In this document: in pieces, positions 1-64,000 of the stretch | How the letters are laid out: each line of letters begins with the position of its first letter | How positions within the stretch are numbered: the stretch's first letter is position 1 | Translations under genes and position numbers: made by a program | Assembly: GCA_040217195.1 (NCBI GenBank) | Contig: JAVJNR010000008.1 | Span: 192,001 to 256,000, forward strand | Length of the DNA stretch: 64,000 bases | Reading direction: 5' to 3' | Source: Leptospiraceae bacterium | GTDB lineage: Bacteria > Spirochaetota > Leptospiria > Leptospirales > Leptonemataceae | The notes under the pieces: model-generated | Told to the model about the DNA's origin: nothing | Seen by the model: the letters and a program-made list of their open reading frames with translations, nothing else | Databases searched by the model: none

Positions 1-198
1 TGCGGATATATCCGGTGCTGGCGCATCTGGCCATTCCACTCCGGAAGGATCTCTGTCAAAGGACTCCCGAGGTGGTGTACCTCCTGGACCTTCCACAATA
101 TCGTCTCTTCCATCTCCGGGTGAGGAGAGTAGCCAGATTATGGCAACCAGAAGGACGGCAACAACGGCAACAATGATGTAAATTCTTGATTTGGGCAT
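1..198 (-). CDS. Partial CDS running off the window; N-terminal membrane anchor plus Pro/Asp-rich linker (possibly lipase-chaperone-like)
   Basis: ATG at 198 preceded by AGAGG; translates MPKSRIYIIVAVVAVLLVAIIWLLSSPGDGRDDIVEGPGGTPP... and stays open to the window edge. Confidence 0.7.
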   Translation of the reverse strand, partial: MPKSRIYIIVAVVAVLLVAIIWLLSSPGDGRDDIVEGPGGTPPRESFDRDPSGVEWPDAPAPDISA

Positions 199-233
199 AG
201 GTATCCTCTAATCCTACATTCATAGGTCATAGA

Positions 234-250
234 TTTGACAATTAGTCAAA
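234..250. promoter_or_regulatory. Palindrome TTTGAC-N5-GTCAAA, candidate operator
   Basis: Perfect 6-bp inverted repeat upstream of the partial CDS; same TGAC-N5-GTCA core as 2212-2224. Confidence 0.4.
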
Positions 251-253
251 GAT

Positions 254-285
254 AAAAAAAGCCCGGCCACCAGAGGAAGCCGGGC
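254..285 (-). terminator. Rho-independent terminator after the SGNH hydrolase gene
   Basis: GCCCGGC/GCCGGGC stem followed by T7 on the minus strand, ~20 nt after the stop codon. Confidence 0.7.
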
Positions 286-307
286 CCCGATAAGGGTAGG
301 ACCATTA

Positions 308-1570
308 TCAGATAAAGATATTGATGATCCAGGAAATAGCCTGTCCTACGATGCTGTCGCTTAACCAGCGCTTCAGATCCACAGGGTTTCTATTCAGGGA
401 GTCGTAATACCAGGCTGCATATTCGCTGGCCTGAGGGATGTTTACGCTGTACTGACGGTTAATGTCTTTGATCAACTCATTGGCCAGTACTGTATGTCCG
501 TAGCGGTTCGGGTGAACTCCATCCAGACCAAATACACCGGGTTTTCCGGGCAGAGGCCAGTTGGCTCCCGCATTTCCAGGGCTCCAGCCACTGGAGTGAC
601 GAATTGGTCGGCCGTTTTCTTTGATGTCGGAAAACAATGCTTCTGCATCAGTCAGAGCATAGTTTCGAGCTGCAGCCTGTCGACGTAGTTCATTGTTCAG
701 CATGGTCAGGAAGTTGGTAATTGTTGCAACTTCGCCTGCATCCAGAACATGATTTGGGCTGGAAACGCCACTTCGATAGAAGGCTTTCAGGCCCGAGTAG
801 TTGGCACGACCTTGAGGATCGTTATACCTTTCCAGGTAGTAAATTGATGTTACATTAGGAACGGTAAAGATACTTCCACCTTTGATAGTTCCAATACGAT
901 CCAGACGACGCATTACTTCTGCAACGTCTCTTTTGAATCGCGCTTCATCCAGACAATCCAGAGTGGTGCTCAGAGCTGTACAGAGTACATGGTTTGCGCC
1001 CACAGAAGCGAAAACGAAGCTTGGCTTCACTTTTTCCATTACCTGGATTTGTGTGCCTGCATCGCGCAGTCCGAATCTATGGAATTTGTCTGGCTTCTGG
1101 CAGTCCTGTACCTCAACCCAGCGATAAGTGTACCAGTACCATTTTTTCCAGTACCAGTCTTTTACCCATTTCTTGGCATAAATATCTTCGCAATTGCCGC
1201 TGGTTCGCAGCGCCGAAGTATATTCGCCACCGGTGATACCGGCATGGGTAGGCAGGCTGTAGGTCTTTTCATTGCCACCAAGAACAGACGAGGCCAGGCA
1301 GAATACTCCGCAATCGCCTTTCAATACGTCTTCAAGATTAGCATAAGGACCTTTCAGTTCATTATAGTATACATTGGATCCGGCTTGTTTGGATACAACG
1401 ACAGGATAGGCCCAGTTCTGTGTCTTTTTTTCAACCGTTACGCCGTAAAAACCCTGAGACAGGGAATCACCCATAACTGCCGGTCGCTTGAACAACTCGG
1501 ACACAGACTGAGCGGAAATTGAAGTGGCACATAGCATTAATGCTGCCACAATCCATCGACCCAGTTTCAT
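308..1570 (-). CDS. Secreted SGNH/GDSL-family hydrolase (lipase/esterase-like)
   Basis: Signal peptide, block I GDSLSQG, block III GAN, block V DGVHPN; GGAGGAG RBS before ATG at 1570. Confidence 0.85.
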
Positions 1571-1586
1571 ATACACTCCTCCGTAA

Positions 1587-2055
1587 AGTTACGTTGCGGC
1601 GGCCACATCCTGTGGCCGTCCTCACGTGGTTCTATTTTGCGGGCCTTCGGCCCTTGCGAACTTCCTGTTCGCTGCAAAACGCATTGCGTTTTGACTTCGT
1701 TCCCAGCCCATTGGCTGGCAAAACTTCTATCTAGTTACGCTCGGTCGGATACCTCGTGTATCCTCCTCCCGTCGCTCTGCCCTGGCCCTCTGGGCCAGCA
1801 AAACATCCTGTTTTGGCAGAATGCTTCGCAATCTGCAGTTACGCTCGGTCGGATACCTCGTGTATCCTACTCCCGTCGCTCTGCCCTGGCCCTCTGGGCC
1901 AGCAAAACATCCTGTTTTGGCAGAATGCTTCGCAATCTGCAGTTACGTTGCGGCGGTCACTTTCGGTGGCCGTCCTCACGTGTTTTGGCAGAATGCTTCG
2001 CAATCTGCAGTTACGTTGCGGCGGTCACTTTCGGTGGCCGTCCTCACGTGGTTCT
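1587..2055. repeat. Composite array of ~105 bp multi-hairpin (REP/BIME-like) units
   Basis: 104-bp tandem duplication 1733-1836/1837-1940 (1 mismatch), 68-bp duplication 1913-1980/1981-2048, diverged homolog 1587-1693; many short perfect hairpins. Confidence 0.9.
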
Positions 2056-2211
2056 GCGGGCACTATGGCCCAGATTATAGCCGGCATCAGCTCAGCTTTC
2101 GGCAGGCAATTCCCCGAATCTTGCCCGCCGGAGAAGATTTTAGGTCTTCCCGGTAAGTATGCCGAAAGGGCATACTGCCAATCCTTTCTATATCTATTGG
2201 TATAGAAAGTG

Positions 2212-2274
2212 TGACACGGTGTCATGTTAAGGGTATAGGTTAGCGTGGCGCAAGAAAAAAATTACATCGTGTCA
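2212..2274. promoter_or_regulatory. Paired candidate operators TGACACGGTGTCA (2212-2224) and TTACATCGTGTCA (2262-2274) around a possible minus-strand sigma70 promoter (TTGCGC-N18-TAACAT)
   Basis: Perfect 6-1-6 palindrome plus a 2-mismatch copy 50 bp away. Confidence 0.45.
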
Positions 2275-2292
2275 ACTTTTGGCCCGGAAAAA

Positions 2293-4497
2293 TTAATCTT
2301 CTGCCAGGTACTTAAGCAATGAGCGGAAATCGCGCACACCATTTAGTCTGAAATGTGCATGGGTGTACCCGGCTCCAATCTTAATGGACCATCCTCTAGG
2401 AGGTAAGGCCTGAAACAGATGTTCATCGGTGGCATCGTCTCCAGCAGCCATCATGAAATCGTAGCTGCGGCCACTGGTTTCCAGGTGAGGGATGATGTTA
2501 CCTTTGTGAATGCCCTGAACTCTAACTTCAATAACGGCTTTTCCATCCAGCACATCGAGAGGAGCACCGGAGAGCATATTCTTCAAGTGCATTACCAGTT
2601 CTCTGGCCTGCCATTTACCAAAGGTCGGATCGCTCAGTCTGTAGTGCCAGGCCAGGGCCGCTTCTTTCTTTTCCGTGAAGCTGCCCGGTGTTTTTAAATT
2701 GAACTGCTCGAATATATCCTCTACCGTTCCCAGCCATTCCAGGTCATGGCTTTCTGGAAGCTGCTTCTGCCATTGTTCGTTTACCATCCGAATCCAGAGC
2801 CCATGTTCTGCAGATATGATTACCGGGAATCGGCCCATCCAGTCTTCAATCTCCTGGCGTTTTCGACCAGTAACTATGGCCACGTCTGTGTTGGGCAGGG
2901 CTGTAATTCGCTCCATAATTTCCCGTAATTCCTGATCCGGTGCTGCGGCCAGAGGAAGGTTCTGAAGCTCAGCCAGGGTTCCATCGTAGTCCAGTAGCAG
3001 AAGTCGCTTGCTGGCTTCTTGCATTTCCTGTTTCAGTTCATTACGCTTCTGAACATTGAGAGGCATCACCGGACCGTGCCGATCCGCATATTCCTGAGTG
3101 CTCCGAGTCAAATCTTCCAGAAAGGATTTAGACCAGTAGTGAACATTGTTCCTTTTGACTCTCTCATACATGGCAGTCATACGTCGGGTGCATTCATCCT
3201 GACCCAGCTCCAGAGCCGTTTCCAGAGCATCGGAAATCTGGTCCCGATTCCAGGGATTAATGATAATTGCTTCTCCGAGTTCGGATGCGGCTCCTGCAAG
3301 CTCACTTAGAATGAGGACACCATGATCTTTCTTAACTGCAACATATTCCTTGGCCACCAGGTTCATGCCATCGAAGTATGGAGTTACCAGAGCTACATCC
3401 GCTTCCCGGTAAAACGCGGCCAGCCTGCGAAATGGCAATGAGCGATACATGAACTGGATGGGAGAATCGGGAAGGGCTTCATGGGCTTCAATGATATCCA
3501 TGACTATCACCTCCACCTTATCCTTCAGATGACGATAGTCAGGGATCTTGGTTCTGGAAGGAACCGCTACCTGAACCAAAACCACTTCTGCAGCCTTTTC
3601 TGGATTTCTTTCCAGGAACTTCTTGTAAGCACTCAGTCTTTCGGGAATACCTTTGGTGTAATCCAGCCGGTCCACGCTCAGGATCATTTTCCGACCCTTT
3701 TTGATCTGCCTTACAATTCGTAGATCCTCTTCGAAATCAGGCTCCTCCATGGCAGCGGCAATTCGACTGGGATCAACGGAAATAGGGTAGGCTCCGATCT
3801 GTACACTATGATCTTCCATATCGATTCGGTTGATTTCAGAATCGATGCCCAGAAGATGGAGTAGACTGCTGCGAAAGTGTCGCAACCCACTGTGAGTTTG
3901 AAAGCCAATGAGGTTGGACCCAAGTAAGCCTCTAAGCAATTCCTCTCTATAGGGTAAGGCTCGAAACATTTCTGACGATGGGAATGGAGTGTGCAAAAAG
4001 AAGCCGATTCTAGCTTCCGGTATCTTTTCTCTTACCATGGAAGGCACCAGCATCAACTGATAATCGTGAATCCATACAATGTCTTCGGTATTTCCTTCCT
4101 GAAGTTCAGCAACAATACGATCTGCAAAGACCCGGTTTACCTCTCTATAAACGCGAAAGTCTTTTTCATCATAATCAATATGAGTGGGCAAATAGTGAAG
4201 CACAGGCCAGAGCACTCGATTGGAAAATCCAAAGTAGAATCGATTTAACTGACGCCTGGTCAGAAAAACGGCGGATGCATTGTATTCTTTTTTGAGTTCA
4301 GCGGAAATGCTTTCTGGCTGAATCATAGATAGATCTACTTCGCCAGGCCAGCCAATCCACATCAACTCATAAGAATCATTCAATGCGCTCAATGCGCTGG
4401 CCAGCCCTCCGGGGCTGGGTTGAAAATGGAAAGATCTTTCTGTTACTTGAATTGCGACCGGGAGACGATTGGCTACTACGAGTATTCTTTGCTTCAT
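2293..4497 (-). CDS. otsAB: Bifunctional trehalose-6-phosphate synthase/phosphatase (OtsA-OtsB fusion)
   Basis: GT20 motifs (WIHDYQL, VDRLDYTKG, DGMNLVAKEY) plus HAD domain LDYDGTL and GDDATDE. Confidence 0.95.
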   Translation of the reverse strand: MKQRILVVANRLPVAIQVTERSFHFQPSPGGLASALSALNDSYELMWIGWPGEVDLSMIQPESISAELKKEYNASAVFLTRRQLNRFYFGFSNRVLWPVLHYLPTHIDYDEKDFRVYREVNRVFADRIVAELQEGNTEDIVWIHDYQLMLVPSMVREKIPEARIGFFLHTPFPSSEMFRALPYREELLRGLLGSNLIGFQTHSGLRHFRSSLLHLLGIDSEINRIDMEDHSVQIGAYPISVDPSRIAAAMEEPDFEEDLRIVRQIKKGRKMILSVDRLDYTKGIPERLSAYKKFLERNPEKAAEVVLVQVAVPSRTKIPDYRHLKDKVEVIVMDIIEAHEALPDSPIQFMYRSLPFRRLAAFYREADVALVTPYFDGMNLVAKEYVAVKKDHGVLILSELAGAASELGEAIIINPWNRDQISDALETALELGQDECTRRMTAMYERVKRNNVHYWSKSFLEDLTRSTQEYADRHGPVMPLNVQKRNELKQEMQEASKRLLLLDYDGTLAELQNLPLAAAPDQELREIMERITALPNTDVAIVTGRKRQEIEDWMGRFPVIISAEHGLWIRMVNEQWQKQLPESHDLEWLGTVEDIFEQFNLKTPGSFTEKKEAALAWHYRLSDPTFGKWQARELVMHLKNMLSGAPLDVLDGKAVIEVRVQGIHKGNIIPHLETSGRSYDFMMAAGDDATDEHLFQALPPRGWSIKIGAGYTHAHFRLNGVRDFRSLLKYLAED

Positions 4498-4533
4498 GTG
4501 TCTGATATATTGAACTACCAGAACTGCACTCTG

Positions 4534-5529
4534 TCAATCGCCTTTCGGGTATTCGCTTTGCGGTAAATCCTCATAATATAGATCATCGAACCTTTTGTAC
4601 ATTACCTCTCTGCCATACCGGGCGATGAAGTTTGCCCTGGCAATAGCTGCATTATCCTTATGATCTCTGTATTGCTCTGCAAAATGGAGTTTGCCAGTGG
4701 TCCAGTCATACACAAAGAAAATGTCATTGGTCTGCTCTGGCTGAAGTACCGCTTTATACGCTTCGTCTGAGAATTGAGCCACAGGCCCGGGAGGTAAACC
4801 ACCTCTTTTATACACATTGTAGTCCGATTGTAATTCCAGATCCTTAAATAGTAGAAAGGGTCTGTGATAGCCCAGTCCATACTCTACTGTGGGACAACTT
4901 CCCAGTACCTGATTTTTTTCCAGGCGATTCAGAAAAACGGAGGCCACCTTCCTGTAATCTGAATTGCTCACTGCTTCCTTTTCTACGATGCTTGCAAGTA
5001 TCATCCGTTCTGTGCGACTTAGATTATTAGCTCTTGAATCAGTGGATGGAAAATCTTTCTCGAGAGACACCAGGCGTTTCGCACTGGCCTGGACCATATA
5101 ATGCAGCAATACTCTTGCCTGGGCCACCGGATCTGATTCTTTCTGGATGGAATGCTTTCCTGGAATAAAGTGCCCCTCAAAACGCAGTAGATTTACAATG
5201 TCTCTCTTCCTTGCTGGCAGATCCGAAATCTGAATAGCCGGGTTCAGGTCCGGATGGTCCGAAAATTCCCTGGCAGCCTGTTCAAAATCGGCACAATCTG
5301 GTCTTTGAGAGGCCTTCCATCGCTCACAGAATTGTAGCAGGCTTTCGTCCAACTTCACTTCGAATTCCAGCTGAGGCCCGGAAGTCTCCTCAACGGTGCA
5401 GCCAGCAAGGGAGGCGGCCCAGATCCAGCTGCAAAGTAGACTCGAATATGCAATTCGCCGAACCGGGAATCCTTTGTTTAGATTGAAGCGAACTTGCCAG
5501 GAAAATGCAGAGCGTTGCGCAGGAAACAT
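4534..5529 (-). CDS. mltG: Endolytic transglycosylase MltG (YceG-like), probable lipoprotein
   Basis: LASIVEKEA catalytic motif, VASVFLNRL, YNVYKRGGLPPGP; LAGC lipobox; start uncertain. Confidence 0.8.
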   Translation of the reverse strand: MFPAQRSAFSWQVRFNLNKGFPVRRIAYSSLLCSWIWAASLAGCTVEETSGPQLEFEVKLDESLLQFCERWKASQRPDCADFEQAAREFSDHPDLNPAIQISDLPARKRDIVNLLRFEGHFIPGKHSIQKESDPVAQARVLLHYMVQASAKRLVSLEKDFPSTDSRANNLSRTERMILASIVEKEAVSNSDYRKVASVFLNRLEKNQVLGSCPTVEYGLGYHRPFLLFKDLELQSDYNVYKRGGLPPGPVAQFSDEAYKAVLQPEQTNDIFFVYDWTTGKLHFAEQYRDHKDNAAIARANFIARYGREVMYKRFDDLYYEDLPQSEYPKGD

Positions 5530-5575
5530 GGGTCATTCACGCTGGACTGTGGCTGGTAAACAATCATTTAAGGAT

Positions 5576-8500
5576 ATGACCAGAGGATGGAGATTCTTTG
5601 CTGATCGAGGGGGGACGTTCACTGATATCGTTGCCCTGGATCCTGAAAATAGACTGCATACCCATAAATTACTGTCATCCTCGCAGAATTACAGCGATCC
5701 TGTGCAGGCTGGAATTCGCTATCTACTGAATCGAAGGGAATCCAGTTCAAAAACTGAAACAGCCGCAGATTCGCAGATGCAGAATCTGGATCTCTCTCGA
5801 ATTGAGGAGATTCGCGTAGGGACAACCATCGGTACCAATGCATTGCTGGAGCATAAAACTGCAAGAGTGGGGCTGATTATTACCCGTGGATTCAGAGATC
5901 TGCTACGCATAGGACATCAGTCCAGACCAGACCTATTCGCATTGCAGATCAAGCTTCCGGAATTACTGTATGTATCATCTGCAGAAGTGACTGAGAGGAT
6001 TGGCCATGATGGTAGGATCATCGAGCCTCTGGATAATGAAACCCTGGAAAAGGCACTTTCACAGATAAGTCAGACGAATGTGGATTGCCTGACCGTACTG
6101 TTTCTAAATTCAGCGGCGAATCCTGTTCATGAAATCCAGGCCGGGGAATGGATTCGAAAACATAGTTCTCTTCCAGTATATCTTTCCCATGAATCCAGTC
6201 TTCTTACCGGTGCTGTGGACCGGGGCGATACTACCCTGGTGGATGCAGCCCTGGGTCCTCTCATACGTAACTATGCATCTGAAGTGGAATCCTTCAGTTC
6301 TGCTCCTGTCTATTTCATGGGCTCCTCCGGATCTCTGTACCCGGCCGGTCAGTTTTCCGGTAAGGACAGTTTGCTTTCCGGGCCGGCCGGAGGGATGAAT
6401 GCTGTGGCAGCAATCTGCAATCGCTACAATATTAAGATGGCCGTTGGTTTCGACATGGGTGGCACTTCCACCGATGTATTTTGCTACGAAGGTAAATTGC
6501 TCAGACAGGATTCCACAGAGGTGGGAGGCTATAAGATTCAGGCCCCTCATCTTAGAATTCATACCATTGCCTCCGGAGGAGGCTCCATACTTCAAAAGGA
6601 TGGAATGAGACTTCTGGTAGGCCCCGAATCCGCCGGAGCTCGGCCTGGTCCGGCTTTCTATGGACTGGGTGGCCCCGCCACAATCACAGATGCAAATGTA
6701 GTTCTGGGCCGGGTGCTTCCTTCCCGATTTCCATCGATTTTTGGAGAAGATGGAAAGCAAAGCCCTCAACCAAAACGCTCCGGAGAGGCGCTGCAGGAAC
6801 TGATGAATTCGCCGGATGAGTCTGTGGAGGAAATTGCAGAAGGATTCCTGGCTATAGCATGTGAGCAGATGGCCGGAGCTGTACGAAAGATGACCATCGA
6901 GCAGGGCCGGGATCCTGAGAATTATACTATGGTAAGCTTTGGCGGTGCAGGAGGCCAGGTAGCCTGCGAAGTGGCCAGTCGGGCCGGTATCAAACGTATC
7001 CTGTTTCCCGGGCTGGCAGGCCTATTTTCGGCGGCCGGAATTGGAGGTACACAACATAGCACTCTGCATACGATTGCCCTGGGTGGGCCTTTATCCGATT
7101 CCATGTCCAGGGCTAAACAGGCCTTTCTGAACTTAAGTTCGCAGCAGGAAGATCGGGAAGATCTGCATCTGGAGTTTCGAGTTCTACCAGGAGGATCGGA
7201 CTTTCATGTTTCTTTATCCTATGATTTCTGGCCTGAATTAAAGACCGTTGAAGACGATTTTAACCGAAAGTTCAAGCAGCTCTATGGATACGAATCATTA
7301 CCGGGGCTTCGTCTGTCTTCGGTGCTTGTAGAATTTCTTCACGGAGGCGCCGAGCTATTCCAGGATGCATCCCGGCCCGAGACTTTTAGTGAACGCAAAG
7401 AACACACCGCAGAGGCATCCAGCGTTACATCGGCCAGAGAATCCATCATTGAATCTATTCGATTATTCGACGGAGGATGGAAGCAGATGCAACACAGGCA
7501 GAGGATGAGCCTGGACGCAGGAGACAGCTTTACCGGGCCCATTCTAATTAGCTCGGCTACTGATACCGTTTACATTGCTTCCGGTTGGTCCGGGCTGGTT
7601 ACTGCATCTGGCGATCTGGATGTTCGCCGGGAAACCGGCGAAGCCGATGCTGCGGATACCTCCCGGGCCATTGCAATTTCTTCTGAAATACATCAAAGGA
7701 AACTGGAATCCATAGCAATTGAAATGGGCACTGTTCTACAGCGTACCGCCAGAAGCGTAAACATCAAGGAGCGATTGGATTTTTCATGCGCCATTTTTGA
7801 TTCAGAAGGTAGGATACTGGTAAGTGCACCTCATATACCCGTGCATCTTGGCTCCATGCAGGACAGCGTTCAGGCTATTCTACCCAACCTTTCCAGATCC
7901 GGCCGGAAGAACTCAGATATGGATGCACCCGGAGAGAGCTTCACCGGGGAAAATGGATTCTATCTCTTGAATGATCCGTATGCAGGCGGTACTCATTTAC
8001 CGGATATAACGGTCATCTGTCCTGTATATCTTTCCGGAGTGGAGACCCCTGGCCATGGAGAACGTGGCATCCGGAATTCCATCGATAGAATTGAGGGAAA
8101 GCCAGACTACTTCGTGGCTGCCCGGGGCCACCATGCTGATGTGGGAGGTATTTCCCCTGGTTCCATGCCCGCTATTTCAGAATCTATCGAAGATGAGGGA
8201 ATCTTGATTTCGCCCCGGTTCTTCCGTCGTAGTGACCTGGAAGAGAATGGGGAGTTGGAAGAATTGTTTCGCAAAGGGGGGGCCCGATCTCCTCAGACCA
8301 ATCGGGCCGATGTGGCCGCCCAGGTAGCGGCCTGTATTCGTGGGCTGGAATTGTTGCATAATCTGGATCAAAGTAGAGCGCCACAGCTGGAATCTTATTT
8401 GAGAGATGCGGCCCGACTGGCCGTGCATAATAGCTTAACTGATTTACTGGCGGGCGGACCACGTAGAGCCTCTCTGAAGCTGGATCCAGTTTCCGGTCAG

Positions 8501-9316
8501 GGCGAAAGCCATAGATCAATTGAGAATCATGCAGAGATATCATTGGTAATCAACTCCGATTCCGGAAAGTTCCTATTCGATTTTTCCGGCAGCTCCCTAC
8601 CGCCGGTGGCAAATTTCCATACACCTCCGGCTGTGGTGCGCTCCGCAGTGTTGTATAGTCTCTATCTAATAGCCGGAAGATCCATTCCATTGAATGCGGG
8701 CGCTCTGGATGAGATTGAGATTCGCACCGGTCAGACGTTTCTGAGAGCCATCTATCCCATGCCTGTGGTTGCAGGTAATGTGGAAACATCCCAGGTTCTG
8801 GTAGATACCATTTTGATGGCTGTGGGAGCTCTCAGTCCAGGACCTGGAACAATGAATAATCTGAGTTTTGGAAATGAAAACTACCAGTACTACGAAACCA
8901 TAGGGGGTGGCTCCGGGGCCGGTCCTGGATTTTCTGGAACTTCAGCTGTACAGTGTCATATGACAAATTCTCGTATTACGGATGCTGAGATTCTGGAAAG
9001 CCGATTTCCGGTCCTACTGGAAGAATTCAGTATTCGCAGCCATAGTGGAGGCAGAGGCAAATTTTCCGGAGGCGATGGGCTGATTCGTCAGATTCGTTTT
9101 CTGGAAGATATGACTGTTTCCATCCTGTCCAATCGAAGGGTTGTGCAGGCCAGCGGACTTTCGGGGGGCCTGGCAGGAAAGAGGGGAATCAATCTGATCA
9201 TTGAGAAGCATGGAATGAAGGAGCTTGGCTATTGCAGCAGTCGAATTGTAAAAGCCGGGGAGGCCATACGAATCGAAACACCAGGGGGGGCAGGCTACGG
9301 AAAGCTTCAGGGGTAG
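5576..9316 (+). CDS. ATP-dependent 5-oxoprolinase / hydantoinase A+B fusion
   Basis: DRGGTFTD, DMGGTSTDV, ERLDFSCA, HIPVHLGSM, ETPGGAGYG; start reassigned to ATG 5576. Confidence 0.92.
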   Translation: MTRGWRFFADRGGTFTDIVALDPENRLHTHKLLSSSQNYSDPVQAGIRYLLNRRESSSKTETAADSQMQNLDLSRIEEIRVGTTIGTNALLEHKTARVGLIITRGFRDLLRIGHQSRPDLFALQIKLPELLYVSSAEVTERIGHDGRIIEPLDNETLEKALSQISQTNVDCLTVLFLNSAANPVHEIQAGEWIRKHSSLPVYLSHESSLLTGAVDRGDTTLVDAALGPLIRNYASEVESFSSAPVYFMGSSGSLYPAGQFSGKDSLLSGPAGGMNAVAAICNRYNIKMAVGFDMGGTSTDVFCYEGKLLRQDSTEVGGYKIQAPHLRIHTIASGGGSILQKDGMRLLVGPESAGARPGPAFYGLGGPATITDANVVLGRVLPSRFPSIFGEDGKQSPQPKRSGEALQELMNSPDESVEEIAEGFLAIACEQMAGAVRKMTIEQGRDPENYTMVSFGGAGGQVACEVASRAGIKRILFPGLAGLFSAAGIGGTQHSTLHTIALGGPLSDSMSRAKQAFLNLSSQQEDREDLHLEFRVLPGGSDFHVSLSYDFWPELKTVEDDFNRKFKQLYGYESLPGLRLSSVLVEFLHGGAELFQDASRPETFSERKEHTAEASSVTSARESIIESIRLFDGGWKQMQHRQRMSLDAGDSFTGPILISSATDTVYIASGWSGLVTASGDLDVRRETGEADAADTSRAIAISSEIHQRKLESIAIEMGTVLQRTARSVNIKERLDFSCAIFDSEGRILVSAPHIPVHLGSMQDSVQAILPNLSRSGRKNSDMDAPGESFTGENGFYLLNDPYAGGTHLPDITVICPVYLSGVETPGHGERGIRNSIDRIEGKPDYFVAARGHHADVGGISPGSMPAISESIEDEGILISPRFFRRSDLEENGELEELFRKGGARSPQTNRADVAAQVAACIRGLELLHNLDQSRAPQLESYLRDAARLAVHNSLTDLLAGGPRRASLKLDPVSGQGESHRSIENHAEISLVINSDSGKFLFDFSGSSLPPVANFHTPPAVVRSAVLYSLYLIAGRSIPLNAGALDEIEIRTGQTFLRAIYPMPVVAGNVETSQVLVDTILMAVGALSPGPGTMNNLSFGNENYQYYETIGGGSGAGPGFSGTSAVQCHMTNSRITDAEILESRFPVLLEEFSIRSHSGGRGKFSGGDGLIRQIRFLEDMTVSILSNRRVVQASGLSGGLAGKRGINLIIEKHGMKELGYCSSRIVKAGEAIRIETPGGAGYGKLQG

Positions 9317-9466
9317 AATTTAGAGTTCGTCACCGATTCATCTATTACTTATTTTTTTTGGCCCCGCGGCGGATTGTGCATGCAACGGTTTTTTTGCATT
9401 TATTTGCCGGGGTGGTAATCCATAGACGCCCAGGAATTAAAGTGCGTATCATTCCCCAGAGAGTGT

Positions 9467-9814
9467 TCAGTTCTGTTTGCGAGAGCAATCCCTGATCAAG
9501 GTATTTACGTTGTCATCAGCCAGGCTTTCATGCTGCAGATAGCTGATGGGTAGGCCTACGACTGGAATGGCCAGTGCTTCCGGAAAAATAAAGTAGAGTA
9601 TTACCCCGGTTGTTCCAAGTACTATGTTTGCATTTCTGTACTCGCCGGTGATATCTTCATATCTTTCGAAGGAATAATCAAAGGCCTTTTGACATTCTCG
9701 ACTTTGATTCGGTGGGTTGGCCGGCGGCGCGGTGAGACAAGCAGTGCAAAATAACAGAAGTACAGCCAATATCTGAATCGGTCTCCTTCCACCAGGTTCC
9801 ATCTTCGACGCCAT
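9467..9814 (-). CDS. Small lipoprotein with internal hydrophobic segment (paralog of 9907-10248)
   Basis: Lipobox-like LFCTAC; aligned similarity to the neighbouring gene. Confidence 0.7.
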   Translation of the reverse strand: MASKMEPGGRRPIQILAVLLLFCTACLTAPPANPPNQSRECQKAFDYSFERYEDITGEYRNANIVLGTTGVILYFIFPEALAIPVVGLPISYLQHESLADDNVNTLIRDCSRKQN

Positions 9815-9906
9815 CTACAGGTTCGTATGGCAGGAACTTCGCAGACGGGAAAGCAAAAAAGAAAGGCATTTTGGTTGGGTATGGGCAGGCTAATACCATC
9901 CAGGGT

Positions 9907-10248
9907 TCAAATTGTTCCTTTTGAGCATTCTTCCTGCAGAAAAGTCCGGTTTTTCTCGACCAGGGTTTCGTGACGGTCATAGCTCATCGGTATTCCAATA
10001 GCTGGAATTGCCAGGCCCTGAATAAATCCAAACCAGACCACCGCTCCTGCGTAAGAAATCAATGTATTGCTTACGTGATAGCTTTCGGTAATGGACTGCT
10101 GATTGCGGCGGGCTTCGTAATAAGCTTCCATACATTTCTCACCCTGGTGGGGAGCTTCTTCGGGCAAAGTGGACAAGCAGGAAAGCCCCACGGCGGCGAT
10201 GCAAAATGCAATGCAGATACGGCCCATCAACGAATGGACGAGATCCAT
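9907..10248 (-). CDS. Small lipoprotein with internal hydrophobic segment (paralog of 9467-9814)
   Basis: Lipobox VGLSC; the upstream ATG at 10305 lies inside a terminator, so a later start was chosen. Confidence 0.7.
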   Translation of the reverse strand: MDLVHSLMGRICIAFCIAAVGLSCLSTLPEEAPHQGEKCMEAYYEARRNQQSITESYHVSNTLISYAGAVVWFGFIQGLAIPAIGIPMSYDRHETLVEKNRTFLQEECSKGTI

Positions 10249-10288
10249 CCTGCCGGGGTTCGAGGCCAGCCAGAAGAACGATTGAGAT

Positions 10289-10320
10289 AAAAAAAGGCGC
10301 CTCATTTTGAGACGCCTTTT
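10289..10320 (-). terminator. Rho-independent terminator after the Fe-S oxidoreductase (possibly bidirectional)
   Basis: AAAAGGCGTCTCA-AAA-TGAGGCGCCTTTTTTT on the minus strand. Confidence 0.8.
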
Positions 10321-10374
10321 ACGGGGATTTGCCGCCGGTTATTGCCCGGCGGATCCCAGCCTATTTTAGGCAGA

Positions 10375-12672
10375 TCAATGCTCGGCGGAAGCGGCTTCCT
10401 TTGAGGCGAATCCACCTGAGATGGCTCCGGTGCCGCCTTTCATGGAGGCAGCTACCAGTTCTGCAATATCCAGTACCTTCACATCCTGCAGTTCGGTGTT
10501 TTTTACACCGTCTGAGATCATGATCATACAGAAAGGACAGGCTGTAGCAATAGTATCTGCTCCAGTGTCGATGAGCTGTTGAGTACGTTTGTTGTTTACT
10601 CTCTCATACTGCTCTTCCATCCACATTTGAGCTCCACCGGCGCCGCAGCACAGGGAAGTCTTATGAGAGTCGGAAGCTTCGGCAATGTCCATTCCCAGAG
10701 CAGCACGGATGGTATTTCTGGGCTGCTCATACACATCGTTATACCTTCCCAGATAACAGGAGTCGTGGTAAGTTCCTCGACGATTCTGCATTTCTTCCAC
10801 GGCCTTCTCATCCATCTCAATCTTTCCATCGTTGATCAGGTCTTCGATAAAATCGGAATGGTGCTGAACATCAAAGTTTCCGCCAAATTGCGGATACTCA
10901 TTTTTCAGTGTGTTGAAGCAGTGAGGACAGGCAGTTACAATCTTCTTAACATTGTATTTGTTCAGAGTCTCAACGTTGGTTTGAGCAAGCATCTGATACA
11001 GGTATTCATTACCACCTCGACGCGCGCTATCTCCGGTACATCCTTCTTCTGCGCCCAGGATACCGAAGTTAACATTGGCAGCCTGCATAACCTTTACGAA
11101 AGATCGTGCAATGGTCTTGTTTCTATCGTCGAAGGATGCAGCACAACCGGTCCAATAGAGTACATCGATGTTAGGATCTTCTTCCAGGGTTTTTACGCCC
11201 AGACCATCGGCCCAATCCGCTCTGGTATGCGCGCCCACACCCCATGGATTGGAATTGTTCTCCATATTGACGAATGCATTTTGAAGTTCCTGGGGCATTC
11301 GGCTTTCGGCCAGAACCAGGTTTCGACGCATTTCCAGAATGGCTTCCAGCTGGTTATTACCCACCGGACAGGCTTCCACGCAGGCAGCGCAGGAAGTACA
11401 GGCCCACAGTTCCTCGTCGGTGATATAGGGATCGCCAATTACCGGTGAAGGAGCCGGGCCTTCTTCCGGGTTATGGCTCATGATTGCTTTGGAGTGATCC
11501 AACATGGAATGCTTGAGATCCACCATGATCTTTTTTGGATCCAGAGGCTTGCCGGTGCGATTTGCAGGACATTCTACTGTGCAGCGGCCGCATTCGATAC
11601 AGGAAAGCCCATCGATCATACTGGTCCAGGGCAGCTCGGTTACGTTACCGGCACCCCATACAGCAGTCTCGCTTTCCAGGTCGATGTAATTCATGGTTCC
11701 TATGGGCTGGTCTTTAACCATGAAGAAATTGATAGGAGCAAAAATCAGGTGACCGTGCTTGGAGTTAGGAACATAGACCATGAAGATGTACACGGTCATG
11801 ATATGTACCCACCAGGAGAAGTTGCGCACAGCCTCTGCTTCTACGGTAGAGTCCATACCCAGCAAACCGAGTAGCTTGAGAACTACGTTGTTTACCCAGC
11901 TTGCATGGGCCCCTGCATTCAGGCTTACCTGAGCGGCCGAGCCGATGAGGGTAGACACCATCAGGGTTCCAATCATCAAAATTACAATTGCAGATTGAGC
12001 GGATGGAATATCCAGACCTTTGGCCCGTCGAATCCAGCGGCGGTAGGCAAAATAGCCCAGACCGGTAAGAACCAGCAGGGAGAAATTCTGTACTACGGCT
12101 TCGTAGATAAAGGCTCCAGAACCAATGATGATGGCAAAGCCTGCTCCGAGTTCAGCCATGAGCAGCAGCAGAAAGGCCCACTGTATCCCGGGGCTCTTCT
12201 GGGCTGAGAAGTTTTTACCAATCTTCAGGTTGAAGTAGGCCACAAAGGTCAGTGCCATGACAGCAATCACACCCGTTATGGCCAGAAGTGCCTGACCTTC
12301 GGTGAGATCCAGCCCCAGATAGGTAAACTCTGGAATCCAGAATTCATAGGGACTGATCCCGGCCGCCAGAAGAAAGCTCCAGCCATTACCGGCCACCATC
12401 TGGCTTGTAGTATGCACTCCATAAATAACGAAGCCATAAAAGATAAAGGCATGCATTAGCCCCCGAACGGGATGCTTAAACAGCTTCTTCTGAAACAGAA
12501 CGTTGAATAGAAATGAGCGGAGCCGGGCTTCGATAGAGGCCAGGTTGTCCACTTTCTGACCCTTTGAGGCCAGCTTAAGCCGATAGTAAACGGCATAAAC
12601 AAAGGCAGCATTGGCCAGAGTGAAAATGGTTATGTGAAAAATATGGGTTAGTATGTCCCCGGTGGAAAGCAT
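10375..12672 (-). CDS. Membrane Fe-S oxidoreductase (FadF/GlpC/HdrD-like)
   Basis: TM region, CIECGRCTVECP and CTSCAACVEACP 4Fe-4S motifs, CCG domains (YHDSCYLGR, CCGAGG); GGGAG RBS before ATG 12672. Confidence 0.9.
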   Translation of the reverse strand: MLSTGDILTHIFHITIFTLANAAFVYAVYYRLKLASKGQKVDNLASIEARLRSFLFNVLFQKKLFKHPVRGLMHAFIFYGFVIYGVHTTSQMVAGNGWSFLLAAGISPYEFWIPEFTYLGLDLTEGQALLAITGVIAVMALTFVAYFNLKIGKNFSAQKSPGIQWAFLLLLMAELGAGFAIIIGSGAFIYEAVVQNFSLLVLTGLGYFAYRRWIRRAKGLDIPSAQSAIVILMIGTLMVSTLIGSAAQVSLNAGAHASWVNNVVLKLLGLLGMDSTVEAEAVRNFSWWVHIMTVYIFMVYVPNSKHGHLIFAPINFFMVKDQPIGTMNYIDLESETAVWGAGNVTELPWTSMIDGLSCIECGRCTVECPANRTGKPLDPKKIMVDLKHSMLDHSKAIMSHNPEEGPAPSPVIGDPYITDEELWACTSCAACVEACPVGNNQLEAILEMRRNLVLAESRMPQELQNAFVNMENNSNPWGVGAHTRADWADGLGVKTLEEDPNIDVLYWTGCAASFDDRNKTIARSFVKVMQAANVNFGILGAEEGCTGDSARRGGNEYLYQMLAQTNVETLNKYNVKKIVTACPHCFNTLKNEYPQFGGNFDVQHHSDFIEDLINDGKIEMDEKAVEEMQNRRGTYHDSCYLGRYNDVYEQPRNTIRAALGMDIAEASDSHKTSLCCGAGGAQMWMEEQYERVNNKRTQQLIDTGADTIATACPFCMIMISDGVKNTELQDVKVLDIAELVAASMKGGTGAISGGFASKEAASAEH

Positions 12673-12785
12673 GCAAAAACTCCCGATGCAGATGTTTGGT
12701 TGTCTGGTAGAGACAGGGAATTTGAGTACAGGCCGGAAGTCCAGAAAAAAGCTGTGCAATGTGCCCCGAATTGGAAAATTGAGGC

Positions 12786-13883
12786 ATGCAGCTTTTCGCC
12801 AACGACACAACGGATTCCATCCTGAAGAAGGCTCTGGGCGGTAACCGAATCAGTCCTGAAGAGGCACTGGAGCTATACGAAAATGGAGATTACCTGAAGA
12901 TTCAGGCTGTGGCTCGAGAGCTAAGAAACCGAAAGGTTTCCCCGGCCATAGCCAGTTATACTGCCTTTCGCGTTGTTAACTACACAAATTACTGTAATGT
13001 AGAATGCTCCTTTTGCAGTTTCATGGATGAAATAGGGAACGGCAAAGGCTATGTTCTGAGCAAAGAAGAAGTATTGCAGAAAATGGAAGAAGCGGTGGCT
13101 CAGGGAGCCGATCAGATGTTTCTTCAGGGCGGTGTTTATCCGGAATTGGCCTTTGATTATTATCTGGAATTAATGCGCTATGTAAAGGAGAAGCTGGGCC
13201 AGCAAATCCATATTCGAGCCTTTTCTCCGGTAGAACTCAGGAGTATGGCAGACATTACAGGCAGACCTTTGCCCCAGGTTTTGCAGGATCTGAAAAGTGC
13301 AGGCCTGGACTCTGTTCCCGGTGCCGGTGCAGAGATACTAACAGAAAGGATGCGCAAGATACTTTCGCCCAAGAAAGCTACTACGGAACAATGGGTAGAG
13401 GTAATGGAAACCTGTCATCGGGAAGGACTACCTGGAAGCGCCAATGTAGTGTTTGGTTCGGAAGAAACGGCAAGTGAAGTCGTAGAGCATTTAAATGTAA
13501 TCCGGCAGCTACAGGATCGCACCGGCGGATTCAAGAGCTTCATTCCCTGGACTTTCCAGAAGCAGACCAAGAAATTCTATGTAAGAGCTGTACCCGCTCA
13601 GGAATATCTGAAGGTGCTGGGTATTTGCAGAATCTTTCTGGATAACATCGATCATATCGAGACCAGTCTGATGGTTCTTGGCCAGGGTGTGGGACAGCTT
13701 GCACTTCATTCCGGAGCCGATGATATCTCCTCCATTGTCATTGAGGAGAATGTATTGCGTAGTTTCGGGATTAAATCCGAAGAGAAAGCACGCAAGTTCC
13801 TCCAGGAGTCAGGCTTTATTCCGGTCCGGCGGGATCTGCTGTACAATTACCAGGATATGCCCGCAGAACGACAAACTGCCTAG
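12786..13883 (+). CDS. mqnC: Cyclic dehypoxanthine futalosine synthase (CofH/MqnC radical SAM)
   Basis: [35 protein letters not shown]. Confidence 0.85.
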
Positions 13884-14070
13884 CTCTCTTTTTTCTGTCA
13901 AAGGATGTTGATACCGAAATAGTGTTTGCCAATGGGGCAGTGCACTGTACGCTCCTGTCCTGGCAAAGGGGACCCAATCCAGTCCGTTAATACCGGGCCC
14001 GGGCTCGCCTTTCGAGCTGTTACAACAGCCCATCCAAGATAGAACTTATTTTTAGAGAGGAACATCCGCA

Positions 14071-16884
14071 GTGGAATCCCGGGGCGAAGTGCCCTTCCAT
14101 AGAACTTTACGATTCAAACTGCTGGTAGCCATTATTGGAAGCCTGGGGATACTGTCTCTATTTCTCATCCAGTACGGCTATAGCGTTGCCCGGGATGCCC
14201 TGGTGGAAGGTACCATCGAGGATCTAAAACAAAGTACTCAATTAGCTACAAACGAACTACAATCCAGTCTTGAATTCTATGACCGGGGAATCCTGAATCG
14301 TACAGAAGCCCTGGAACTTATTGATCGTAATCTGGCAGGTGAGATCCGTCAGATCCGGATTCGCCTGGATCCACAAACCATTGCGCAGGTTGAGCGAAAC
14401 TTTCCCGGCATATTTGCCCCGGGTGAACTTCGTTGGATTCCTCCAGTGCTCAAGGACCTGGAAGATGGAGATGAATTTCCAGGCATTCATGAAGAGCTGG
14501 AACATGGCAGTCCTGTGGTGCCATTTCTGCATCGAAATGAGCGAATTGGCTGGATAATGAATCTGGACGGAGACGCAGGACTATTGATTACGGATCCAGC
14601 CGTAAGCCTGAGGATCTTTCGCACTTATCTGGAAGCCGATCGAGCCAGAAAGTCCAGAATGGAGCAATCCCTGGATTTGCGTATCATGCGAGATCCGAGC
14701 ACGGTGACTGTCCAGGCAGCCGGAGATGGATATGTTTATGTTCTCACTCAGTACTCCCCTGGCTGGTTGCTACCAGGCACCAGCTACCCTGAGGATTACT
14801 CAAGAGAAGCCATCCAGGAAAGGATGGATGCAGGTCTTCCACAGCTAAAAACTCCGGCGGAAAGGCAGAGATATCTGGATCTGTACGGCACCAGCGCCGA
14901 GGATCAGTACTATTTTATCCTGGAATTTATGCTCCGGGAAAACAAGCCACCTCTACCTATCTATGCAGTTTCTCATCCCAACCTGGGCTTCCGAAATGCG
15001 GACTCCATTGAGTCTTATGGCGATCGGACCATTCGCAAAAAGAAGATCGGTCGGGACCTGGCTGTGGCTGCCAACGGTGTCTATGAATACTGGTGGAGAA
15101 ACCCAGGGGAAAAGAAGGCACGAAAAAAGCTGGCCCACTATCGAGACTTTCAATGGACCAGTGCAGATAATTCCTGGTCCGTTCGATGGGTTGTAAGTGC
15201 TGCAGCCTATGAAGATCAGGCATTTGCAGTGCTGGCGGATGTTCGGCTGAGAATCTATCTGGTATCGGGCCTTCTGGCCTTGATTACCGTGCTTGGACTG
15301 CTCTATCTATTTCGAACATCCGTACTGGCCGGATTTGAAGACCTGGTTACTGGAAGCCGCAACGTGTTGAAGCAGAACTTCTACGTGCGTATTCCGGTCC
15401 GGGGTACCGATGAAATCTCCACGGTGGCACGGGCCATGAACCTGGTGCTGGAAAAAGTGGGCGAAAGTCGCGAGCATGTGGAAAGCATTGCCCGTGAACT
15501 TAAAGTCCGCAGCAAATCGGAAAGCGATCTACAGCAGTTAACCAGAGATCTATATGTAAGATCTGCCATGGACATTCGCAGTCGCATGGAGGGTATGATT
15601 CGTGTGGCAGAGGCGCTGCAGGGAGCTCATTTTACCGATGGTGTTTTAAGACGGGAAGTGGATACCTTGCTGGAATCCGGGCTGCGCTTGAGATCCTTCG
15701 TAAACGATTTCTATGAATTCTCTCTTATTCGCTCCGGTTCCATTCCTCCGGCCCCATCCTGTGTGCCCGTAGAACCTGCTATACATTTTTCATTTAATCG
15801 AGCCCAGGAAATCGCTGAAGTGCATTCCTCGGTGAACCTGATCATGGCCAATCGAAACCTTCACCTGGACGTAGATCCGGTTTTTCTGGAGGCGATATTC
15901 GTAAATCTGTTCCATTATTGCCTGGACAGACAGAAGCAGGGGCGACTGGATCTGGAGATCCAGGATCAGGGTCGATGGATTGGATTTCAGCTCACATTAA
16001 GAGATACAGTCATGGATTCCAGGGAAGCTGTGGCCGCTTTCGACTTCTTTCTCTCTATAGTAGATAATCCCGGGGCGGGCACTGGATTGGCTCTCTGCAG
16101 ACTGTGGATTGAAGCCCTGGGCGGCAAGATAACCCTGGCAAGCGAAAGCGATCTGGGTACCAGGTTTCTGTTCACTCTTCCCTCACATCCAGGGCCCGGA
16201 CTGAAAATGGAGGCCAGGGAGCATCTAAATGATTTAAACTCCTATCTGGAATGGGCATCGCCCAGACAGGATGAGGGAGACCGGTTAGTTTCTATACTGC
16301 CGCCCTGGAAGATGAAGCAGGACGATACATTGAACTACGCCCGTTTCTACGGTGAAGAGGAGCAACTACGAGGACGTCTGTATTCCGGCGCGGATACGGA
16401 TGGCTATATGGTCGTACTGGTGGAGCGCAATGAGTCTTTGCAGAAAGCCTATGATTTTCAGGACTCGGCTCTGGTCTATCAGCAGGCCCTGGGTCATAAG
16501 GGACGCTCTGCAGGTGCCCATTTTGTTTCTCTGATTCGAGCTTCGGATGCCAGTCTTCTGGCCGAGGTGCACCGATGGCAGCAGTGGCTTTCCGTTCCAT
16601 TTCTGATTGAAGGTGATCTGGAGTTACCGGAAGATGCATTGCGCAGAAAGGTGCTCATACTCACCGATGAGCAGAACAACAAGCATGAATTCTTTGAGCT
16701 CTATCGTCCGGGGGACTATTTGAACCCTTTGAGAAAGAAGACCCTGAATGATTTCGAAAAGGGAGTGGAGGAATTCTTCGCCAATCGAAGGGACCAGGCA
16801 TTCTGGCTTTTCGAAGAGGTCCTTCGTGAAGATCCATCGGATCGAGTGGCATCCTCCTTCGCCTATAGAAACTTCTGGAAATAG
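14071..16884 (+). CDS. Membrane receptor: Cache-type sensor, HAMP, degenerate HisKA/HATPase and degenerate class III cyclase-like tail
   Basis: Two TM helices, GYVYVL...HP...YEYWWRNPGE Cache motifs, HAMP (GTDEISTVARAMN), GTGLALCR G2-like box. Confidence 0.75.
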   Translation: MESRGEVPFHRTLRFKLLVAIIGSLGILSLFLIQYGYSVARDALVEGTIEDLKQSTQLATNELQSSLEFYDRGILNRTEALELIDRNLAGEIRQIRIRLDPQTIAQVERNFPGIFAPGELRWIPPVLKDLEDGDEFPGIHEELEHGSPVVPFLHRNERIGWIMNLDGDAGLLITDPAVSLRIFRTYLEADRARKSRMEQSLDLRIMRDPSTVTVQAAGDGYVYVLTQYSPGWLLPGTSYPEDYSREAIQERMDAGLPQLKTPAERQRYLDLYGTSAEDQYYFILEFMLRENKPPLPIYAVSHPNLGFRNADSIESYGDRTIRKKKIGRDLAVAANGVYEYWWRNPGEKKARKKLAHYRDFQWTSADNSWSVRWVVSAAAYEDQAFAVLADVRLRIYLVSGLLALITVLGLLYLFRTSVLAGFEDLVTGSRNVLKQNFYVRIPVRGTDEISTVARAMNLVLEKVGESREHVESIARELKVRSKSESDLQQLTRDLYVRSAMDIRSRMEGMIRVAEALQGAHFTDGVLRREVDTLLESGLRLRSFVNDFYEFSLIRSGSIPPAPSCVPVEPAIHFSFNRAQEIAEVHSSVNLIMANRNLHLDVDPVFLEAIFVNLFHYCLDRQKQGRLDLEIQDQGRWIGFQLTLRDTVMDSREAVAAFDFFLSIVDNPGAGTGLALCRLWIEALGGKITLASESDLGTRFLFTLPSHPGPGLKMEAREHLNDLNSYLEWASPRQDEGDRLVSILPPWKMKQDDTLNYARFYGEEEQLRGRLYSGADTDGYMVVLVERNESLQKAYDFQDSALVYQQALGHKGRSAGAHFVSLIRASDASLLAEVHRWQQWLSVPFLIEGDLELPEDALRRKVLILTDEQNNKHEFFELYRPGDYLNPLRKKTLNDFEKGVEEFFANRRDQAFWLFEEVLREDPSDRVASSFAYRNFWK

Positions 16885-17048
16885 CTCCGGGACTGGGTAA
16901 CCTGCACCAGGTTGCCTGGATAGCTCATCTGAGCTGATCTTACTGCGAGCCCGGGCCCCGCCAGGCCATCTTTAGAATCCAACTCAACAGATAGAGTTTT
17001 CAAAGGGCCGATGGAATTTAACGATGGATTTTGAACTCAGCAGGATTC

Positions 17049-18170
17049 TTACCAGCTTCCCGAAGCGCCTCCACCCCCGAAGCTACCTCCGCCGCCGCTA
17101 AAACTGCTTCCGGAAGAAAAGGAAGAGGAATAAGAAGATCCGCTGGAATAGCTACTACCGCTGTAAGAACCGGACGTGGACATATCCGGTTCCCATTTTT
17201 TGGACAGTTCCTTGCCCTGGTCTGTAAGCTGAAATAGTAGTCGAATGGCCACCGTGCCGCCAAGAAAAGCGATTAGCAAAAGCCAGAAGGTGAGGCTGCC
17301 TATGTCTGCATCCATTGCACCGGTAAATATAGAAGCTCCTATGAATCCAGGAATCCAGCCGATGGCTGCCAGAAAAACCCATCCTGTGGCCCCTTCGCTA
17401 AAGAACATGGCCCGTACAAAGAACTGGGTAATCCAGATAACAAAGGCGCCGATTCCGAGCATGAAAACAACGCCAATAGCAATGGAAACCCAGTCGCCAA
17501 AACTACGACCTTCGGAAGTGTCCGGTGTGGAAGCTGAGGGTTCTGTTGAGTCCTGAGTCGTGGCCGGCTCAGATCCGGAGGTGACTCCAGAAATGGATGT
17601 TGTATCTGTGGCTGGTTCTTGCTCGCCAATGACCGTACCAGAAAAGCTGCCGGTGCCGGACAGTTCATCGCTGGCATCCGAGGCTACAGGACTTCCCAGG
17701 CGGTGGAGTATCTCGGAAACACCGTAAAGGATTCCCTCGCCGAAGTTTCCTTTCTTAAACTCGGGTACAATTCGATTGTCAATAATCCGGCCGGAATGAA
17801 GGTCTGTGAGAGTTCCTTCCAGGCCATAGCCTACTTCAATTCGGACTTTCCGATCATTCTTTGCTACCAGCAGAAGTACACCGTTATCCTTCCCCTTCTG
17901 GCCAATTTTCCATTTTTCCACTACTCGAATGGAATAGTCTTCGATTTCCAGACCTTCTAGAGACTCCACGGTTAAAACCACAACCTGATCGGTGGTGGCC
18001 TCTTCATGCCTCTGCAGTAATGAGTTCAGTCTGGTTTCAGTGGCAGGAGGGATAATTTCCGCCAGGTCTACTACCCGGCCAGTGAGTTCTGGTAGATCAT
18101 CCTCGGGTTTAGGATCGCAGGCAGCAAGCATCAGACCGGCAATGATACAGGATAGTAGGGCCTTTTTCAT
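17049..18170 (-). CDS. TPM-domain (YgcG-like) membrane lipoprotein
   Basis: LTGRVVDLA, WKIGQKGKDNGVLLLVA, RIEVGYGLEG, C-terminal GGGSFGGGGASGSW. Confidence 0.92.
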   Translation of the reverse strand: MKKALLSCIIAGLMLAACDPKPEDDLPELTGRVVDLAEIIPPATETRLNSLLQRHEEATTDQVVVLTVESLEGLEIEDYSIRVVEKWKIGQKGKDNGVLLLVAKNDRKVRIEVGYGLEGTLTDLHSGRIIDNRIVPEFKKGNFGEGILYGVSEILHRLGSPVASDASDELSGTGSFSGTVIGEQEPATDTTSISGVTSGSEPATTQDSTEPSASTPDTSEGRSFGDWVSIAIGVVFMLGIGAFVIWITQFFVRAMFFSEGATGWVFLAAIGWIPGFIGASIFTGAMDADIGSLTFWLLLIAFLGGTVAIRLLFQLTDQGKELSKKWEPDMSTSGSYSGSSYSSGSSYSSSFSSGSSFSGGGGSFGGGGASGSW

Positions 18171-18264
18171 GGAGACAATCAATGTCCAAAAATTTGCAGG
18201 CGGTCAACCGAATTTGAGTCCGGCAGAAATGCCTGTCCCTTAGTTTTTGCCGTGGGTACGGAGC

Positions 18265-18708
18265 TCACTCAAGGCTTTCGCGCATACCAAACATACCCTG
18301 ACCCAGGAAATTCATCACCAGTTTTCCATCCTGGTTTTTCAATTCTGCCATTCCTTTTACTAGACCTATTCCTTTTCGAAAAGGCTTACATTCCGTGATT
18401 CGGAACTGTCCGGTTAGAGTATCTCCGGGCCTCACCGGTCTTTTCCAGCGAAGCTGATCTACTCCAGGGCTGCCCATGCTGGCTGCTTTGTTTAGTATAG
18501 CATCTACATAAAGTCGCATGCAGATAGAAGCTGTATGCCAGCCACTGGCAATTATTCCTCCGAACATGGATTGCTGAGCTGCCTCTTCATCAATATGAAA
18601 TGGCTGTGGATCATATTTCCTGGCAAATTCCAGGATCTCTTCTTCGGTTACAGTGTAGGCCCCCAGTTCATATACGGATCCTACTTCCATGTCTTCAAAG
18701 TACATCAT
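18265..18708 (-). CDS. MaoC-family dehydratase
   Basis: YFEDMEVG, FARKYDPQPFH, GIIASGWHT, PVRPGDTL. Confidence 0.9.
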   Translation of the reverse strand: MMYFEDMEVGSVYELGAYTVTEEEILEFARKYDPQPFHIDEEAAQQSMFGGIIASGWHTASICMRLYVDAILNKAASMGSPGVDQLRWKRPVRPGDTLTGQFRITECKPFRKGIGLVKGMAELKNQDGKLVMNFLGQGMFGMRESLE

Positions 18709-18837
18709 TGTCTTAGTCTCGGGAGTGCAAATCAGGCCGCAAGCAACATAATGATAGTTACAGACTCCGGGGTTGATACAGGCAGTCCGTAAATAATGCC
18801 GGCTTGACAACAAGGGGCCCCCCGTTAACTAAAGGGA

Positions 18838-19926
18838 GTGTCTCAAGGTCATAATGTACAGGAGTTCTCTGGATTGGCAGGACTCTTTATCAAGGAGCTG
18901 GATCTTTATCCGGTTATCCTGGGACCGGGGCAAAGAATAAGGGCCGTATCTGGCAGATTGCTCAGGCGAATGGGATTTCGTCAGGAGGATGTCCAGGGAG
19001 CTACAATTCTAAAGATTCTTGGCATTGAATCCTTTCAGGAATTATTTCTTCGCTCCATGGACTGGAGCAAACCACTGAAGAACTACAGAATCAAGTTGCG
19101 CGATCAAGAGCATGGTCATCGTCTATATCAACTATCTGCCTTCCAGAAATCCGAAAATGGTCAGGACTACTACTATCTTCTATTTCAAGACATAGAACTT
19201 CCAGGAGCCAATCTATCTACAGGATTCTTTGAGAAAGGGGTGAAAAGTCATGAGATTTTGAAACCCTATGTATCCAGCCATCTGGCCCACCGTGCCCGTA
19301 GTGCAAGTATGGCCGGGCTGGATCACATACCCAACGAAGAAAGAGAGTTCACTTTTCTGTTCGCAGACCTTGTAAGCTATACGTCTATTGCAGAGCGTAC
19401 CAGTCCAGAGGCAATACTGGAAATGCTAAATACATCGATTGGTGCTGCTTCTTCGATAATACTTCACAATCATGGCTTTGTGGATAAGATTATGGGAGAC
19501 TCCATATTTGCTGTATTTGAGAATCCGGTGAATGCACTTCTTTCTGCCATTGAGATGCAAAAACAGTTCAATCTTTTGAATCTTTTTAGATTAAAAAGCG
19601 GCGAGGAAGAAATTAGCATTCGTGTGGGAATTCATACTGGAGAGTGTATTCTGGGTAGTATTGGAGGAGATGGCTTTCTGGAGCTAACCTTCATTGGGGA
19701 TGCTGTGAATACAGCTTCCAGGCTGGAAAAGGCCTGCAAACCATCTGCAATCATGGTGTCTGAAAAAACGGCTACCATGGTAGGAGAGACGGCAGAATAT
19801 CTGGAAACTGTGGAGCTTTCTGCCAAAGGTAAAACAGAGCCATTAAAAGCCCAGTATCTGAATCGTCTGGAATTTGAAGGTCCTAAAGGCAAGGTCTCGA
19901 TTGGACTGGATGATGATCTGTTTTAG
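18838..19926 (+). CDS. Class III adenylate cyclase with N-terminal PAS-like region
   Basis: FADLVSYT, DKIMGDS, IGDAVNTASRLE (catalytic residues intact). Confidence 0.88.
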   Translation: MSQGHNVQEFSGLAGLFIKELDLYPVILGPGQRIRAVSGRLLRRMGFRQEDVQGATILKILGIESFQELFLRSMDWSKPLKNYRIKLRDQEHGHRLYQLSAFQKSENGQDYYYLLFQDIELPGANLSTGFFEKGVKSHEILKPYVSSHLAHRARSASMAGLDHIPNEEREFTFLFADLVSYTSIAERTSPEAILEMLNTSIGAASSIILHNHGFVDKIMGDSIFAVFENPVNALLSAIEMQKQFNLLNLFRLKSGEEEISIRVGIHTGECILGSIGGDGFLELTFIGDAVNTASRLEKACKPSAIMVSEKTATMVGETAEYLETVELSAKGKTEPLKAQYLNRLEFEGPKGKVSIGLDDDLF

Positions 19927-19981
19927 TTGATCGGGCCATTTCCATGGCCAGTTGGAGCAACAATATAAATCGGCTTAAGTA

Positions 19982-20476
19982 ATGGAACCGGGTGTAAAAG
20001 CTGCCATTCGATTCTGTCCAGTTCAGGGATACCAGAATGTACTGGATCATATGAATAGTCTAAATGAAACCCAGCTATTCGAACTATGCGGTTCTCTTTA
20101 CTCCTATCCATTCAGTGAACAGGAGTTCCTGGAAGATGTTCGGTTCCTCAATTATCCAGAAGGCCTGTATGGGTATGCAGAGGGAAAGGATGCCTTTCTA
20201 CAGGTGCGAAAGTGTCAGGGAGCAGAAGCAATTCTTGCCTCGGTATTCGTTTCTTCGGCACTTCGTGGGCGGGGGATGGGAGAACGACTTCTAATGCACT
20301 GTCTGGATTATCTCAGACAAAACGGCATAGGGAAGGTTAGACTGAATGTATTTTCTCATAATCCGGCTTTGAGGCTTTATAAATCCCTGGGCTTCTCTAT
20401 AAGAGGAAGTCGGGCCGGTTATTTTCCGGATGGAAGACCGCTTAAAAAACTCTTTATGGAAAAGCAGATTCTATAG
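19982..20476 (+). CDS. GNAT-family acetyltransferase
   Basis: VFVSSALRGRGMG, NPALRLYKSLGF. Confidence 0.85.
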   Translation: MEPGVKAAIRFCPVQGYQNVLDHMNSLNETQLFELCGSLYSYPFSEQEFLEDVRFLNYPEGLYGYAEGKDAFLQVRKCQGAEAILASVFVSSALRGRGMGERLLMHCLDYLRQNGIGKVRLNVFSHNPALRLYKSLGFSIRGSRAGYFPDGRPLKKLFMEKQIL

Positions 20477-20522
20477 CCTTGAATTTCGATTGCTTCGCGC
20501 CCGGGGCGTCGTCAATTCAGCT

Positions 20523-20912
20523 ATGGCAGATACACATAGCAAAACTCTGGGATATCTTCTGTGGATTTTCGGATTTACAGGAGCACACAGGTTTTATTAC
20601 GGAAAGCCCATAACCGGAATCATCTGGCTCTACACCGGTGGACTTTTTCTCATTGGCTGGATCGTTGATTTCTTTCTTATTCCCGGAATGGATGCCAGTG
20701 CTGATCGAAAGTTCGTGGATGGACGCTACAGCTATGGCACTGCCTGGATACTACTTACCTTCCTGGGCCTTTTTGGAATTCATCGCTTCTATATGGGTAA
20801 GCCAATTACTGGAATTATCTGGCTGCTCACCGGAGGCCTGTTTACCCTTGGATACGCCTATGACTATTGCACATTGAACGGTCAGCTGGCCGAGCTAAAT
20901 GGCGAAGGCTGA
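20523..20912 (+). CDS. TM2-domain membrane protein (two TM2 repeats)
   Basis: Duplicated G(A/I)HRFYxGKPITGIIWLxTGGLF. Confidence 0.9.
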   Translation: MADTHSKTLGYLLWIFGFTGAHRFYYGKPITGIIWLYTGGLFLIGWIVDFFLIPGMDASADRKFVDGRYSYGTAWILLTFLGLFGIHRFYMGKPITGIIWLLTGGLFTLGYAYDYCTLNGQLAELNGEG

Positions 20913-20992
20913 GTCGTAATAAAACAAATTTTACAAAGATTCAGGTAAGCCTCATTATCCAGGGAGTGGAGCATGTTTGCCTTTTTTGCGAA

Positions 20993-21979
20993 TCAGGGCT
21001 CCACAAGATCCAGGTAAGCCGGTCTTGCCAGTCCATTCAGAAAGAAGCCATTATGCCCACCGTGTCGGGTGAGTATCAGGTTAATGTTTGGATTATCGGC
21101 CAGGGATTCCACTTCTTCCGTTGCAATGATTGGATCATCCTCGGCAGATAGGATAGTAAGCGGAACATTTATCCTGGCAGTATGCTCCGGTCGGACGGTA
21201 TAGCTCTGGAAGTAGTGGGATGCATCGTCATAGCGAGAATAGCTACGAACAACCCGATCTGTAAGAGTTAATACATCCACAGCTTCGGACAATTTTCCAA
21301 AGCTGTAGGTGTCCGGAAAATGACTCTCTTTCAGTTTTAATGACTCAAACCATTTCTTTAGAAAGTACCGGGCAAGAATGGGATGACTGTCCAGCAACCT
21401 TGTGGTCTTTTCAGGATCCACTGCCGGCGATATGGCATATAGATGGGCAAGACCCGGGATTTTCTTCTTTGCCTGGCTATGGCTACCGGCGATTCGGATG
21501 GTAAAGTTTCCGCCCATGGAGAAGCCGGCCACAATCGTTCGAACCGAATCTGTGCCTGCGAATTCTTCCTGCCAGAAATTTACAGCCTGTAGAAGCACAT
21601 CGTATACTTCATGGATGAGCGAACCATTGAACAATCCTTCATTGAGATGATGAGTGGGTCCGTGATCTCGAAGATTCAGGCGAAATACATCCCATCCTTT
21701 CCCGTACAGCTCCTTTCCCAGGCGCAAAACATAAGCTGAGTCACTACTACCTTCCCAGCCATGAATGAGTATTGCCAGACTACGTTGAGATTCCATGGCC
21801 CGGGACTGCAGATCGAACAATCCATACAGCTTTACATTTCTGTCTTCCTGAGGACAGAAAGCTTCGAATAGATAGCCTCCGGGATCTCTAGAAATGAGCC
21901 CTGACTTGCCCCGGGATGCCAGGGCGGACTGAATCATGGGATGCCGGATCCATAGTTTGGGTGTACTGTCCAGATTCAT
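20993..21979 (-). CDS. YheT-like alpha/beta hydrolase
   Basis: HGWEGS, GFSMGG nucleophile, DDPI, GGHNGF. Confidence 0.9.
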   Translation of the reverse strand: MNLDSTPKLWIRHPMIQSALASRGKSGLISRDPGGYLFEAFCPQEDRNVKLYGLFDLQSRAMESQRSLAILIHGWEGSSDSAYVLRLGKELYGKGWDVFRLNLRDHGPTHHLNEGLFNGSLIHEVYDVLLQAVNFWQEEFAGTDSVRTIVAGFSMGGNFTIRIAGSHSQAKKKIPGLAHLYAISPAVDPEKTTRLLDSHPILARYFLKKWFESLKLKESHFPDTYSFGKLSEAVDVLTLTDRVVRSYSRYDDASHYFQSYTVRPEHTARINVPLTILSAEDDPIIATEEVESLADNPNINLILTRHGGHNGFFLNGLARPAYLDLVEP

Positions 21980-22048
21980 GCTGCTTGCGGTCAGTTCCTC
22001 ATTCTGCGATATTCTTGCAAGTTTAAGTGAATCTGCTGGACTGGGCCT

Positions 22049-23047
22049 GTGCGAGTCCTTTGCCTGGTTCTGTTGCTTTCAAGTTGTGGCGGTGCTGTAA
22101 GCGCCGATGAACCATTGATTCCGGCCTTTACGGATCATCCTGCGAAAATCATTTATCTAGATGAAGAGGGCCACAGGGCACTGGAAACGGATTACACTCA
22201 GGGCGAATTCTTCGAAGATGGTCTGGCCAGAGTTTGCAATGAGAGATGTGGCTACATCGATACCGACGGAGAGCAAAGATTTGGCTTTGACTTTGATTGG
22301 ATAGGCTACAGATCCGAAGGTTACATTTCTTACTGCAAAAATTCAAAATGCGGATTTCTGGATCTTCAGGGCAAGGTGGTCATACCGCCTGAATTCGAAG
22401 ATGTGCAGAATTACTCTGAGGGTCTGGCCGCAGCGAAGAAAAATGGGCTCTGGGGATTCATTGATAAAAAGGGAAACTGGTCTATTTCCCCTCGCTATGG
22501 TTCAGTTCTGCCTTTTTCTGAAAATCGCGCTTCTGTACAGGATCCGAAGCCTCCTCATCTATTTGGCATAATCGATACCAGGGGAAGAGTTGTACTCAAG
22601 TTCAAGCATCAGAAGATTTTTCCGTTTTCGGGAGGACAGGCCAGGTTCTTTCACTGGGACCGATTCGGGTACTTGAATCTATCCGGCACGATGGAGCTTC
22701 CAGCCTCCCTGGAATGGGCCCAGGATCCTGTTTCCGGTCTTTCATATTTCGTGCATGAGAATACTCAGGGCTTTAGACTGGGAGCTGATACGGTGCTTTC
22801 CCTGGGCTGCCCCGGAGGTTCGGACTTTTCTGCTCAGGAACCAGTGGTTGCTCTGGTTCAAAACTGCCAGTCCGGTCTATTCCAGTATATTGATGGAAAA
22901 GGAAAAGTATGGAAAGGCGGATACGAAGAGGCAACCCGGTTTCGCAATGGATTTGCACTGGCGCGAAAGAAAGGAGAAAAGCACTTTCTATTGATCAATG
23001 CAAAAGGAAAAGAATATCCTGTTGAAGGGATTCGTCCTGCCTGGTAG
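22049..23047 (+). CDS. WG-repeat (KWG) lipoprotein
   Basis: LSSC lipobox; repeated SEGLA...WGFIDKKG units. Confidence 0.85.
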   Translation: MRVLCLVLLLSSCGGAVSADEPLIPAFTDHPAKIIYLDEEGHRALETDYTQGEFFEDGLARVCNERCGYIDTDGEQRFGFDFDWIGYRSEGYISYCKNSKCGFLDLQGKVVIPPEFEDVQNYSEGLAAAKKNGLWGFIDKKGNWSISPRYGSVLPFSENRASVQDPKPPHLFGIIDTRGRVVLKFKHQKIFPFSGGQARFFHWDRFGYLNLSGTMELPASLEWAQDPVSGLSYFVHENTQGFRLGADTVLSLGCPGGSDFSAQEPVVALVQNCQSGLFQYIDGKGKVWKGGYEEATRFRNGFALARKKGEKHFLLINAKGKEYPVEGIRPAW

Positions 23048-23054
23048 GAATTGT

Positions 23055-24098
23055 TTAGTGAATCACCTCAATACTGTAATCCAGCATTTTCTTTTTCTTG
23101 AATCGAAATGTTGCATGCACCTTCTTTCCCATGAGTACATAAGGAAGCCAGAATCGGTCATCCTCCCACATTTGATCGAATGGTAATTCATGAATATTGT
23201 ACCATTGTGGTTTCATCTCCGCTGTTTCCTCTGGCTGGCCCGAGAATTTGTGAGTGGTAAACAGAAAGCCTTCAATTCGTCTGGGATCATCATCAAAATG
23301 GAAATATAGCTTACCTGCCGGTTTTAGCCGGGAAGCCTTCAGTTTACATTCTTCCTGGATCTCCCTTGCAGCTGCCTGCACAGGCTTTTCCCCGGTTTCG
23401 ATTTTTCCTCCAAAGCCATTCCAGTAACCTTTTCCAAAGCCTTTTTTCTTGAGTCCCAGCAATACCTGATCCTTGTTAAAGATAAAACTCAAAGTGGCCC
23501 TGGTTATGGAGAATTCTGGTAGTGCAAAGGGGCTTTGATGCTTGCGATCGGCCGGCCCATCTTCCAGGATTTCAGCTTCATTCTCCAGATACTTTCTGGC
23601 AGTCAAGGCGCAGAGATAGGCATCAATGTAGTCACCGTAGAACTTTCGCTTTCTTCTTTCTTGAAAAAGAGCCAGGGGCAAGGAGGCTTCCAGGCCAAAC
23701 AATCGATCCGAAATGGCCGAAGGATAAGTTTCCAGAAGAATGGAATCAGGAAAGTGCATGGCCATGGATCGATGGATTGTTTCACTGTTTATCATCCAGT
23801 GCTGCGAATTCGGCCGTTTGGCTGGAGTGTAAAGCACTCGATAGCCCCGACGGGCCAGCTCTGCTTCGCTTTCACGAATGGAATTCCGGGCACGAAAGGA
23901 GCGAGCTGGACCATCCACAGCAATACATTTCAGTTTTCTATTTCTATGGGCAAGATGGATTTCCAGAAGCGATATTAACTCTTGCGGCTGCCGGGCATGG
24001 GCAAACAGCTCTACTGTATCCTTTCCTAAAATGCACAGGTGAAATCCCTTTTTCTCACCACCTACATCTATACCGCATACAAATCCTTCTTCAGCCAT
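23055..24098 (-). CDS. DUF429-like domain fused to an MTH1-like Nudix hydrolase
   Basis: N-terminal GIDVGG/AVDGP/ETYP/DAYLCA; C-terminal WNGFGGKIETGEKPVQAAAREIQEE and MWEDD. Confidence 0.8.
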   Translation of the reverse strand: MAEEGFVCGIDVGGEKKGFHLCILGKDTVELFAHARQPQELISLLEIHLAHRNRKLKCIAVDGPARSFRARNSIRESEAELARRGYRVLYTPAKRPNSQHWMINSETIHRSMAMHFPDSILLETYPSAISDRLFGLEASLPLALFQERRKRKFYGDYIDAYLCALTARKYLENEAEILEDGPADRKHQSPFALPEFSITRATLSFIFNKDQVLLGLKKKGFGKGYWNGFGGKIETGEKPVQAAAREIQEECKLKASRLKPAGKLYFHFDDDPRRIEGFLFTTHKFSGQPEETAEMKPQWYNIHELPFDQMWEDDRFWLPYVLMGKKVHATFRFKKKKMLDYSIEVIH

Positions 24099-24171
24099 GA
24101 GGACCAGTTCAGCCAGGTTAGCAGCAGCAAAAACCACTTTCCTTGCATGATCCGGAAAGGAATTCTGGAGT

Positions 24172-24597
24172 ATGCATACCGTATTTGTGTACGGGACATT
24201 AAAGCGAGGCTTTCGACTGCATCACTACATGAAGGGATGCGATTTTCTGGGAGAGGGATTTCTGGACGGTTACCGGCTGCATCGCATTACCTGGTATCCG
24301 GCTATCCGACCGGCTCCAGAGTCCAGGGTGTTCGGTGAGCTATTCCAGGTGGCCGAGAAGCATCTGGATATCCTGGATGAAGTAGAAGACCGGGGTATCC
24401 TTTACGAGCGATACACTGAAACGGTTCATCTGCTGACCAATCCAGAAGTTCATGCGGATTCACAGATCCTTGCAGCAATGACTGCGAATGATCCGCAAAT
24501 CCGGTCGCTTTCAGCATTCGTTTATGTTTATATGCATCCTCTGGACGGAGGCGTGATTGAAGACGGCCGGTTTACGCTAGCCCATGGACAGGATTAG
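24172..24597 (+). CDS. Gamma-glutamylcyclotransferase family protein
   Basis: VFVYGTLKRG, GELF, LDEVE. Confidence 0.9.
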   Translation: MHTVFVYGTLKRGFRLHHYMKGCDFLGEGFLDGYRLHRITWYPAIRPAPESRVFGELFQVAEKHLDILDEVEDRGILYERYTETVHLLTNPEVHADSQILAAMTANDPQIRSLSAFVYVYMHPLDGGVIEDGRFTLAHGQD

Positions 24598-25502
24598 TTG
24601 GACGGTTGATCCGCAGGCTCTTCCTTTCTGGCTTTCGGATAGTTGCTTTCATCCAGGGGACGAATGTGAACCTTACCTTCTGCATCGAGTAGAGCCGTTT
24701 CGAATTCCTTCTTTAGCTCCTGTTCACCTGCATAGGTATCTTCCAGAAGTATTAATCCCTGAATGGCCTGAAATCGTGCCACCCTCAGTCTTTGAATTGC
24801 AGCTTCCGGTTTTTCCTGAAGCAATCCTTCCGCCTGCTGTGCAGTTTTGAGCGAAAGTTTGAGCAGGTTGCGTCCCTTGTTTAGCTTTCGACTGGAAATG
24901 GATGTAGATGAAAATTGGGACTCACCCATCAGTCCCTGAATTCGATCACTTAATCGGCCCAGAATGATGTCAGTGTTTTCACTCATGGCTCGCCCATAGG
25001 CGGACAGGGCCTCTCTTTGCTTTTGAATACAGCTACGCACCGTGTTCAGAGCGCTGGGAATCTCATTTCTGGAGTAATGTAAATAGGCATTGGCCGGACA
25101 ATCGGATAACTCATTGCTTTTCTTAGGGGTCTGAGTTTCCGCATCCACAGGCTCACCGGGATTGTTTTCACTTTTTCCCGATGTAAGGTTGGACGGACTT
25201 CCGAAGTTCTCGTCCAGGACATTCAGCATATGCCTGTAATCCTGACTTAAAGAGTACAGCTCTCTGTATTCAATCCTGGCATGATGCAATTCCAGGGTAG
25301 AAGGTGACGATTCACCGGAATCCACGGTGGAAGGCTCCGAACTGGAATCGGTTTTGCCATTGCTCGGAGTACTGGCCGGTGTGCTCGGTGAAGCATTTTC
25401 GGTTTCTGGAACTGTAGTACTCTCGGCCCGAAGTCCACCCACTACCAGAAGGGCGACTAGAATCAAGGCCGCAGGCCCGTTGTATTTCCTGCGGATTTGC
25501 AT
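24594..25502 (-). CDS. Secreted helical protein with Ser/Thr-rich linker (possibly OmpL37-like)
   Basis: Signal peptide, low-complexity N-terminus, helical C-terminus; family resemblance from memory only. Confidence 0.55.
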   Translation of the reverse strand: MQIRRKYNGPAALILVALLVVGGLRAESTTVPETENASPSTPASTPSNGKTDSSSEPSTVDSGESSPSTLELHHARIEYRELYSLSQDYRHMLNVLDENFGSPSNLTSGKSENNPGEPVDAETQTPKKSNELSDCPANAYLHYSRNEIPSALNTVRSCIQKQREALSAYGRAMSENTDIILGRLSDRIQGLMGESQFSSTSISSRKLNKGRNLLKLSLKTAQQAEGLLQEKPEAAIQRLRVARFQAIQGLILLEDTYAGEQELKKEFETALLDAEGKVHIRPLDESNYPKARKEEPADQPSN

Positions 25503-25588
25503 AATATACTATATCGGCATAAGAAATAAAAACTTATGGCAAGCAGGAAATGGTTTTTCCGGCTCCCGTTTATTCATTTTCTGACCTT

Positions 25589-27187
25589 ATGTCCTTGAAT
25601 GCGCCAGAAAACAATGAAACAAGCAGTGAACCAGAAATTACCGAAGATGATCTTTCCCATAAGCTGACGCTACGGACCCTTCGAATCGACGATTACGACG
25701 ATGTTCAGGAAATAATGAACCTGGTGTATAACCGGATGGGAGGCGCCTGGTCCAGGGAAGAGATCTCTGTGCTACTGAATCGTTTTCCGGAAGGTCAAAT
25801 CTGCATTGAGGATAAGGGCAAGGTCGTTGCCTGCGCTCTATGCCTCATCGTCAACTATGCCAGGTTTGGCGATAACCATACCTACGACGAAATTACCGGT
25901 TACAATCGACTGGATACTCATGATCCTTCCGCAGATACTCTCTATGGAATCGATCTATTCGTTCATCCAGAATACAGAGGTCTGAGGCTGGGGCGACGAC
26001 TGTACGATGCCAGAAAACTATTGTGCGAAGAAAAGAACCTTAGGCGAATCATCACTGGAGGCCGAATCCCAGGATACAACAAGCACTCGGATAAGCTCAG
26101 CGTACAGGAATACATAAATCGAGTGCGAAATGGCGAGATCTACGATCCTGTTCTTAGCTTCCAACTGGCCAATGATTTTCATGTACGCAAGGTACTTCGC
26201 AGGTATATTCCGGAGGATGAGGATTCCCGCTCCTATGCTACTCTTCTGGAATGGATTAACATCTATTATGAAAATCGGGAAGGCAGACGGGACTCTTATT
26301 TAAGTTCCAGAAAATCCGTGGTCCGTGTAGGAGCGGTACAATGGCAGATGCGAAGATTCCATTCCATGGAAGATGTGATTGAACAGATGGAATACTTTGT
26401 GGATGCCATTGCTGGCTATAACTCGGACTTTGTGCTTTTTCCAGAGTTCTTCAACGGTCCATTGCTGGCCAACAGTCCTGAAAATCATCCCAGTCAGGCC
26501 ATTCGACACCTGGCAACCTATACCGACGATATGGCTGCCGCCGTTCGCGATCTGGCCGTAGCCTATAACATCAACATTGTGGCTGGATCCATGCCCTGGC
26601 TGGATGAAGAGGGCGGTATAAAGAATGTATCGTATATCTGCCGGCGGGATGGCACCATGGAAAGCCAGGCCAAGATTCACATTACTCCAGATGAAAAGGC
26701 TTACTGGGGACTGCATGGAGGAGATACTCTTAGCGTCTTCGAAACAGATATTGGAAAAGTTGGAGTGCTCATTTGCTACGATGTGGAGTTCCCGGAACTA
26801 TCCAGAGTACTGGCCGAGCAGGGGATGAAGATTCTATTCGTTCCATTCTGGACCGATACAAGAAATGCCTATCTAAGAGTTCGTCGCTGCGCCCAGGCCC
26901 GGGCCATTGAGAATGAATGCTATGTAGTGATTACTGGCAGTGTGGGCAACCTGCCACGGGTGGAGAATATGGATATCCAGTACTCCCAGGCAGCCATGTT
27001 TTCTCCTTCCGATTTTTCCTTTCCCCATGATGCAATTATCGCCGAGGCCACTCCAAATACGGAAATGACCCTTGTAAGCGATCTGGACATGGATCTATTA
27101 AAAGAGCTGCGCTTCCAGGGATCCGTGCAAAATTTCAGGGATCGAAGATTGGATCTGTATCGCATTGACTGGCTAAAGCATGAATAA
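25589..27187 (+). CDS. Bifunctional GNAT acetyltransferase / carbon-nitrogen hydrolase
   Basis: VHPEYRGLRLG; nitrilase triad motifs FPEFF, KIH, ICYDVEFPE. Confidence 0.92.
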   Translation: MSLNAPENNETSSEPEITEDDLSHKLTLRTLRIDDYDDVQEIMNLVYNRMGGAWSREEISVLLNRFPEGQICIEDKGKVVACALCLIVNYARFGDNHTYDEITGYNRLDTHDPSADTLYGIDLFVHPEYRGLRLGRRLYDARKLLCEEKNLRRIITGGRIPGYNKHSDKLSVQEYINRVRNGEIYDPVLSFQLANDFHVRKVLRRYIPEDEDSRSYATLLEWINIYYENREGRRDSYLSSRKSVVRVGAVQWQMRRFHSMEDVIEQMEYFVDAIAGYNSDFVLFPEFFNGPLLANSPENHPSQAIRHLATYTDDMAAAVRDLAVAYNINIVAGSMPWLDEEGGIKNVSYICRRDGTMESQAKIHITPDEKAYWGLHGGDTLSVFETDIGKVGVLICYDVEFPELSRVLAEQGMKILFVPFWTDTRNAYLRVRRCAQARAIENECYVVITGSVGNLPRVENMDIQYSQAAMFSPSDFSFPHDAIIAEATPNTEMTLVSDLDMDLLKELRFQGSVQNFRDRRLDLYRIDWLKHE

Positions 27188-27330
27188 ACAGACATGGCTC
27201 GACCCCGCCTATCGCTACGGTCCGAAGATAGGCGGCATTCAAATCGGATGATTCGGCTCGGAATCCGAAAGCATTCACAAGGTATTGCGTTTCTACTTGA
27301 TGCTTCAGGGGCCTGGCTTAAAGCAGTCCT

Positions 27331-27732
27331 ATGATTACCATCGCCGATTTGATGACCCGGGACCCTGTTACTGTTCGAGAGGATCAAAAGATCCTGGAGG
27401 TGGTTCCTTTATATCAGGAAAAAAGCATTCATCACATTCCAGTTGTAGACCAGCAGGGCGATGTAATCGGAATGCTTTCTTCTAAAGATGTGGAGAATTT
27501 TGTTACTGTAACCAGAATCATTGAAGAGAAGGGAGCGGACGTACTGGTCCAAGAGATCATGACTCAGCCAATATTTTCTTTCTTCGAGGATGTATCGGTT
27601 CAGCAGGCGGCTCTGGCCATGGTGGATAACAAGATTCATGCAATTATTGTGGCAGATCGAAATACAGAGACGATGATTGGAATCGTAACTTCCACAGATC
27701 TACTCATGCATCTGGCTGGACAGAAACCCTGA
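27331..27732 (+). CDS. CBS-domain pair protein
   Basis: IADLMTRDPVTV, IHHIPVVD, GIVTSTDLL. Confidence 0.9.
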   Translation: MITIADLMTRDPVTVREDQKILEVVPLYQEKSIHHIPVVDQQGDVIGMLSSKDVENFVTVTRIIEEKGADVLVQEIMTQPIFSFFEDVSVQQAALAMVDNKIHAIIVADRNTETMIGIVTSTDLLMHLAGQKP

Positions 27733-27936
27733 TCCACTGAGACTTCCGAATTCCCGGGTTTAGAAAGCCAAATAAATTGGAATTCAGTTACTGAGTGGCG
27801 GTGTTTTGATTTAATTTGCGGAGATCTGAGCGTTTGTTTGGATCATCTCGCAGTTTGGGTCCAAACTGGAAATCGCCAACTGGCTAAAACTGACTTTCTA
27901 TTGAATTAATCGAGGATACAGGAGTTTACAGGAATC

Positions 27937-27955
27937 GGGCCAGATTTCCTGGCCC
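27937..27955. terminator. Hairpin between convergent genes
   Basis: GGGCCAG-ATTTC-CTGGCCC; no clear U-tract. Confidence 0.35.
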
Positions 27956-27964
27956 GGCAGAAGG

Positions 27965-28285
27965 CTAGGAGCCCATCATTTCCTGCAGTTCAGTTACAGC
28001 GCGATCTACTTCAATCACCTTGGTGCGATTAACGGCTTTTCGAAGGACCGTTTCCCATTGTTTTTCTGGCAAATCCTCTTTCAGCCCTTCCAGGCTTTCC
28101 AGGATATCCAGATCATCTCTGGTATTGAAAATCTCATTCATGTCATGACGGAATAGAGAGGCAAGATGCGTGATGTAGTAACCAGCATTCCGCTTTTCTC
28201 GGCCGACCTTTCTTTCAATTACTTCGACTTTCTTTTCTGCTCTTCGTAGTTCGCGTTGCCTTCTTTCGAGTTCTGTGCGTTTCAT
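27965..28285 (-). CDS. Small conserved hypothetical protein (Leptospira LB_289-like, tentative)
   Basis: GGAGGG RBS; charged helical 106-aa ORF. Confidence 0.7.
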   Translation of the reverse strand: MKRTELERRQRELRRAEKKVEVIERKVGREKRNAGYYITHLASLFRHDMNEIFNTRDDLDILESLEGLKEDLPEKQWETVLRKAVNRTKVIEVDRAVTELQEMMGS

Positions 28286-28565
28286 GTTCGAACCCTCCGG
28301 GTTGGCTTTGCAGACATAGGTGTCTGCATTCTCTGTTTTAGACCGAAAAAGTGTGCTACTTGTTCGGTATGACCCTTTGAGATTGGGCCGCAGAAGAGAT
28401 CTTTTTCACCTTCCACTAAACAATGCCAGAATTTTGACCCTGGCTTTGCTGACCACTCTTTTTACCTGGTAACCAATGCATGGAACAATACGAAAATCTA
28501 TCGGATAGCCAGGAAAGGCTGGCATCCCTGCTGAGCAAAATCAAGAAGGATAGCCGGTGTATAGT

Positions 28566-29885
28566 ATGCAGAAATTGTTAAACGGTCTTTATTTCATTAT
28601 CGGTAATCCCAGGTTTCACAGCCTTGAACATAGATTATTTTCAACCATTACCTTCGTGAATGGGCTTTCGAATCTGCTGGGTAGTTTTTCCAACCTGGGA
28701 CTGGAAATGGGAGTTCGGCTTTTCTATCTGAACTTTGGGACCGGTATCCTATTCTTTGTTCTATATTACTTTTCTCGATTCAAGTCTGTCTATCGCTCTC
28801 TTTACTGGCCTTTGATGTTTCTGATGTTTGGATTTCTTTCGGTTAACATTGTTCTCAATGCTGGATCCATGGGAGGTACTCATTATTATCTAATTCCTGC
28901 ACTGGTAATCGGTGTTATTCTCAGCAGAAACTGGAAAACAACCATCACTGTAATCATACTCAGTGGTGTGGTAACCCTGGCACTTTTCTTGATCGAACGG
29001 GAGACGAACCTGGTAGTTCCTTATGCTAGCAATCAGGAAAGATGGGAAGATGTCCTGGGACAATACTTCTTTGTTCAAATGTTTACCGGCATCCTGGTAG
29101 TTATCCTGGCAGGAAATTTTCAGGATGAAAGGGAGAAGTCGGAATCGCTACTACGGAACACTCTACCTCTTCCCATTGCAGATGAGCTAAAGCGAGAAAG
29201 AAAAGTGCAGCCCCGTCATTACGATGATGTAACAGTGCTTTTTACAGATTTCAAGGGCTTTACAGGTATTGCAGAGTCCATGAGTCCGCAGGAACTGGTT
29301 TCAGAACTGGATGAATGCTTTCGCGCCTTTGATAAAATCGTCAAAGGCTGCCAGCTAGAGAAGATAAAAACCATCGGCGATGCATACATGGCGGCTGGAG
29401 GTATTCCAGAGGAAAGCCATGATCATCCAATTCGCACAATCCAGGCCGCGCTGGAAATGCTGCGATTCATGGATCGCTGGAAAGAACAGAAAGAAAAAGA
29501 AGGCAAACCGAGCTGGGAGATTCGAATAGGAATTCATACTGGACCTCTAGTGGCCGGAGTCATAGGCACCGAAAAATTCGCCTACGATGTATGGGGAGAT
29601 ACAGTGAATCTGGCCAGCCGAATGGAATCCTCCGGGGAGCCGGGACGAATTAATATTTCAGGGCCTACCTACGAAAGAACCAAACGATTCTTCGACTGTG
29701 AACATAGAGGGCAGATTCAGGCCAAGAATAAGGGCCAGGTGGAGATGTATTTCATTAATGGACTGCTTCCCCATCTAAGGGATTCCGAGGATCCATTGAA
29801 ACCAAATTTTCTGTTCGAAAGTCAACTTCTGGATATGGCCCGAATGACTGACCAGGATCAAAGAATCGCCGCAAATGGGGCGTAA
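28566..29885 (+). CDS. Membrane-bound class III adenylate cyclase
   Basis: About six TM helices; FTDFKGFT, KTIGDAYM, YDVWGDTVNLASRME. Confidence 0.92.
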   Translation: MQKLLNGLYFIIGNPRFHSLEHRLFSTITFVNGLSNLLGSFSNLGLEMGVRLFYLNFGTGILFFVLYYFSRFKSVYRSLYWPLMFLMFGFLSVNIVLNAGSMGGTHYYLIPALVIGVILSRNWKTTITVIILSGVVTLALFLIERETNLVVPYASNQERWEDVLGQYFFVQMFTGILVVILAGNFQDEREKSESLLRNTLPLPIADELKRERKVQPRHYDDVTVLFTDFKGFTGIAESMSPQELVSELDECFRAFDKIVKGCQLEKIKTIGDAYMAAGGIPEESHDHPIRTIQAALEMLRFMDRWKEQKEKEGKPSWEIRIGIHTGPLVAGVIGTEKFAYDVWGDTVNLASRMESSGEPGRINISGPTYERTKRFFDCEHRGQIQAKNKGQVEMYFINGLLPHLRDSEDPLKPNFLFESQLLDMARMTDQDQRIAANGA

Positions 29886-30078
29886 CACTACCGGAAAGGA
29901 TTTTGCATATACAATCCAGAAGTCACCTCCATCACAGTAGACATTGGCGCTGCACCAGGCCAGGTTATCATTCCATTGTGATGTTTCCTGGATGGCCAGG
30001 GAGCTACTTTCTGCTCTTTGGTAGGAACAAGGTCGAACTATCAGAAAGGCTCATCTGTGCGAAAGGTATAAGTTAATT

Positions 30079-30681
30079 TCAGGCAGCCCGGTCCGGTTCC
30101 CTTCTATGAAAGTACAGATATTCAATGGCCTTTTTTAATGCCACGTTAATTGGAAATCTCTGCCCCTGAAGCCCGGGTTCGATTCCATACAATTCAAAAT
30201 GCAGATCTTGATAGTTTGGAATAAAAGCCAGACCGCTTCGCACTCTCTGAGAAATGCGATCTATTTCCCGGGGCCATGTGGATTTATGCAGCTTGCAAAA
30301 GACTGGAGCTACTTCTCCATTCTTATCATACCGAGAAGAGAAGCCGAACATCCGGCATAGATAGGGACGATTTGCATATACTGTACATCGACCATTTCCC
30401 TGGATGGAAGGGTCTCTGGAGTAATGAATGCAGGGGCCATGGCTATCGCCGGTTTCTTGCTCCAGTGAATCGTAGACTTCTTCAGCTCTGCCGGTTTCAT
30501 ACAGATCCCAGGCAAGTGGTAGAATCTCCAGTACTGTGGCTTCTACGTCCGGATTTTCGCAGCATTGACCGCATCCAGGGGGGCAACGAAAGCTTTCTTT
30601 CTGATTGAAAGATGTGATTTGAGAATCAATGCGTGCATAGACCTCCAGAACCTGGCCGATCAATGCATGAGGACCTTGCAA
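30079..30681 (-). CDS. YkgJ-family cysteine cluster protein
   Basis: CPPGCGQCC, C..CTVYANRPYLCR. Confidence 0.88.
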   Translation of the reverse strand: MQGPHALIGQVLEVYARIDSQITSFNQKESFRCPPGCGQCCENPDVEATVLEILPLAWDLYETGRAEEVYDSLEQETGDSHGPCIHYSRDPSIQGNGRCTVYANRPYLCRMFGFSSRYDKNGEVAPVFCKLHKSTWPREIDRISQRVRSGLAFIPNYQDLHFELYGIEPGLQGQRFPINVALKKAIEYLYFHRREPDRAA

Positions 30682-30734
30682 ATCTCTGTCTATGTCCGTA
30701 ATCCTAATAAGATCTCGGTAACCTGCAAAGTCAC

Positions 30735-32084
30735 CTAATGCGAAATGGCTGGACTGGCCTCCATGACTGCAAGCAATTTATGGAAAATCTCTGTGTTTTC
30801 GTAGGTGCCGGTGAAGGTTTCTGCTCCTGGCCCCCGGGCATACACAGGAACCATTTCCGCTGAATGCCCATGGGTTAGAAAATCGGACTTCTGTTTCTGG
30901 CCAGGACTGCCTTCCAGGATAGCATGGCCTCCGGTTTCATGGTCTGCGGTTACTATGATAAGGATGTTCTTTCCTTCCGTTTCCTGAAGGAGGGCTCCCA
31001 GGGTTTCATCCAGATCCATAAGCTCTGAGATTGCATAATCCGATGCATTGGCATGACCACCCCAATCAATCTGACTGCCTTCAATGAGCATAAGAAATGG
31101 TCTATCTCTGGACTCCAGTGTTCGAAGGCTTCGCAGGCTGGCCAGCTGCAAAAAATCCTTTCTATGTTCGGGTTCCGGTATAACAGAGAAATCAAGGTTT
31201 GCTTTCGTTTTGTCCGGAGCAGGCGATCCTGGTCCGGCTGAATCCCTGGTTTTTGATTTCTTAAAATACTTGATTCGATGCTCTACGCGAACCGGGGGAA
31301 GATGATCCCTGGCCAGAAGCCCTAGAAATCGATCCGTGGGTTCCCCGTTTATGCACAGGGTACTGCACTTGCTTTCCATAAATTTGGAATAATCCAGCTG
31401 CAGACCGTGGTACCTTAAGGAGTCCATTGCCGAATCAACACCTTCATTTGAAGCCGGATCAGAAGGGTCAGAAAGTAGGTTCTCCTTCGGTAGATGGGTC
31501 GGGGAGGCTTCCTCAGGAAGTAGCTTTGCCAGTGCTGGAATAAAATAGTCCCGGCCTCCACCTATTAGAATATCCGGAGGGTTCTGTGCGATCTGGTTTG
31601 CAATGGTTTCATCATTATGCCGATTTCGAATGTGCACAAATGCTCCGGCTGGAGTTGCATGGGTAACAGAGCTTGTGGAAATGATTGCAGTGCTCCAGTT
31701 ACGGCTTTTTGCAATTTCGAAAAAAGTAGTTACTCGATTGCTCCGGGAGTCCAGGCCGATCCATTCATTATAGGTCTTATGCCCGGAAAGCATGGCTGTA
31801 ATGGCAGCTGCAGAATCTGTAACACTTCCAGTAGCACTACTGGTTTTCTGAAGCCCTACCACTGGCATCGTTTCTAGATACAATGGCCTTCCTTTTTCCA
31901 GAGAGGCCTCACTGATCATAGAAAGCCCCATTCCATCACCTATGATTATTATGATTCCCTGCAGCGGCTGAGGCTGGTAGTCATCTGCCGGAGAGCATGC
32001 AGTCAGAAGGCTGAACCAGGCGAAAAGGGCCGGGCTGGTAATCAGACAAAGTTGCCGATAGACAGATTTTAAATTACCGAACAT
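30735..32084 (-). CDS. Alkaline phosphatase (PhoA-type), lipoprotein
   Basis: IGDGMG, VTDSAAA, HATPA, EGSQIDWGGH, TADHETGG. Confidence 0.92.
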   Translation of the reverse strand: MFGNLKSVYRQLCLITSPALFAWFSLLTACSPADDYQPQPLQGIIIIIGDGMGLSMISEASLEKGRPLYLETMPVVGLQKTSSATGSVTDSAAAITAMLSGHKTYNEWIGLDSRSNRVTTFFEIAKSRNWSTAIISTSSVTHATPAGAFVHIRNRHNDETIANQIAQNPPDILIGGGRDYFIPALAKLLPEEASPTHLPKENLLSDPSDPASNEGVDSAMDSLRYHGLQLDYSKFMESKCSTLCINGEPTDRFLGLLARDHLPPVRVEHRIKYFKKSKTRDSAGPGSPAPDKTKANLDFSVIPEPEHRKDFLQLASLRSLRTLESRDRPFLMLIEGSQIDWGGHANASDYAISELMDLDETLGALLQETEGKNILIIVTADHETGGHAILEGSPGQKQKSDFLTHGHSAEMVPVYARGPGAETFTGTYENTEIFHKLLAVMEASPAISH

Positions 32085-32251
32085 AGGCCAGCAATTGCCA
32101 GGATCAGCAGACCATAAAGCAAAAGATCGAGGCAGATATTACGAATGTGTTTTGATGAATCGAAAGGATAATGAAAACCTTTAAATACCGGATGATGCAC
32201 GGTACAGCAAATGCGCCGGGGAAGAGAAAAAACGATTCGATAGATACTGGA

Positions 32252-32647
32252 TTACTGTCCTGCATGATGCATTATAAGTTTCCAGGAATCGTCAATCTTG
32301 CGAAATACGTTTGTTGCTCGCACCTGACCCCGTTTCGTCTGTCCTGAAGAAACAGCCATCACAGATTCAATGCAGTGAACTACAGCCAGGTCCATGCCAG
32401 CCATAACCCTGCTGTCCTGGATATCGATCTCCATGTACGAAGTGCCGGCAAAGATCATCTTCCAGGATTCCATAATGGCTTCAAATCCGATAAGCGTTGG
32501 CTGCTGCGGATGGATGCAAATCACATCTGGACTGTGTTCCCAGCAGGCTTTCATCTTATCCCAGCTAAGTTTCTCAAAGGCTGAGTAAAAGCTACGATTG
32601 GCTTCCAGGACCTCTTTTTGCTGCTCCGATAAGAACTCTTGCATCAT
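32252..32647 (-). CDS. SnoaL/NTF2-family protein
   Basis: ANRSFYSAFE, CIHP, ATNVFRK, WKLIMHH. Confidence 0.85.
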   Translation of the reverse strand: MMQEFLSEQQKEVLEANRSFYSAFEKLSWDKMKACWEHSPDVICIHPQQPTLIGFEAIMESWKMIFAGTSYMEIDIQDSRVMAGMDLAVVHCIESVMAVSSGQTKRGQVRATNVFRKIDDSWKLIMHHAGQ

Positions 32648-32810
32648 TGCCTCATAGCCACCGGACTGCCTGCTGCAGACCCGGATTCAGACCAGGTTAC
32701 GGATAGGCCCAGGATGACCAAAAGCCTCCTTTTGGCCAGCAGCTTTCGGTCAAGTTTACTCTCGGAACAAATCCTTTTCACCAGAGGGGCTCTTTATTTT
32801 CTTGTATTTC

Positions 32811-34232
32811 ATGGCCGGAAAAACCCTCTACGATAAGATCTACGATGCCCACCTGGTGGCAGACGATGGAAAGAGCGCTCCACTACTTTACATCGATAGA
32901 CATTTAATTCATGAAGTGACCTCTCCTCAGGCTTTCGAGGGTCTGAGACTGGCAGGGAGAAAGGTTCGTCGGCCGGATCTTACCTTTGCTACCATGGACC
33001 ATAATGTATCCACCCGCACCAGGGACTGGAATGGAGCCGGTGAAATTAGCAGAATCCAGATGGAGACTTTGAAGGATAACTGCGAACAGAACAGGATCCG
33101 GCTATTTGATCTAAATAATGAAGACCAGGGAATTGTGCACGTAATCGGACCTGAGATGGGACTTACTCTTCCTGGCCATACCATTGTCTGCGGCGACTCC
33201 CATACGTCTACTCACGGTGCCTTTGGAGCTCTGGCCTTTGGCATTGGCACCAGCGAAGTTGAGCATGTTCTGGCTACTCAGACTCTGCAGCAAAGAAAGT
33301 CCAAGAATATGCTGGTTCGAATCGATGGACCGGTGGGCTACGGAGTTACAGCAAAGGATATAGTGCTGGCCATCATTGGAAAAATAAGCGCCAGCGGAGG
33401 TACCGGCTATGTCATCGAATATGCCGGGGAAGCCATAAGCAACCTTTCCATGGAAGGCCGGATGACCATCTGTAATATGTCCATTGAAGCGGGAGCCCGG
33501 GCCGGACTTATCGCTCCAGATGAAACCACGTTTGAATATATTAAGGGTAAAGACTTCGCTCCCAAAGGAGCAGATTTTGATAAAGCTGTGGAATACTGGA
33601 AAAGCCTTATATCAGATTCCGATGCGAAATATGATCGCGAAGTGGTCTTGAAAGGTTCCGAAATTGCGCCTCAGGTTACCTGGGGAACCAATCCTGGACA
33701 GGTGGTAGGTGTGGATGGATCAGTACCCGATCCAGATTCCATTTCCGATCCTGTGGAGCGCGAAACGGCAAGACATGCGTTAACCTACATGGGATTGCAG
33801 GGCGGTCAAAAGATTGAAGATATTGCAATCAATACAGTTTTTATTGGATCCTGCACCAATTCCAGAATCGAGGATTTGCGAAGGGCAGCCAATGTAGTGA
33901 AAGGCCAGAAGGTAGCCGCAAATATTCGAGCCATGGTAGTTCCTGGTTCCGGTAGAGTGCGAAGGCAGGCCATGGAGGAAGGACTGGATAAGATTTTCAC
34001 CGATGCTGGCTTCGAATGGCGATTTGCTGGATGTTCCATGTGTCTTGCCATGAACGATGATAATCTTGCCTCTGGAGAAAGATGCGCCTCCACATCCAAT
34101 CGAAATTTTGAAGGCAGGCAGGGCAAAGGAGGGCGAACCCATCTTGTGAGTCCTGAAATGGCAGCCGCTGCTGCATTGAACGGACATTTTGTAGATGTTC
34201 GCAAAGTGACCAAAGAAGGAGTTACCGTATGA
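32811..34232 (+). CDS. leuC: 3-isopropylmalate dehydratase large subunit
   Basis: [35 protein letters not shown]. Confidence 0.98.
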
Positions 34233-34861
34233 AGCCATTTACCGTACATGAAGGAATTCCCGCACTACTGGACCGTGCAAACGTAGATACAGATCAAATT
34301 ATTCCCAAGCAGTTTCTGAAGAAGATCGAACGCACTGGTTTTGGTACTCATCTATTTCACGATTGGCGCTATACCGACGACGAAGGCACAAAACCCAATC
34401 CAGAATTCAGCCTGAATCGTTCTGAATTCAAGGGAGCCAGTGTCCTGGTAGCCAGGGAGAACTTTGGCTGTGGCTCCAGTCGGGAACATGCTCCCTGGGC
34501 ACTTCTGGATTATGGATTCTATACGATTATCGCACCCTCTTATGCAGACATCTTCTACAATAACTGTTTCAAGAACGGAATGCTTCCAGTACAACTCAGC
34601 AGCGCAGAAGTGGAAGAGATTTTTCAGTGGGTGCAATCCAATTTAAGCCAGCCAGTCGTTGTAGATCTGGAAAAGCAGGAAGTACGCCTGGGTTCGGACA
34701 AAACATACAAATTTGAAGTAGATGCATTTAGAAAGGAATGCCTGGTCAATGGAGACGATGATATTGCCCTTTCTTTGCGCAATGCAGACTCTATTGATCA
34801 GTTCGAAAAGGGATACGAGTCTAAATACTCCTTTATGTTCCCGGATACTAAGGCCGGCTAA
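34229..34861 (+). CDS. leuD: 3-isopropylmalate dehydratase small subunit
   Basis: [32 protein letters not shown] overlap with leuC. Confidence 0.98.
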
Positions 34862-34987
34862 ATAGAGTATTTTTAGACTCCAGGCAGTAGGATACTCATT
34901 CAATTAAAGGCGAATTGAAAGGCGAACTGTAATTCTGATTCCACCGTCCAACCGGGGACAGTGGCATAGACTACCAGGAGAAAGTAG

Positions 34988-35422
34988 ATGGTTGGCAGAA
35001 TGAATTCACAGGCGCGGTACCTTCAATCAATGCAATGGGCTTGCCGAATCCGCTCGAATAAGAGAGTATTCCTGGCCAATGCAAAAAAGCTAGGGATTCT
35101 GGTTTTGATGCTTGCTTTTACCGGAACTACCCAGTGTAAGAGATTCTTTCAACCGGAGATTCCTACAGGTATAGAACGACGATTACAGGCAGATGGAAAC
35201 CTGGAAATCATTTCCACCGGAAAGGCCTCAAGAAATGCCATAGAGAAGGACAGTGTTGCAATGAAACAGACCACTTCCAGAGAGGCGGCCCGGCTCATTC
35301 TAGAGGCGGAGCTGCAAAACGGAAACTATCCTGGCCATAAAGAACGGTTTGAAATCCAGTCCGTAGAATTTCTATATGACTTTGAGTATTGCATTATAAA
35401 AGGAAAGTATAAGAAGAAGTGA
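34988..35422 (+). CDS. Hypothetical lipoprotein
   Basis: Hydrophobic stretch ending in TTQC; GTGA overlap with folD; start uncertain. Confidence 0.65.
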   Translation: MVGRMNSQARYLQSMQWACRIRSNKRVFLANAKKLGILVLMLAFTGTTQCKRFFQPEIPTGIERRLQADGNLEIISTGKASRNAIEKDSVAMKQTTSREAARLILEAELQNGNYPGHKERFEIQSVEFLYDFEYCIIKGKYKKK

Positions 35423-36264
35423 CTCTACTGGACGGAAAATCCCTCTCTCTAGAAATTCGCGAAGAAATTCGTAAACAAATCGATAGACGCATATCAGAAG
35501 AAAAGCCCATTCCCTGCCTGGCAACCATACTTGTAGGCCAGGATCCGGCCAGCGAAACCTACGTAAAAATGAAAGTTAAGGCCTGCGAACAGGCCGGCAT
35601 GAAATCCATTCGGAGGGATTTGCCTTCAAGCACTACTACAGCGGAGCTACTGGAAGAGATTCAAAGATTGAATGCGAATCCAGATGTGCATGGAATTCTA
35701 TTACAGCATCCAGTTCCCGAGCAGATCGATGAAAGGGCCTGCTTCGATGCCATTGCCATAGATAAAGATGTGGATGGGGTTACGACTCAGGGCTATGGTT
35801 TAATGAGCTTTGGTTTGCCTTCCTATCCCAGTTGCACTCCGGCCGGAATCATGAAAATGATGAGCCATTATGGAATTGAAACAGAAGGAAAGCATGCTGT
35901 GGTTGTGGGAAGATCTGCCATTCTGGGCAGACCACTGGCAGCGCTGCTGATTCAGGCAAATGCTACCGTTACAGTTTGCCATTCCAAAACAAAGGATCTA
36001 CCTTCGCATCTGGCCATGGCCGATCTGGTATTTGCAGCCTGCGGCAAACCTAACTTTGTGCAGGGAGACTGGCTCAAAGAAGGATGCGTTGTGATAGATG
36101 CAGGCTACAACAAAGGTAACATAGGCGATGCAGATTTCGAAAGCTGCTCAAAGAAAGCCAGCGCAATCACACCAGTTCCAGGCGGCGTAGGTCCTATGAC
36201 TATTGCCATGCTATTATCGCATACATTGCAGTCCGCTCAGGGCCGGGATGTGTCATTGATTTAG
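35419..36264 (+). CDS. folD: Methylenetetrahydrofolate dehydrogenase/cyclohydrolase
   Basis: YVKMK, KDVDG, CTPAG, TPVPGGVGPMT. Confidence 0.97.
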   Translation: MTLLDGKSLSLEIREEIRKQIDRRISEEKPIPCLATILVGQDPASETYVKMKVKACEQAGMKSIRRDLPSSTTTAELLEEIQRLNANPDVHGILLQHPVPEQIDERACFDAIAIDKDVDGVTTQGYGLMSFGLPSYPSCTPAGIMKMMSHYGIETEGKHAVVVGRSAILGRPLAALLIQANATVTVCHSKTKDLPSHLAMADLVFAACGKPNFVQGDWLKEGCVVIDAGYNKGNIGDADFESCSKKASAITPVPGGVGPMTIAMLLSHTLQSAQGRDVSLI

Positions 36265-36284
36265 ATTTCTGAAATGAAGCACCA

Positions 36285-36314
36285 GATGCTTCTGATGCTT
36301 CTGATGCTTCTGAT
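36285..36314. repeat. 9-bp tandem repeat (GATGCTTCT)x3.3
   Basis: Read directly, just downstream of folD. Confidence 0.85.
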
Positions 36315-36493
36315 TTAAGATCATTTCTTCTTTAAACGTACATTTTTCGAGCCCACACAGCCTGGGCTTTGCGCTTATGGCAGATTGGCCGAGAGTGAAG
36401 GCAGGCCGGAGCTAATGTCTGTGTGGCTACCTTCTGTTCGGATTCATCGCATCTGCCCATGGATTGAGACCGGATGAAAAGGCTACGCCGCTC

Positions 36494-37372
36494 TTAGATG
36501 TTAATTCCGATACCAAATGATAATGTGCGCATACTAAACGTAGGGCTTTCAAGACCATATGTTTCTGAATTGCCATTACTATCTGTATAGGTTTTAGCAA
36601 TTCGCAACCGATGGAGTTCATAGTCCATTTGAAAGTATGCAAAGAAATTCTCGGAAACGTTGGCCTGAATCCCAACTTTGGGTGCCATTTTTGCAATTCG
36701 ACAGGAACCGTCGAATTCGATATCTACGTAGCAGACACCCAGACCAATATCCAGACCAATATATGGGTCTATCAATTCATCTCGAAAGGGGTGCAGACTC
36801 AGTCCACCTTCTACCATATAATATTCGTAGCCGTACTCATTTTTGTAGTTCATCAATCCTTCCAGACTGGGCGCCGGCAATGGTATGGCATAGCCCTGGA
36901 TCAGAGCCTCCAGAGCTGCATTGGGCGAAGTTTGAAAGAAATTTAGATAGGCCAGTCGCGTAAATTCACCACAATTCAATTTACATTGTTCCACTCCATT
37001 TCCATAAACGAAGCCTGCATTCATCCGTAGAAAGGGTATGGCATTGATATCTTTGTGCAGGCCCATCCTGAACTGTCGTTCATCCCGACTCCATCGGCTG
37101 GTATTGGCACTTTCAATTAAAATGGCCTCCTCCAATTCGGAATACCCCGCAGGCGAAGTGGGAAAAACAAATCGGCCCAGACCCACCCTTGTGAAGGCAT
37201 CCTCGAACTGGGGTCCTGCTGTATACTCATCAGAGGAATAGGCTCCACCGATGTAGAGTGAAAATCCCTTTGTAAAGCTTGATTCAGCAGATAGTCCTGC
37301 CAGGGGAAGCAGGCCAGCGATACATAAGGTCATAGTTGCCAGAATTTGAGGAAAGGATAACGTTCTAATCAT
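36494..37372 (-). CDS. Probable outer-membrane beta-barrel protein
   Basis: Signal peptide; alternating amphipathic strands (DPYIGLDIGLG, FFAYFQMDYE, TLSFGIGINI). Confidence 0.7.
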   Translation of the reverse strand: MIRTLSFPQILATMTLCIAGLLPLAGLSAESSFTKGFSLYIGGAYSSDEYTAGPQFEDAFTRVGLGRFVFPTSPAGYSELEEAILIESANTSRWSRDERQFRMGLHKDINAIPFLRMNAGFVYGNGVEQCKLNCGEFTRLAYLNFFQTSPNAALEALIQGYAIPLPAPSLEGLMNYKNEYGYEYYMVEGGLSLHPFRDELIDPYIGLDIGLGVCYVDIEFDGSCRIAKMAPKVGIQANVSENFFAYFQMDYELHRLRIAKTYTDSNGNSETYGLESPTFSMRTLSFGIGINI

Positions 37373-37597
37373 TTTTCTCTCCAGAGAGTATGCCCGAATC
37401 TAAGCCATCACTGGTTTGAGCAAAGGGCTTCCAGCACAGGTTCCACCTCTGGAATGATGGTCAAGTAAAAACAAAATTATTAATCCATAACATAAAGAAA
37501 CAGGAATAGATTGACAGAAACTAGAACCACTGCTGAAAGTCTATGAGATAAATCGAAAATGATATTTTACTCGAATTATGATCTTCAGGAGATATAG

Positions 37598-37999
37598 ATG
37601 AGACCCATAATTTTAAGCGGGGCTCTGCTGGTTGCCCTGAGTGGCATCGGTTGCATGGGCATTGACATTGCTAACGGAGATATTGCTCTAACCCGTGGTT
37701 TCAGAGCTAATACAAATCCTGCTCAGGAATACCATAGCGCGGCAGCAACCATTGGCAAAGGCGGATTGATGTTCCATATGAATACAGTGCCTCAGCAGGT
37801 TGGCCTGAACGCCGAATCAACCAGGACAGGAGAAGCCTGTGTTTATGGATTCTTCTGGCTGGTAGCCTGGGGGGATCAGTCCATTGAGGCAGCCAAGAAA
37901 AACGGTGAGATCCAGAAGGTTTCCAGCGTGGAACAGAGAATCATGGCGGCACTGGGCGCTGTATTCCAGATGAACTGCACGGTGGTAAAAGGCTCATGA
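37598..37999 (+). CDS. TRL-like family lipoprotein
   Basis: Lipobox, GEAC..F.LVAWGDQSIEAAKKNGEI, NCTVVKG. Confidence 0.85.
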   Translation: MRPIILSGALLVALSGIGCMGIDIANGDIALTRGFRANTNPAQEYHSAAATIGKGGLMFHMNTVPQQVGLNAESTRTGEACVYGFFWLVAWGDQSIEAAKKNGEIQKVSSVEQRIMAALGAVFQMNCTVVKGS

Positions 38000-38328
38000 A
38001 GAAAAGGAATCAGATCTTATACATTTCACTTCTGGCATTTCTCCTGCTGGCTGCTTCCGCCTGTGTAACCGGGCCATCCAGCGGCTTTCTATTCAGCAAG
38101 ACTACCTTTGCCGGGGAGATCAATCCATCCAACGAAGTAAGCGCTGACGTTTCTGCGGAAGGATGCCAGCATCAGGTCCTGGGACTGATTGCCCTTGGAG
38201 AAGCGGGGGCCGGTCAGATAGCCCGAGACAACGATATCAGACGGATAGCAACTGTGGACCATTCTTCTTTGAACATTCTCACTGTGCTCTATAGAAATTA
38301 CTGCACAATCGTGACTGGAGAAAAATAG
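37996..38328 (+). CDS. TRL-like family lipoprotein
   Basis: ASAC lipobox, EGCQHQVLGLIALGEAG, YCTIVTGE. Confidence 0.85.
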   Translation: MKKRNQILYISLLAFLLLAASACVTGPSSGFLFSKTTFAGEINPSNEVSADVSAEGCQHQVLGLIALGEAGAGQIARDNDIRRIATVDHSSLNILTVLYRNYCTIVTGEK

Positions 38329-38338
38329 GAAGCAACTC

Positions 38339-38680
38339 ATGAAAAGATATCTCAGATTATTCATTCCATTCGCTCTTCTGGGACTGATGCAATGCATTTC
38401 ATCTCCGATGCAGGGACAGTTTCTGACTTTTACCGAGCATACAGTTCATGACCGTATAACGGGAAACATTATTGGAAACGGTGAAGTAAGTAAGAGGGGG
38501 GAGTCCTGCTCCTATGGTTCCGGATTTCTTCTTCCATTCTTTTATGGCGGAGGCCGCAGTCTTGAAGAAGCCATGGCCGATGGCAAGATCTCCCAGATTG
38601 CAGTCATCGATCACAGCTCCCTGGCAGTCCTGGGCGGACTCTTTATGCATCGCGAATGTATTGTAGTCTGGGGTAGTTAG
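38339..38680 (+). CDS. TRL-like family lipoprotein
   Basis: LMQC lipobox, GESC, IAVIDHSS, ECIVVWG. Confidence 0.85.
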   Translation: MKRYLRLFIPFALLGLMQCISSPMQGQFLTFTEHTVHDRITGNIIGNGEVSKRGESCSYGSGFLLPFFYGGGRSLEEAMADGKISQIAVIDHSSLAVLGGLFMHRECIVVWGS

Positions 38681-39091
38681 AAAAGTACAGCAAGCCTGGG
38701 AGGCCGCGGGCCGTTTCCTCACCGATGCCTGCAGAAAAACCGTGCGTTTCGTCCAGGATGTGGGTGCCTGGACCTTTCTGCTGGCGGCTTCTCTTTGGAG
38801 GCCCAATCAGTGAGTTAATAGATGCAGGTATGGTAGCTCTGAACATAGACAGCAACATTTTGGATCAGCGGAACTATAACTTTTCCAAATCCAAATTCTT
38901 GTTCTTCAACACGGTCTCCGAATCAGATTATAGAATTGCAGCTTCGGTAATGCTGCAGTTGTAGGATCGCAGCTCGAGACGTGGCGCTGAAGCGAGATTG
39001 ATTGCTTGCAGCTAGAAAGGCTTTCATTGGAATCATTTACGTTAAATAAAATCATTTGACCAGAGATCTAAAACTACAGCCTTTCTATCGA

Positions 39092-39745
39092 ATGTCCGGA
39101 TGGTGGAGAAAAATTCTCATCATGTTTGTTCTAGCTGTTTGTTTACAAACGTTCGCCTGCAAGACTGTTGACTACGACGATAGACAGCCAGTGGGGTTGC
39201 TCCAGGTTCGTATCACCGTCAATTCTGCCAGAAACTATGGATGCAGAATTCTTGAATTTTCATCCTCCTATCCCTTTAACCTGGAGCAGGCCATCCCGCT
39301 AGCCCCTGCATCCCCGGAATTCAATCGAAATCCATCCAATCTGGATGTATTCCTTCAAATCAAGAATTCCCAGAGCATCGGCATTCCGATTAGGTCCGGC
39401 CAAAGCCTTTATATTCTCTGCGAAGAGGATCGGTCATTGACCGCTCAACTACATGCATTGAAGATTAACTTGCACGAACGTACATCTGGCATCAAGCCCA
39501 ACTGCTTTTCTCGAGGGACCGGTTACATGAGCAGCAGCTCCGAATGCAATTTATTGCTTCCTACCGATCACTCAGAAGAGATATCGCTCAGTCTTGATCT
39601 GTCACGGCCGGTACAGAGTGAGGATCCAATTCGAGCGTGCACTTTTCCTTTCCAGGGATATGAAAGAATCTGGAGGCCTGCACCAAGGATTAATCAAAGA
39701 ATGGTGCCGCGGATTTCGGTAAATAATGAGGTGCTACTGGAATAG
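39092..39745 (+). CDS. Cys-rich hypothetical lipoprotein (paralog of 39789-40466)
   Basis: TFAC lipobox; shared CEEDR and LDLS..DP.RAC motifs. Confidence 0.7.
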   Translation: MSGWWRKILIMFVLAVCLQTFACKTVDYDDRQPVGLLQVRITVNSARNYGCRILEFSSSYPFNLEQAIPLAPASPEFNRNPSNLDVFLQIKNSQSIGIPIRSGQSLYILCEEDRSLTAQLHALKINLHERTSGIKPNCFSRGTGYMSSSSECNLLLPTDHSEEISLSLDLSRPVQSEDPIRACTFPFQGYERIWRPAPRINQRMVPRISVNNEVLLE

Positions 39746-39788
39746 TGAACCGCGGCTTTGCAAAGTGCCGACCTTTCCTGAATAAACG

Positions 39789-40466
39789 ATGAAAATGATT
39801 GTGACCATTTGCTCTTCTAAGAATTGGATCTTTAAGTCCGTATTGCTTTTCCTCCTGGGCTTCGCATTCTGCATGGGTAATCAAGAACTCCACCCGCCTT
39901 CAGGTCGATTGTTGATTCTTAAGGTTCGAACCGGAACTGGCACAGCGTATCATTGCAAATTGATCAAACTACCTTCCCAGCATTCCTACGAAGTGGAGGA
40001 CGATATGTTTTTCAATCCTCTTCAGAATCCATTCAATTCCCTGGCCAGGGGTTATCGACTGGAAACAGATGTGAAAGAGAAATCGGAAATTCGAATACCA
40101 GTATCAGTTAATGAAAGCATTCATCTGATTTGCGAGGAAGACCGATTCTTCACATCGCAATACCATGCTTTGCAAGTAGATATTCTGCCTACGGATACGT
40201 CCCCTGCTTGCCGATCCCTGGAGTCTCGCTTCCTGAGTAGCAAGACACAGTGCGTCTTACCCCTGGTGCCGCCGGAAGAAATGGACCATCTATTCTTAAC
40301 GCTGGATCTCAGTGATTCTGTTTCTCAGCCGGATCCGGTGCGAGCTTGCGCCAGCCCCTTCAGCGGTCTGGATAATCATCCGGCCAGGAATTCAAAAGTG
40401 GTGGATTCGATGATACCCAGAATATACCTGGAAAATCAGGTGCTTCTTCCCGTGCCATCGCAATAG
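39789..40466 (+). CDS. Cys-rich hypothetical lipoprotein (paralog of 39092-39745)
   Basis: FAFC lipobox; shared motifs with the neighbouring gene. Confidence 0.7.
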   Translation: MKMIVTICSSKNWIFKSVLLFLLGFAFCMGNQELHPPSGRLLILKVRTGTGTAYHCKLIKLPSQHSYEVEDDMFFNPLQNPFNSLARGYRLETDVKEKSEIRIPVSVNESIHLICEEDRFFTSQYHALQVDILPTDTSPACRSLESRFLSSKTQCVLPLVPPEEMDHLFLTLDLSDSVSQPDPVRACASPFSGLDNHPARNSKVVDSMIPRIYLENQVLLPVPSQ

Positions 40467-40737
40467 TCTCAACCGGACTACCTTCTATGACATTTCTCCC
40501 ATTGGCCGCCGGTGAGTTACTTTCTTGAACTTTCGTCCCAATAGGCGATGGTGGATTGGTCACTTCATCCTCCGTCTCCAAAGGACCATGGTAAGGTGTT
40601 TCATTGATAATCCGCTCGGATCGGAAAACTCTGGCCCTGGAAAATGCGCAGATCATGTAAGCATCGTTATGATCCAAAAGGATTCTAATCTGCATTCAGT
40701 CTTTTGCTCCAATTCTCGGGACAGCTAAGCGTTGCAT

Positions 40738-41487
40738 TTAGGCTCTCTTAATCATCATCTTCATATATAGCAAAGGCCAAACGGCCCAGAGAATACGAGC
40801 AATGCGAGCCTGGAAAGGAATCATCAATCTTGGCTTTCGTCTCTCTATTCCTTCCACAATTGCCCGAGCTACCTGCTGGGGCGTTACACTCCCCCGAGAC
40901 TGACGGGGCGCCTGGTCGCTGCTGCTCTGGACTTCAGTCGTCAAAAAGGAAGGATAAGCAATGAGAAAGTCTACCTCCGGTGTTTCGCTTCGCAGAGTAT
41001 CCATAAAAGCACTGATGGAATGCTTGGATGGGCAATAAGCGCTGCGATTCTTTAAGGGAGCAAATCCACTGACGCTTGAAATGGCCGTAACAAAGCCTCG
41101 CTTCTGAATTAGATCTGGTAGCAGGGCATGCAGCGCTCCCACGGCTGAAAAGAAATTTACCTCGAAGACTTTGCGAAAGTCCTCTTCTTTTGTTTCCATA
41201 AACGGAGCTATGTTTGTAATTCCAGCATTCAGAATAATCCCATCCGGCTGGAACTGCACAGCTTTCTTCCAGGCAATGGCTCTGGATGCCCGGGATAGAT
41301 CCATCCTTTGAATAGAAAGGTCCTCTTTCGATGCCAGAGGCCGCAGGGAGTCCAGAGCCTTCTGGTTTACATCTATGGCGAGTATCCGGGCACCTCTTCC
41401 CAGAAGTTCCACCACCAGAGCTCTACCAAGGTTCCCACCGGCACCGGTTACGGCCACCTTGCAGTCGATCAGGGATCTTCGCTTCAT
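40738..41487 (-). CDS. Classical SDR oxidoreductase
   Basis: TGAGGNLG, NAG, YCPSK. Confidence 0.9.
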   Translation of the reverse strand: MKRRSLIDCKVAVTGAGGNLGRALVVELLGRGARILAIDVNQKALDSLRPLASKEDLSIQRMDLSRASRAIAWKKAVQFQPDGIILNAGITNIAPFMETKEEDFRKVFEVNFFSAVGALHALLPDLIQKRGFVTAISSVSGFAPLKNRSAYCPSKHSISAFMDTLRSETPEVDFLIAYPSFLTTEVQSSSDQAPRQSRGSVTPQQVARAIVEGIERRKPRLMIPFQARIARILWAVWPLLYMKMMIKRA

Positions 41488-42545
41488 AGTAAGCCTGCGG
41501 ACTTTACAAAGAATTGAAACGTTTCCTTGCTGCTCTTCTCTGGAGTGTAACCAAACACCTCTTTTAGCCGAGTATTATCCAGCACCGGTCTGTACTGTAA
41601 AAAGGGGATTTGTTCTGGTCCATACTGGCTGAGGCCAAGAGGTCTGGCTATTCCCAGAAGTATTTTAAGAGGACCCGGCATTAGCCAGCGAATCTTCTTT
41701 TTAAGAATGGCAGCCACATCCTGAATGGGCAGCCAGCCGTCTCCTGCCAGGTTGTAAACTCCTGACGGTGCTACGAAGGATATCCCGGGCTCTGATTCTA
41801 TGTCTTGAGATGTCTTTGCCGCATGCATCAGAGCCCCCACCACATCTTCGTCCCATATGAACACAAAGGGGGTTTCGCTTCCGCGGATACCCAGCAATCG
41901 TGGTTTTTCGAATAAAGCTGTAATCTGATTTCTGGTGTTTTCACCCAGGATTGTTCCGGATCGGAGTACCACCACATCTGGAGACTTGCCCGTGGCGCTA
42001 TGTTCTGCCAGCATCTTCTCCACAAGTTGCTTATGATGTGAATATGCGAAACCGGTGTAGGGCTTCAAAGGCTGGTCTTCTGTTATGGGAATTGGATTAC
42101 TTGCATGATAGCCGTAGGCTGCACCGCTGGAAGTAACCACCAGCCTTCTGGTGCCATATTTGATGCAGGCATCCAGTATATTCCGGCTACCTTCCACATC
42201 TACGGCGTAGGCCCTTTCTCTTTGTTCTGCATTTTTGGGATTAACCATGGATGCAAGATGATACACCAGATCCGGCTCATATTTTGCGAACAGCAGATCT
42301 ACAGATACAGGATCCGTAATATCGCAGATCTCCATATCATCAGTCAGGGGGCCTGGAAAGGCCACGTCGGTTGCAATGATTCGGGCATGGGAAACCATCG
42401 TGGCCGTGGCATTATTTCGATCCATTCTCCTGGCCTTGGAATCGGGCGAGACGGTTTCAGTTCTGGATGTCAGTTGCTCCGATAAACGTCGATGCAGCAG
42501 GCTACCTACATAGCCTGCTGCTCCTGTAATTAGGATCTTTGTCAT
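41484..42545 (-). CDS. Extended SDR / NAD-dependent epimerase-dehydratase
   Basis: TGAAGYVG, SSGAAYG, YSHHK. Confidence 0.9.
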   Translation of the reverse strand: MTKILITGAAGYVGSLLHRRLSEQLTSRTETVSPDSKARRMDRNNATATMVSHARIIATDVAFPGPLTDDMEICDITDPVSVDLLFAKYEPDLVYHLASMVNPKNAEQRERAYAVDVEGSRNILDACIKYGTRRLVVTSSGAAYGYHASNPIPITEDQPLKPYTGFAYSHHKQLVEKMLAEHSATGKSPDVVVLRSGTILGENTRNQITALFEKPRLLGIRGSETPFVFIWDEDVVGALMHAAKTSQDIESEPGISFVAPSGVYNLAGDGWLPIQDVAAILKKKIRWLMPGPLKILLGIARPLGLSQYGPEQIPFLQYRPVLDNTRLKEVFGYTPEKSSKETFQFFVKSAGLL

Positions 42546-44281
42546 TTTCCGGATGGTTCCTCATGCATTGCCTTGAAATAACGTAGACCTGGTGCCCACA
42601 TATGAGCCACTGGATCCACATCTACGTGTAATACGGAGGGACCATTCACTCCCAGACATCGATGCACTGCATCGTTCAGTCCTCCATTCTGGGATACTCT
42701 CTCTCCATGGGCTCCCATGGCTTCGGCCACCTGATCAAAGCGGATTTCGCCCAGGTCTGCAGCAATGGTTTCTCCCGGATCAAGGCTCTTGTATAGAAGC
42801 ATCTTCCATGGGCGCAAGGTAAAGGATTGATTCATCTTTACCATACCCCATTGCTTATCGCATAGTACTACGTATACGATCTTCAAGTTATGCCGTACCG
42901 CTGTTTCAATCTCCTGGGGATGAAATCCCATGGCCCCATCTCCAATAATGCAGCATACTGCTCTATCTGGATGAGCTTTCGCCGCTCCAAGCGCCTGGGC
43001 CACGCCGGCTCCCAGCATTCCGAATTTGAAAGTAGAAAGTACTGTTCCTGGAGTCTTTGCCTTCCAGTAGAAGTTGGCCCAGATAGCTGTGTTGCCTCCA
43101 TCGGCTACAAGTATTGAATTGTCCGGGAACGCTTCCCGGCAGGCTACTACAGCGCGGGCCGGGTGCACATAATCCGTTTCCTTTTCCAGGGATTTATCCA
43201 GCTTTTCTCTGTACTGAACCTTTCGCTTTTCGAATTTAGATAGATCTGGCTTTTTGGATCGTCCGTTCTTCTTCAGAGCTTCTATTAGATCCTGCATGAA
43301 AGCCTTTACATCTGCCTGGATGGCTATGTTGGCAGGCTTATTCGCACCCAGAATCATGGGATCCATATCCACTTGAATCATTTGTTGTTCGGATGGTTTG
43401 GCCCAGTAAGGAGCTTTACCCCACCAGTCTGTTTCGCCAATTCGCGACCCCAGAGTTAGAACTACGTCTGCAGAATTTCGCACACGATTATTCAGCGCAA
43501 TGTTTACCATTGGAATAGCCAGTTCATGTTCTTCGTTTAGAACGCCCCGGGCACCCCAGCTTGTAGTTACCGGCGATCCCAGTAATTCAGCCAGTTCTTG
43601 AAGCTCCGAATAAGCTTGCGCATGAATGATTCCTCCCCCGGCATGTATGATGGGCATATTGCCTTCCACCAGCATCTTGCGGGCCTGTTCAAGCTGTTCG
43701 GCATCCGGCGAAACTGGAGAAGTGCGACGATAGGAACTCACAGATTGTTCTGGCAGGGAGCCTTCGAATTTTCCGTTCATGATGTTTTCCGGTATATCCA
43801 CATGAACAACACCGGGCCGACCTTCGAAGCAATACCGCAGGGCTCGTTTCATCACTTCCGGGATTCGGTCAAAGGAAGGTACAGCCTCACTGTGCTTGGC
43901 AATTTGACCTATGACACCGGTTTGATCAAAACATTGATAGGTGCCTCCGCGATCCGGATACATGATTCCGGTTCTTCGTGCACTGGTGATCAGAAGCACA
44001 CGATTTCCTTCTGCCTGTTCTACAACCAGACCTGGTAGAATGTTTGCCACACCAGGTCCATTGGAGGCCATACAAACCCCCAGTCGGCCGGAGCTTCTTG
44101 CATAGGCACCGGCCATGTGAGCTGCACTGGTTTCATGACGGGGGCTTACCAGTTCAATCCCATCGGCCACCGCAGATGAATAGAACCCAAAATAGGTTCC
44201 ATCGATAATTCCAAAAATCTTTTCTACACTTTCATTCTTTAAGAATCGGGCTGCTACGGCCCCGCCGCTTACCTTGCTCAT
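42542..44281 (-). CDS. Thiamine-pyrophosphate enzyme (acetolactate synthase / 2-hydroxyacyl-CoA lyase superfamily)
   Basis: RHETSAAHMA catalytic Glu, GPGVAN, GDGA TPP-binding motif. Confidence 0.9.
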   Translation of the reverse strand: MSKVSGGAVAARFLKNESVEKIFGIIDGTYFGFYSSAVADGIELVSPRHETSAAHMAGAYARSSGRLGVCMASNGPGVANILPGLVVEQAEGNRVLLITSARRTGIMYPDRGGTYQCFDQTGVIGQIAKHSEAVPSFDRIPEVMKRALRYCFEGRPGVVHVDIPENIMNGKFEGSLPEQSVSSYRRTSPVSPDAEQLEQARKMLVEGNMPIIHAGGGIIHAQAYSELQELAELLGSPVTTSWGARGVLNEEHELAIPMVNIALNNRVRNSADVVLTLGSRIGETDWWGKAPYWAKPSEQQMIQVDMDPMILGANKPANIAIQADVKAFMQDLIEALKKNGRSKKPDLSKFEKRKVQYREKLDKSLEKETDYVHPARAVVACREAFPDNSILVADGGNTAIWANFYWKAKTPGTVLSTFKFGMLGAGVAQALGAAKAHPDRAVCCIIGDGAMGFHPQEIETAVRHNLKIVYVVLCDKQWGMVKMNQSFTLRPWKMLLYKSLDPGETIAADLGEIRFDQVAEAMGAHGERVSQNGGLNDAVHRCLGVNGPSVLHVDVDPVAHMWAPGLRYFKAMHEEPSGK

Positions 44282-44405
44282 AAACTTTCTCCTGTTCCGA
44301 TCATGATTTCTTTGCGATTCAGATATCCAGGTTTCGAAGGTTTCGCCTGGAAAAACGGTCAGTCTGGCGGAACTATCGATTCTATCCGTATCTCTGATCT
44401 ATATC

Positions 44406-44422
44406 TGCAAACTGTGTACCAG
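44406..44422 (-). promoter_or_regulatory. Sigma-54 (-24/-12) promoter for the TPP/SDR operon
   Basis: Minus strand CTGGTACACAGTTTGCA = GG-N10-GC, matching TGGYAC-N5-TTGCW, 125 nt upstream of ATG 44281. Confidence 0.75.
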
Positions 44423-44745
44423 CCGTTACAGGAGATTATTTGGAGTCCGGGGCAAGATCTCAGGCGATGGAAGTAGACAGCCCGGGCTCGAAAAATGCTT
44501 TCGAAGCTGCATTTGAGCTTCTGAGGCCCGAATAGAAGCTCTTCCATTCAGAATTGTCAGTAAATGAGGCTCTTCCCAGAATATCTGGACGCTCACTGAC
44601 TGGAAGATCGCCCAGGAAGCACGCGAGCCGACAATAATTGATCGATAGATTTTTGACGTTGACTAATATTGATCGGTATTGGATTATCCGGTGTAGGAAG
44701 CTCATTCCGGTTGAAGAAGCTGTGGACCGCAGACCGGGAGGAAGA

Positions 44746-46524
44746 ATGGAAGCCAATTCAAAAAAGTCCGAAGATGTCCTGAATTCTGAGAATTCTGAGT
44801 CCACCGTTGCTCTTTCCGAATCCAGCATTCGAGCCATGCTGGAGGTGATGCCCAGCATGGGCTATGCCTATGAAGACATTCCGGCCTTTCTGGAAAATGT
44901 TGTTCAATTTCTGAAAGTACACTTTGAATGTGGAAAGGCTGCACTCATACTTTCCAGGGCATATGGAGGGACCATGGCCGGCAATCTGGGAAGATCAGAC
45001 CAGATAACCGGAGATGGTTCCAGTGAAACGGGGATTCCCCTGCCATTTAGAGACCTTCTGGCCAATCATAGTCCTGCCTCCGGTAGCACACCGGAGCTCC
45101 GGGAGATCTGCCTGGAGATCAACCGACAGTCTTCTATAGATAATTCAGTTTCCGCGCCAACTTCGGATGCCAGTGGATCAGTCCTGGAATCTTATGGCCG
45201 GGCATTGAATCAGATGGGCTTTCAATTCGTTTATCCGATCTTGCTTCAGAGAGATCTGGTGGGTCTCATACTTCTGGGGGAGGCGCAAAAGCCGTTTGAT
45301 AATCAGGATGCGCTGTTTGTAGAAATGGGATCCGCATTGTTGGCCTTGACATTGCGAAATGCAGCCATTCGCCGGGAAAACTCACGTCTTAGACTAAACC
45401 AAATGCCTCCTGCGATGGAGATGAATTCCCGGAGTCTGGCCAGTGAGAGTTCAAAACCTTCGCAAACAGAATCTGAAAGTAAGAACAATGCTCAGCCAGG
45501 AAGCCGCAGGATTCAGGTGGGCAATCGTTCCATAGTTGTGAGCGATGCATTGTGGAACTATTCCCTGGATACCTGGTCCAGGCTTGCCACAGTGGATGTA
45601 CCAATTCTGATTTCCGGGGAAACGGGAACCGGAAAGGAATTGTTCGCACGTTGGATCCATCAGGAGTCCGGCAGTTCTGGTCCCTTTGTACCAATCAACT
45701 GTGCCTCGGTGCCAGATACTCTCTGGGAAAGCGAACTATTCGGACATATGCGAGGTGCTTTCACCGATGCAAGAGAAAGAAGAAAGGGCCTGGTGGAGGT
45801 AGCTGCAGATGGAATCCTTTTCTTCGATGAAATAGGCGATATGCCTCTGGAAATGCAGGGAAAGCTTCTAAGATTGATCCAGGAAAGGCAATATAGACCA
45901 CTGGGTGCCAGCGAAGAAAAGTCGGCTCGGTGCCGCTTTCTTTTTGCTACTCATAGAGATTTGAATCTGATGGTTCAGACCGGAGAGTTTCGCAAAGATC
46001 TGTACTATCGTATCTCAACGCTCACCGAAAGAATTCCTCCACTTAGAGAACGACAAGAAGACATACTTCCTTTACTGGATCATTATCTGGCTTTAAATTC
46101 CAGCAAATACAGAATCGCTCCGGTGCAACTGGAATCCGAGCTGCGCAACGCAGCCCTTAACTATGCCTGGCCAGGTAATGTTCGCCAACTGGAAAGCCTG
46201 GCACTTCGACTCTCTCTGGAGTACCCGAGCCAGAAACCAGATCTAAATCAATTTCTGCATGCTCTGGACCCATCCAGAGCTGACCATCAAGCCACTCAAT
46301 CCGTTGCAAATGCGAATACTGTTTACCATAAACAGGCCCTGAGCGATCTGGGCCTGGCGTCTGGAATTACCCTGGACTTTGATCATCTGGTTCAAAACTA
46401 TAGCAGGCATATACTGAAAGAAGCTCTGGAAAGAAGCGATGGGAATAGAACTCGGGCAGCCAGTCTGCTGGGTATCTCTCGCGGACGCTTCAACTACCAG
46501 TGGAAGCAATTGTTTGACGAATAG
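44746..46524 (+). CDS. Sigma-54 enhancer-binding protein (GAF-like, AAA+, Fis HTH)
   Basis: GETGTGKE, ESELFGH..GAFTDA, FFDEIG, WPGNVRQL, GNRTRAASLLGISR. Confidence 0.93.
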   Translation: MEANSKKSEDVLNSENSESTVALSESSIRAMLEVMPSMGYAYEDIPAFLENVVQFLKVHFECGKAALILSRAYGGTMAGNLGRSDQITGDGSSETGIPLPFRDLLANHSPASGSTPELREICLEINRQSSIDNSVSAPTSDASGSVLESYGRALNQMGFQFVYPILLQRDLVGLILLGEAQKPFDNQDALFVEMGSALLALTLRNAAIRRENSRLRLNQMPPAMEMNSRSLASESSKPSQTESESKNNAQPGSRRIQVGNRSIVVSDALWNYSLDTWSRLATVDVPILISGETGTGKELFARWIHQESGSSGPFVPINCASVPDTLWESELFGHMRGAFTDARERRKGLVEVAADGILFFDEIGDMPLEMQGKLLRLIQERQYRPLGASEEKSARCRFLFATHRDLNLMVQTGEFRKDLYYRISTLTERIPPLRERQEDILPLLDHYLALNSSKYRIAPVQLESELRNAALNYAWPGNVRQLESLALRLSLEYPSQKPDLNQFLHALDPSRADHQATQSVANANTVYHKQALSDLGLASGITLDFDHLVQNYSRHILKEALERSDGNRTRAASLLGISRGRFNYQWKQLFDE

Positions 46525-46788
46525 ATGAAATGAATCATCTTACCGCGAAATACAGTGCACAGATCCAGGATTCCCATAGGGTTATATGGTATTGAAAAGC
46601 CCGGGGGCTCGGCTGAAAAAATCCTTTCAATTCAGTTTATAGGCGTCAGATTTTTCTAAATAGCCTTACGATTTCTTGGCCGTGCCGCTTCCGGTATTGC
46701 AAATTAGAATTTCGGAGATAAGTCCAGGGCAGGGAAGTTTATGGCATCGCGGCCGTCTTTGCGTAGCAATCTATGCCACGGATGTTCA

Positions 46789-47574
46789 CTACTGCGCTGT
46801 CTCGGTAAATTGAATGATTCGATCCAGCAATATAGCGGTGGCCACGCCTGCATTCAGAGACTCTGTTTGACCTCGAAGTGGAATGTGCAGTTTAAAATCG
46901 CATTGATCCAGCAATAAGGATTTCATGCCGTCTCCTTCACTACCGATCACCAAAATGAATCGTCCTGATTCTGGCAGTTTGTGCAGGTCATGACAACTGA
47001 TGCTTTCTGTTTCGCTGGAAGGATCAAAATCAGCACCCAGCAACCAGTATTCATTGGCTCTGGCCGTCTTGACCACAGACTGACTGCTGGTTTGAAATAC
47101 CGGTATAAGCATGGTGGCTCCTGCACTTACCCGGGCGGCCACACTACCCGGACGAGCTCCTTTTCCGGTTATGATCAATCCTTTCGCACCCAGAGCCTCA
47201 GCGCTTCGCGCAATGCTGCCCAGGTTTTGCTCATCCTGGATTCTATCCAGCATGACATATACTCCTGGATTGTCCGTGAATGCCTGTTTTAGTCCTGCCT
47301 CTTTGCTCTGCAGGCTCGCTGTAGAATCCAGGGATTGCTTTAACCGAATCACAATTCCCTGATGTCGAAGATCAGTCATCCGGGAAAGCTCGGAGGAAGG
47401 CATGGTTTGCACTGGACCTTTACCCAGTAAAGCAGACAGATCTTTTTTGAGTTTGGCCGGAAAACTATCTGAGATATAGACCATCTGGATGGCAGGCACA
47501 TGGCCGTCTGGCTTTCGCAAAGCCTGATCCAGTGCCCGGGCCGCCTGGCGACCGCAAATTATATCCTGTGCCAT
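46789..47574 (-). CDS. TrmH/RlmB-family RNA methyltransferase
   Basis: HQGIV, NLGSIARSA, GSEGDGM, ESLNAGVA; downstream of cysS. Confidence 0.9.
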   Translation of the reverse strand: MAQDIICGRQAARALDQALRKPDGHVPAIQMVYISDSFPAKLKKDLSALLGKGPVQTMPSSELSRMTDLRHQGIVIRLKQSLDSTASLQSKEAGLKQAFTDNPGVYVMLDRIQDEQNLGSIARSAEALGAKGLIITGKGARPGSVAARVSAGATMLIPVFQTSSQSVVKTARANEYWLLGADFDPSSETESISCHDLHKLPESGRFILVIGSEGDGMKSLLLDQCDFKLHIPLRGQTESLNAGVATAILLDRIIQFTETAQ

Positions 47575-49136
47575 TTTGTGCCTTCCGGCGTATCTTTAAT
47601 TTCAATGCCCAGGGAGGCTAGCTCATCTCGAATCGCATCTGCTCTAGCAAAGTCTCTGGATTTTCTGGCATCGGTTCTTTGTTGAAGCAAATCCTCTACC
47701 TTATGGGCCAGTCCATGGTCCAGGTTGGATTCTTCCGGATGAAAGCGAAGAACTCCCAGTACATCGTTGACTGCCATCAACATTAGAAGTGCATCTTCAA
47801 GATGTGCTGCGTCGGATCCTTTCTGGCCTGCATCTTGGGGGTTGAATCTGGAAGCAAGGGTATTGGCAGTCTTTACAGCTTCAAAAACAGCGGCCAGGGC
47901 TCGGGAGATATTCAGATCATCATCCATGGCCTCCAGAAATTCCTTAAGCTCAGCTGCAAACGGCGAATCGGCGGAAACGATTTTAGAAGAACCTTTGCCG
48001 GCTTTATCGCTTTTTCTGCGAGATTGCAGTTCAGCAATTAGCTGCGATTCTGTCTGGCCGGTTTTTTCCAGAAGCGTATCTATGGCTTGCTGAATCCTCT
48101 CGATAGAAGTGCGGGCAGCCTTCAGACCATCAAAGGTAAAGTTCAGCTTATTACGATAATGGGTGGCGCTCAGCAAATAGCGGATGCAAAGGGGCATCCA
48201 CCCACTATCTATGTAATCTAGAATCCAGTCCGGTGCAATACCGCTTTCTACCAGCTTCCGGGCTTTATCGTCTTGCGTTAGGTCTCGCAAAGTGAAAAAG
48301 TTTCCCAGAGACTTGGACATCTTTTTGCTTTCTACCAGTAGATGCTCATTATGCATCCAGTATCTTACAAAGTTTTCGCCTGGATAGGCTCCTCGACTTT
48401 GAGCTATTTCATTTTCATGGTGCGGAAACAGAAGATCGATTCCGCCAGTATGAATGTCGATTCCATCCTTGCCGTATATCTTGCGAATCATGGCCGAGCA
48501 TTCAAGATGCCATCCCGGTCTTCCGTCCCCCCAGCGAGATTGCCAGGCAGGCTCATTCTTTTTGGCCGGTGCTTTCCAGAGAGCAAAGTCCCGAACATCC
48601 TCTTTATCGTATTCATCGGCCTCGAACCGACCACCGGCTGCTGTCATTAGATGCTGAGTTTCGATCCTGGAAAGCTTACCATACTCGGGAAAGGACTTTA
48701 ACTTGAAATAGACATTTCCATCCACTTCGTAAGTATGCCCTCTCTTCTCCAGTTCACCGATCATTTCCAGCATGGTATCAATGTGTTCCGTGGCTTTCGG
48801 TCTATGCTCTACAGTCTCTATTCCAAGTGTCCTTAGATCCTGCAGAAATGCATCCACGTAGGGAGATGTGAACTCCTGAATGGATTTACCTTCGCGCAAA
48901 GAGTTTTCAATTATCTTATCATCTACATCCGTGATGTTGGATGCGTGGTCCAGACCGTAACCGCGAAATTTCAAATATCTTCGCAACTGATCTACGAAAA
49001 TGTAGGCCCTAAAATTCCCGATGTGATTGAAATTATATACAGTGGGACCGCAATTATAGATGCGCACTCGACCGGGATCGGCGGGATCAAAGGGTTCCTT
49101 TTTGCCAGTCAGGGAGTTAAATACGGTAAAGCTCAT
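47559..49136 (-). CDS. cysS: Cysteinyl-tRNA synthetase
   Basis: CGPTVY, HIGN, PGWHLECS, KMSKS. Confidence 0.97.
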   Translation of the reverse strand: MSFTVFNSLTGKKEPFDPADPGRVRIYNCGPTVYNFNHIGNFRAYIFVDQLRRYLKFRGYGLDHASNITDVDDKIIENSLREGKSIQEFTSPYVDAFLQDLRTLGIETVEHRPKATEHIDTMLEMIGELEKRGHTYEVDGNVYFKLKSFPEYGKLSRIETQHLMTAAGGRFEADEYDKEDVRDFALWKAPAKKNEPAWQSRWGDGRPGWHLECSAMIRKIYGKDGIDIHTGGIDLLFPHHENEIAQSRGAYPGENFVRYWMHNEHLLVESKKMSKSLGNFFTLRDLTQDDKARKLVESGIAPDWILDYIDSGWMPLCIRYLLSATHYRNKLNFTFDGLKAARTSIERIQQAIDTLLEKTGQTESQLIAELQSRRKSDKAGKGSSKIVSADSPFAAELKEFLEAMDDDLNISRALAAVFEAVKTANTLASRFNPQDAGQKGSDAAHLEDALLMLMAVNDVLGVLRFHPEESNLDHGLAHKVEDLLQQRTDARKSRDFARADAIRDELASLGIEIKDTPEGTKWHRI

Positions 49137-49170
49137 CTTCTATGTGAGAAAAAAAGGCAGCCTTACCCTG

Positions 49171-51459
49171 TCAATTCAAGCCCTGGCCGTAGATTCTATC
49201 CGTGATCCAGTAATGCATATAGTTCTGATGCGTGATTCTACAGTAGTTCCGGCTCTCTGCTTTGGGAATATGCTCCAGGAAATGGTTAAAATCCCCGTTA
49301 AAGTAGCGAGCTTTCCATTTTTTCAGGTTTCCTGGACCTCCATTGTAAGCTATGGATGCCCATCGAAAATCTTGATCGTACATTCTCAATAGATCTGCGA
49401 AAAACATGGAGCCCAGACGAATGGATGTTTCTGGATCCAGTAGATCGTAGTTGGGCATATTGCTGCGACTGGCAAGCCATTCTCCGGTACGGGGCATTAT
49501 CTGCATGAGTCCCCGGGCTCCGGAGCGACTGATGGCCAACTCTCGAAACATACTTTCCTGTCGCATCAGGCCATAGACCATTGCCTCATCCACTTTGAAT
49601 GTCTGGCCGTACTTCTGTACAATGCCATGATAGGGCCGGGGATACAGAATACGAAGCAATTCCGGCGGCAATGTAAATGGATCCTCGGAGACTCCTGATT
49701 CGCGCAGTAGATTTCGAGTGTAGTACACAGATACAAACAGAGTATCACTTCGCAGCCCGGTCTGAGCCAGCCTCCGAAGGAATTGATATTCGCTTACTTT
49801 CCCGCTGTATCTTTCGCGAAAGAACTCCATCCCCAGTTGCCATTCTCCCAGGCGAAACAGATCTACAATGTCTTCCGGGACGGCTTGTTGATCTCTCTTT
49901 AGATCCCGTAGAATTCTTACAGCATCTTCATTCCAGTAGGCGCTTAGATTTTTTCGAGACAGAAAAGCCAGGGCTTTTTCATTCCCTCCATATCTAGAAA
50001 CCCAGCCCAGATAGGTTGCTCTGTCTCGCACGTAGGACCAGTGTTCCACATATGAATCCTTCTTATTTGAATCATTCAGATCCCAGAATGCTTGTTTGTA
50101 GTAAGAACCAGGCATGCGAACATAGAAGTTTTTCAGTAGATCCTCTTTTTCAGCGGGACTATTCTTTTCATAGTATCTGTAAAGCCAGTAAACAAATCGG
50201 CCGCTGCCTGCCTGGGCAGGCATCATGGTTCGTGCATAGTCCCAGTATCGTTTTTCCGCCCAGTGTAGATGATCTGGATCGTTTCCGATCAAAAACTCAA
50301 TCAGTTCATCGTGGGTTTCATAGTCTGCATGGTTTTCATTCAGATAGGCTACAAGTTCTTTGAAGTAATCGTCCTTGTTTCCGGATTTCTTCAGCATGGA
50401 CAGATAGATATGCCACAGGGAAGCGTCCTGACTTTTGGCATGTTCGAACCGCTGGAAAAGATTTTTGGCTATCTGTATCTGATTGGTTTTTCGAATCTGC
50501 TGAGCCCACATTCGGAGCTTCTGTGGATTTGAAGATAAATAAGTGTAGGCCCGGGAAGAAAGTTCCAGAACATCCTGGTAACGCCCGAGCTCCATAAGTA
50601 CCATTCCATCGTGTCCCACTGTTATGGCATTGGAGGTGCTAATTAGATTTTCGGAGGAGAATATCGCATCGCCCTTGTAGAAGGAAGAGGGTATATACTG
50701 CTGAAAAAGAACTAGCTTTCTGCGATAATGGGGAATATCAGAATAGGCGTCCGGAAGGGCTGGATCATTCTTCTTTAGTTCGTAGTATATCGCTTTTGCC
50801 AGCCAACCAGGAGGATCCATTTCTGCGGCTTTGAAAAGATAATCCCGTGCCTTTTCACGCTCTCCGGCCCGGCGAAAGGCACGTCCTTTCAGAAACTCTG
50901 TATAATCCCCGGATACGGATTCGAATCTTCGAGCAATCTCTGCGGCCCGGCTTACTTGATTTGTATCCAGGAGAGTATCCAGGCGTTTCTGGAGAATCTT
51001 TTGATCCAGCACATCTCCTTTACTCAGATTCGCCCTGGACAGGATTTTCTCCTGTATGGATTTACTGATGTCCTTTGAAGCGGCCTCCTGGGCTCGATAC
51101 AAAGCCAGTCTCTCGAGCAAATCGTTCACTGAATGCTCCGGAATTCGGTCCAGGCATTGATTCAACTCGGCCTCGGTGGCGTTGTTCATACAACCGTTGC
51201 GTACAACATTCAGAAAAGGTGCCACAGCTTCCAGACCGGAATGTCCTTTGCTTTTTTGAAGTGCTCTGGCAAGTGCATAGAAGTCTGACTTCTTCGTAGG
51301 GCTCCTATGTTCAAAATGTCGAAGTATCTGTGACCATCGGCCAGCTCGTAACATTTCGAATGGATCCGAATAAAGTGGCCGGGCTTCCGTGAGGTGGTGG
51401 CAGAAAAAAAAGAGGAATAATAGCGAGTGAGCCGTCAGATTTGCGCTTAGTTTCATCAT
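49171..51459 (-). CDS. Soluble lytic transglycosylase (SLT) with helical/TPR N-terminus
   Basis: RQES, GARGLMQIMP, AYNGGPG. Confidence 0.9.
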   Translation of the reverse strand: MMKLSANLTAHSLLFLFFFCHHLTEARPLYSDPFEMLRAGRWSQILRHFEHRSPTKKSDFYALARALQKSKGHSGLEAVAPFLNVVRNGCMNNATEAELNQCLDRIPEHSVNDLLERLALYRAQEAASKDISKSIQEKILSRANLSKGDVLDQKILQKRLDTLLDTNQVSRAAEIARRFESVSGDYTEFLKGRAFRRAGEREKARDYLFKAAEMDPPGWLAKAIYYELKKNDPALPDAYSDIPHYRRKLVLFQQYIPSSFYKGDAIFSSENLISTSNAITVGHDGMVLMELGRYQDVLELSSRAYTYLSSNPQKLRMWAQQIRKTNQIQIAKNLFQRFEHAKSQDASLWHIYLSMLKKSGNKDDYFKELVAYLNENHADYETHDELIEFLIGNDPDHLHWAEKRYWDYARTMMPAQAGSGRFVYWLYRYYEKNSPAEKEDLLKNFYVRMPGSYYKQAFWDLNDSNKKDSYVEHWSYVRDRATYLGWVSRYGGNEKALAFLSRKNLSAYWNEDAVRILRDLKRDQQAVPEDIVDLFRLGEWQLGMEFFRERYSGKVSEYQFLRRLAQTGLRSDTLFVSVYYTRNLLRESGVSEDPFTLPPELLRILYPRPYHGIVQKYGQTFKVDEAMVYGLMRQESMFRELAISRSGARGLMQIMPRTGEWLASRSNMPNYDLLDPETSIRLGSMFFADLLRMYDQDFRWASIAYNGGPGNLKKWKARYFNGDFNHFLEHIPKAESRNYCRITHQNYMHYWITDRIYGQGLN

Positions 51460-51544
51460 ACTGTCCGATCCTAATAAGGAGAAGAACCTTACTCTACCAT
51501 CGGACAGTTTTCTCTTCCAGATGCAACGATTTCAAGGGTAGCCT

Positions 51545-53449
51545 ATGCAGATTCAGGAACTAATATCTAAGACCTTTTTTCGAGGAGATGTTTGGATTGT
51601 ATCCGTCTCCGTCAGCCTGGCAATACTGCTGCTTGTGATTCTAATGGTCTATGCTCTTATCAAATGGATGAAAAGGCCTGGATCCAGGCCTCGCAAGGCG
51701 CCTTCGGTAATCAAGACAGCTGCCAGCGCAGAAAAATCGCAGCCAGGGGACTCTCAAGACCAGCAAGTGTCAAAAGAAAACTCGATTACTGAGAAAGCTG
51801 AGACTGGCAAAGAACCGCAAGGCCAGCCATCCGAGACAACTGCACAACCGGATTATTCCTGGATACAGGAAGCAGAGATCCGGCCTGTGGCTGCCGCTGA
51901 ACCCCGGGCCGAGGAAGCCACAGGTTTCATGCCCCGGGACGATTCCACCTGGAAGGATCAGTCCGGATTGCCGGCTGCCTGGAGGGAGTCGAGTCAACAC
52001 AGCGGAGCCGATATTTCCGCGGAGCCTCTGGCCCCAATTCTTGACCTGAAATCCCAGATGGTGGACGCTGCTCTAATATCCATTCCGGAGTATCCAGTGC
52101 CCATTGGACAGAGTCTTTCCAGCGCCCGGCAGCCCCAGTCCTCCGGTGCCCCTGCTGCTATTTCAAGAGAGGATGGCCTTTTCGACGTATACAGGAATGT
52201 ATCTTTTCTGCGAAGTCATCTACGTTCCGGTCTTGATCCGGCTGACTTATTTTTTTCCGGAATGGGCGGCGATGTAGCGGTTAACAGCCATCCGTATGTA
52301 TTGTTTTTGCCTGAATTTGCTCACGATCCAGACATACGTAGAAGAACGGAGAATATACTTCAAACTGCGGCTGCTGGCTATATGCAAAGAGGGCTGGATA
52401 AGCTGGCTTCTGTGGAAAAGGAAGCTGTGGCCTGGACCATTCGTTTTCTATTCTGGAAAGGTAGATTGGACAAAGCCATGAGTTTGCTCTATCGTTTTGC
52501 CGCTTCGCAAAACAGTGAGTTGAATCGGATCCGCAGTTTGCTGGCAGCCTGTCTGGAGGATTCATTACTGCATAGAGTCTATTCACTGTCTGAATCGGAA
52601 GCGGCCGGGTATGATCGGGCCTTGATGGGGATTCCATCTGAGAGTATTCGCGGATTGCGCAGCAGCCTGGCTTTTCAGGGCGCCACCGATACAGAGGATT
52701 TTCAATCTCTTCGTCCCTTTACCGAACTGGATCGGAGGAATGCTCGCTGGTTGTATCTACATTTACTACATAGAGGTCATCTGTTTATGGCCTTTCGACT
52801 CTGTTATCAATTGAGCAAGACCGATGTAACGTTTGAAGATGAATTGCTCTATCTGGCCGGTATCCAGGGTCGGTATAGATTGATGTTGCGTATACTTCTT
52901 GAATTGCCCGCCAGAAATTCCTTCTTCCGCCTGGCAGTCCTGAAACATGGAATGAGCAACCTGGCCCAGGAGGATGCTCAGAAGTACCTGCATAAACTCC
53001 AAAAGCATTGGCCGGAAGCCACGGAAGAGGCACTGGAAAGCGTTGAGCCATTTGCGGAATTCCAGGGAGCCGATACAATGCGAAGAAGCCCTGGAAACAT
53101 TCTTGGTTCCATCGCCAACCCCATGGATCGTTCGGAACTATTGGACTGGATGGACCTGGCAGCTTACCGATCCAGATCTGGCTTTCATGCAGGCGGACTC
53201 AATCGTGCTGCGGTGTTACTCTATACAGTGCTCAGATCGCATCGAAATGCCAGACCTGGATTTGAGCAACGGGCCCGTCGATTCTTTGAAAAGGCAGCCA
53301 GAATGTCCAATGTGGCCAGGCATTACTATGTACTATGGTTGAAAGATACCGAACAATGGCAGGAAGCCCGATACCAGGCTGAGTACTTTATTAGGCATTT
53401 TCCGGATCTGGAATACTTTCATGAACAATTTGTGAGTCTATCCCGCTGA
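51545..53449 (+). CDS. Hypothetical membrane-anchored protein with disordered linker and helical C-terminus
   Basis: 634-aa ORF with a single N-terminal TM helix. Confidence 0.7.
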   Translation: MQIQELISKTFFRGDVWIVSVSVSLAILLLVILMVYALIKWMKRPGSRPRKAPSVIKTAASAEKSQPGDSQDQQVSKENSITEKAETGKEPQGQPSETTAQPDYSWIQEAEIRPVAAAEPRAEEATGFMPRDDSTWKDQSGLPAAWRESSQHSGADISAEPLAPILDLKSQMVDAALISIPEYPVPIGQSLSSARQPQSSGAPAAISREDGLFDVYRNVSFLRSHLRSGLDPADLFFSGMGGDVAVNSHPYVLFLPEFAHDPDIRRRTENILQTAAAGYMQRGLDKLASVEKEAVAWTIRFLFWKGRLDKAMSLLYRFAASQNSELNRIRSLLAACLEDSLLHRVYSLSESEAAGYDRALMGIPSESIRGLRSSLAFQGATDTEDFQSLRPFTELDRRNARWLYLHLLHRGHLFMAFRLCYQLSKTDVTFEDELLYLAGIQGRYRLMLRILLELPARNSFFRLAVLKHGMSNLAQEDAQKYLHKLQKHWPEATEEALESVEPFAEFQGADTMRRSPGNILGSIANPMDRSELLDWMDLAAYRSRSGFHAGGLNRAAVLLYTVLRSHRNARPGFEQRARRFFEKAARMSNVARHYYVLWLKDTEQWQEARYQAEYFIRHFPDLEYFHEQFVSLSR

Positions 53450-53492
53450 TAAAAGTTCTTGCCGGTATTGCCGTTACCAGGAGGATCAATAC

Positions 53493-54314
53493 GTGGATCT
53501 CAATCAGGACCAGCTATCAGAAATCGATAAGCTCACCCGTTATATCAAGCAAATGGAAGGTATTGTACGTACCTCACCCAATCCGGACCAGGTGGCACGG
53601 GTAAAGAGGGAACTGCAAAAATACCGGGAAAAGTTAAAAGTGATGTATCCGGACTTCGATCCCGGGCAGCAGCAGGTGGACGATGTGCGAAAGGAGCTGG
53701 GCCTGGATGGAGGAGGATCTTCCGGCAGTTCTGCAGGCAGTAAATCGGAGTCTTCGGCAATTACCGGTCATGACATTCTGGACAAGTTTCCGGTCGCCAA
53801 AGCATCCCCGAATTGCAGCGATCATGATGTGAATTTTCTGGCAACCATCCTTCATGTAATTCAGAAGGAATACTGGCCGGCCATTAGCGAACAGCATACC
53901 AGAATGGATTTTTCCCTGAACCAGGAGAGAGATACAGTACGTCATCATCTGGATACAGCACTTCGAAATCTAAAAATACTCACCGAAACAATTGAGGAGT
54001 ATGCCCAGGCCGAAAAGCAGGATTTCCGGGAGCAGCTTCTGAAAATGAAAAATAAGCAGACCCGTGTATTCCTCTTTGAAACCAATGATATGCTCCGGCT
54101 TTTGCGAGAGTTCATGCGCAAGGTAGCCGATGATATTCATCAAAATGGGTCTGGGGTACAGAACAAGAGTGACCGGATTCAATTCAATGCAAAATTCGAG
54201 GATGCCACCATGCTGGACGGATACAGCATCCGCGATGCAGTGCTGGAATTTCTGGAATTACTGGATCAGACCATTGCTCAATTACGTCTGCCGCAGATGA
54301 AGCAGGGCGGCTAA
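53493..54314 (+). CDS. Hypothetical helical protein
   Basis: GGAGG RBS, 273-aa coiled-coil-like ORF. Confidence 0.75.
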   Translation: MDLNQDQLSEIDKLTRYIKQMEGIVRTSPNPDQVARVKRELQKYREKLKVMYPDFDPGQQQVDDVRKELGLDGGGSSGSSAGSKSESSAITGHDILDKFPVAKASPNCSDHDVNFLATILHVIQKEYWPAISEQHTRMDFSLNQERDTVRHHLDTALRNLKILTETIEEYAQAEKQDFREQLLKMKNKQTRVFLFETNDMLRLLREFMRKVADDIHQNGSGVQNKSDRIQFNAKFEDATMLDGYSIRDAVLEFLELLDQTIAQLRLPQMKQGG

Positions 54315-54458
54315 ACAGGAAATGCTTTTCCAGGGATTCAGGGCCGCTGTTGGCCACCGGACCTGATCCATTGGGCCTAATATCTGTTACGGGACGTATT
54401 AAAGGGGATAGAACTCAAAAATGATTGGACATAACAGCGATTCGAAGGACTTTGCGCT

Positions 54459-54896
54459 ATGGCTCTGGTAAAGACAGCATCTGAAGTAACCAACTCCACC
54501 ATCGGGGAAAATTCCTACTTTAGCGGTCGGTTCTTCATTAATGGTTCACTGAAGATCGATGGCAAGTTCGAAGGGAAGTCCCTGCAGGCGGATCAACTGT
54601 ATATCGGGGTTTCCGGAAGAGTAAAGACCAATATCACAGCCACCTCTGTTATCGTAGAGGGAATCATTGTAGGTAACATCACAGCCAGAAATCGAGTGAT
54701 GCTGCTGCCCACGGCTCGAATCCTGGGCGATATTAGCACTCCTGAGCTTATTATCCAGAACGGTGTCATTCTGGAAGGTAGATGCATGATCTCAAACGAC
54801 CTGAAACATTCAGCTCGAGATTTCATTGAAGCAGAGTATGGCAGGGACAACCTATCCCTGGAAAAACTCTTTGGACCGCGAGCAAAAGCGTCCTGA
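54459..54896 (+). CDS. Bactofilin (polymer-forming cytoskeletal protein)
   Basis: STIGENSYFSG, LKIDGKFEG, VIVEGIIVGNI, GVILEGRC. Confidence 0.92.
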   Translation: MALVKTASEVTNSTIGENSYFSGRFFINGSLKIDGKFEGKSLQADQLYIGVSGRVKTNITATSVIVEGIIVGNITARNRVMLLPTARILGDISTPELIIQNGVILEGRCMISNDLKHSARDFIEAEYGRDNLSLEKLFGPRAKAS

Positions 54897-55896
54897 TTCG
54901 GTTATTATCTCCGCCGGAGATCCGGCCGGTGTAGGACCGGAATTACTCCTTCATCTGGTGGAGCAGTATGAACCGTCCGGCCCATCCTGGCTAATCTTTC
55001 ATTCCTCATCCAATTCAGAAGATCTTGTGGCTTTGCTGGAAAAGCGAAGCGGCAGGGATGTACTGAGAATTTCCTATTCCAGGCTGGAAGATCTAAGGGA
55101 TACTGTGGCTCAGGCCATGTCCGCACCTGGTCAGGTGGCAGTGGTGGAGCCGGATGAACCCTCCGTGAAGCCAGGTCATCCTTCAGAACGGTCCGGAGCC
55201 CTGGCCTTTCAGGCATTGAAATCCTCCTGTGACTGGATCCAGGATCATGGATGCAGAGGTCTACTTACGGCACCGCTTTCCAAAGAGCATGTGCATATGG
55301 CCGGGCAGTCCGGATTCAGCGGTCATACCGGTTACCTGGCCCATCGATTTGGGCGTAGGGTGCTCATGCTCATGCATGGGCAGAGATTTTCTGTATTACC
55401 ATTAACCGTCCACATCCCAATCAAGGATGTGCCAGTGGCTCTAAAAGAAACGGTGGAGAAGCCGGAGCTTCTGGACGAAATTCGAGAAATCATGGAAAGA
55501 CCGGCCTTTAAGGGCAAAAAACTAGCACTCTGTGGCTTGAATCCTCATAGCGGGGAAGGAGGCCTTCTAGGTTCTGAAGAGCAGGACTATTTAATCGATT
55601 TTGCTGACAGGCTCTCCAGGCAGGGCCTGAATGTGGATGGGCCTCTATCTGCGGATGGACTGTTTACCGAGCATTCCAGAAATCAGTACCGGCTCATACT
55701 GGCCTGCTATCATGACCAGGGCCTGATACCGTTTAAATCTCTGGAGGGAATGAATGGAATCAATGTTACCGTGGGTCTTCCATTTCTTCGCACCAGTCCA
55801 GACCACGGCACCGCCTTTTCTCTGGCCGGAAAAGGCATTGCAAGTCCTACCAGTATGATTCAGTCTTATCGAGCCATTGTACAGGGAGAGCTCTGA
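54871..55896 (+). CDS. pdxA: 4-hydroxythreonine-4-phosphate dehydrogenase
   Basis: GDPAGVGPE, GHTGYLA, NPHSGE, YHDQGLIP, RTSPDHGTA; start uncertain (TTG 54871 or ATG 54838). Confidence 0.9.
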   Translation: MDREQKRPDSVIISAGDPAGVGPELLLHLVEQYEPSGPSWLIFHSSSNSEDLVALLEKRSGRDVLRISYSRLEDLRDTVAQAMSAPGQVAVVEPDEPSVKPGHPSERSGALAFQALKSSCDWIQDHGCRGLLTAPLSKEHVHMAGQSGFSGHTGYLAHRFGRRVLMLMHGQRFSVLPLTVHIPIKDVPVALKETVEKPELLDEIREIMERPAFKGKKLALCGLNPHSGEGGLLGSEEQDYLIDFADRLSRQGLNVDGPLSADGLFTEHSRNQYRLILACYHDQGLIPFKSLEGMNGINVTVGLPFLRTSPDHGTAFSLAGKGIASPTSMIQSYRAIVQGEL

Positions 55897-55901
55897 TTGA
55901 T

Positions 55902-56360
55902 ATGTTAGAACTGAAATCCATAATTCTGCCGATCTATGTTCTCTGGTGCTTTCTACTCCTGTTCTTTTTATTTCGCAAGGGACCTGGAGCACTCTGGAAA
56001 GCCAGTGCACTTCTTATATTTGCCTTTTATGGATTCTATCATTACAAAGAGTTGATGCTTTCCTACCATGCATTTGAGGAAAGCTTCAATGTTACTCTGG
56101 TATCCATGGGAATCAATCTGTTCCGAAGCTTTGGATCTGTGCTATTTCTTATCTGGCCCATTATGCTCTGGGTGTCCTACTATGCAGCCTCCGACGAACT
56201 ATCTAAAACAGTCATTCGATGGATGGTACTGCTCACTCTGTTCTTCTGGGTTTTTTATTTTCTATTCGAGTTCTATCCTCCTGTAGACCGACATACCGTA
56301 GAACAGTGGCTGCCGGGGAAGTTTTCTATGCCGGATATACCATCTCCGCCCACGAAGTGA
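55902..56360 (+). CDS. Hypothetical membrane protein (about 4 TM)
   Basis: Hydrophobic ORF within the pdxA-dapA gene run. Confidence 0.75.
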   Translation: MLELKSIILPIYVLWCFLLLFFLFRKGPGALWKASALLIFAFYGFYHYKELMLSYHAFEESFNVTLVSMGINLFRSFGSVLFLIWPIMLWVSYYAASDELSKTVIRWMVLLTLFFWVFYFLFEFYPPVDRHTVEQWLPGKFSMPDIPSPPTK

Positions 56361-56403
56361 AAAATCACTTGTCCAGCCAACTCCGACCATCCACGGAGTA
56401 AAT

Positions 56404-57288
56404 ATGCAGTTTCAGGGCCTCTATACAGCTATCATGACCCCGTTTCAGAAAGGGGGGGCCTCCATCGATTTTGGAGCCTACGGAGACCTTATTGAGAAAC
56501 AGGTGGAGGCCGGGCTGGCCGGTGTTGTTCCCTGTGGAACTACCGGTGAGTCTCCCACATTGAGCCATGAGGAGCATCGGGAGCTTATCCAGAAAACCGT
56601 GGAACTGGTCAATGGAAGAATGGCCGTTATTCCTGGAACAGGATCCAATTCGACCAGGGAAGCCATAGAACTCACTACCGATGCCTGCTCCATGGGCGTG
56701 GATGCAGTGATGCTGGTGAATCCGTATTACAATAAACCATCCCAGGAAGGTCTCTATCAGCACTTCAAAGCGATAGCAGAGAAATCCACAAAGCCAGTCG
56801 TTCTCTATAATATTAAAGGACGCACCGCAGTAAATATTGAGCCAGAAACCATTCGTCGATTGGTGGAAATCGATACGATCCAGGTCGTTAAAGAAGCCTC
56901 AGGAGATCCAGGTCAAATGGCTCGCATTATGCGACTTTGCGGAGATCGAATTTCCATGCTTTCCGGCGATGATAACATTACACCCGCTGTGATGGGACTG
57001 GGCGGCCGGGGAGTAATTTCCGTCGCATCCAACATCTATCCAAAGAAGTTGAACCGAATGGTAAATCATTTCCTTCAGGGAAACTTTGCGGCCGGCAACC
57101 AGGTATTCTATGAGCTTCTGGATATGATGAATGCAATGTTCTGGGAGACCAATCCGGTTCCGGTAAAGGCGGCTGCAGAAATTAAGGGATTGTGTAACGG
57201 GGAATTGCGGCTGCCTCTGGTGGCCCTTCCCGATGAGACGAGAGTCAGACTTAAATCGGTACTGGAACAGCTTGGAGAGGACAATTGA
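56404..57288 (+). CDS. dapA: 4-hydroxy-tetrahydrodipicolinate synthase
   Basis: GTTGESPTL, PYYNKP, LYNI, VKEASG. Confidence 0.97.
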   Translation: MQFQGLYTAIMTPFQKGGASIDFGAYGDLIEKQVEAGLAGVVPCGTTGESPTLSHEEHRELIQKTVELVNGRMAVIPGTGSNSTREAIELTTDACSMGVDAVMLVNPYYNKPSQEGLYQHFKAIAEKSTKPVVLYNIKGRTAVNIEPETIRRLVEIDTIQVVKEASGDPGQMARIMRLCGDRISMLSGDDNITPAVMGLGGRGVISVASNIYPKKLNRMVNHFLQGNFAAGNQVFYELLDMMNAMFWETNPVPVKAAAEIKGLCNGELRLPLVALPDETRVRLKSVLEQLGEDN

Positions 57289-58082
57289 GCCGTTATTGTA
57301 TGTCCGGCGCTGCCGGTCGCATGGGCCGGGCCATCATTGGATGTCAGGCTCAGGCTGGACTGGAGCTTTCGGGGGCCCTGGAACGGGCTGGATCGGAATA
57401 TCTGGGTCAGGATGCCGGGGCTCTGGCCGGTATTGGAAGCCTGGGTATAGAAATCACTTCAGATCCAGCAACCGCCTTGAAAGAGGCGGGCGCGGTTATC
57501 GATTTTTCCTCACCAGAAAACACCCTGTCACTTGCAAGGTCCTGCACTGAAAGTGGTACAGGTCTTGTAGTAGGCACCACTGGGTTCAGTGAAGAACAGA
57601 AAAAGGAACTTCAGGGATATTCCAAAAAGATTCCTTTGCTCATTTCTCCCAATATGTCTCTGGGCGTGAACGTACTGTTTCATTTAACTCGAATGGCCGC
57701 CCGAGTTCTTGGTCCGGACTATGCAGCGGAAGTTACCGAAATTCACCATCGACATAAAAAGGATGCTCCCTCGGGCACCGCAGTGAAGCTACTGGAAATC
57801 CTGGAAGAGCAATTTGGTTTGAGTGCCGGGGATGTTGTGCATGGTCGAAGCGGTCTTACCGGCGAAAGACCAAAAAATCAAATCGGCTCCCATGCATTGA
57901 GAGGTGGCGATGTTGTGGGCGATCATACTGTATTTCTGCTGGGCGAAGGAGAAAGAATCGAGATTACTCATAGAGCCGCATCCAGAAATACCTTTGCCAT
58001 GGGAGCCCTTCGAGCCGCAAAATGGCTGGATGGACAGAAACCAGGTCTATATTCCATGGATAGTGTGCTGGGATTGAGTTAA
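57285..58082 (+). CDS. dapB: 4-hydroxy-tetrahydrodipicolinate reductase
   Basis: GAAGRMG, GTTG, EIHHRHKKDAPSGTA. Confidence 0.97.
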   Translation: MSRYCMSGAAGRMGRAIIGCQAQAGLELSGALERAGSEYLGQDAGALAGIGSLGIEITSDPATALKEAGAVIDFSSPENTLSLARSCTESGTGLVVGTTGFSEEQKKELQGYSKKIPLLISPNMSLGVNVLFHLTRMAARVLGPDYAAEVTEIHHRHKKDAPSGTAVKLLEILEEQFGLSAGDVVHGRSGLTGERPKNQIGSHALRGGDVVGDHTVFLLGEGERIEITHRAASRNTFAMGALRAAKWLDGQKPGLYSMDSVLGLS

Positions 58083-58885
58083 TGGAATTCGATAGTCTAC
58101 TACAGCTACTCAGGCCATTTCTGCGCTTCCTGGACATCTTCGTAGTAGCCTATCTGCTCTATAGAATCTATATGCTGCTTAGCCGAACCAGGGCCATGCA
58201 GCTTTTGATTGGCTTTGGCTTTATTTTGATGCTGGATTTGCTGGCCAGGCGATTACATCTAGAAACACTTTCCTGGATCATTACGAATGTATCCTCCTAT
58301 CTGGTCTTTGGTCTGATCGTATTATTGCAGCCGGAATTGCGAAGGCTTGTATCTGAAATAGGTAGAATGCCTATTTTTCAGTGGGTGAATGCTCCGGCAG
58401 TTCTACCTCTGGAAGAACTGACAGAAGCATCCATCAGCATGGCTCGACAGAAAGTAGGATCCATCATAATACTTCTTCGAGAAATTAGACCGCAAACCAT
58501 TATAGACAATGCAGTGCGAGTGGATGGACTGATTACCAGAGAATTGATTGAAACTATCTTCCATAAGGATACACCGCTCCACGATGGGGCCATGATGATC
58601 GAAAACAATCGCATCATAGCTGCTTCCTGTTATCTTCCTCTATCTAATTCCAGAGTTCTGAAGAAGACCCATGGAGCCAGACACCGGGCCGCCATGGGCA
58701 TTAGCGAAGAGACAGATGCTGTTATTATTGTAACCTCGGAAGAAACGGGAAAGATTACACTGATGTGCAATGGTCAGATGTACACTCCAATTAAGGGCGA
58801 TGATCTGCATGACAGGATTCAGGAACTGTGGTCCAGGACACGCAAGAAAAGGGCTCTGGATAAAAAAGAAGAGGGGGCACAATGA
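58082..58885 (+). CDS. cdaA: Diadenylate cyclase CdaA/DacA
   Basis: Three TM helices, LHDGA and RHRAA motifs. Confidence 0.95.
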   Translation: MEFDSLLQLLRPFLRFLDIFVVAYLLYRIYMLLSRTRAMQLLIGFGFILMLDLLARRLHLETLSWIITNVSSYLVFGLIVLLQPELRRLVSEIGRMPIFQWVNAPAVLPLEELTEASISMARQKVGSIIILLREIRPQTIIDNAVRVDGLITRELIETIFHKDTPLHDGAMMIENNRIIAASCYLPLSNSRVLKKTHGARHRAAMGISEETDAVIIVTSEETGKITLMCNGQMYTPIKGDDLHDRIQELWSRTRKKRALDKKEEGAQ

Positions 58886-59925
58886 CTCTGGATCTGGCAC
58901 GTCGAGTGGTACTTTTCTTCACCAGAAACTGGAAGGTTAAGCTGGGAAGCGTATTAATTGCATCCATGCTCTTTTTCTATGTTCAGTGGACCAGAAATGT
59001 TACCCGGGTATTTCATATTCGAGTAGAGCGACCGGACATTCCGGAAGATTTAATCCTTAGCTCTCGTATTCCGTCCTTTATGGATGTGCAGTTCTACGGG
59101 CCCGCAGAAGAGATGGAGTTTAATGCCTCTGCATTTCGAATTACTGTATTTTCGCCAGCCAAGCCCATTCCAGGAAAGAATCAGTACAAAGTCATTCTCA
59201 TACCCGATCCGCCCGGAGAGATAGAAGCCAAGTATGATAAAGACCTGGAAGTAACTCTGGATCGTAGCCTGACAAGAGAACTACCGGTGGATCCAACACT
59301 AGAACTGGCTTCTCTTTCCGATGTAGGCCTGGGCTATGTATCCACCAGTCCGCCCAGTATCAGAGTTCAGGGGCCCCATTCCATTGTAGCAGAAATGGAT
59401 CGCATCCCCACCCGGGAGATGCTGATCAGCGAAACCAGAGACATTGTTCAGAAGAAGGTGCTGATTTCGGACCTGCCGGAATTCGTATCTGTTGCCCCCA
59501 ACCAGGAACTGGAAGTCCAGGTACGGGCTCGATTGCTTTCCCTGACTGCCAAAGAGGATGAAGAGGAAAGAGTGCTCGAAGAATTGCCAGTTCGGTGCAT
59601 TAATCAGCTATCCGATCTAAACATGAAAGTTCTGGGTAATGGAACCGTGGACCTGAGAGTTCGCTCAGAGGAGCCGGTAAATAAGAATCAATTCGATGTT
59701 CGGGTGTATTGTCCTGCATTCTTTGATCCCTACAATCGCTCCATTAAGCCCACATTCATAATTCATGATCTTCCTATCATGGTCACAGATCGACTGAATC
59801 GACCAGAAGTAGAAATCCTGGATGTATTGCCGGCCAGAGTTACGGTGCAGTTCGAAAGAATCGTGCCCAGACAGAGACCGGAAAATGAAGTACAGCAGGG
59901 ATTTCAGGAGCACTTGATGCCATGA
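58882..59925 (+). CDS. cdaR: CdaR/YbbR-like regulator
   Basis: RNWKVKLGSV TM start, beta-rich repeats; ATGA overlap with cdaA. Confidence 0.75.
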   Translation: MTLDLARRVVLFFTRNWKVKLGSVLIASMLFFYVQWTRNVTRVFHIRVERPDIPEDLILSSRIPSFMDVQFYGPAEEMEFNASAFRITVFSPAKPIPGKNQYKVILIPDPPGEIEAKYDKDLEVTLDRSLTRELPVDPTLELASLSDVGLGYVSTSPPSIRVQGPHSIVAEMDRIPTREMLISETRDIVQKKVLISDLPEFVSVAPNQELEVQVRARLLSLTAKEDEEERVLEELPVRCINQLSDLNMKVLGNGTVDLRVRSEEPVNKNQFDVRVYCPAFFDPYNRSIKPTFIIHDLPIMVTDRLNRPEVEILDVLPARVTVQFERIVPRQRPENEVQQGFQEHLMP

Positions 59926-60299
59926 TTCTTGGACTGGGAACGGACCTGGTGGAAAATCACCGAATTAGACAGGCACTGGATCGCTTTGGCGACCGATTTT
60001 TAAATAGAGTTTATTCGGAAGAAGAGATTCAATACTCCCTTTCGCATGAAGACCCTGTACCCTATTTGTCCGCTCGATTCGCAGTGAAGGAGGCGGCCAT
60101 CAAAGCGTTGAATCTCACCGAGCAGGTGGGTTTGAGCTATCAAGATGTGCAGGTGGGCGGCAAGGTCTTTGGAAAGAAGAAATTAATTCTGTCCAGGAAA
60201 GCTCGAGAGCTTGCCGACGGCATGGGTGTGCAGCAATTCCATATCTCTTTGAGTCATACTAACGGAATGAGTATGGCAGTGGTCATTCTGGAATCCTGA
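59922..60299 (+). CDS. acpS: Holo-ACP synthase
   Basis: GLGTDLV, ARFAVKEA, ISLSH. Confidence 0.95.
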   Translation: MILGLGTDLVENHRIRQALDRFGDRFLNRVYSEEEIQYSLSHEDPVPYLSARFAVKEAAIKALNLTEQVGLSYQDVQVGGKVFGKKKLILSRKARELADGMGVQQFHISLSHTNGMSMAVVILES

Positions 60300-60328
60300 T
60301 GAGTCCGAAAAGTCACTAATCCATAGAG

Positions 60329-61876
60329 TTATTCAGAAATTCGAATATCGATCTTTCTTTCCAGTGCTTGCTCCAGCAAATCTTTGCGCAGCACGGCCCC
60401 ATGTTCCTCTAAAGAAAGATCATCGCCCGGCTTAAGCTTCTGCGAAGGATGTATGAAAAACAATAGATCCTTTCCCTGCTTTTTCACTTTTACATCATCC
60501 ACACGTCCGGATTCTCCACGACTAAGTCCGATGGAAATTCGCAGAACACCTGCCAGAACCTTAACCAGATTCCGATCATAGCGATTCAAGTCCTCGTATT
60601 CGGAGTGTTTCTTGGAAGGCAGTGCTTTTCTATGATACCTGGCAATAGCTGCAATTACATCGATTTCTCGTCCGGTAAAGCCCAGTAGCATTTCTGAGTT
60701 CTGAATAATGTAATGGCTATGTTTATGATGAGCCGAGTGAGCTATGGCGATTCCACAATTATGCAATAGAGCAGCGTATTCCAGGACTTCCCGTTCCACT
60801 TCCTCTGCATAGAAGACTCCTGCTGCGGCCAGAGAATCCAGGATAATTAATGAAAGACTGGAACAAACCTGGGCCGGTCCTTCCTGAGGCACCATTCTTC
60901 GGGCCAATTGAAGAACCGAGTTCTTTCGAATACCGGAAAGATCTTTGCTTCTGCTGTTTCTGTGAAATGAATCGAATACTACCCCTTCGCGAAGAGCAAA
61001 CGGGCTGTACACCATGGTCTTGATCCCCAGTATGCGAAACGATTCCTGAAGCAACAATGCGCCCGCCACAATAATGTCGGAACGCTTCTCATCCAGGCCC
61101 AGTTTAGACTCCCTTTGCTTTCTATTCTTACAATCCAGAAGGAGCTCCACAACCTCATCGAGCTCTTGCGCTGACATGTCCCGGGCATCTCCGTCGCCTT
61201 TACGAATATGCTGCTGAACCAGTTCAATCAATGTCCGAGCTGTGCCCGAAGATCCAATAACCGTATCCGGGATATTCTCCGGCATTTCAGCTTTTAACCC
61301 CAGCAGGTTCAGTCGAAGGAAGTATCTAGCATCTTCAATACCAGATACGCTTACCTGTCCGTCCGGGAAAAACCGATCCGTAAGTCGAATAGCTCCTAGT
61401 TTCAAACTGGTGGCGAACTCAGGCACTCCTCCCTGTCCAATGAGATATTCGGTGGAGCCTCCACCTATGTCGATAAGAAGGATTCTCTCATCAAATACGG
61501 GTAGAGCCTGCAGTATTCCAAGATAGATCAGTCGGGCCTCTTCATTTCCCTGGATTACATCCACTCGAAGTCCGGTTTCTTTTTTGACCTGCTTTAGAAA
61601 TTCATCTCTGTTTCGCGCCTCTCGCACAGCCGATGTGGCCACCGCACGAACCGAAGCATTCCTATTTTTTGCAATTCGATTGAATCGATTCAGACAATCG
61701 ATAGCTCTTTTCATGGCTTCTGGCGTAATAGTTTCCAGGTCACCGGCACCGCTTCCCAGTCTTACAGTTTCTTTTTCCCTGGTAAGCATCTGAAATCCGC
61801 CAGATTCGGTGGGCTCTACGATTACCATGTGGAAGGAATTTGTGCCCATGTCTATGGCGGCCAGTGCTGAACTCAT
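60329..61876 (-). CDS. ppx: Exopolyphosphatase Ppx/GppA with HD-like C-terminus
   Basis: AIDMGTNSFH, ATSAVREARN, DIGGGSTE, ALREG. Confidence 0.92.
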   Translation of the reverse strand: MSSALAAIDMGTNSFHMVIVEPTESGGFQMLTREKETVRLGSGAGDLETITPEAMKRAIDCLNRFNRIAKNRNASVRAVATSAVREARNRDEFLKQVKKETGLRVDVIQGNEEARLIYLGILQALPVFDERILLIDIGGGSTEYLIGQGGVPEFATSLKLGAIRLTDRFFPDGQVSVSGIEDARYFLRLNLLGLKAEMPENIPDTVIGSSGTARTLIELVQQHIRKGDGDARDMSAQELDEVVELLLDCKNRKQRESKLGLDEKRSDIIVAGALLLQESFRILGIKTMVYSPFALREGVVFDSFHRNSRSKDLSGIRKNSVLQLARRMVPQEGPAQVCSSLSLIILDSLAAAGVFYAEEVEREVLEYAALLHNCGIAIAHSAHHKHSHYIIQNSEMLLGFTGREIDVIAAIARYHRKALPSKKHSEYEDLNRYDRNLVKVLAGVLRISIGLSRGESGRVDDVKVKKQGKDLLFFIHPSQKLKPGDDLSLEEHGAVLRKDLLEQALERKIDIRISE

Positions 61877-63660
61877 ACCGGTAGTCCCTCTCTGCGAAGT
61901 ATTGTCAAAGCGGTTGTGCCTTCCACAGAACCTGGATGTAATTTGAAGTCGAATTGAAGTCCTTCTCCAGGACTCTCTCTGAAGTGAAATAGTTGAACCT
62001 TCTGGCCGTAATTCTCTTTCAATGATGTTAATTCCATATCGTGGGTGGTAAGCAGCCCGGAGGAGCCCGAGTCTATGAGATGGGATAGAATTTTCTTACA
62101 TGCAAAGCTACGATCTGTTTGATTGGTTCCTTTGAGCATTTCATCCAGAAAGTAAAAAACCGGGGAGGGATGATCCACAAGTCGCTTCAAGGACCGAACC
62201 TCGGCATAGAAGAGAGATTCCGAACGGGCCAGATTATCCTGAATCTGCATGGATGTAACCATGGGTGTGGGACAGAACTTGAACTGCCGGGCTCGAACAG
62301 CGCCTCCCATTTGTGCCAATACCAGGTTCATACCCAGAGTCCTCAAGAAGGTGGATTTCCCACCCATGTTGGATCCAGTAACAATCCATAGTCTATGCTC
62401 TTTTCTAAAATCCAGGTCGTTGCCTACAGATTCTTCTGCTGGAATCAAAGGGTGATGTAATTGAAGTGCAAACACCTCAGGTTCATTCCCTGAAACGATT
62501 TCAGGTCTGCACATGGGCTCCAGGAATCGGCTGTGGCCGGCCAAAGACAGCATAGCATCCATAGCAGCAAAATCCTGCAACCAGCCTCTGATCTTAGCTT
62601 CATTCTTTTTCAGGAAACCACCCATGGACCAATCGGCCAGGACTGGTCCGGAGAAGAGTAAACCACCCAGTGCAAAGGCCAGGGGATTGCGAAATAGTGA
62701 ATAAAAGCTATCCTGAACGATGGCTCCACGCAATTCCTGCCGCAGGTTCTTTGTAAGCTCCTGCTCCCTGTGTAGATGGCTGTCATGAAAACGAAATCCC
62801 TGCAGGCAGCGCAGAAACGGAAGAGTTTGATCCAGCGAAGATAGAAGTTCATCGAATCTCTGTCTGGCTTCCTTATTGCGATAAAACAATAGATAGATAC
62901 CGAATAAAAGCCATTGTAAAGGAAAACTGAGAAAATGGTAGGCTTTGGTGCCCAGAATCTCATGCGAAAAGAATGCCCCCAGGGAAATCAAAGCGAGGGT
63001 GCCTGCAACAGCAGCAAGCCAGGCCGGAACCGTTCGGAATGCATGTTTCGTTTCCTTCTCCAAGGATCTGTCATCCCTTTCTGAGGATTGCTTTACTGGC
63101 TGGGCTCGATTCTGGCCGTACCATCGACCCTGCAGTACTTTCAGACGGCGCAGGGAAAAGATTCGGTTCTGTCGATCCTGAATCGTGCTGGCATCCGGTT
63201 GCTTAAGTGCATCTCTCATCCAGGCGTATAATGTATCTTCTCCGGCCGGCAGCCTGGTTTCTAGATAGCTTAGAAGAGAATAGGAGCCGGTTAGCAACAG
63301 ATCCTTTTCGATCTGCAACTCTTCTATGTCTTTTGAATCGGCTCTTTGAGATTCCGCACCCTTATGAAGAAACCAGGCATTGCTGCTCCGATCCTGCTGC
63401 CCCCTGTAGTATTCAAGTCGGTTGATGCAGGAATTCTCCTTCCGGCGGATGCCAGAATACCACCGAACCAGAAATCCAAAGACAAGCCAGCCAGGGAGCG
63501 ATGGCAATAAATGGACTTCGCCCGGTGACCAGGCAAAAATGATGGCAAGGGTTAGAAAAAAGGTGGCCGCTCTTAGCAGCGAAATCAGGCGAAGCCTTCT
63601 CTGGATTTTTTTTTGATAGTCCGTCAACCGACGGATCGCTTTCTGGATGCACACAGACAC
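61873..63660 (-). CDS. Membrane-anchored MutS domain V ATPase
   Basis: TM helices; [33 protein letters not shown]. Confidence 0.88.
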
Positions 63661-63704
63661 GTCACCAGAGAGCGTTGCACATCTCTGTAGTCCATCGAAA
63701 ACAA

Positions 63705-64000
63705 ATGCTCATCCAGGTAGAACATCTCAATAAATCCTTTGTATCCAGAAAACGGAAGGCAGGCCTGCTGGGTTCCGTGGCAAGCCTCTTCTCCGCCAAA
63801 AAGGAGTTTATCCACGCAGTAAAGGATATCAATTTCAATATTGGTCGGGGAGAGCTGGTAGGCTATTTAGGGCCCAATGGTGCCGGTAAGTCTACGACCA
63901 TTAAAATGCTCACCGGCATACTCAGACCTTCCAGCGGATTAATTCGCATCGACGGTCTGAATCCAGAGAAGAGTCGCAAGGAAATTGCCAGAAAACTTGG
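63705..64000 (+). CDS. ABC transporter ATP-binding protein (partial)
   Basis: [12 protein letters not shown]...[19 protein letters not shown]alker A; truncated by the window edge. Confidence 0.9.

Follow-up and report, generated by a model that had tools for sequence, protein, structure and literature searches.

A dispersed, genus-restricted hairpin repeat as the source of the GGA loops in front of a spirochaetal SGNH-like hydrolase gene

The GGA-loop hairpins which precede an SGNH/GDSL-like hydrolase gene in the 64-kb window (the whole stretch of DNA analysed here) belong to a repeat unit of about 104 nt that is restricted to its genus, is dispersed over the genome, was recently inserted at one site, swaps its modules and maintains near-perfect pairing of its stems. 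On balance, and with somewhat better than even confidence, the hairpins are best read as modules of a likely non-autonomous mobile element, for which any CsrA binding of the GGA loops would be secondary. An earlier note on this DNA had instead proposed a repeat-built, CsrA-controlled leader or a CsrA-sponge RNA.

The array and its place in front of the SGNH gene

The downstream neighbour of the array (308..1570, minus strand; ORF and Pfam) codes for a secreted SGNH/GDSL-like hydrolase of 420 aa, an assignment which is marginal given the Pfam match to PF00657 Lipase_GDSL (E 4.7e-5, 24.1 bits versus a cut-off of 23.6). The gene starts with the ATG at 1570, and a search across the order identified an orthologue in 26 of 31 genomes. 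Its Shine-Dalgarno sequence (SD) ACGGAGGAG (1584-1576, minus strand), placed as in the earlier note, contains an A(N)GGA motif (ACGGA), and locus comparison found it unchanged at five sister loci. Upstream of the array a fused trehalose-6-phosphate synthase/phosphatase gene is located (2293..4497, minus strand; ORF and Pfam). The host genome (G000) comprises 4.6 Mb on 10 contigs and is present in marine metagenome runs, whereby runs with a share below 0.2 were left out of this habitat reading. In a Leptospira-family genome, a MITE-like element with the inverted ends TAGAGTTGTTGAAAAA was observed upstream of the same SGNH gene (L021).

Comparison of loci revealed the unit, when read on the GGA strand, to follow the order H1-H2-H3-A/T-rich linker-H4-anchor, the anchor being CGAGCGTA(C/A)CT. 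H1 mostly possesses a GNA triloop, H3 is of the type C[GNA]G, and the loops of H2 and H4 follow C[A(G/C)GAN]G, the H4 stem being irregular. Within the window all units are oriented along the minus strand. The SD-proximal unit consists of H1 (1675..1693, AAT loop), H2 (1656..1672, loop AGGAA), H3 (1641..1653, C[GAA]G triloop) and the terminal hairpin H4 (1586..1628, loop AGGAU), which ends in the anchor CGTAACT; the end of the array is separated from the SD by 2 nt and the H4 GGA is positioned 28 nt upstream of the SD GGA. Two near-identical 104-bp units follow (1733..1940), each with the series H1-H2-H3-linker-H4, where H2 carries the loop AGGAU (1799-1815 and 1903-1919) and H4 the loop ACGAG (1734-1771 and 1838-1875). 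Two identical, truncated units of 68 bp (1913..2050) are built from H1 and an H4 with a CGAAA loop. GGA is hence found in H2 and H4 of the proximal unit and in H2 of the 104-bp units, the equivalent H4 loops of the latter being of the CGA type, and the 68-bp units are devoid of a GGA loop; the earlier note does not mention these CGA-type loops. H1 and H3 (1641-1693) resemble parts of the RF02902 consensus (Aggregatibacter sRNA 22; 18.4 bits versus a gathering score of 39.8), which possibly reflects shared hairpin modules or chance. In several units (L099, L115, L117, L097) a module CAACTG(G/A)AAGGCG(G/A)CAGTTG was observed nested in the H4 loop, often together with a further hairpin.

The four GGA hairpins reported by the earlier note were recovered on the minus strand at 1601-1617 (extending to 1600-1618), 1656-1672, 1799-1815 and 1903-1919, and so was its view of a repeat-built array whose count changes by duplication, as tandem duplications of 104 bp and 68 bp as well as module exchange between strains and sisters were identified. 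The array reaches further upstream than the 1919 given there, namely to about 2075, and the two CAAAAC hairpins derive from one 104-bp tandem duplication, which leaves three independent sites. All four ACAGGAWGT motifs of the window (1.03 expected) fall within the array. In the 645-nt leader, four C[A(N)GGAN]G hairpins whose stems count 5 or more pairs occur on the mRNA strand and none on the opposite strand, the mean in shuffled leaders being 0.0015 with three or more in 0 of 2000 shuffles. Linear A(N)GGA motifs are confined to the mRNA strand (14 versus 0), but their number is not clearly above chance (shuffle mean 8.8; at least 14 in 143 of 2000 shuffles). When the whole leader was folded, the two proximal GGA loops were fully open (unpaired probability 1.0) and the two distal ones mostly buried (0.22 and 0.01); in a shorter fold all four sites form hairpins.

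This strong structure (z -7.8) and the restriction of GGA to one strand (14 versus 0) would suit the array giving rise to a dedicated small RNA of the CsrB/RsmZ type, and one predicted, uncharacterised CsrA-like ncRNA, reported for L. biflexa in PMC4863578, may be added in its favour; the earlier statement that no characterised CsrB-type sRNA is known from spirochaetes has to be supplemented by that prediction. The opposite strand folds equally well, however (z -7.9), as is expected of perfect palindromes. A consensus scan returned 0 terminator-like sites in 1500-2400, hence none between the array and the SD, into which the array itself reaches; furthermore, just four GGA hairpins are present, the sister sequences are not conserved, no Csr/Rsm family was among the three weak Rfam matches at E <=5, and CsrA of this organism is FliW-linked. 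Such a small RNA is therefore regarded as very improbable, and the earlier suggestion of a dedicated CsrA sponge was not supported, given the negative terminator scan, the position of csrA within flgL-fliW-csrA and the dispersal of the unit over 12 loci.

An array was found at all five sister (same-genus) SGNH loci that were recovered, always ending at the same SD, with length and module order differing in all six genomes; one of the sister loci ends at its contig end. Nine loci of other genera were compared and found to have no SGNH array, five further loci being outside this comparison as the search motif missed them. Upstream of the array an operator-like palindrome TGACA-N3-TGTCA (2212..2224), whose function would be that of an operator judging by its form, is kept in all four sister loci which reach that far, and in four genera without an array a similar palindrome (at most 2 mismatches) precedes the GDS motif by 196-279 nt. 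In five genomes the distance between operator and GDS motif amounts to 344-912 nt. Since the palindrome lies upstream in both array-bearing and array-less loci, the array most likely lies between promoter and SD and probably within the SGNH mRNA leader, as judged from sequence. The promoter scan itself gave 1 site versus 0.8 expected. Perfect copies of TGACA-N3-TGTCA number five in the genome, all of them intergenic, those besides 2212-2224 being located at C1:855561, C2:405856, C5:913 and C10:201086 of G000. Two copies stand 34-42 nt before membrane-protein genes, which look like members of the sterol-desaturase family, and it is possible that the palindrome marks a lipid-related regulon including the SGNH gene.

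RNA-library contigs (one sample, strand not given) cover gene and leader, and contig X19 (1481-1601) bridges the start codon; its 172-nt skip is a weak feature, as 35 letters fit both sides at a depth of 2.2. The upstream trehalose gene has no RNA-library cover, to be read with the fact that contigs drop rare reads and that the runs were picked with this stretch. Contigs from DNA runs of close strains document change of the array: in X1 and X3 the SD-proximal H4 is replaced by another GGA hairpin, X4 has a 252-nt deletion, and a contig of run X5 shows a compensatory pair change at 1604/1614 within H4.

Dispersal and insertion of the unit

A BLAST search of G000 with the array as query returned three other loci only, which is explained by the divergence of the stems and made motif and HMM searches necessary. 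The genome scan for hairpins and their orientation, which had been proposed earlier, was carried out with an HMM of 51 unit copies and identified 31 unit matches at 12 loci of G000, whose adjoining genes are unrelated. Eight of these loci lie before a start codon of the same strand (five in tandem and three in divergent spacers), two are antisense and two are located at 3' ends, with gene positions coming from our own gene caller. Three of the four non-leader copies are found no further than 23 nt from an opposite-strand stop, and within tandem spacers five sense copies oppose two antisense copies. The earlier note had named genome-wide REP-like copies in random orientation as the case that would speak against it, and only half of this was encountered: copies are genome-wide, yet their orientation leans towards sense. 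In other genus members the anchor was counted 30 times (G004) and nine times each (G005, G002). The H4 module yielded 59 matches in six of seven genus genomes, as opposed to four single matches in 35 other genomes of the family; the unit is genus-restricted.

Empty sites gave evidence of insertion. At an operon junction of G004, a three-unit array of about 390 nt is bordered by CTA at both ends, and as the junction measures at most 16 nt in the other genomes (six of seven), the G004 array is an insertion. Two further G004 arrays have no counterpart at the G000 site; for one of them the spacing is 551 versus 58 nt, and the other cuts short an Rpn-family ORF (L091:1249-1600 versus L193:1237-2214). 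For the Rpn-family gene of G004 it was observed that the unit sits in the 3' part and that the long ORF ends just before an internal SD and start of a small C-terminal ORF. CTA duplication was identified at one of three empty sites. At a further locus (L070), units alternate with copies of the 3' end of a gene. New copies, it is assumed, would land tight against a coding boundary, either before SD and ATG or next to an opposite-strand TAG stop, and the arrays would subsequently expand and shuffle by slippage and by recombination among loci.

What counts against the mobile-element reading is that no mobiliser was identified (a Y1 transposase/RAYT, PF01797, was not found in six of six genus genomes searched, these being 77-94% complete), that no clear terminal inverted repeats were seen by eye, and that orientation is biased. 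The bias towards sense leaders, together with the fact that several unit loci are occupied across the genus, suggests retention by selection. No such repeat surrounds the small GIY-YIG gene found in G000, and membership in the GIY-YIG/Ssn group (PMC11893778) was rejected. Another observation concerns a second class of GGA-loop repeats, which in G000 stands beside tRNA genes and a vapBC-like pair (C7:268-1750, C2:499730-500315, C5:81489-82400, C10:532732-533310) with mixed orientation to the tRNA genes.

Conservation of loops and stems, and the question of CsrA

The genome encodes CsrA with the usual family profile (best solved relative 5dmb_D), so that the earlier statement on CsrA in spirochaetes applies to this organism too; the gene lies downstream of fliW and of a flagellar hook-type gene in the order flgL-fliW-csrA, which according to PMC8668096 is the Leptospira arrangement. 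The same work reported Leptospira CsrA to bind the GGA loop of flaB leaders in vitro, presumed FliW to be the antagonist and quoted the CsrA consensus RUACARGGAUGU, which the GGA loops of the array match. Flagellin-like genes of G000 possess an SD within a GGA hairpin or a similar structure.

The 59 H4 matches, when read by eye, comprise 39 GGA loops, 13 CGA loops, 6 others and 1 chance match. Anchor-selected pentaloops gave a comparable distribution (40 GGA, 14 CGA and 6 others); in the anchor-selected census 34 rows were inspected, of which 6 were dropped as chance and 3 as duplicates and 25 kept. Both the A-GGA-N and the A-N-GGA-N form are present, the hexaloop ANGGAN being almost never CGA, and with GGA making up two thirds of the loops this is as expected for CsrA sites. 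A domesticated CsrA cassette was considered, in which leader copies, irrespective of their origin, would be retained because CsrA binds them and represses or stabilises the mRNA, insertions would wire unrelated genes into the CsrA/FliW circuit, and the dispersed copies would jointly act as a sponge tuned by copy number. The sense-leader bias in G000, the position of the anchor some 2-20 nt from SD or ATG at several loci, the occurrence of pentaloop and hexaloop CsrA forms with proximal loops open in the mRNA fold, and the strandless, single-sample RNA cover bridging the start codon all fit. If CsrA binds, repression would likeliest proceed via the AGGAU loop at 1610 and the SD GGA 28 nt downstream.

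Against this stands that the SD-proximal loop is GGA in four of six SGNH orthologues and CGA in two (G002, G005), and that the orthologous G002 array (L066) shows CGA in all loops where G000 has GGA, leaving it without any GGA loop. The GGA dependence of CsrA binding is documented in PMC8668096 and PMC13443453, CGA itself lying outside those tests, and a change from GGA to CGA is expected to weaken binding. Antisense and 3' copies, and an SGNH gene which does without an array in other genera, are likewise difficult to reconcile with the cassette, which is rated as a tentative alternative, unlikely though not negligible. The CsrA-type leader of the earlier note survives insofar as the array lies in a probable mRNA leader and its loops fit the consensus; as a gene-specific device it does not, for the unit occurs at 12 loci, some of them antisense or at 3' ends, it has newly inserted in a sister, 13 of 58 terminal loops are CGA and L066 is CGA-only. 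In the reading favoured here, a non-autonomous repeat most likely occupies the SGNH leader, with the proximal loop and the SD as plausible, secondary sites of CsrA binding.

The stems point in a further direction. For 51 distinct H4 hairpins, 306 stem pairs were scored as 272 Watson-Crick, 12 G-T, 7 A-C and 15 other pairs, and in a second, pairing-selected set of 554 pairs 518 were Watson-Crick, 8 G-T and 6 A-C; the H4 stems thus lack a clear excess of G-U pairs of the RNA type. Of 145 triloops read on the strand of the element, 98 are GNA and 17 ANA; d(GNA) mini-hairpins are unusually stable in DNA. Folding asymmetry as DNA and as RNA (32 versus 34 of 45) gave no separation. Pairing that is kept under near-free stem change, loops that tolerate CGA and the GNA triloops together point to upkeep of the fold at the DNA level, and it may be envisaged that the palindromes are kept perfect as DNA, with GNA triloops and purine-rich internal loops suiting folded single-stranded DNA. 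A DNA-only reading is opposed by the sense-leader bias, by the presence of both CsrA loop forms and by the strict GGA of gammaproteobacterial repeats (see below).

A host function independent of CsrA has also to be weighed, in which the stacked hairpins of a REP-like element would protect or process mRNA or serve as protein sites in folded DNA, their likeness to CsrA sites being coincidental. The constant loop part C-A-(G/C)-G-A-N-G would suit it, as would CGA being a propagated allele and not random decay (13 CGA versus 6 other), the tendency of copies to hug stop codons like REPs and a CGA-rich array in a Leptospira-family genome, described below. As no partner protein was identified, and as both the strict GGA of the gammaproteobacterial repeats and the near absence of CGA from the hexaloop count against it, this explanation is considered improbable.

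Related repeats and implications

Outside the genus, 30 of 151 gammaproteobacterial genomes versus 0 of 151 alphaproteobacterial ones contain the hairpin GCACA(N)GGATGTGC at least three times, with a maximum of 115 copies, csrA being present in 131 and 29 of these genomes, respectively. The tallies include three genomes flagged as unpublished (G162, G240 and G307), of which G240 alone, with 3 copies, belongs to the 30; none of the statements made here depends solely on them. The distribution would suit the domesticated CsrA cassette, yet 29 csrA-positive alphaproteobacteria lack the hairpin, and within the Gammaproteobacteria the link to csrA is not significant, as 18 of 131 csrA-positive and 0 of 20 csrA-negative genomes carry at least 5 copies (Fisher p 0.13, the genomes being related). 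In five high-copy gammaproteobacteria the loop of the related hairpin is strictly GGA (300 versus 4), and in G148 the GGA hairpin belongs to a tandem intergenic repeat. In view of up to 115 copies per genome, such strict-GGA hairpin repeats may be linked to CsrA; their likeness to the unit is taken as resemblance, no homology being claimed.

A scan of GTDB matched 36 loci; inspection by eye assigned about 14 gammaproteobacterial ones (mostly Rhodanobacter) to a repeat with GGA hairpins and a single one to the G004 locus. Terriglobales matches were discarded as coding sequence (start of an EF-G-like ORF), several further matches as chance by eye, and an 11-12-base pattern was given up, being swamped by coding matches, with repeats at 0 of 30 loci from three csrA-less genomes. 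Rhodanobacter and other gammaproteobacteria were seen to possess a repeat, likewise dispersed, which comprises three A(N)GGA hairpins and has a 21-base stretch in common with the H2 module (L024, L026, L028, L032-L034, L038, L039, L041-L043, L046, L047, L052, L057); Rfam at gathering score gave no match for L024 and L052. Closer to the host, the Leptospira-family genome G113 (C1:1336000-1546000; L059-L064, L192) was observed to hold 19 copies of a like hairpin on one strand, 17 of them CGA and 18 with an attC-like TAAC core behind them, the genes in between being variable. This array adjoins a gene for a tyrosine recombinase, whose TIGR02249 score of 178 bits does not reach the cut-off of 265, and looks, by sequence, like a large chromosomal cassette array; PMC3607928 called Treponema the sole spirochaete clade with integrons. 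An integron attC array was dismissed for the unit itself, as the GTTAC of G000, which would have to stand for the RYYYAAC/GTTRRRY core, reads AGGTAC in sisters and no cassette ORFs lie between units.

BIMEs are mosaic repeats of the REP type, and the unit agrees with REP/BIME in forming palindromic clusters which are dispersed and lineage-specific and for which relatives show empty sites. With GTAG- and CGTC-tagged REPs, as described in PMC3733652, the unit has in common lineage-specific intergenic palindromes, mosaic clusters, proximity to stop codons and presence or absence between close relatives, and CGTC REPs also occur without a dedicated transposase. It differs from REPs in that its stems vary freely and its loops are fixed, REP conservation being the reverse, and in its four-hairpin build, the lack of a recognised GTAG/CGTC tag, the lack of a RAYT in six genomes and 12 loci versus hundreds.

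TwoAYGGAY (RF01731) is similar, according to PMC2864571, PMC4333381 and bioRxiv 10.64898/2026.09.22.753630, in being a structured element that occurs in many intergenic copies, in having two loops of the GGA type in each unit, a purine-rich internal loop, large variation in copy number, a proposed mobile-like spread and a proposed binding of Csr/Rsm. Its model gave 0 matches in G000 at E <=1, and the best match in the sisters reached 27.8 bits versus 43. The loops of the unit, unlike AYGGAY, are for the most part AGGAN pentaloops, with CGA as an allele; each is borne by a hairpin of its own, a GNA hairpin and the linker lying in between, instead of both sharing one basal stem, and the units form head-to-tail arrays in a spirochaete host instead of divergent doublets. 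The CsrA-repressed flagellin leaders (Leptospira flaB3/flaB4, PMC8668096; B. subtilis hag, PMC13443453) resemble the SGNH leader by a GGA loop upstream of a GGA-containing SD and by the same flgL-fliW-csrA operon of their FliW-type hosts, but are described as short unique sequences with one or two sites, whereas the sites here belong to a repeat scattered over the genome, differ 1-12 fold among the sisters and are often CGA. As to CsrB/CsrC/RsmX-Y-Z (PMC4333381), repeated CAGGA(U/A/C/G)G in hairpin loops of one strand is shared, yet the array is no stand-alone gene: it has no terminator, runs into the SD, offers few sites, is dispersed and finds no Rfam match. By the tests made, the unit works like REP/BIME mosaics and TwoAYGGAY and is a member of neither. 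The literature searched, which included few subscription journals and no supplements such as Additional File 2 of PMC2864571, contained no description of it.

For TwoAYGGAY and similar repeats with GGA loops, a role as CsrA sponges has been put forward since 2014 (PMC4333381), the same proposal as for the cassette discussed above, and a 2026 preprint (bioRxiv 10.64898/2026.09.22.753630) terms the link between mobility and regulation unresolved. Both sides may be joined in a bolder and distinctly speculative proposal: a selfish repeat whose loops are selected for CsrA would land directly before ribosome-binding sites, each insertion being able to bring an unrelated gene under CsrA control, with the copies forming a dispersed sponge tuned by copy number and the strict-GGA repeats of Gammaproteobacteria following the same strategy. 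The genus supplies natural controls, namely sites with and without the unit, orthologous loci at which one hairpin bears either GGA or CGA, and copies that lie sense as well as antisense, by which the question is directly testable. If CsrA is indifferent to the unit, hairpins that match the CsrA consensus perfectly can stem from a repeat and lead target prediction astray; if the proposal holds true, CsrA regulons would be wired by mobile elements, and a sponge would exist in a FliW-type bacterium thought to be without CsrB.
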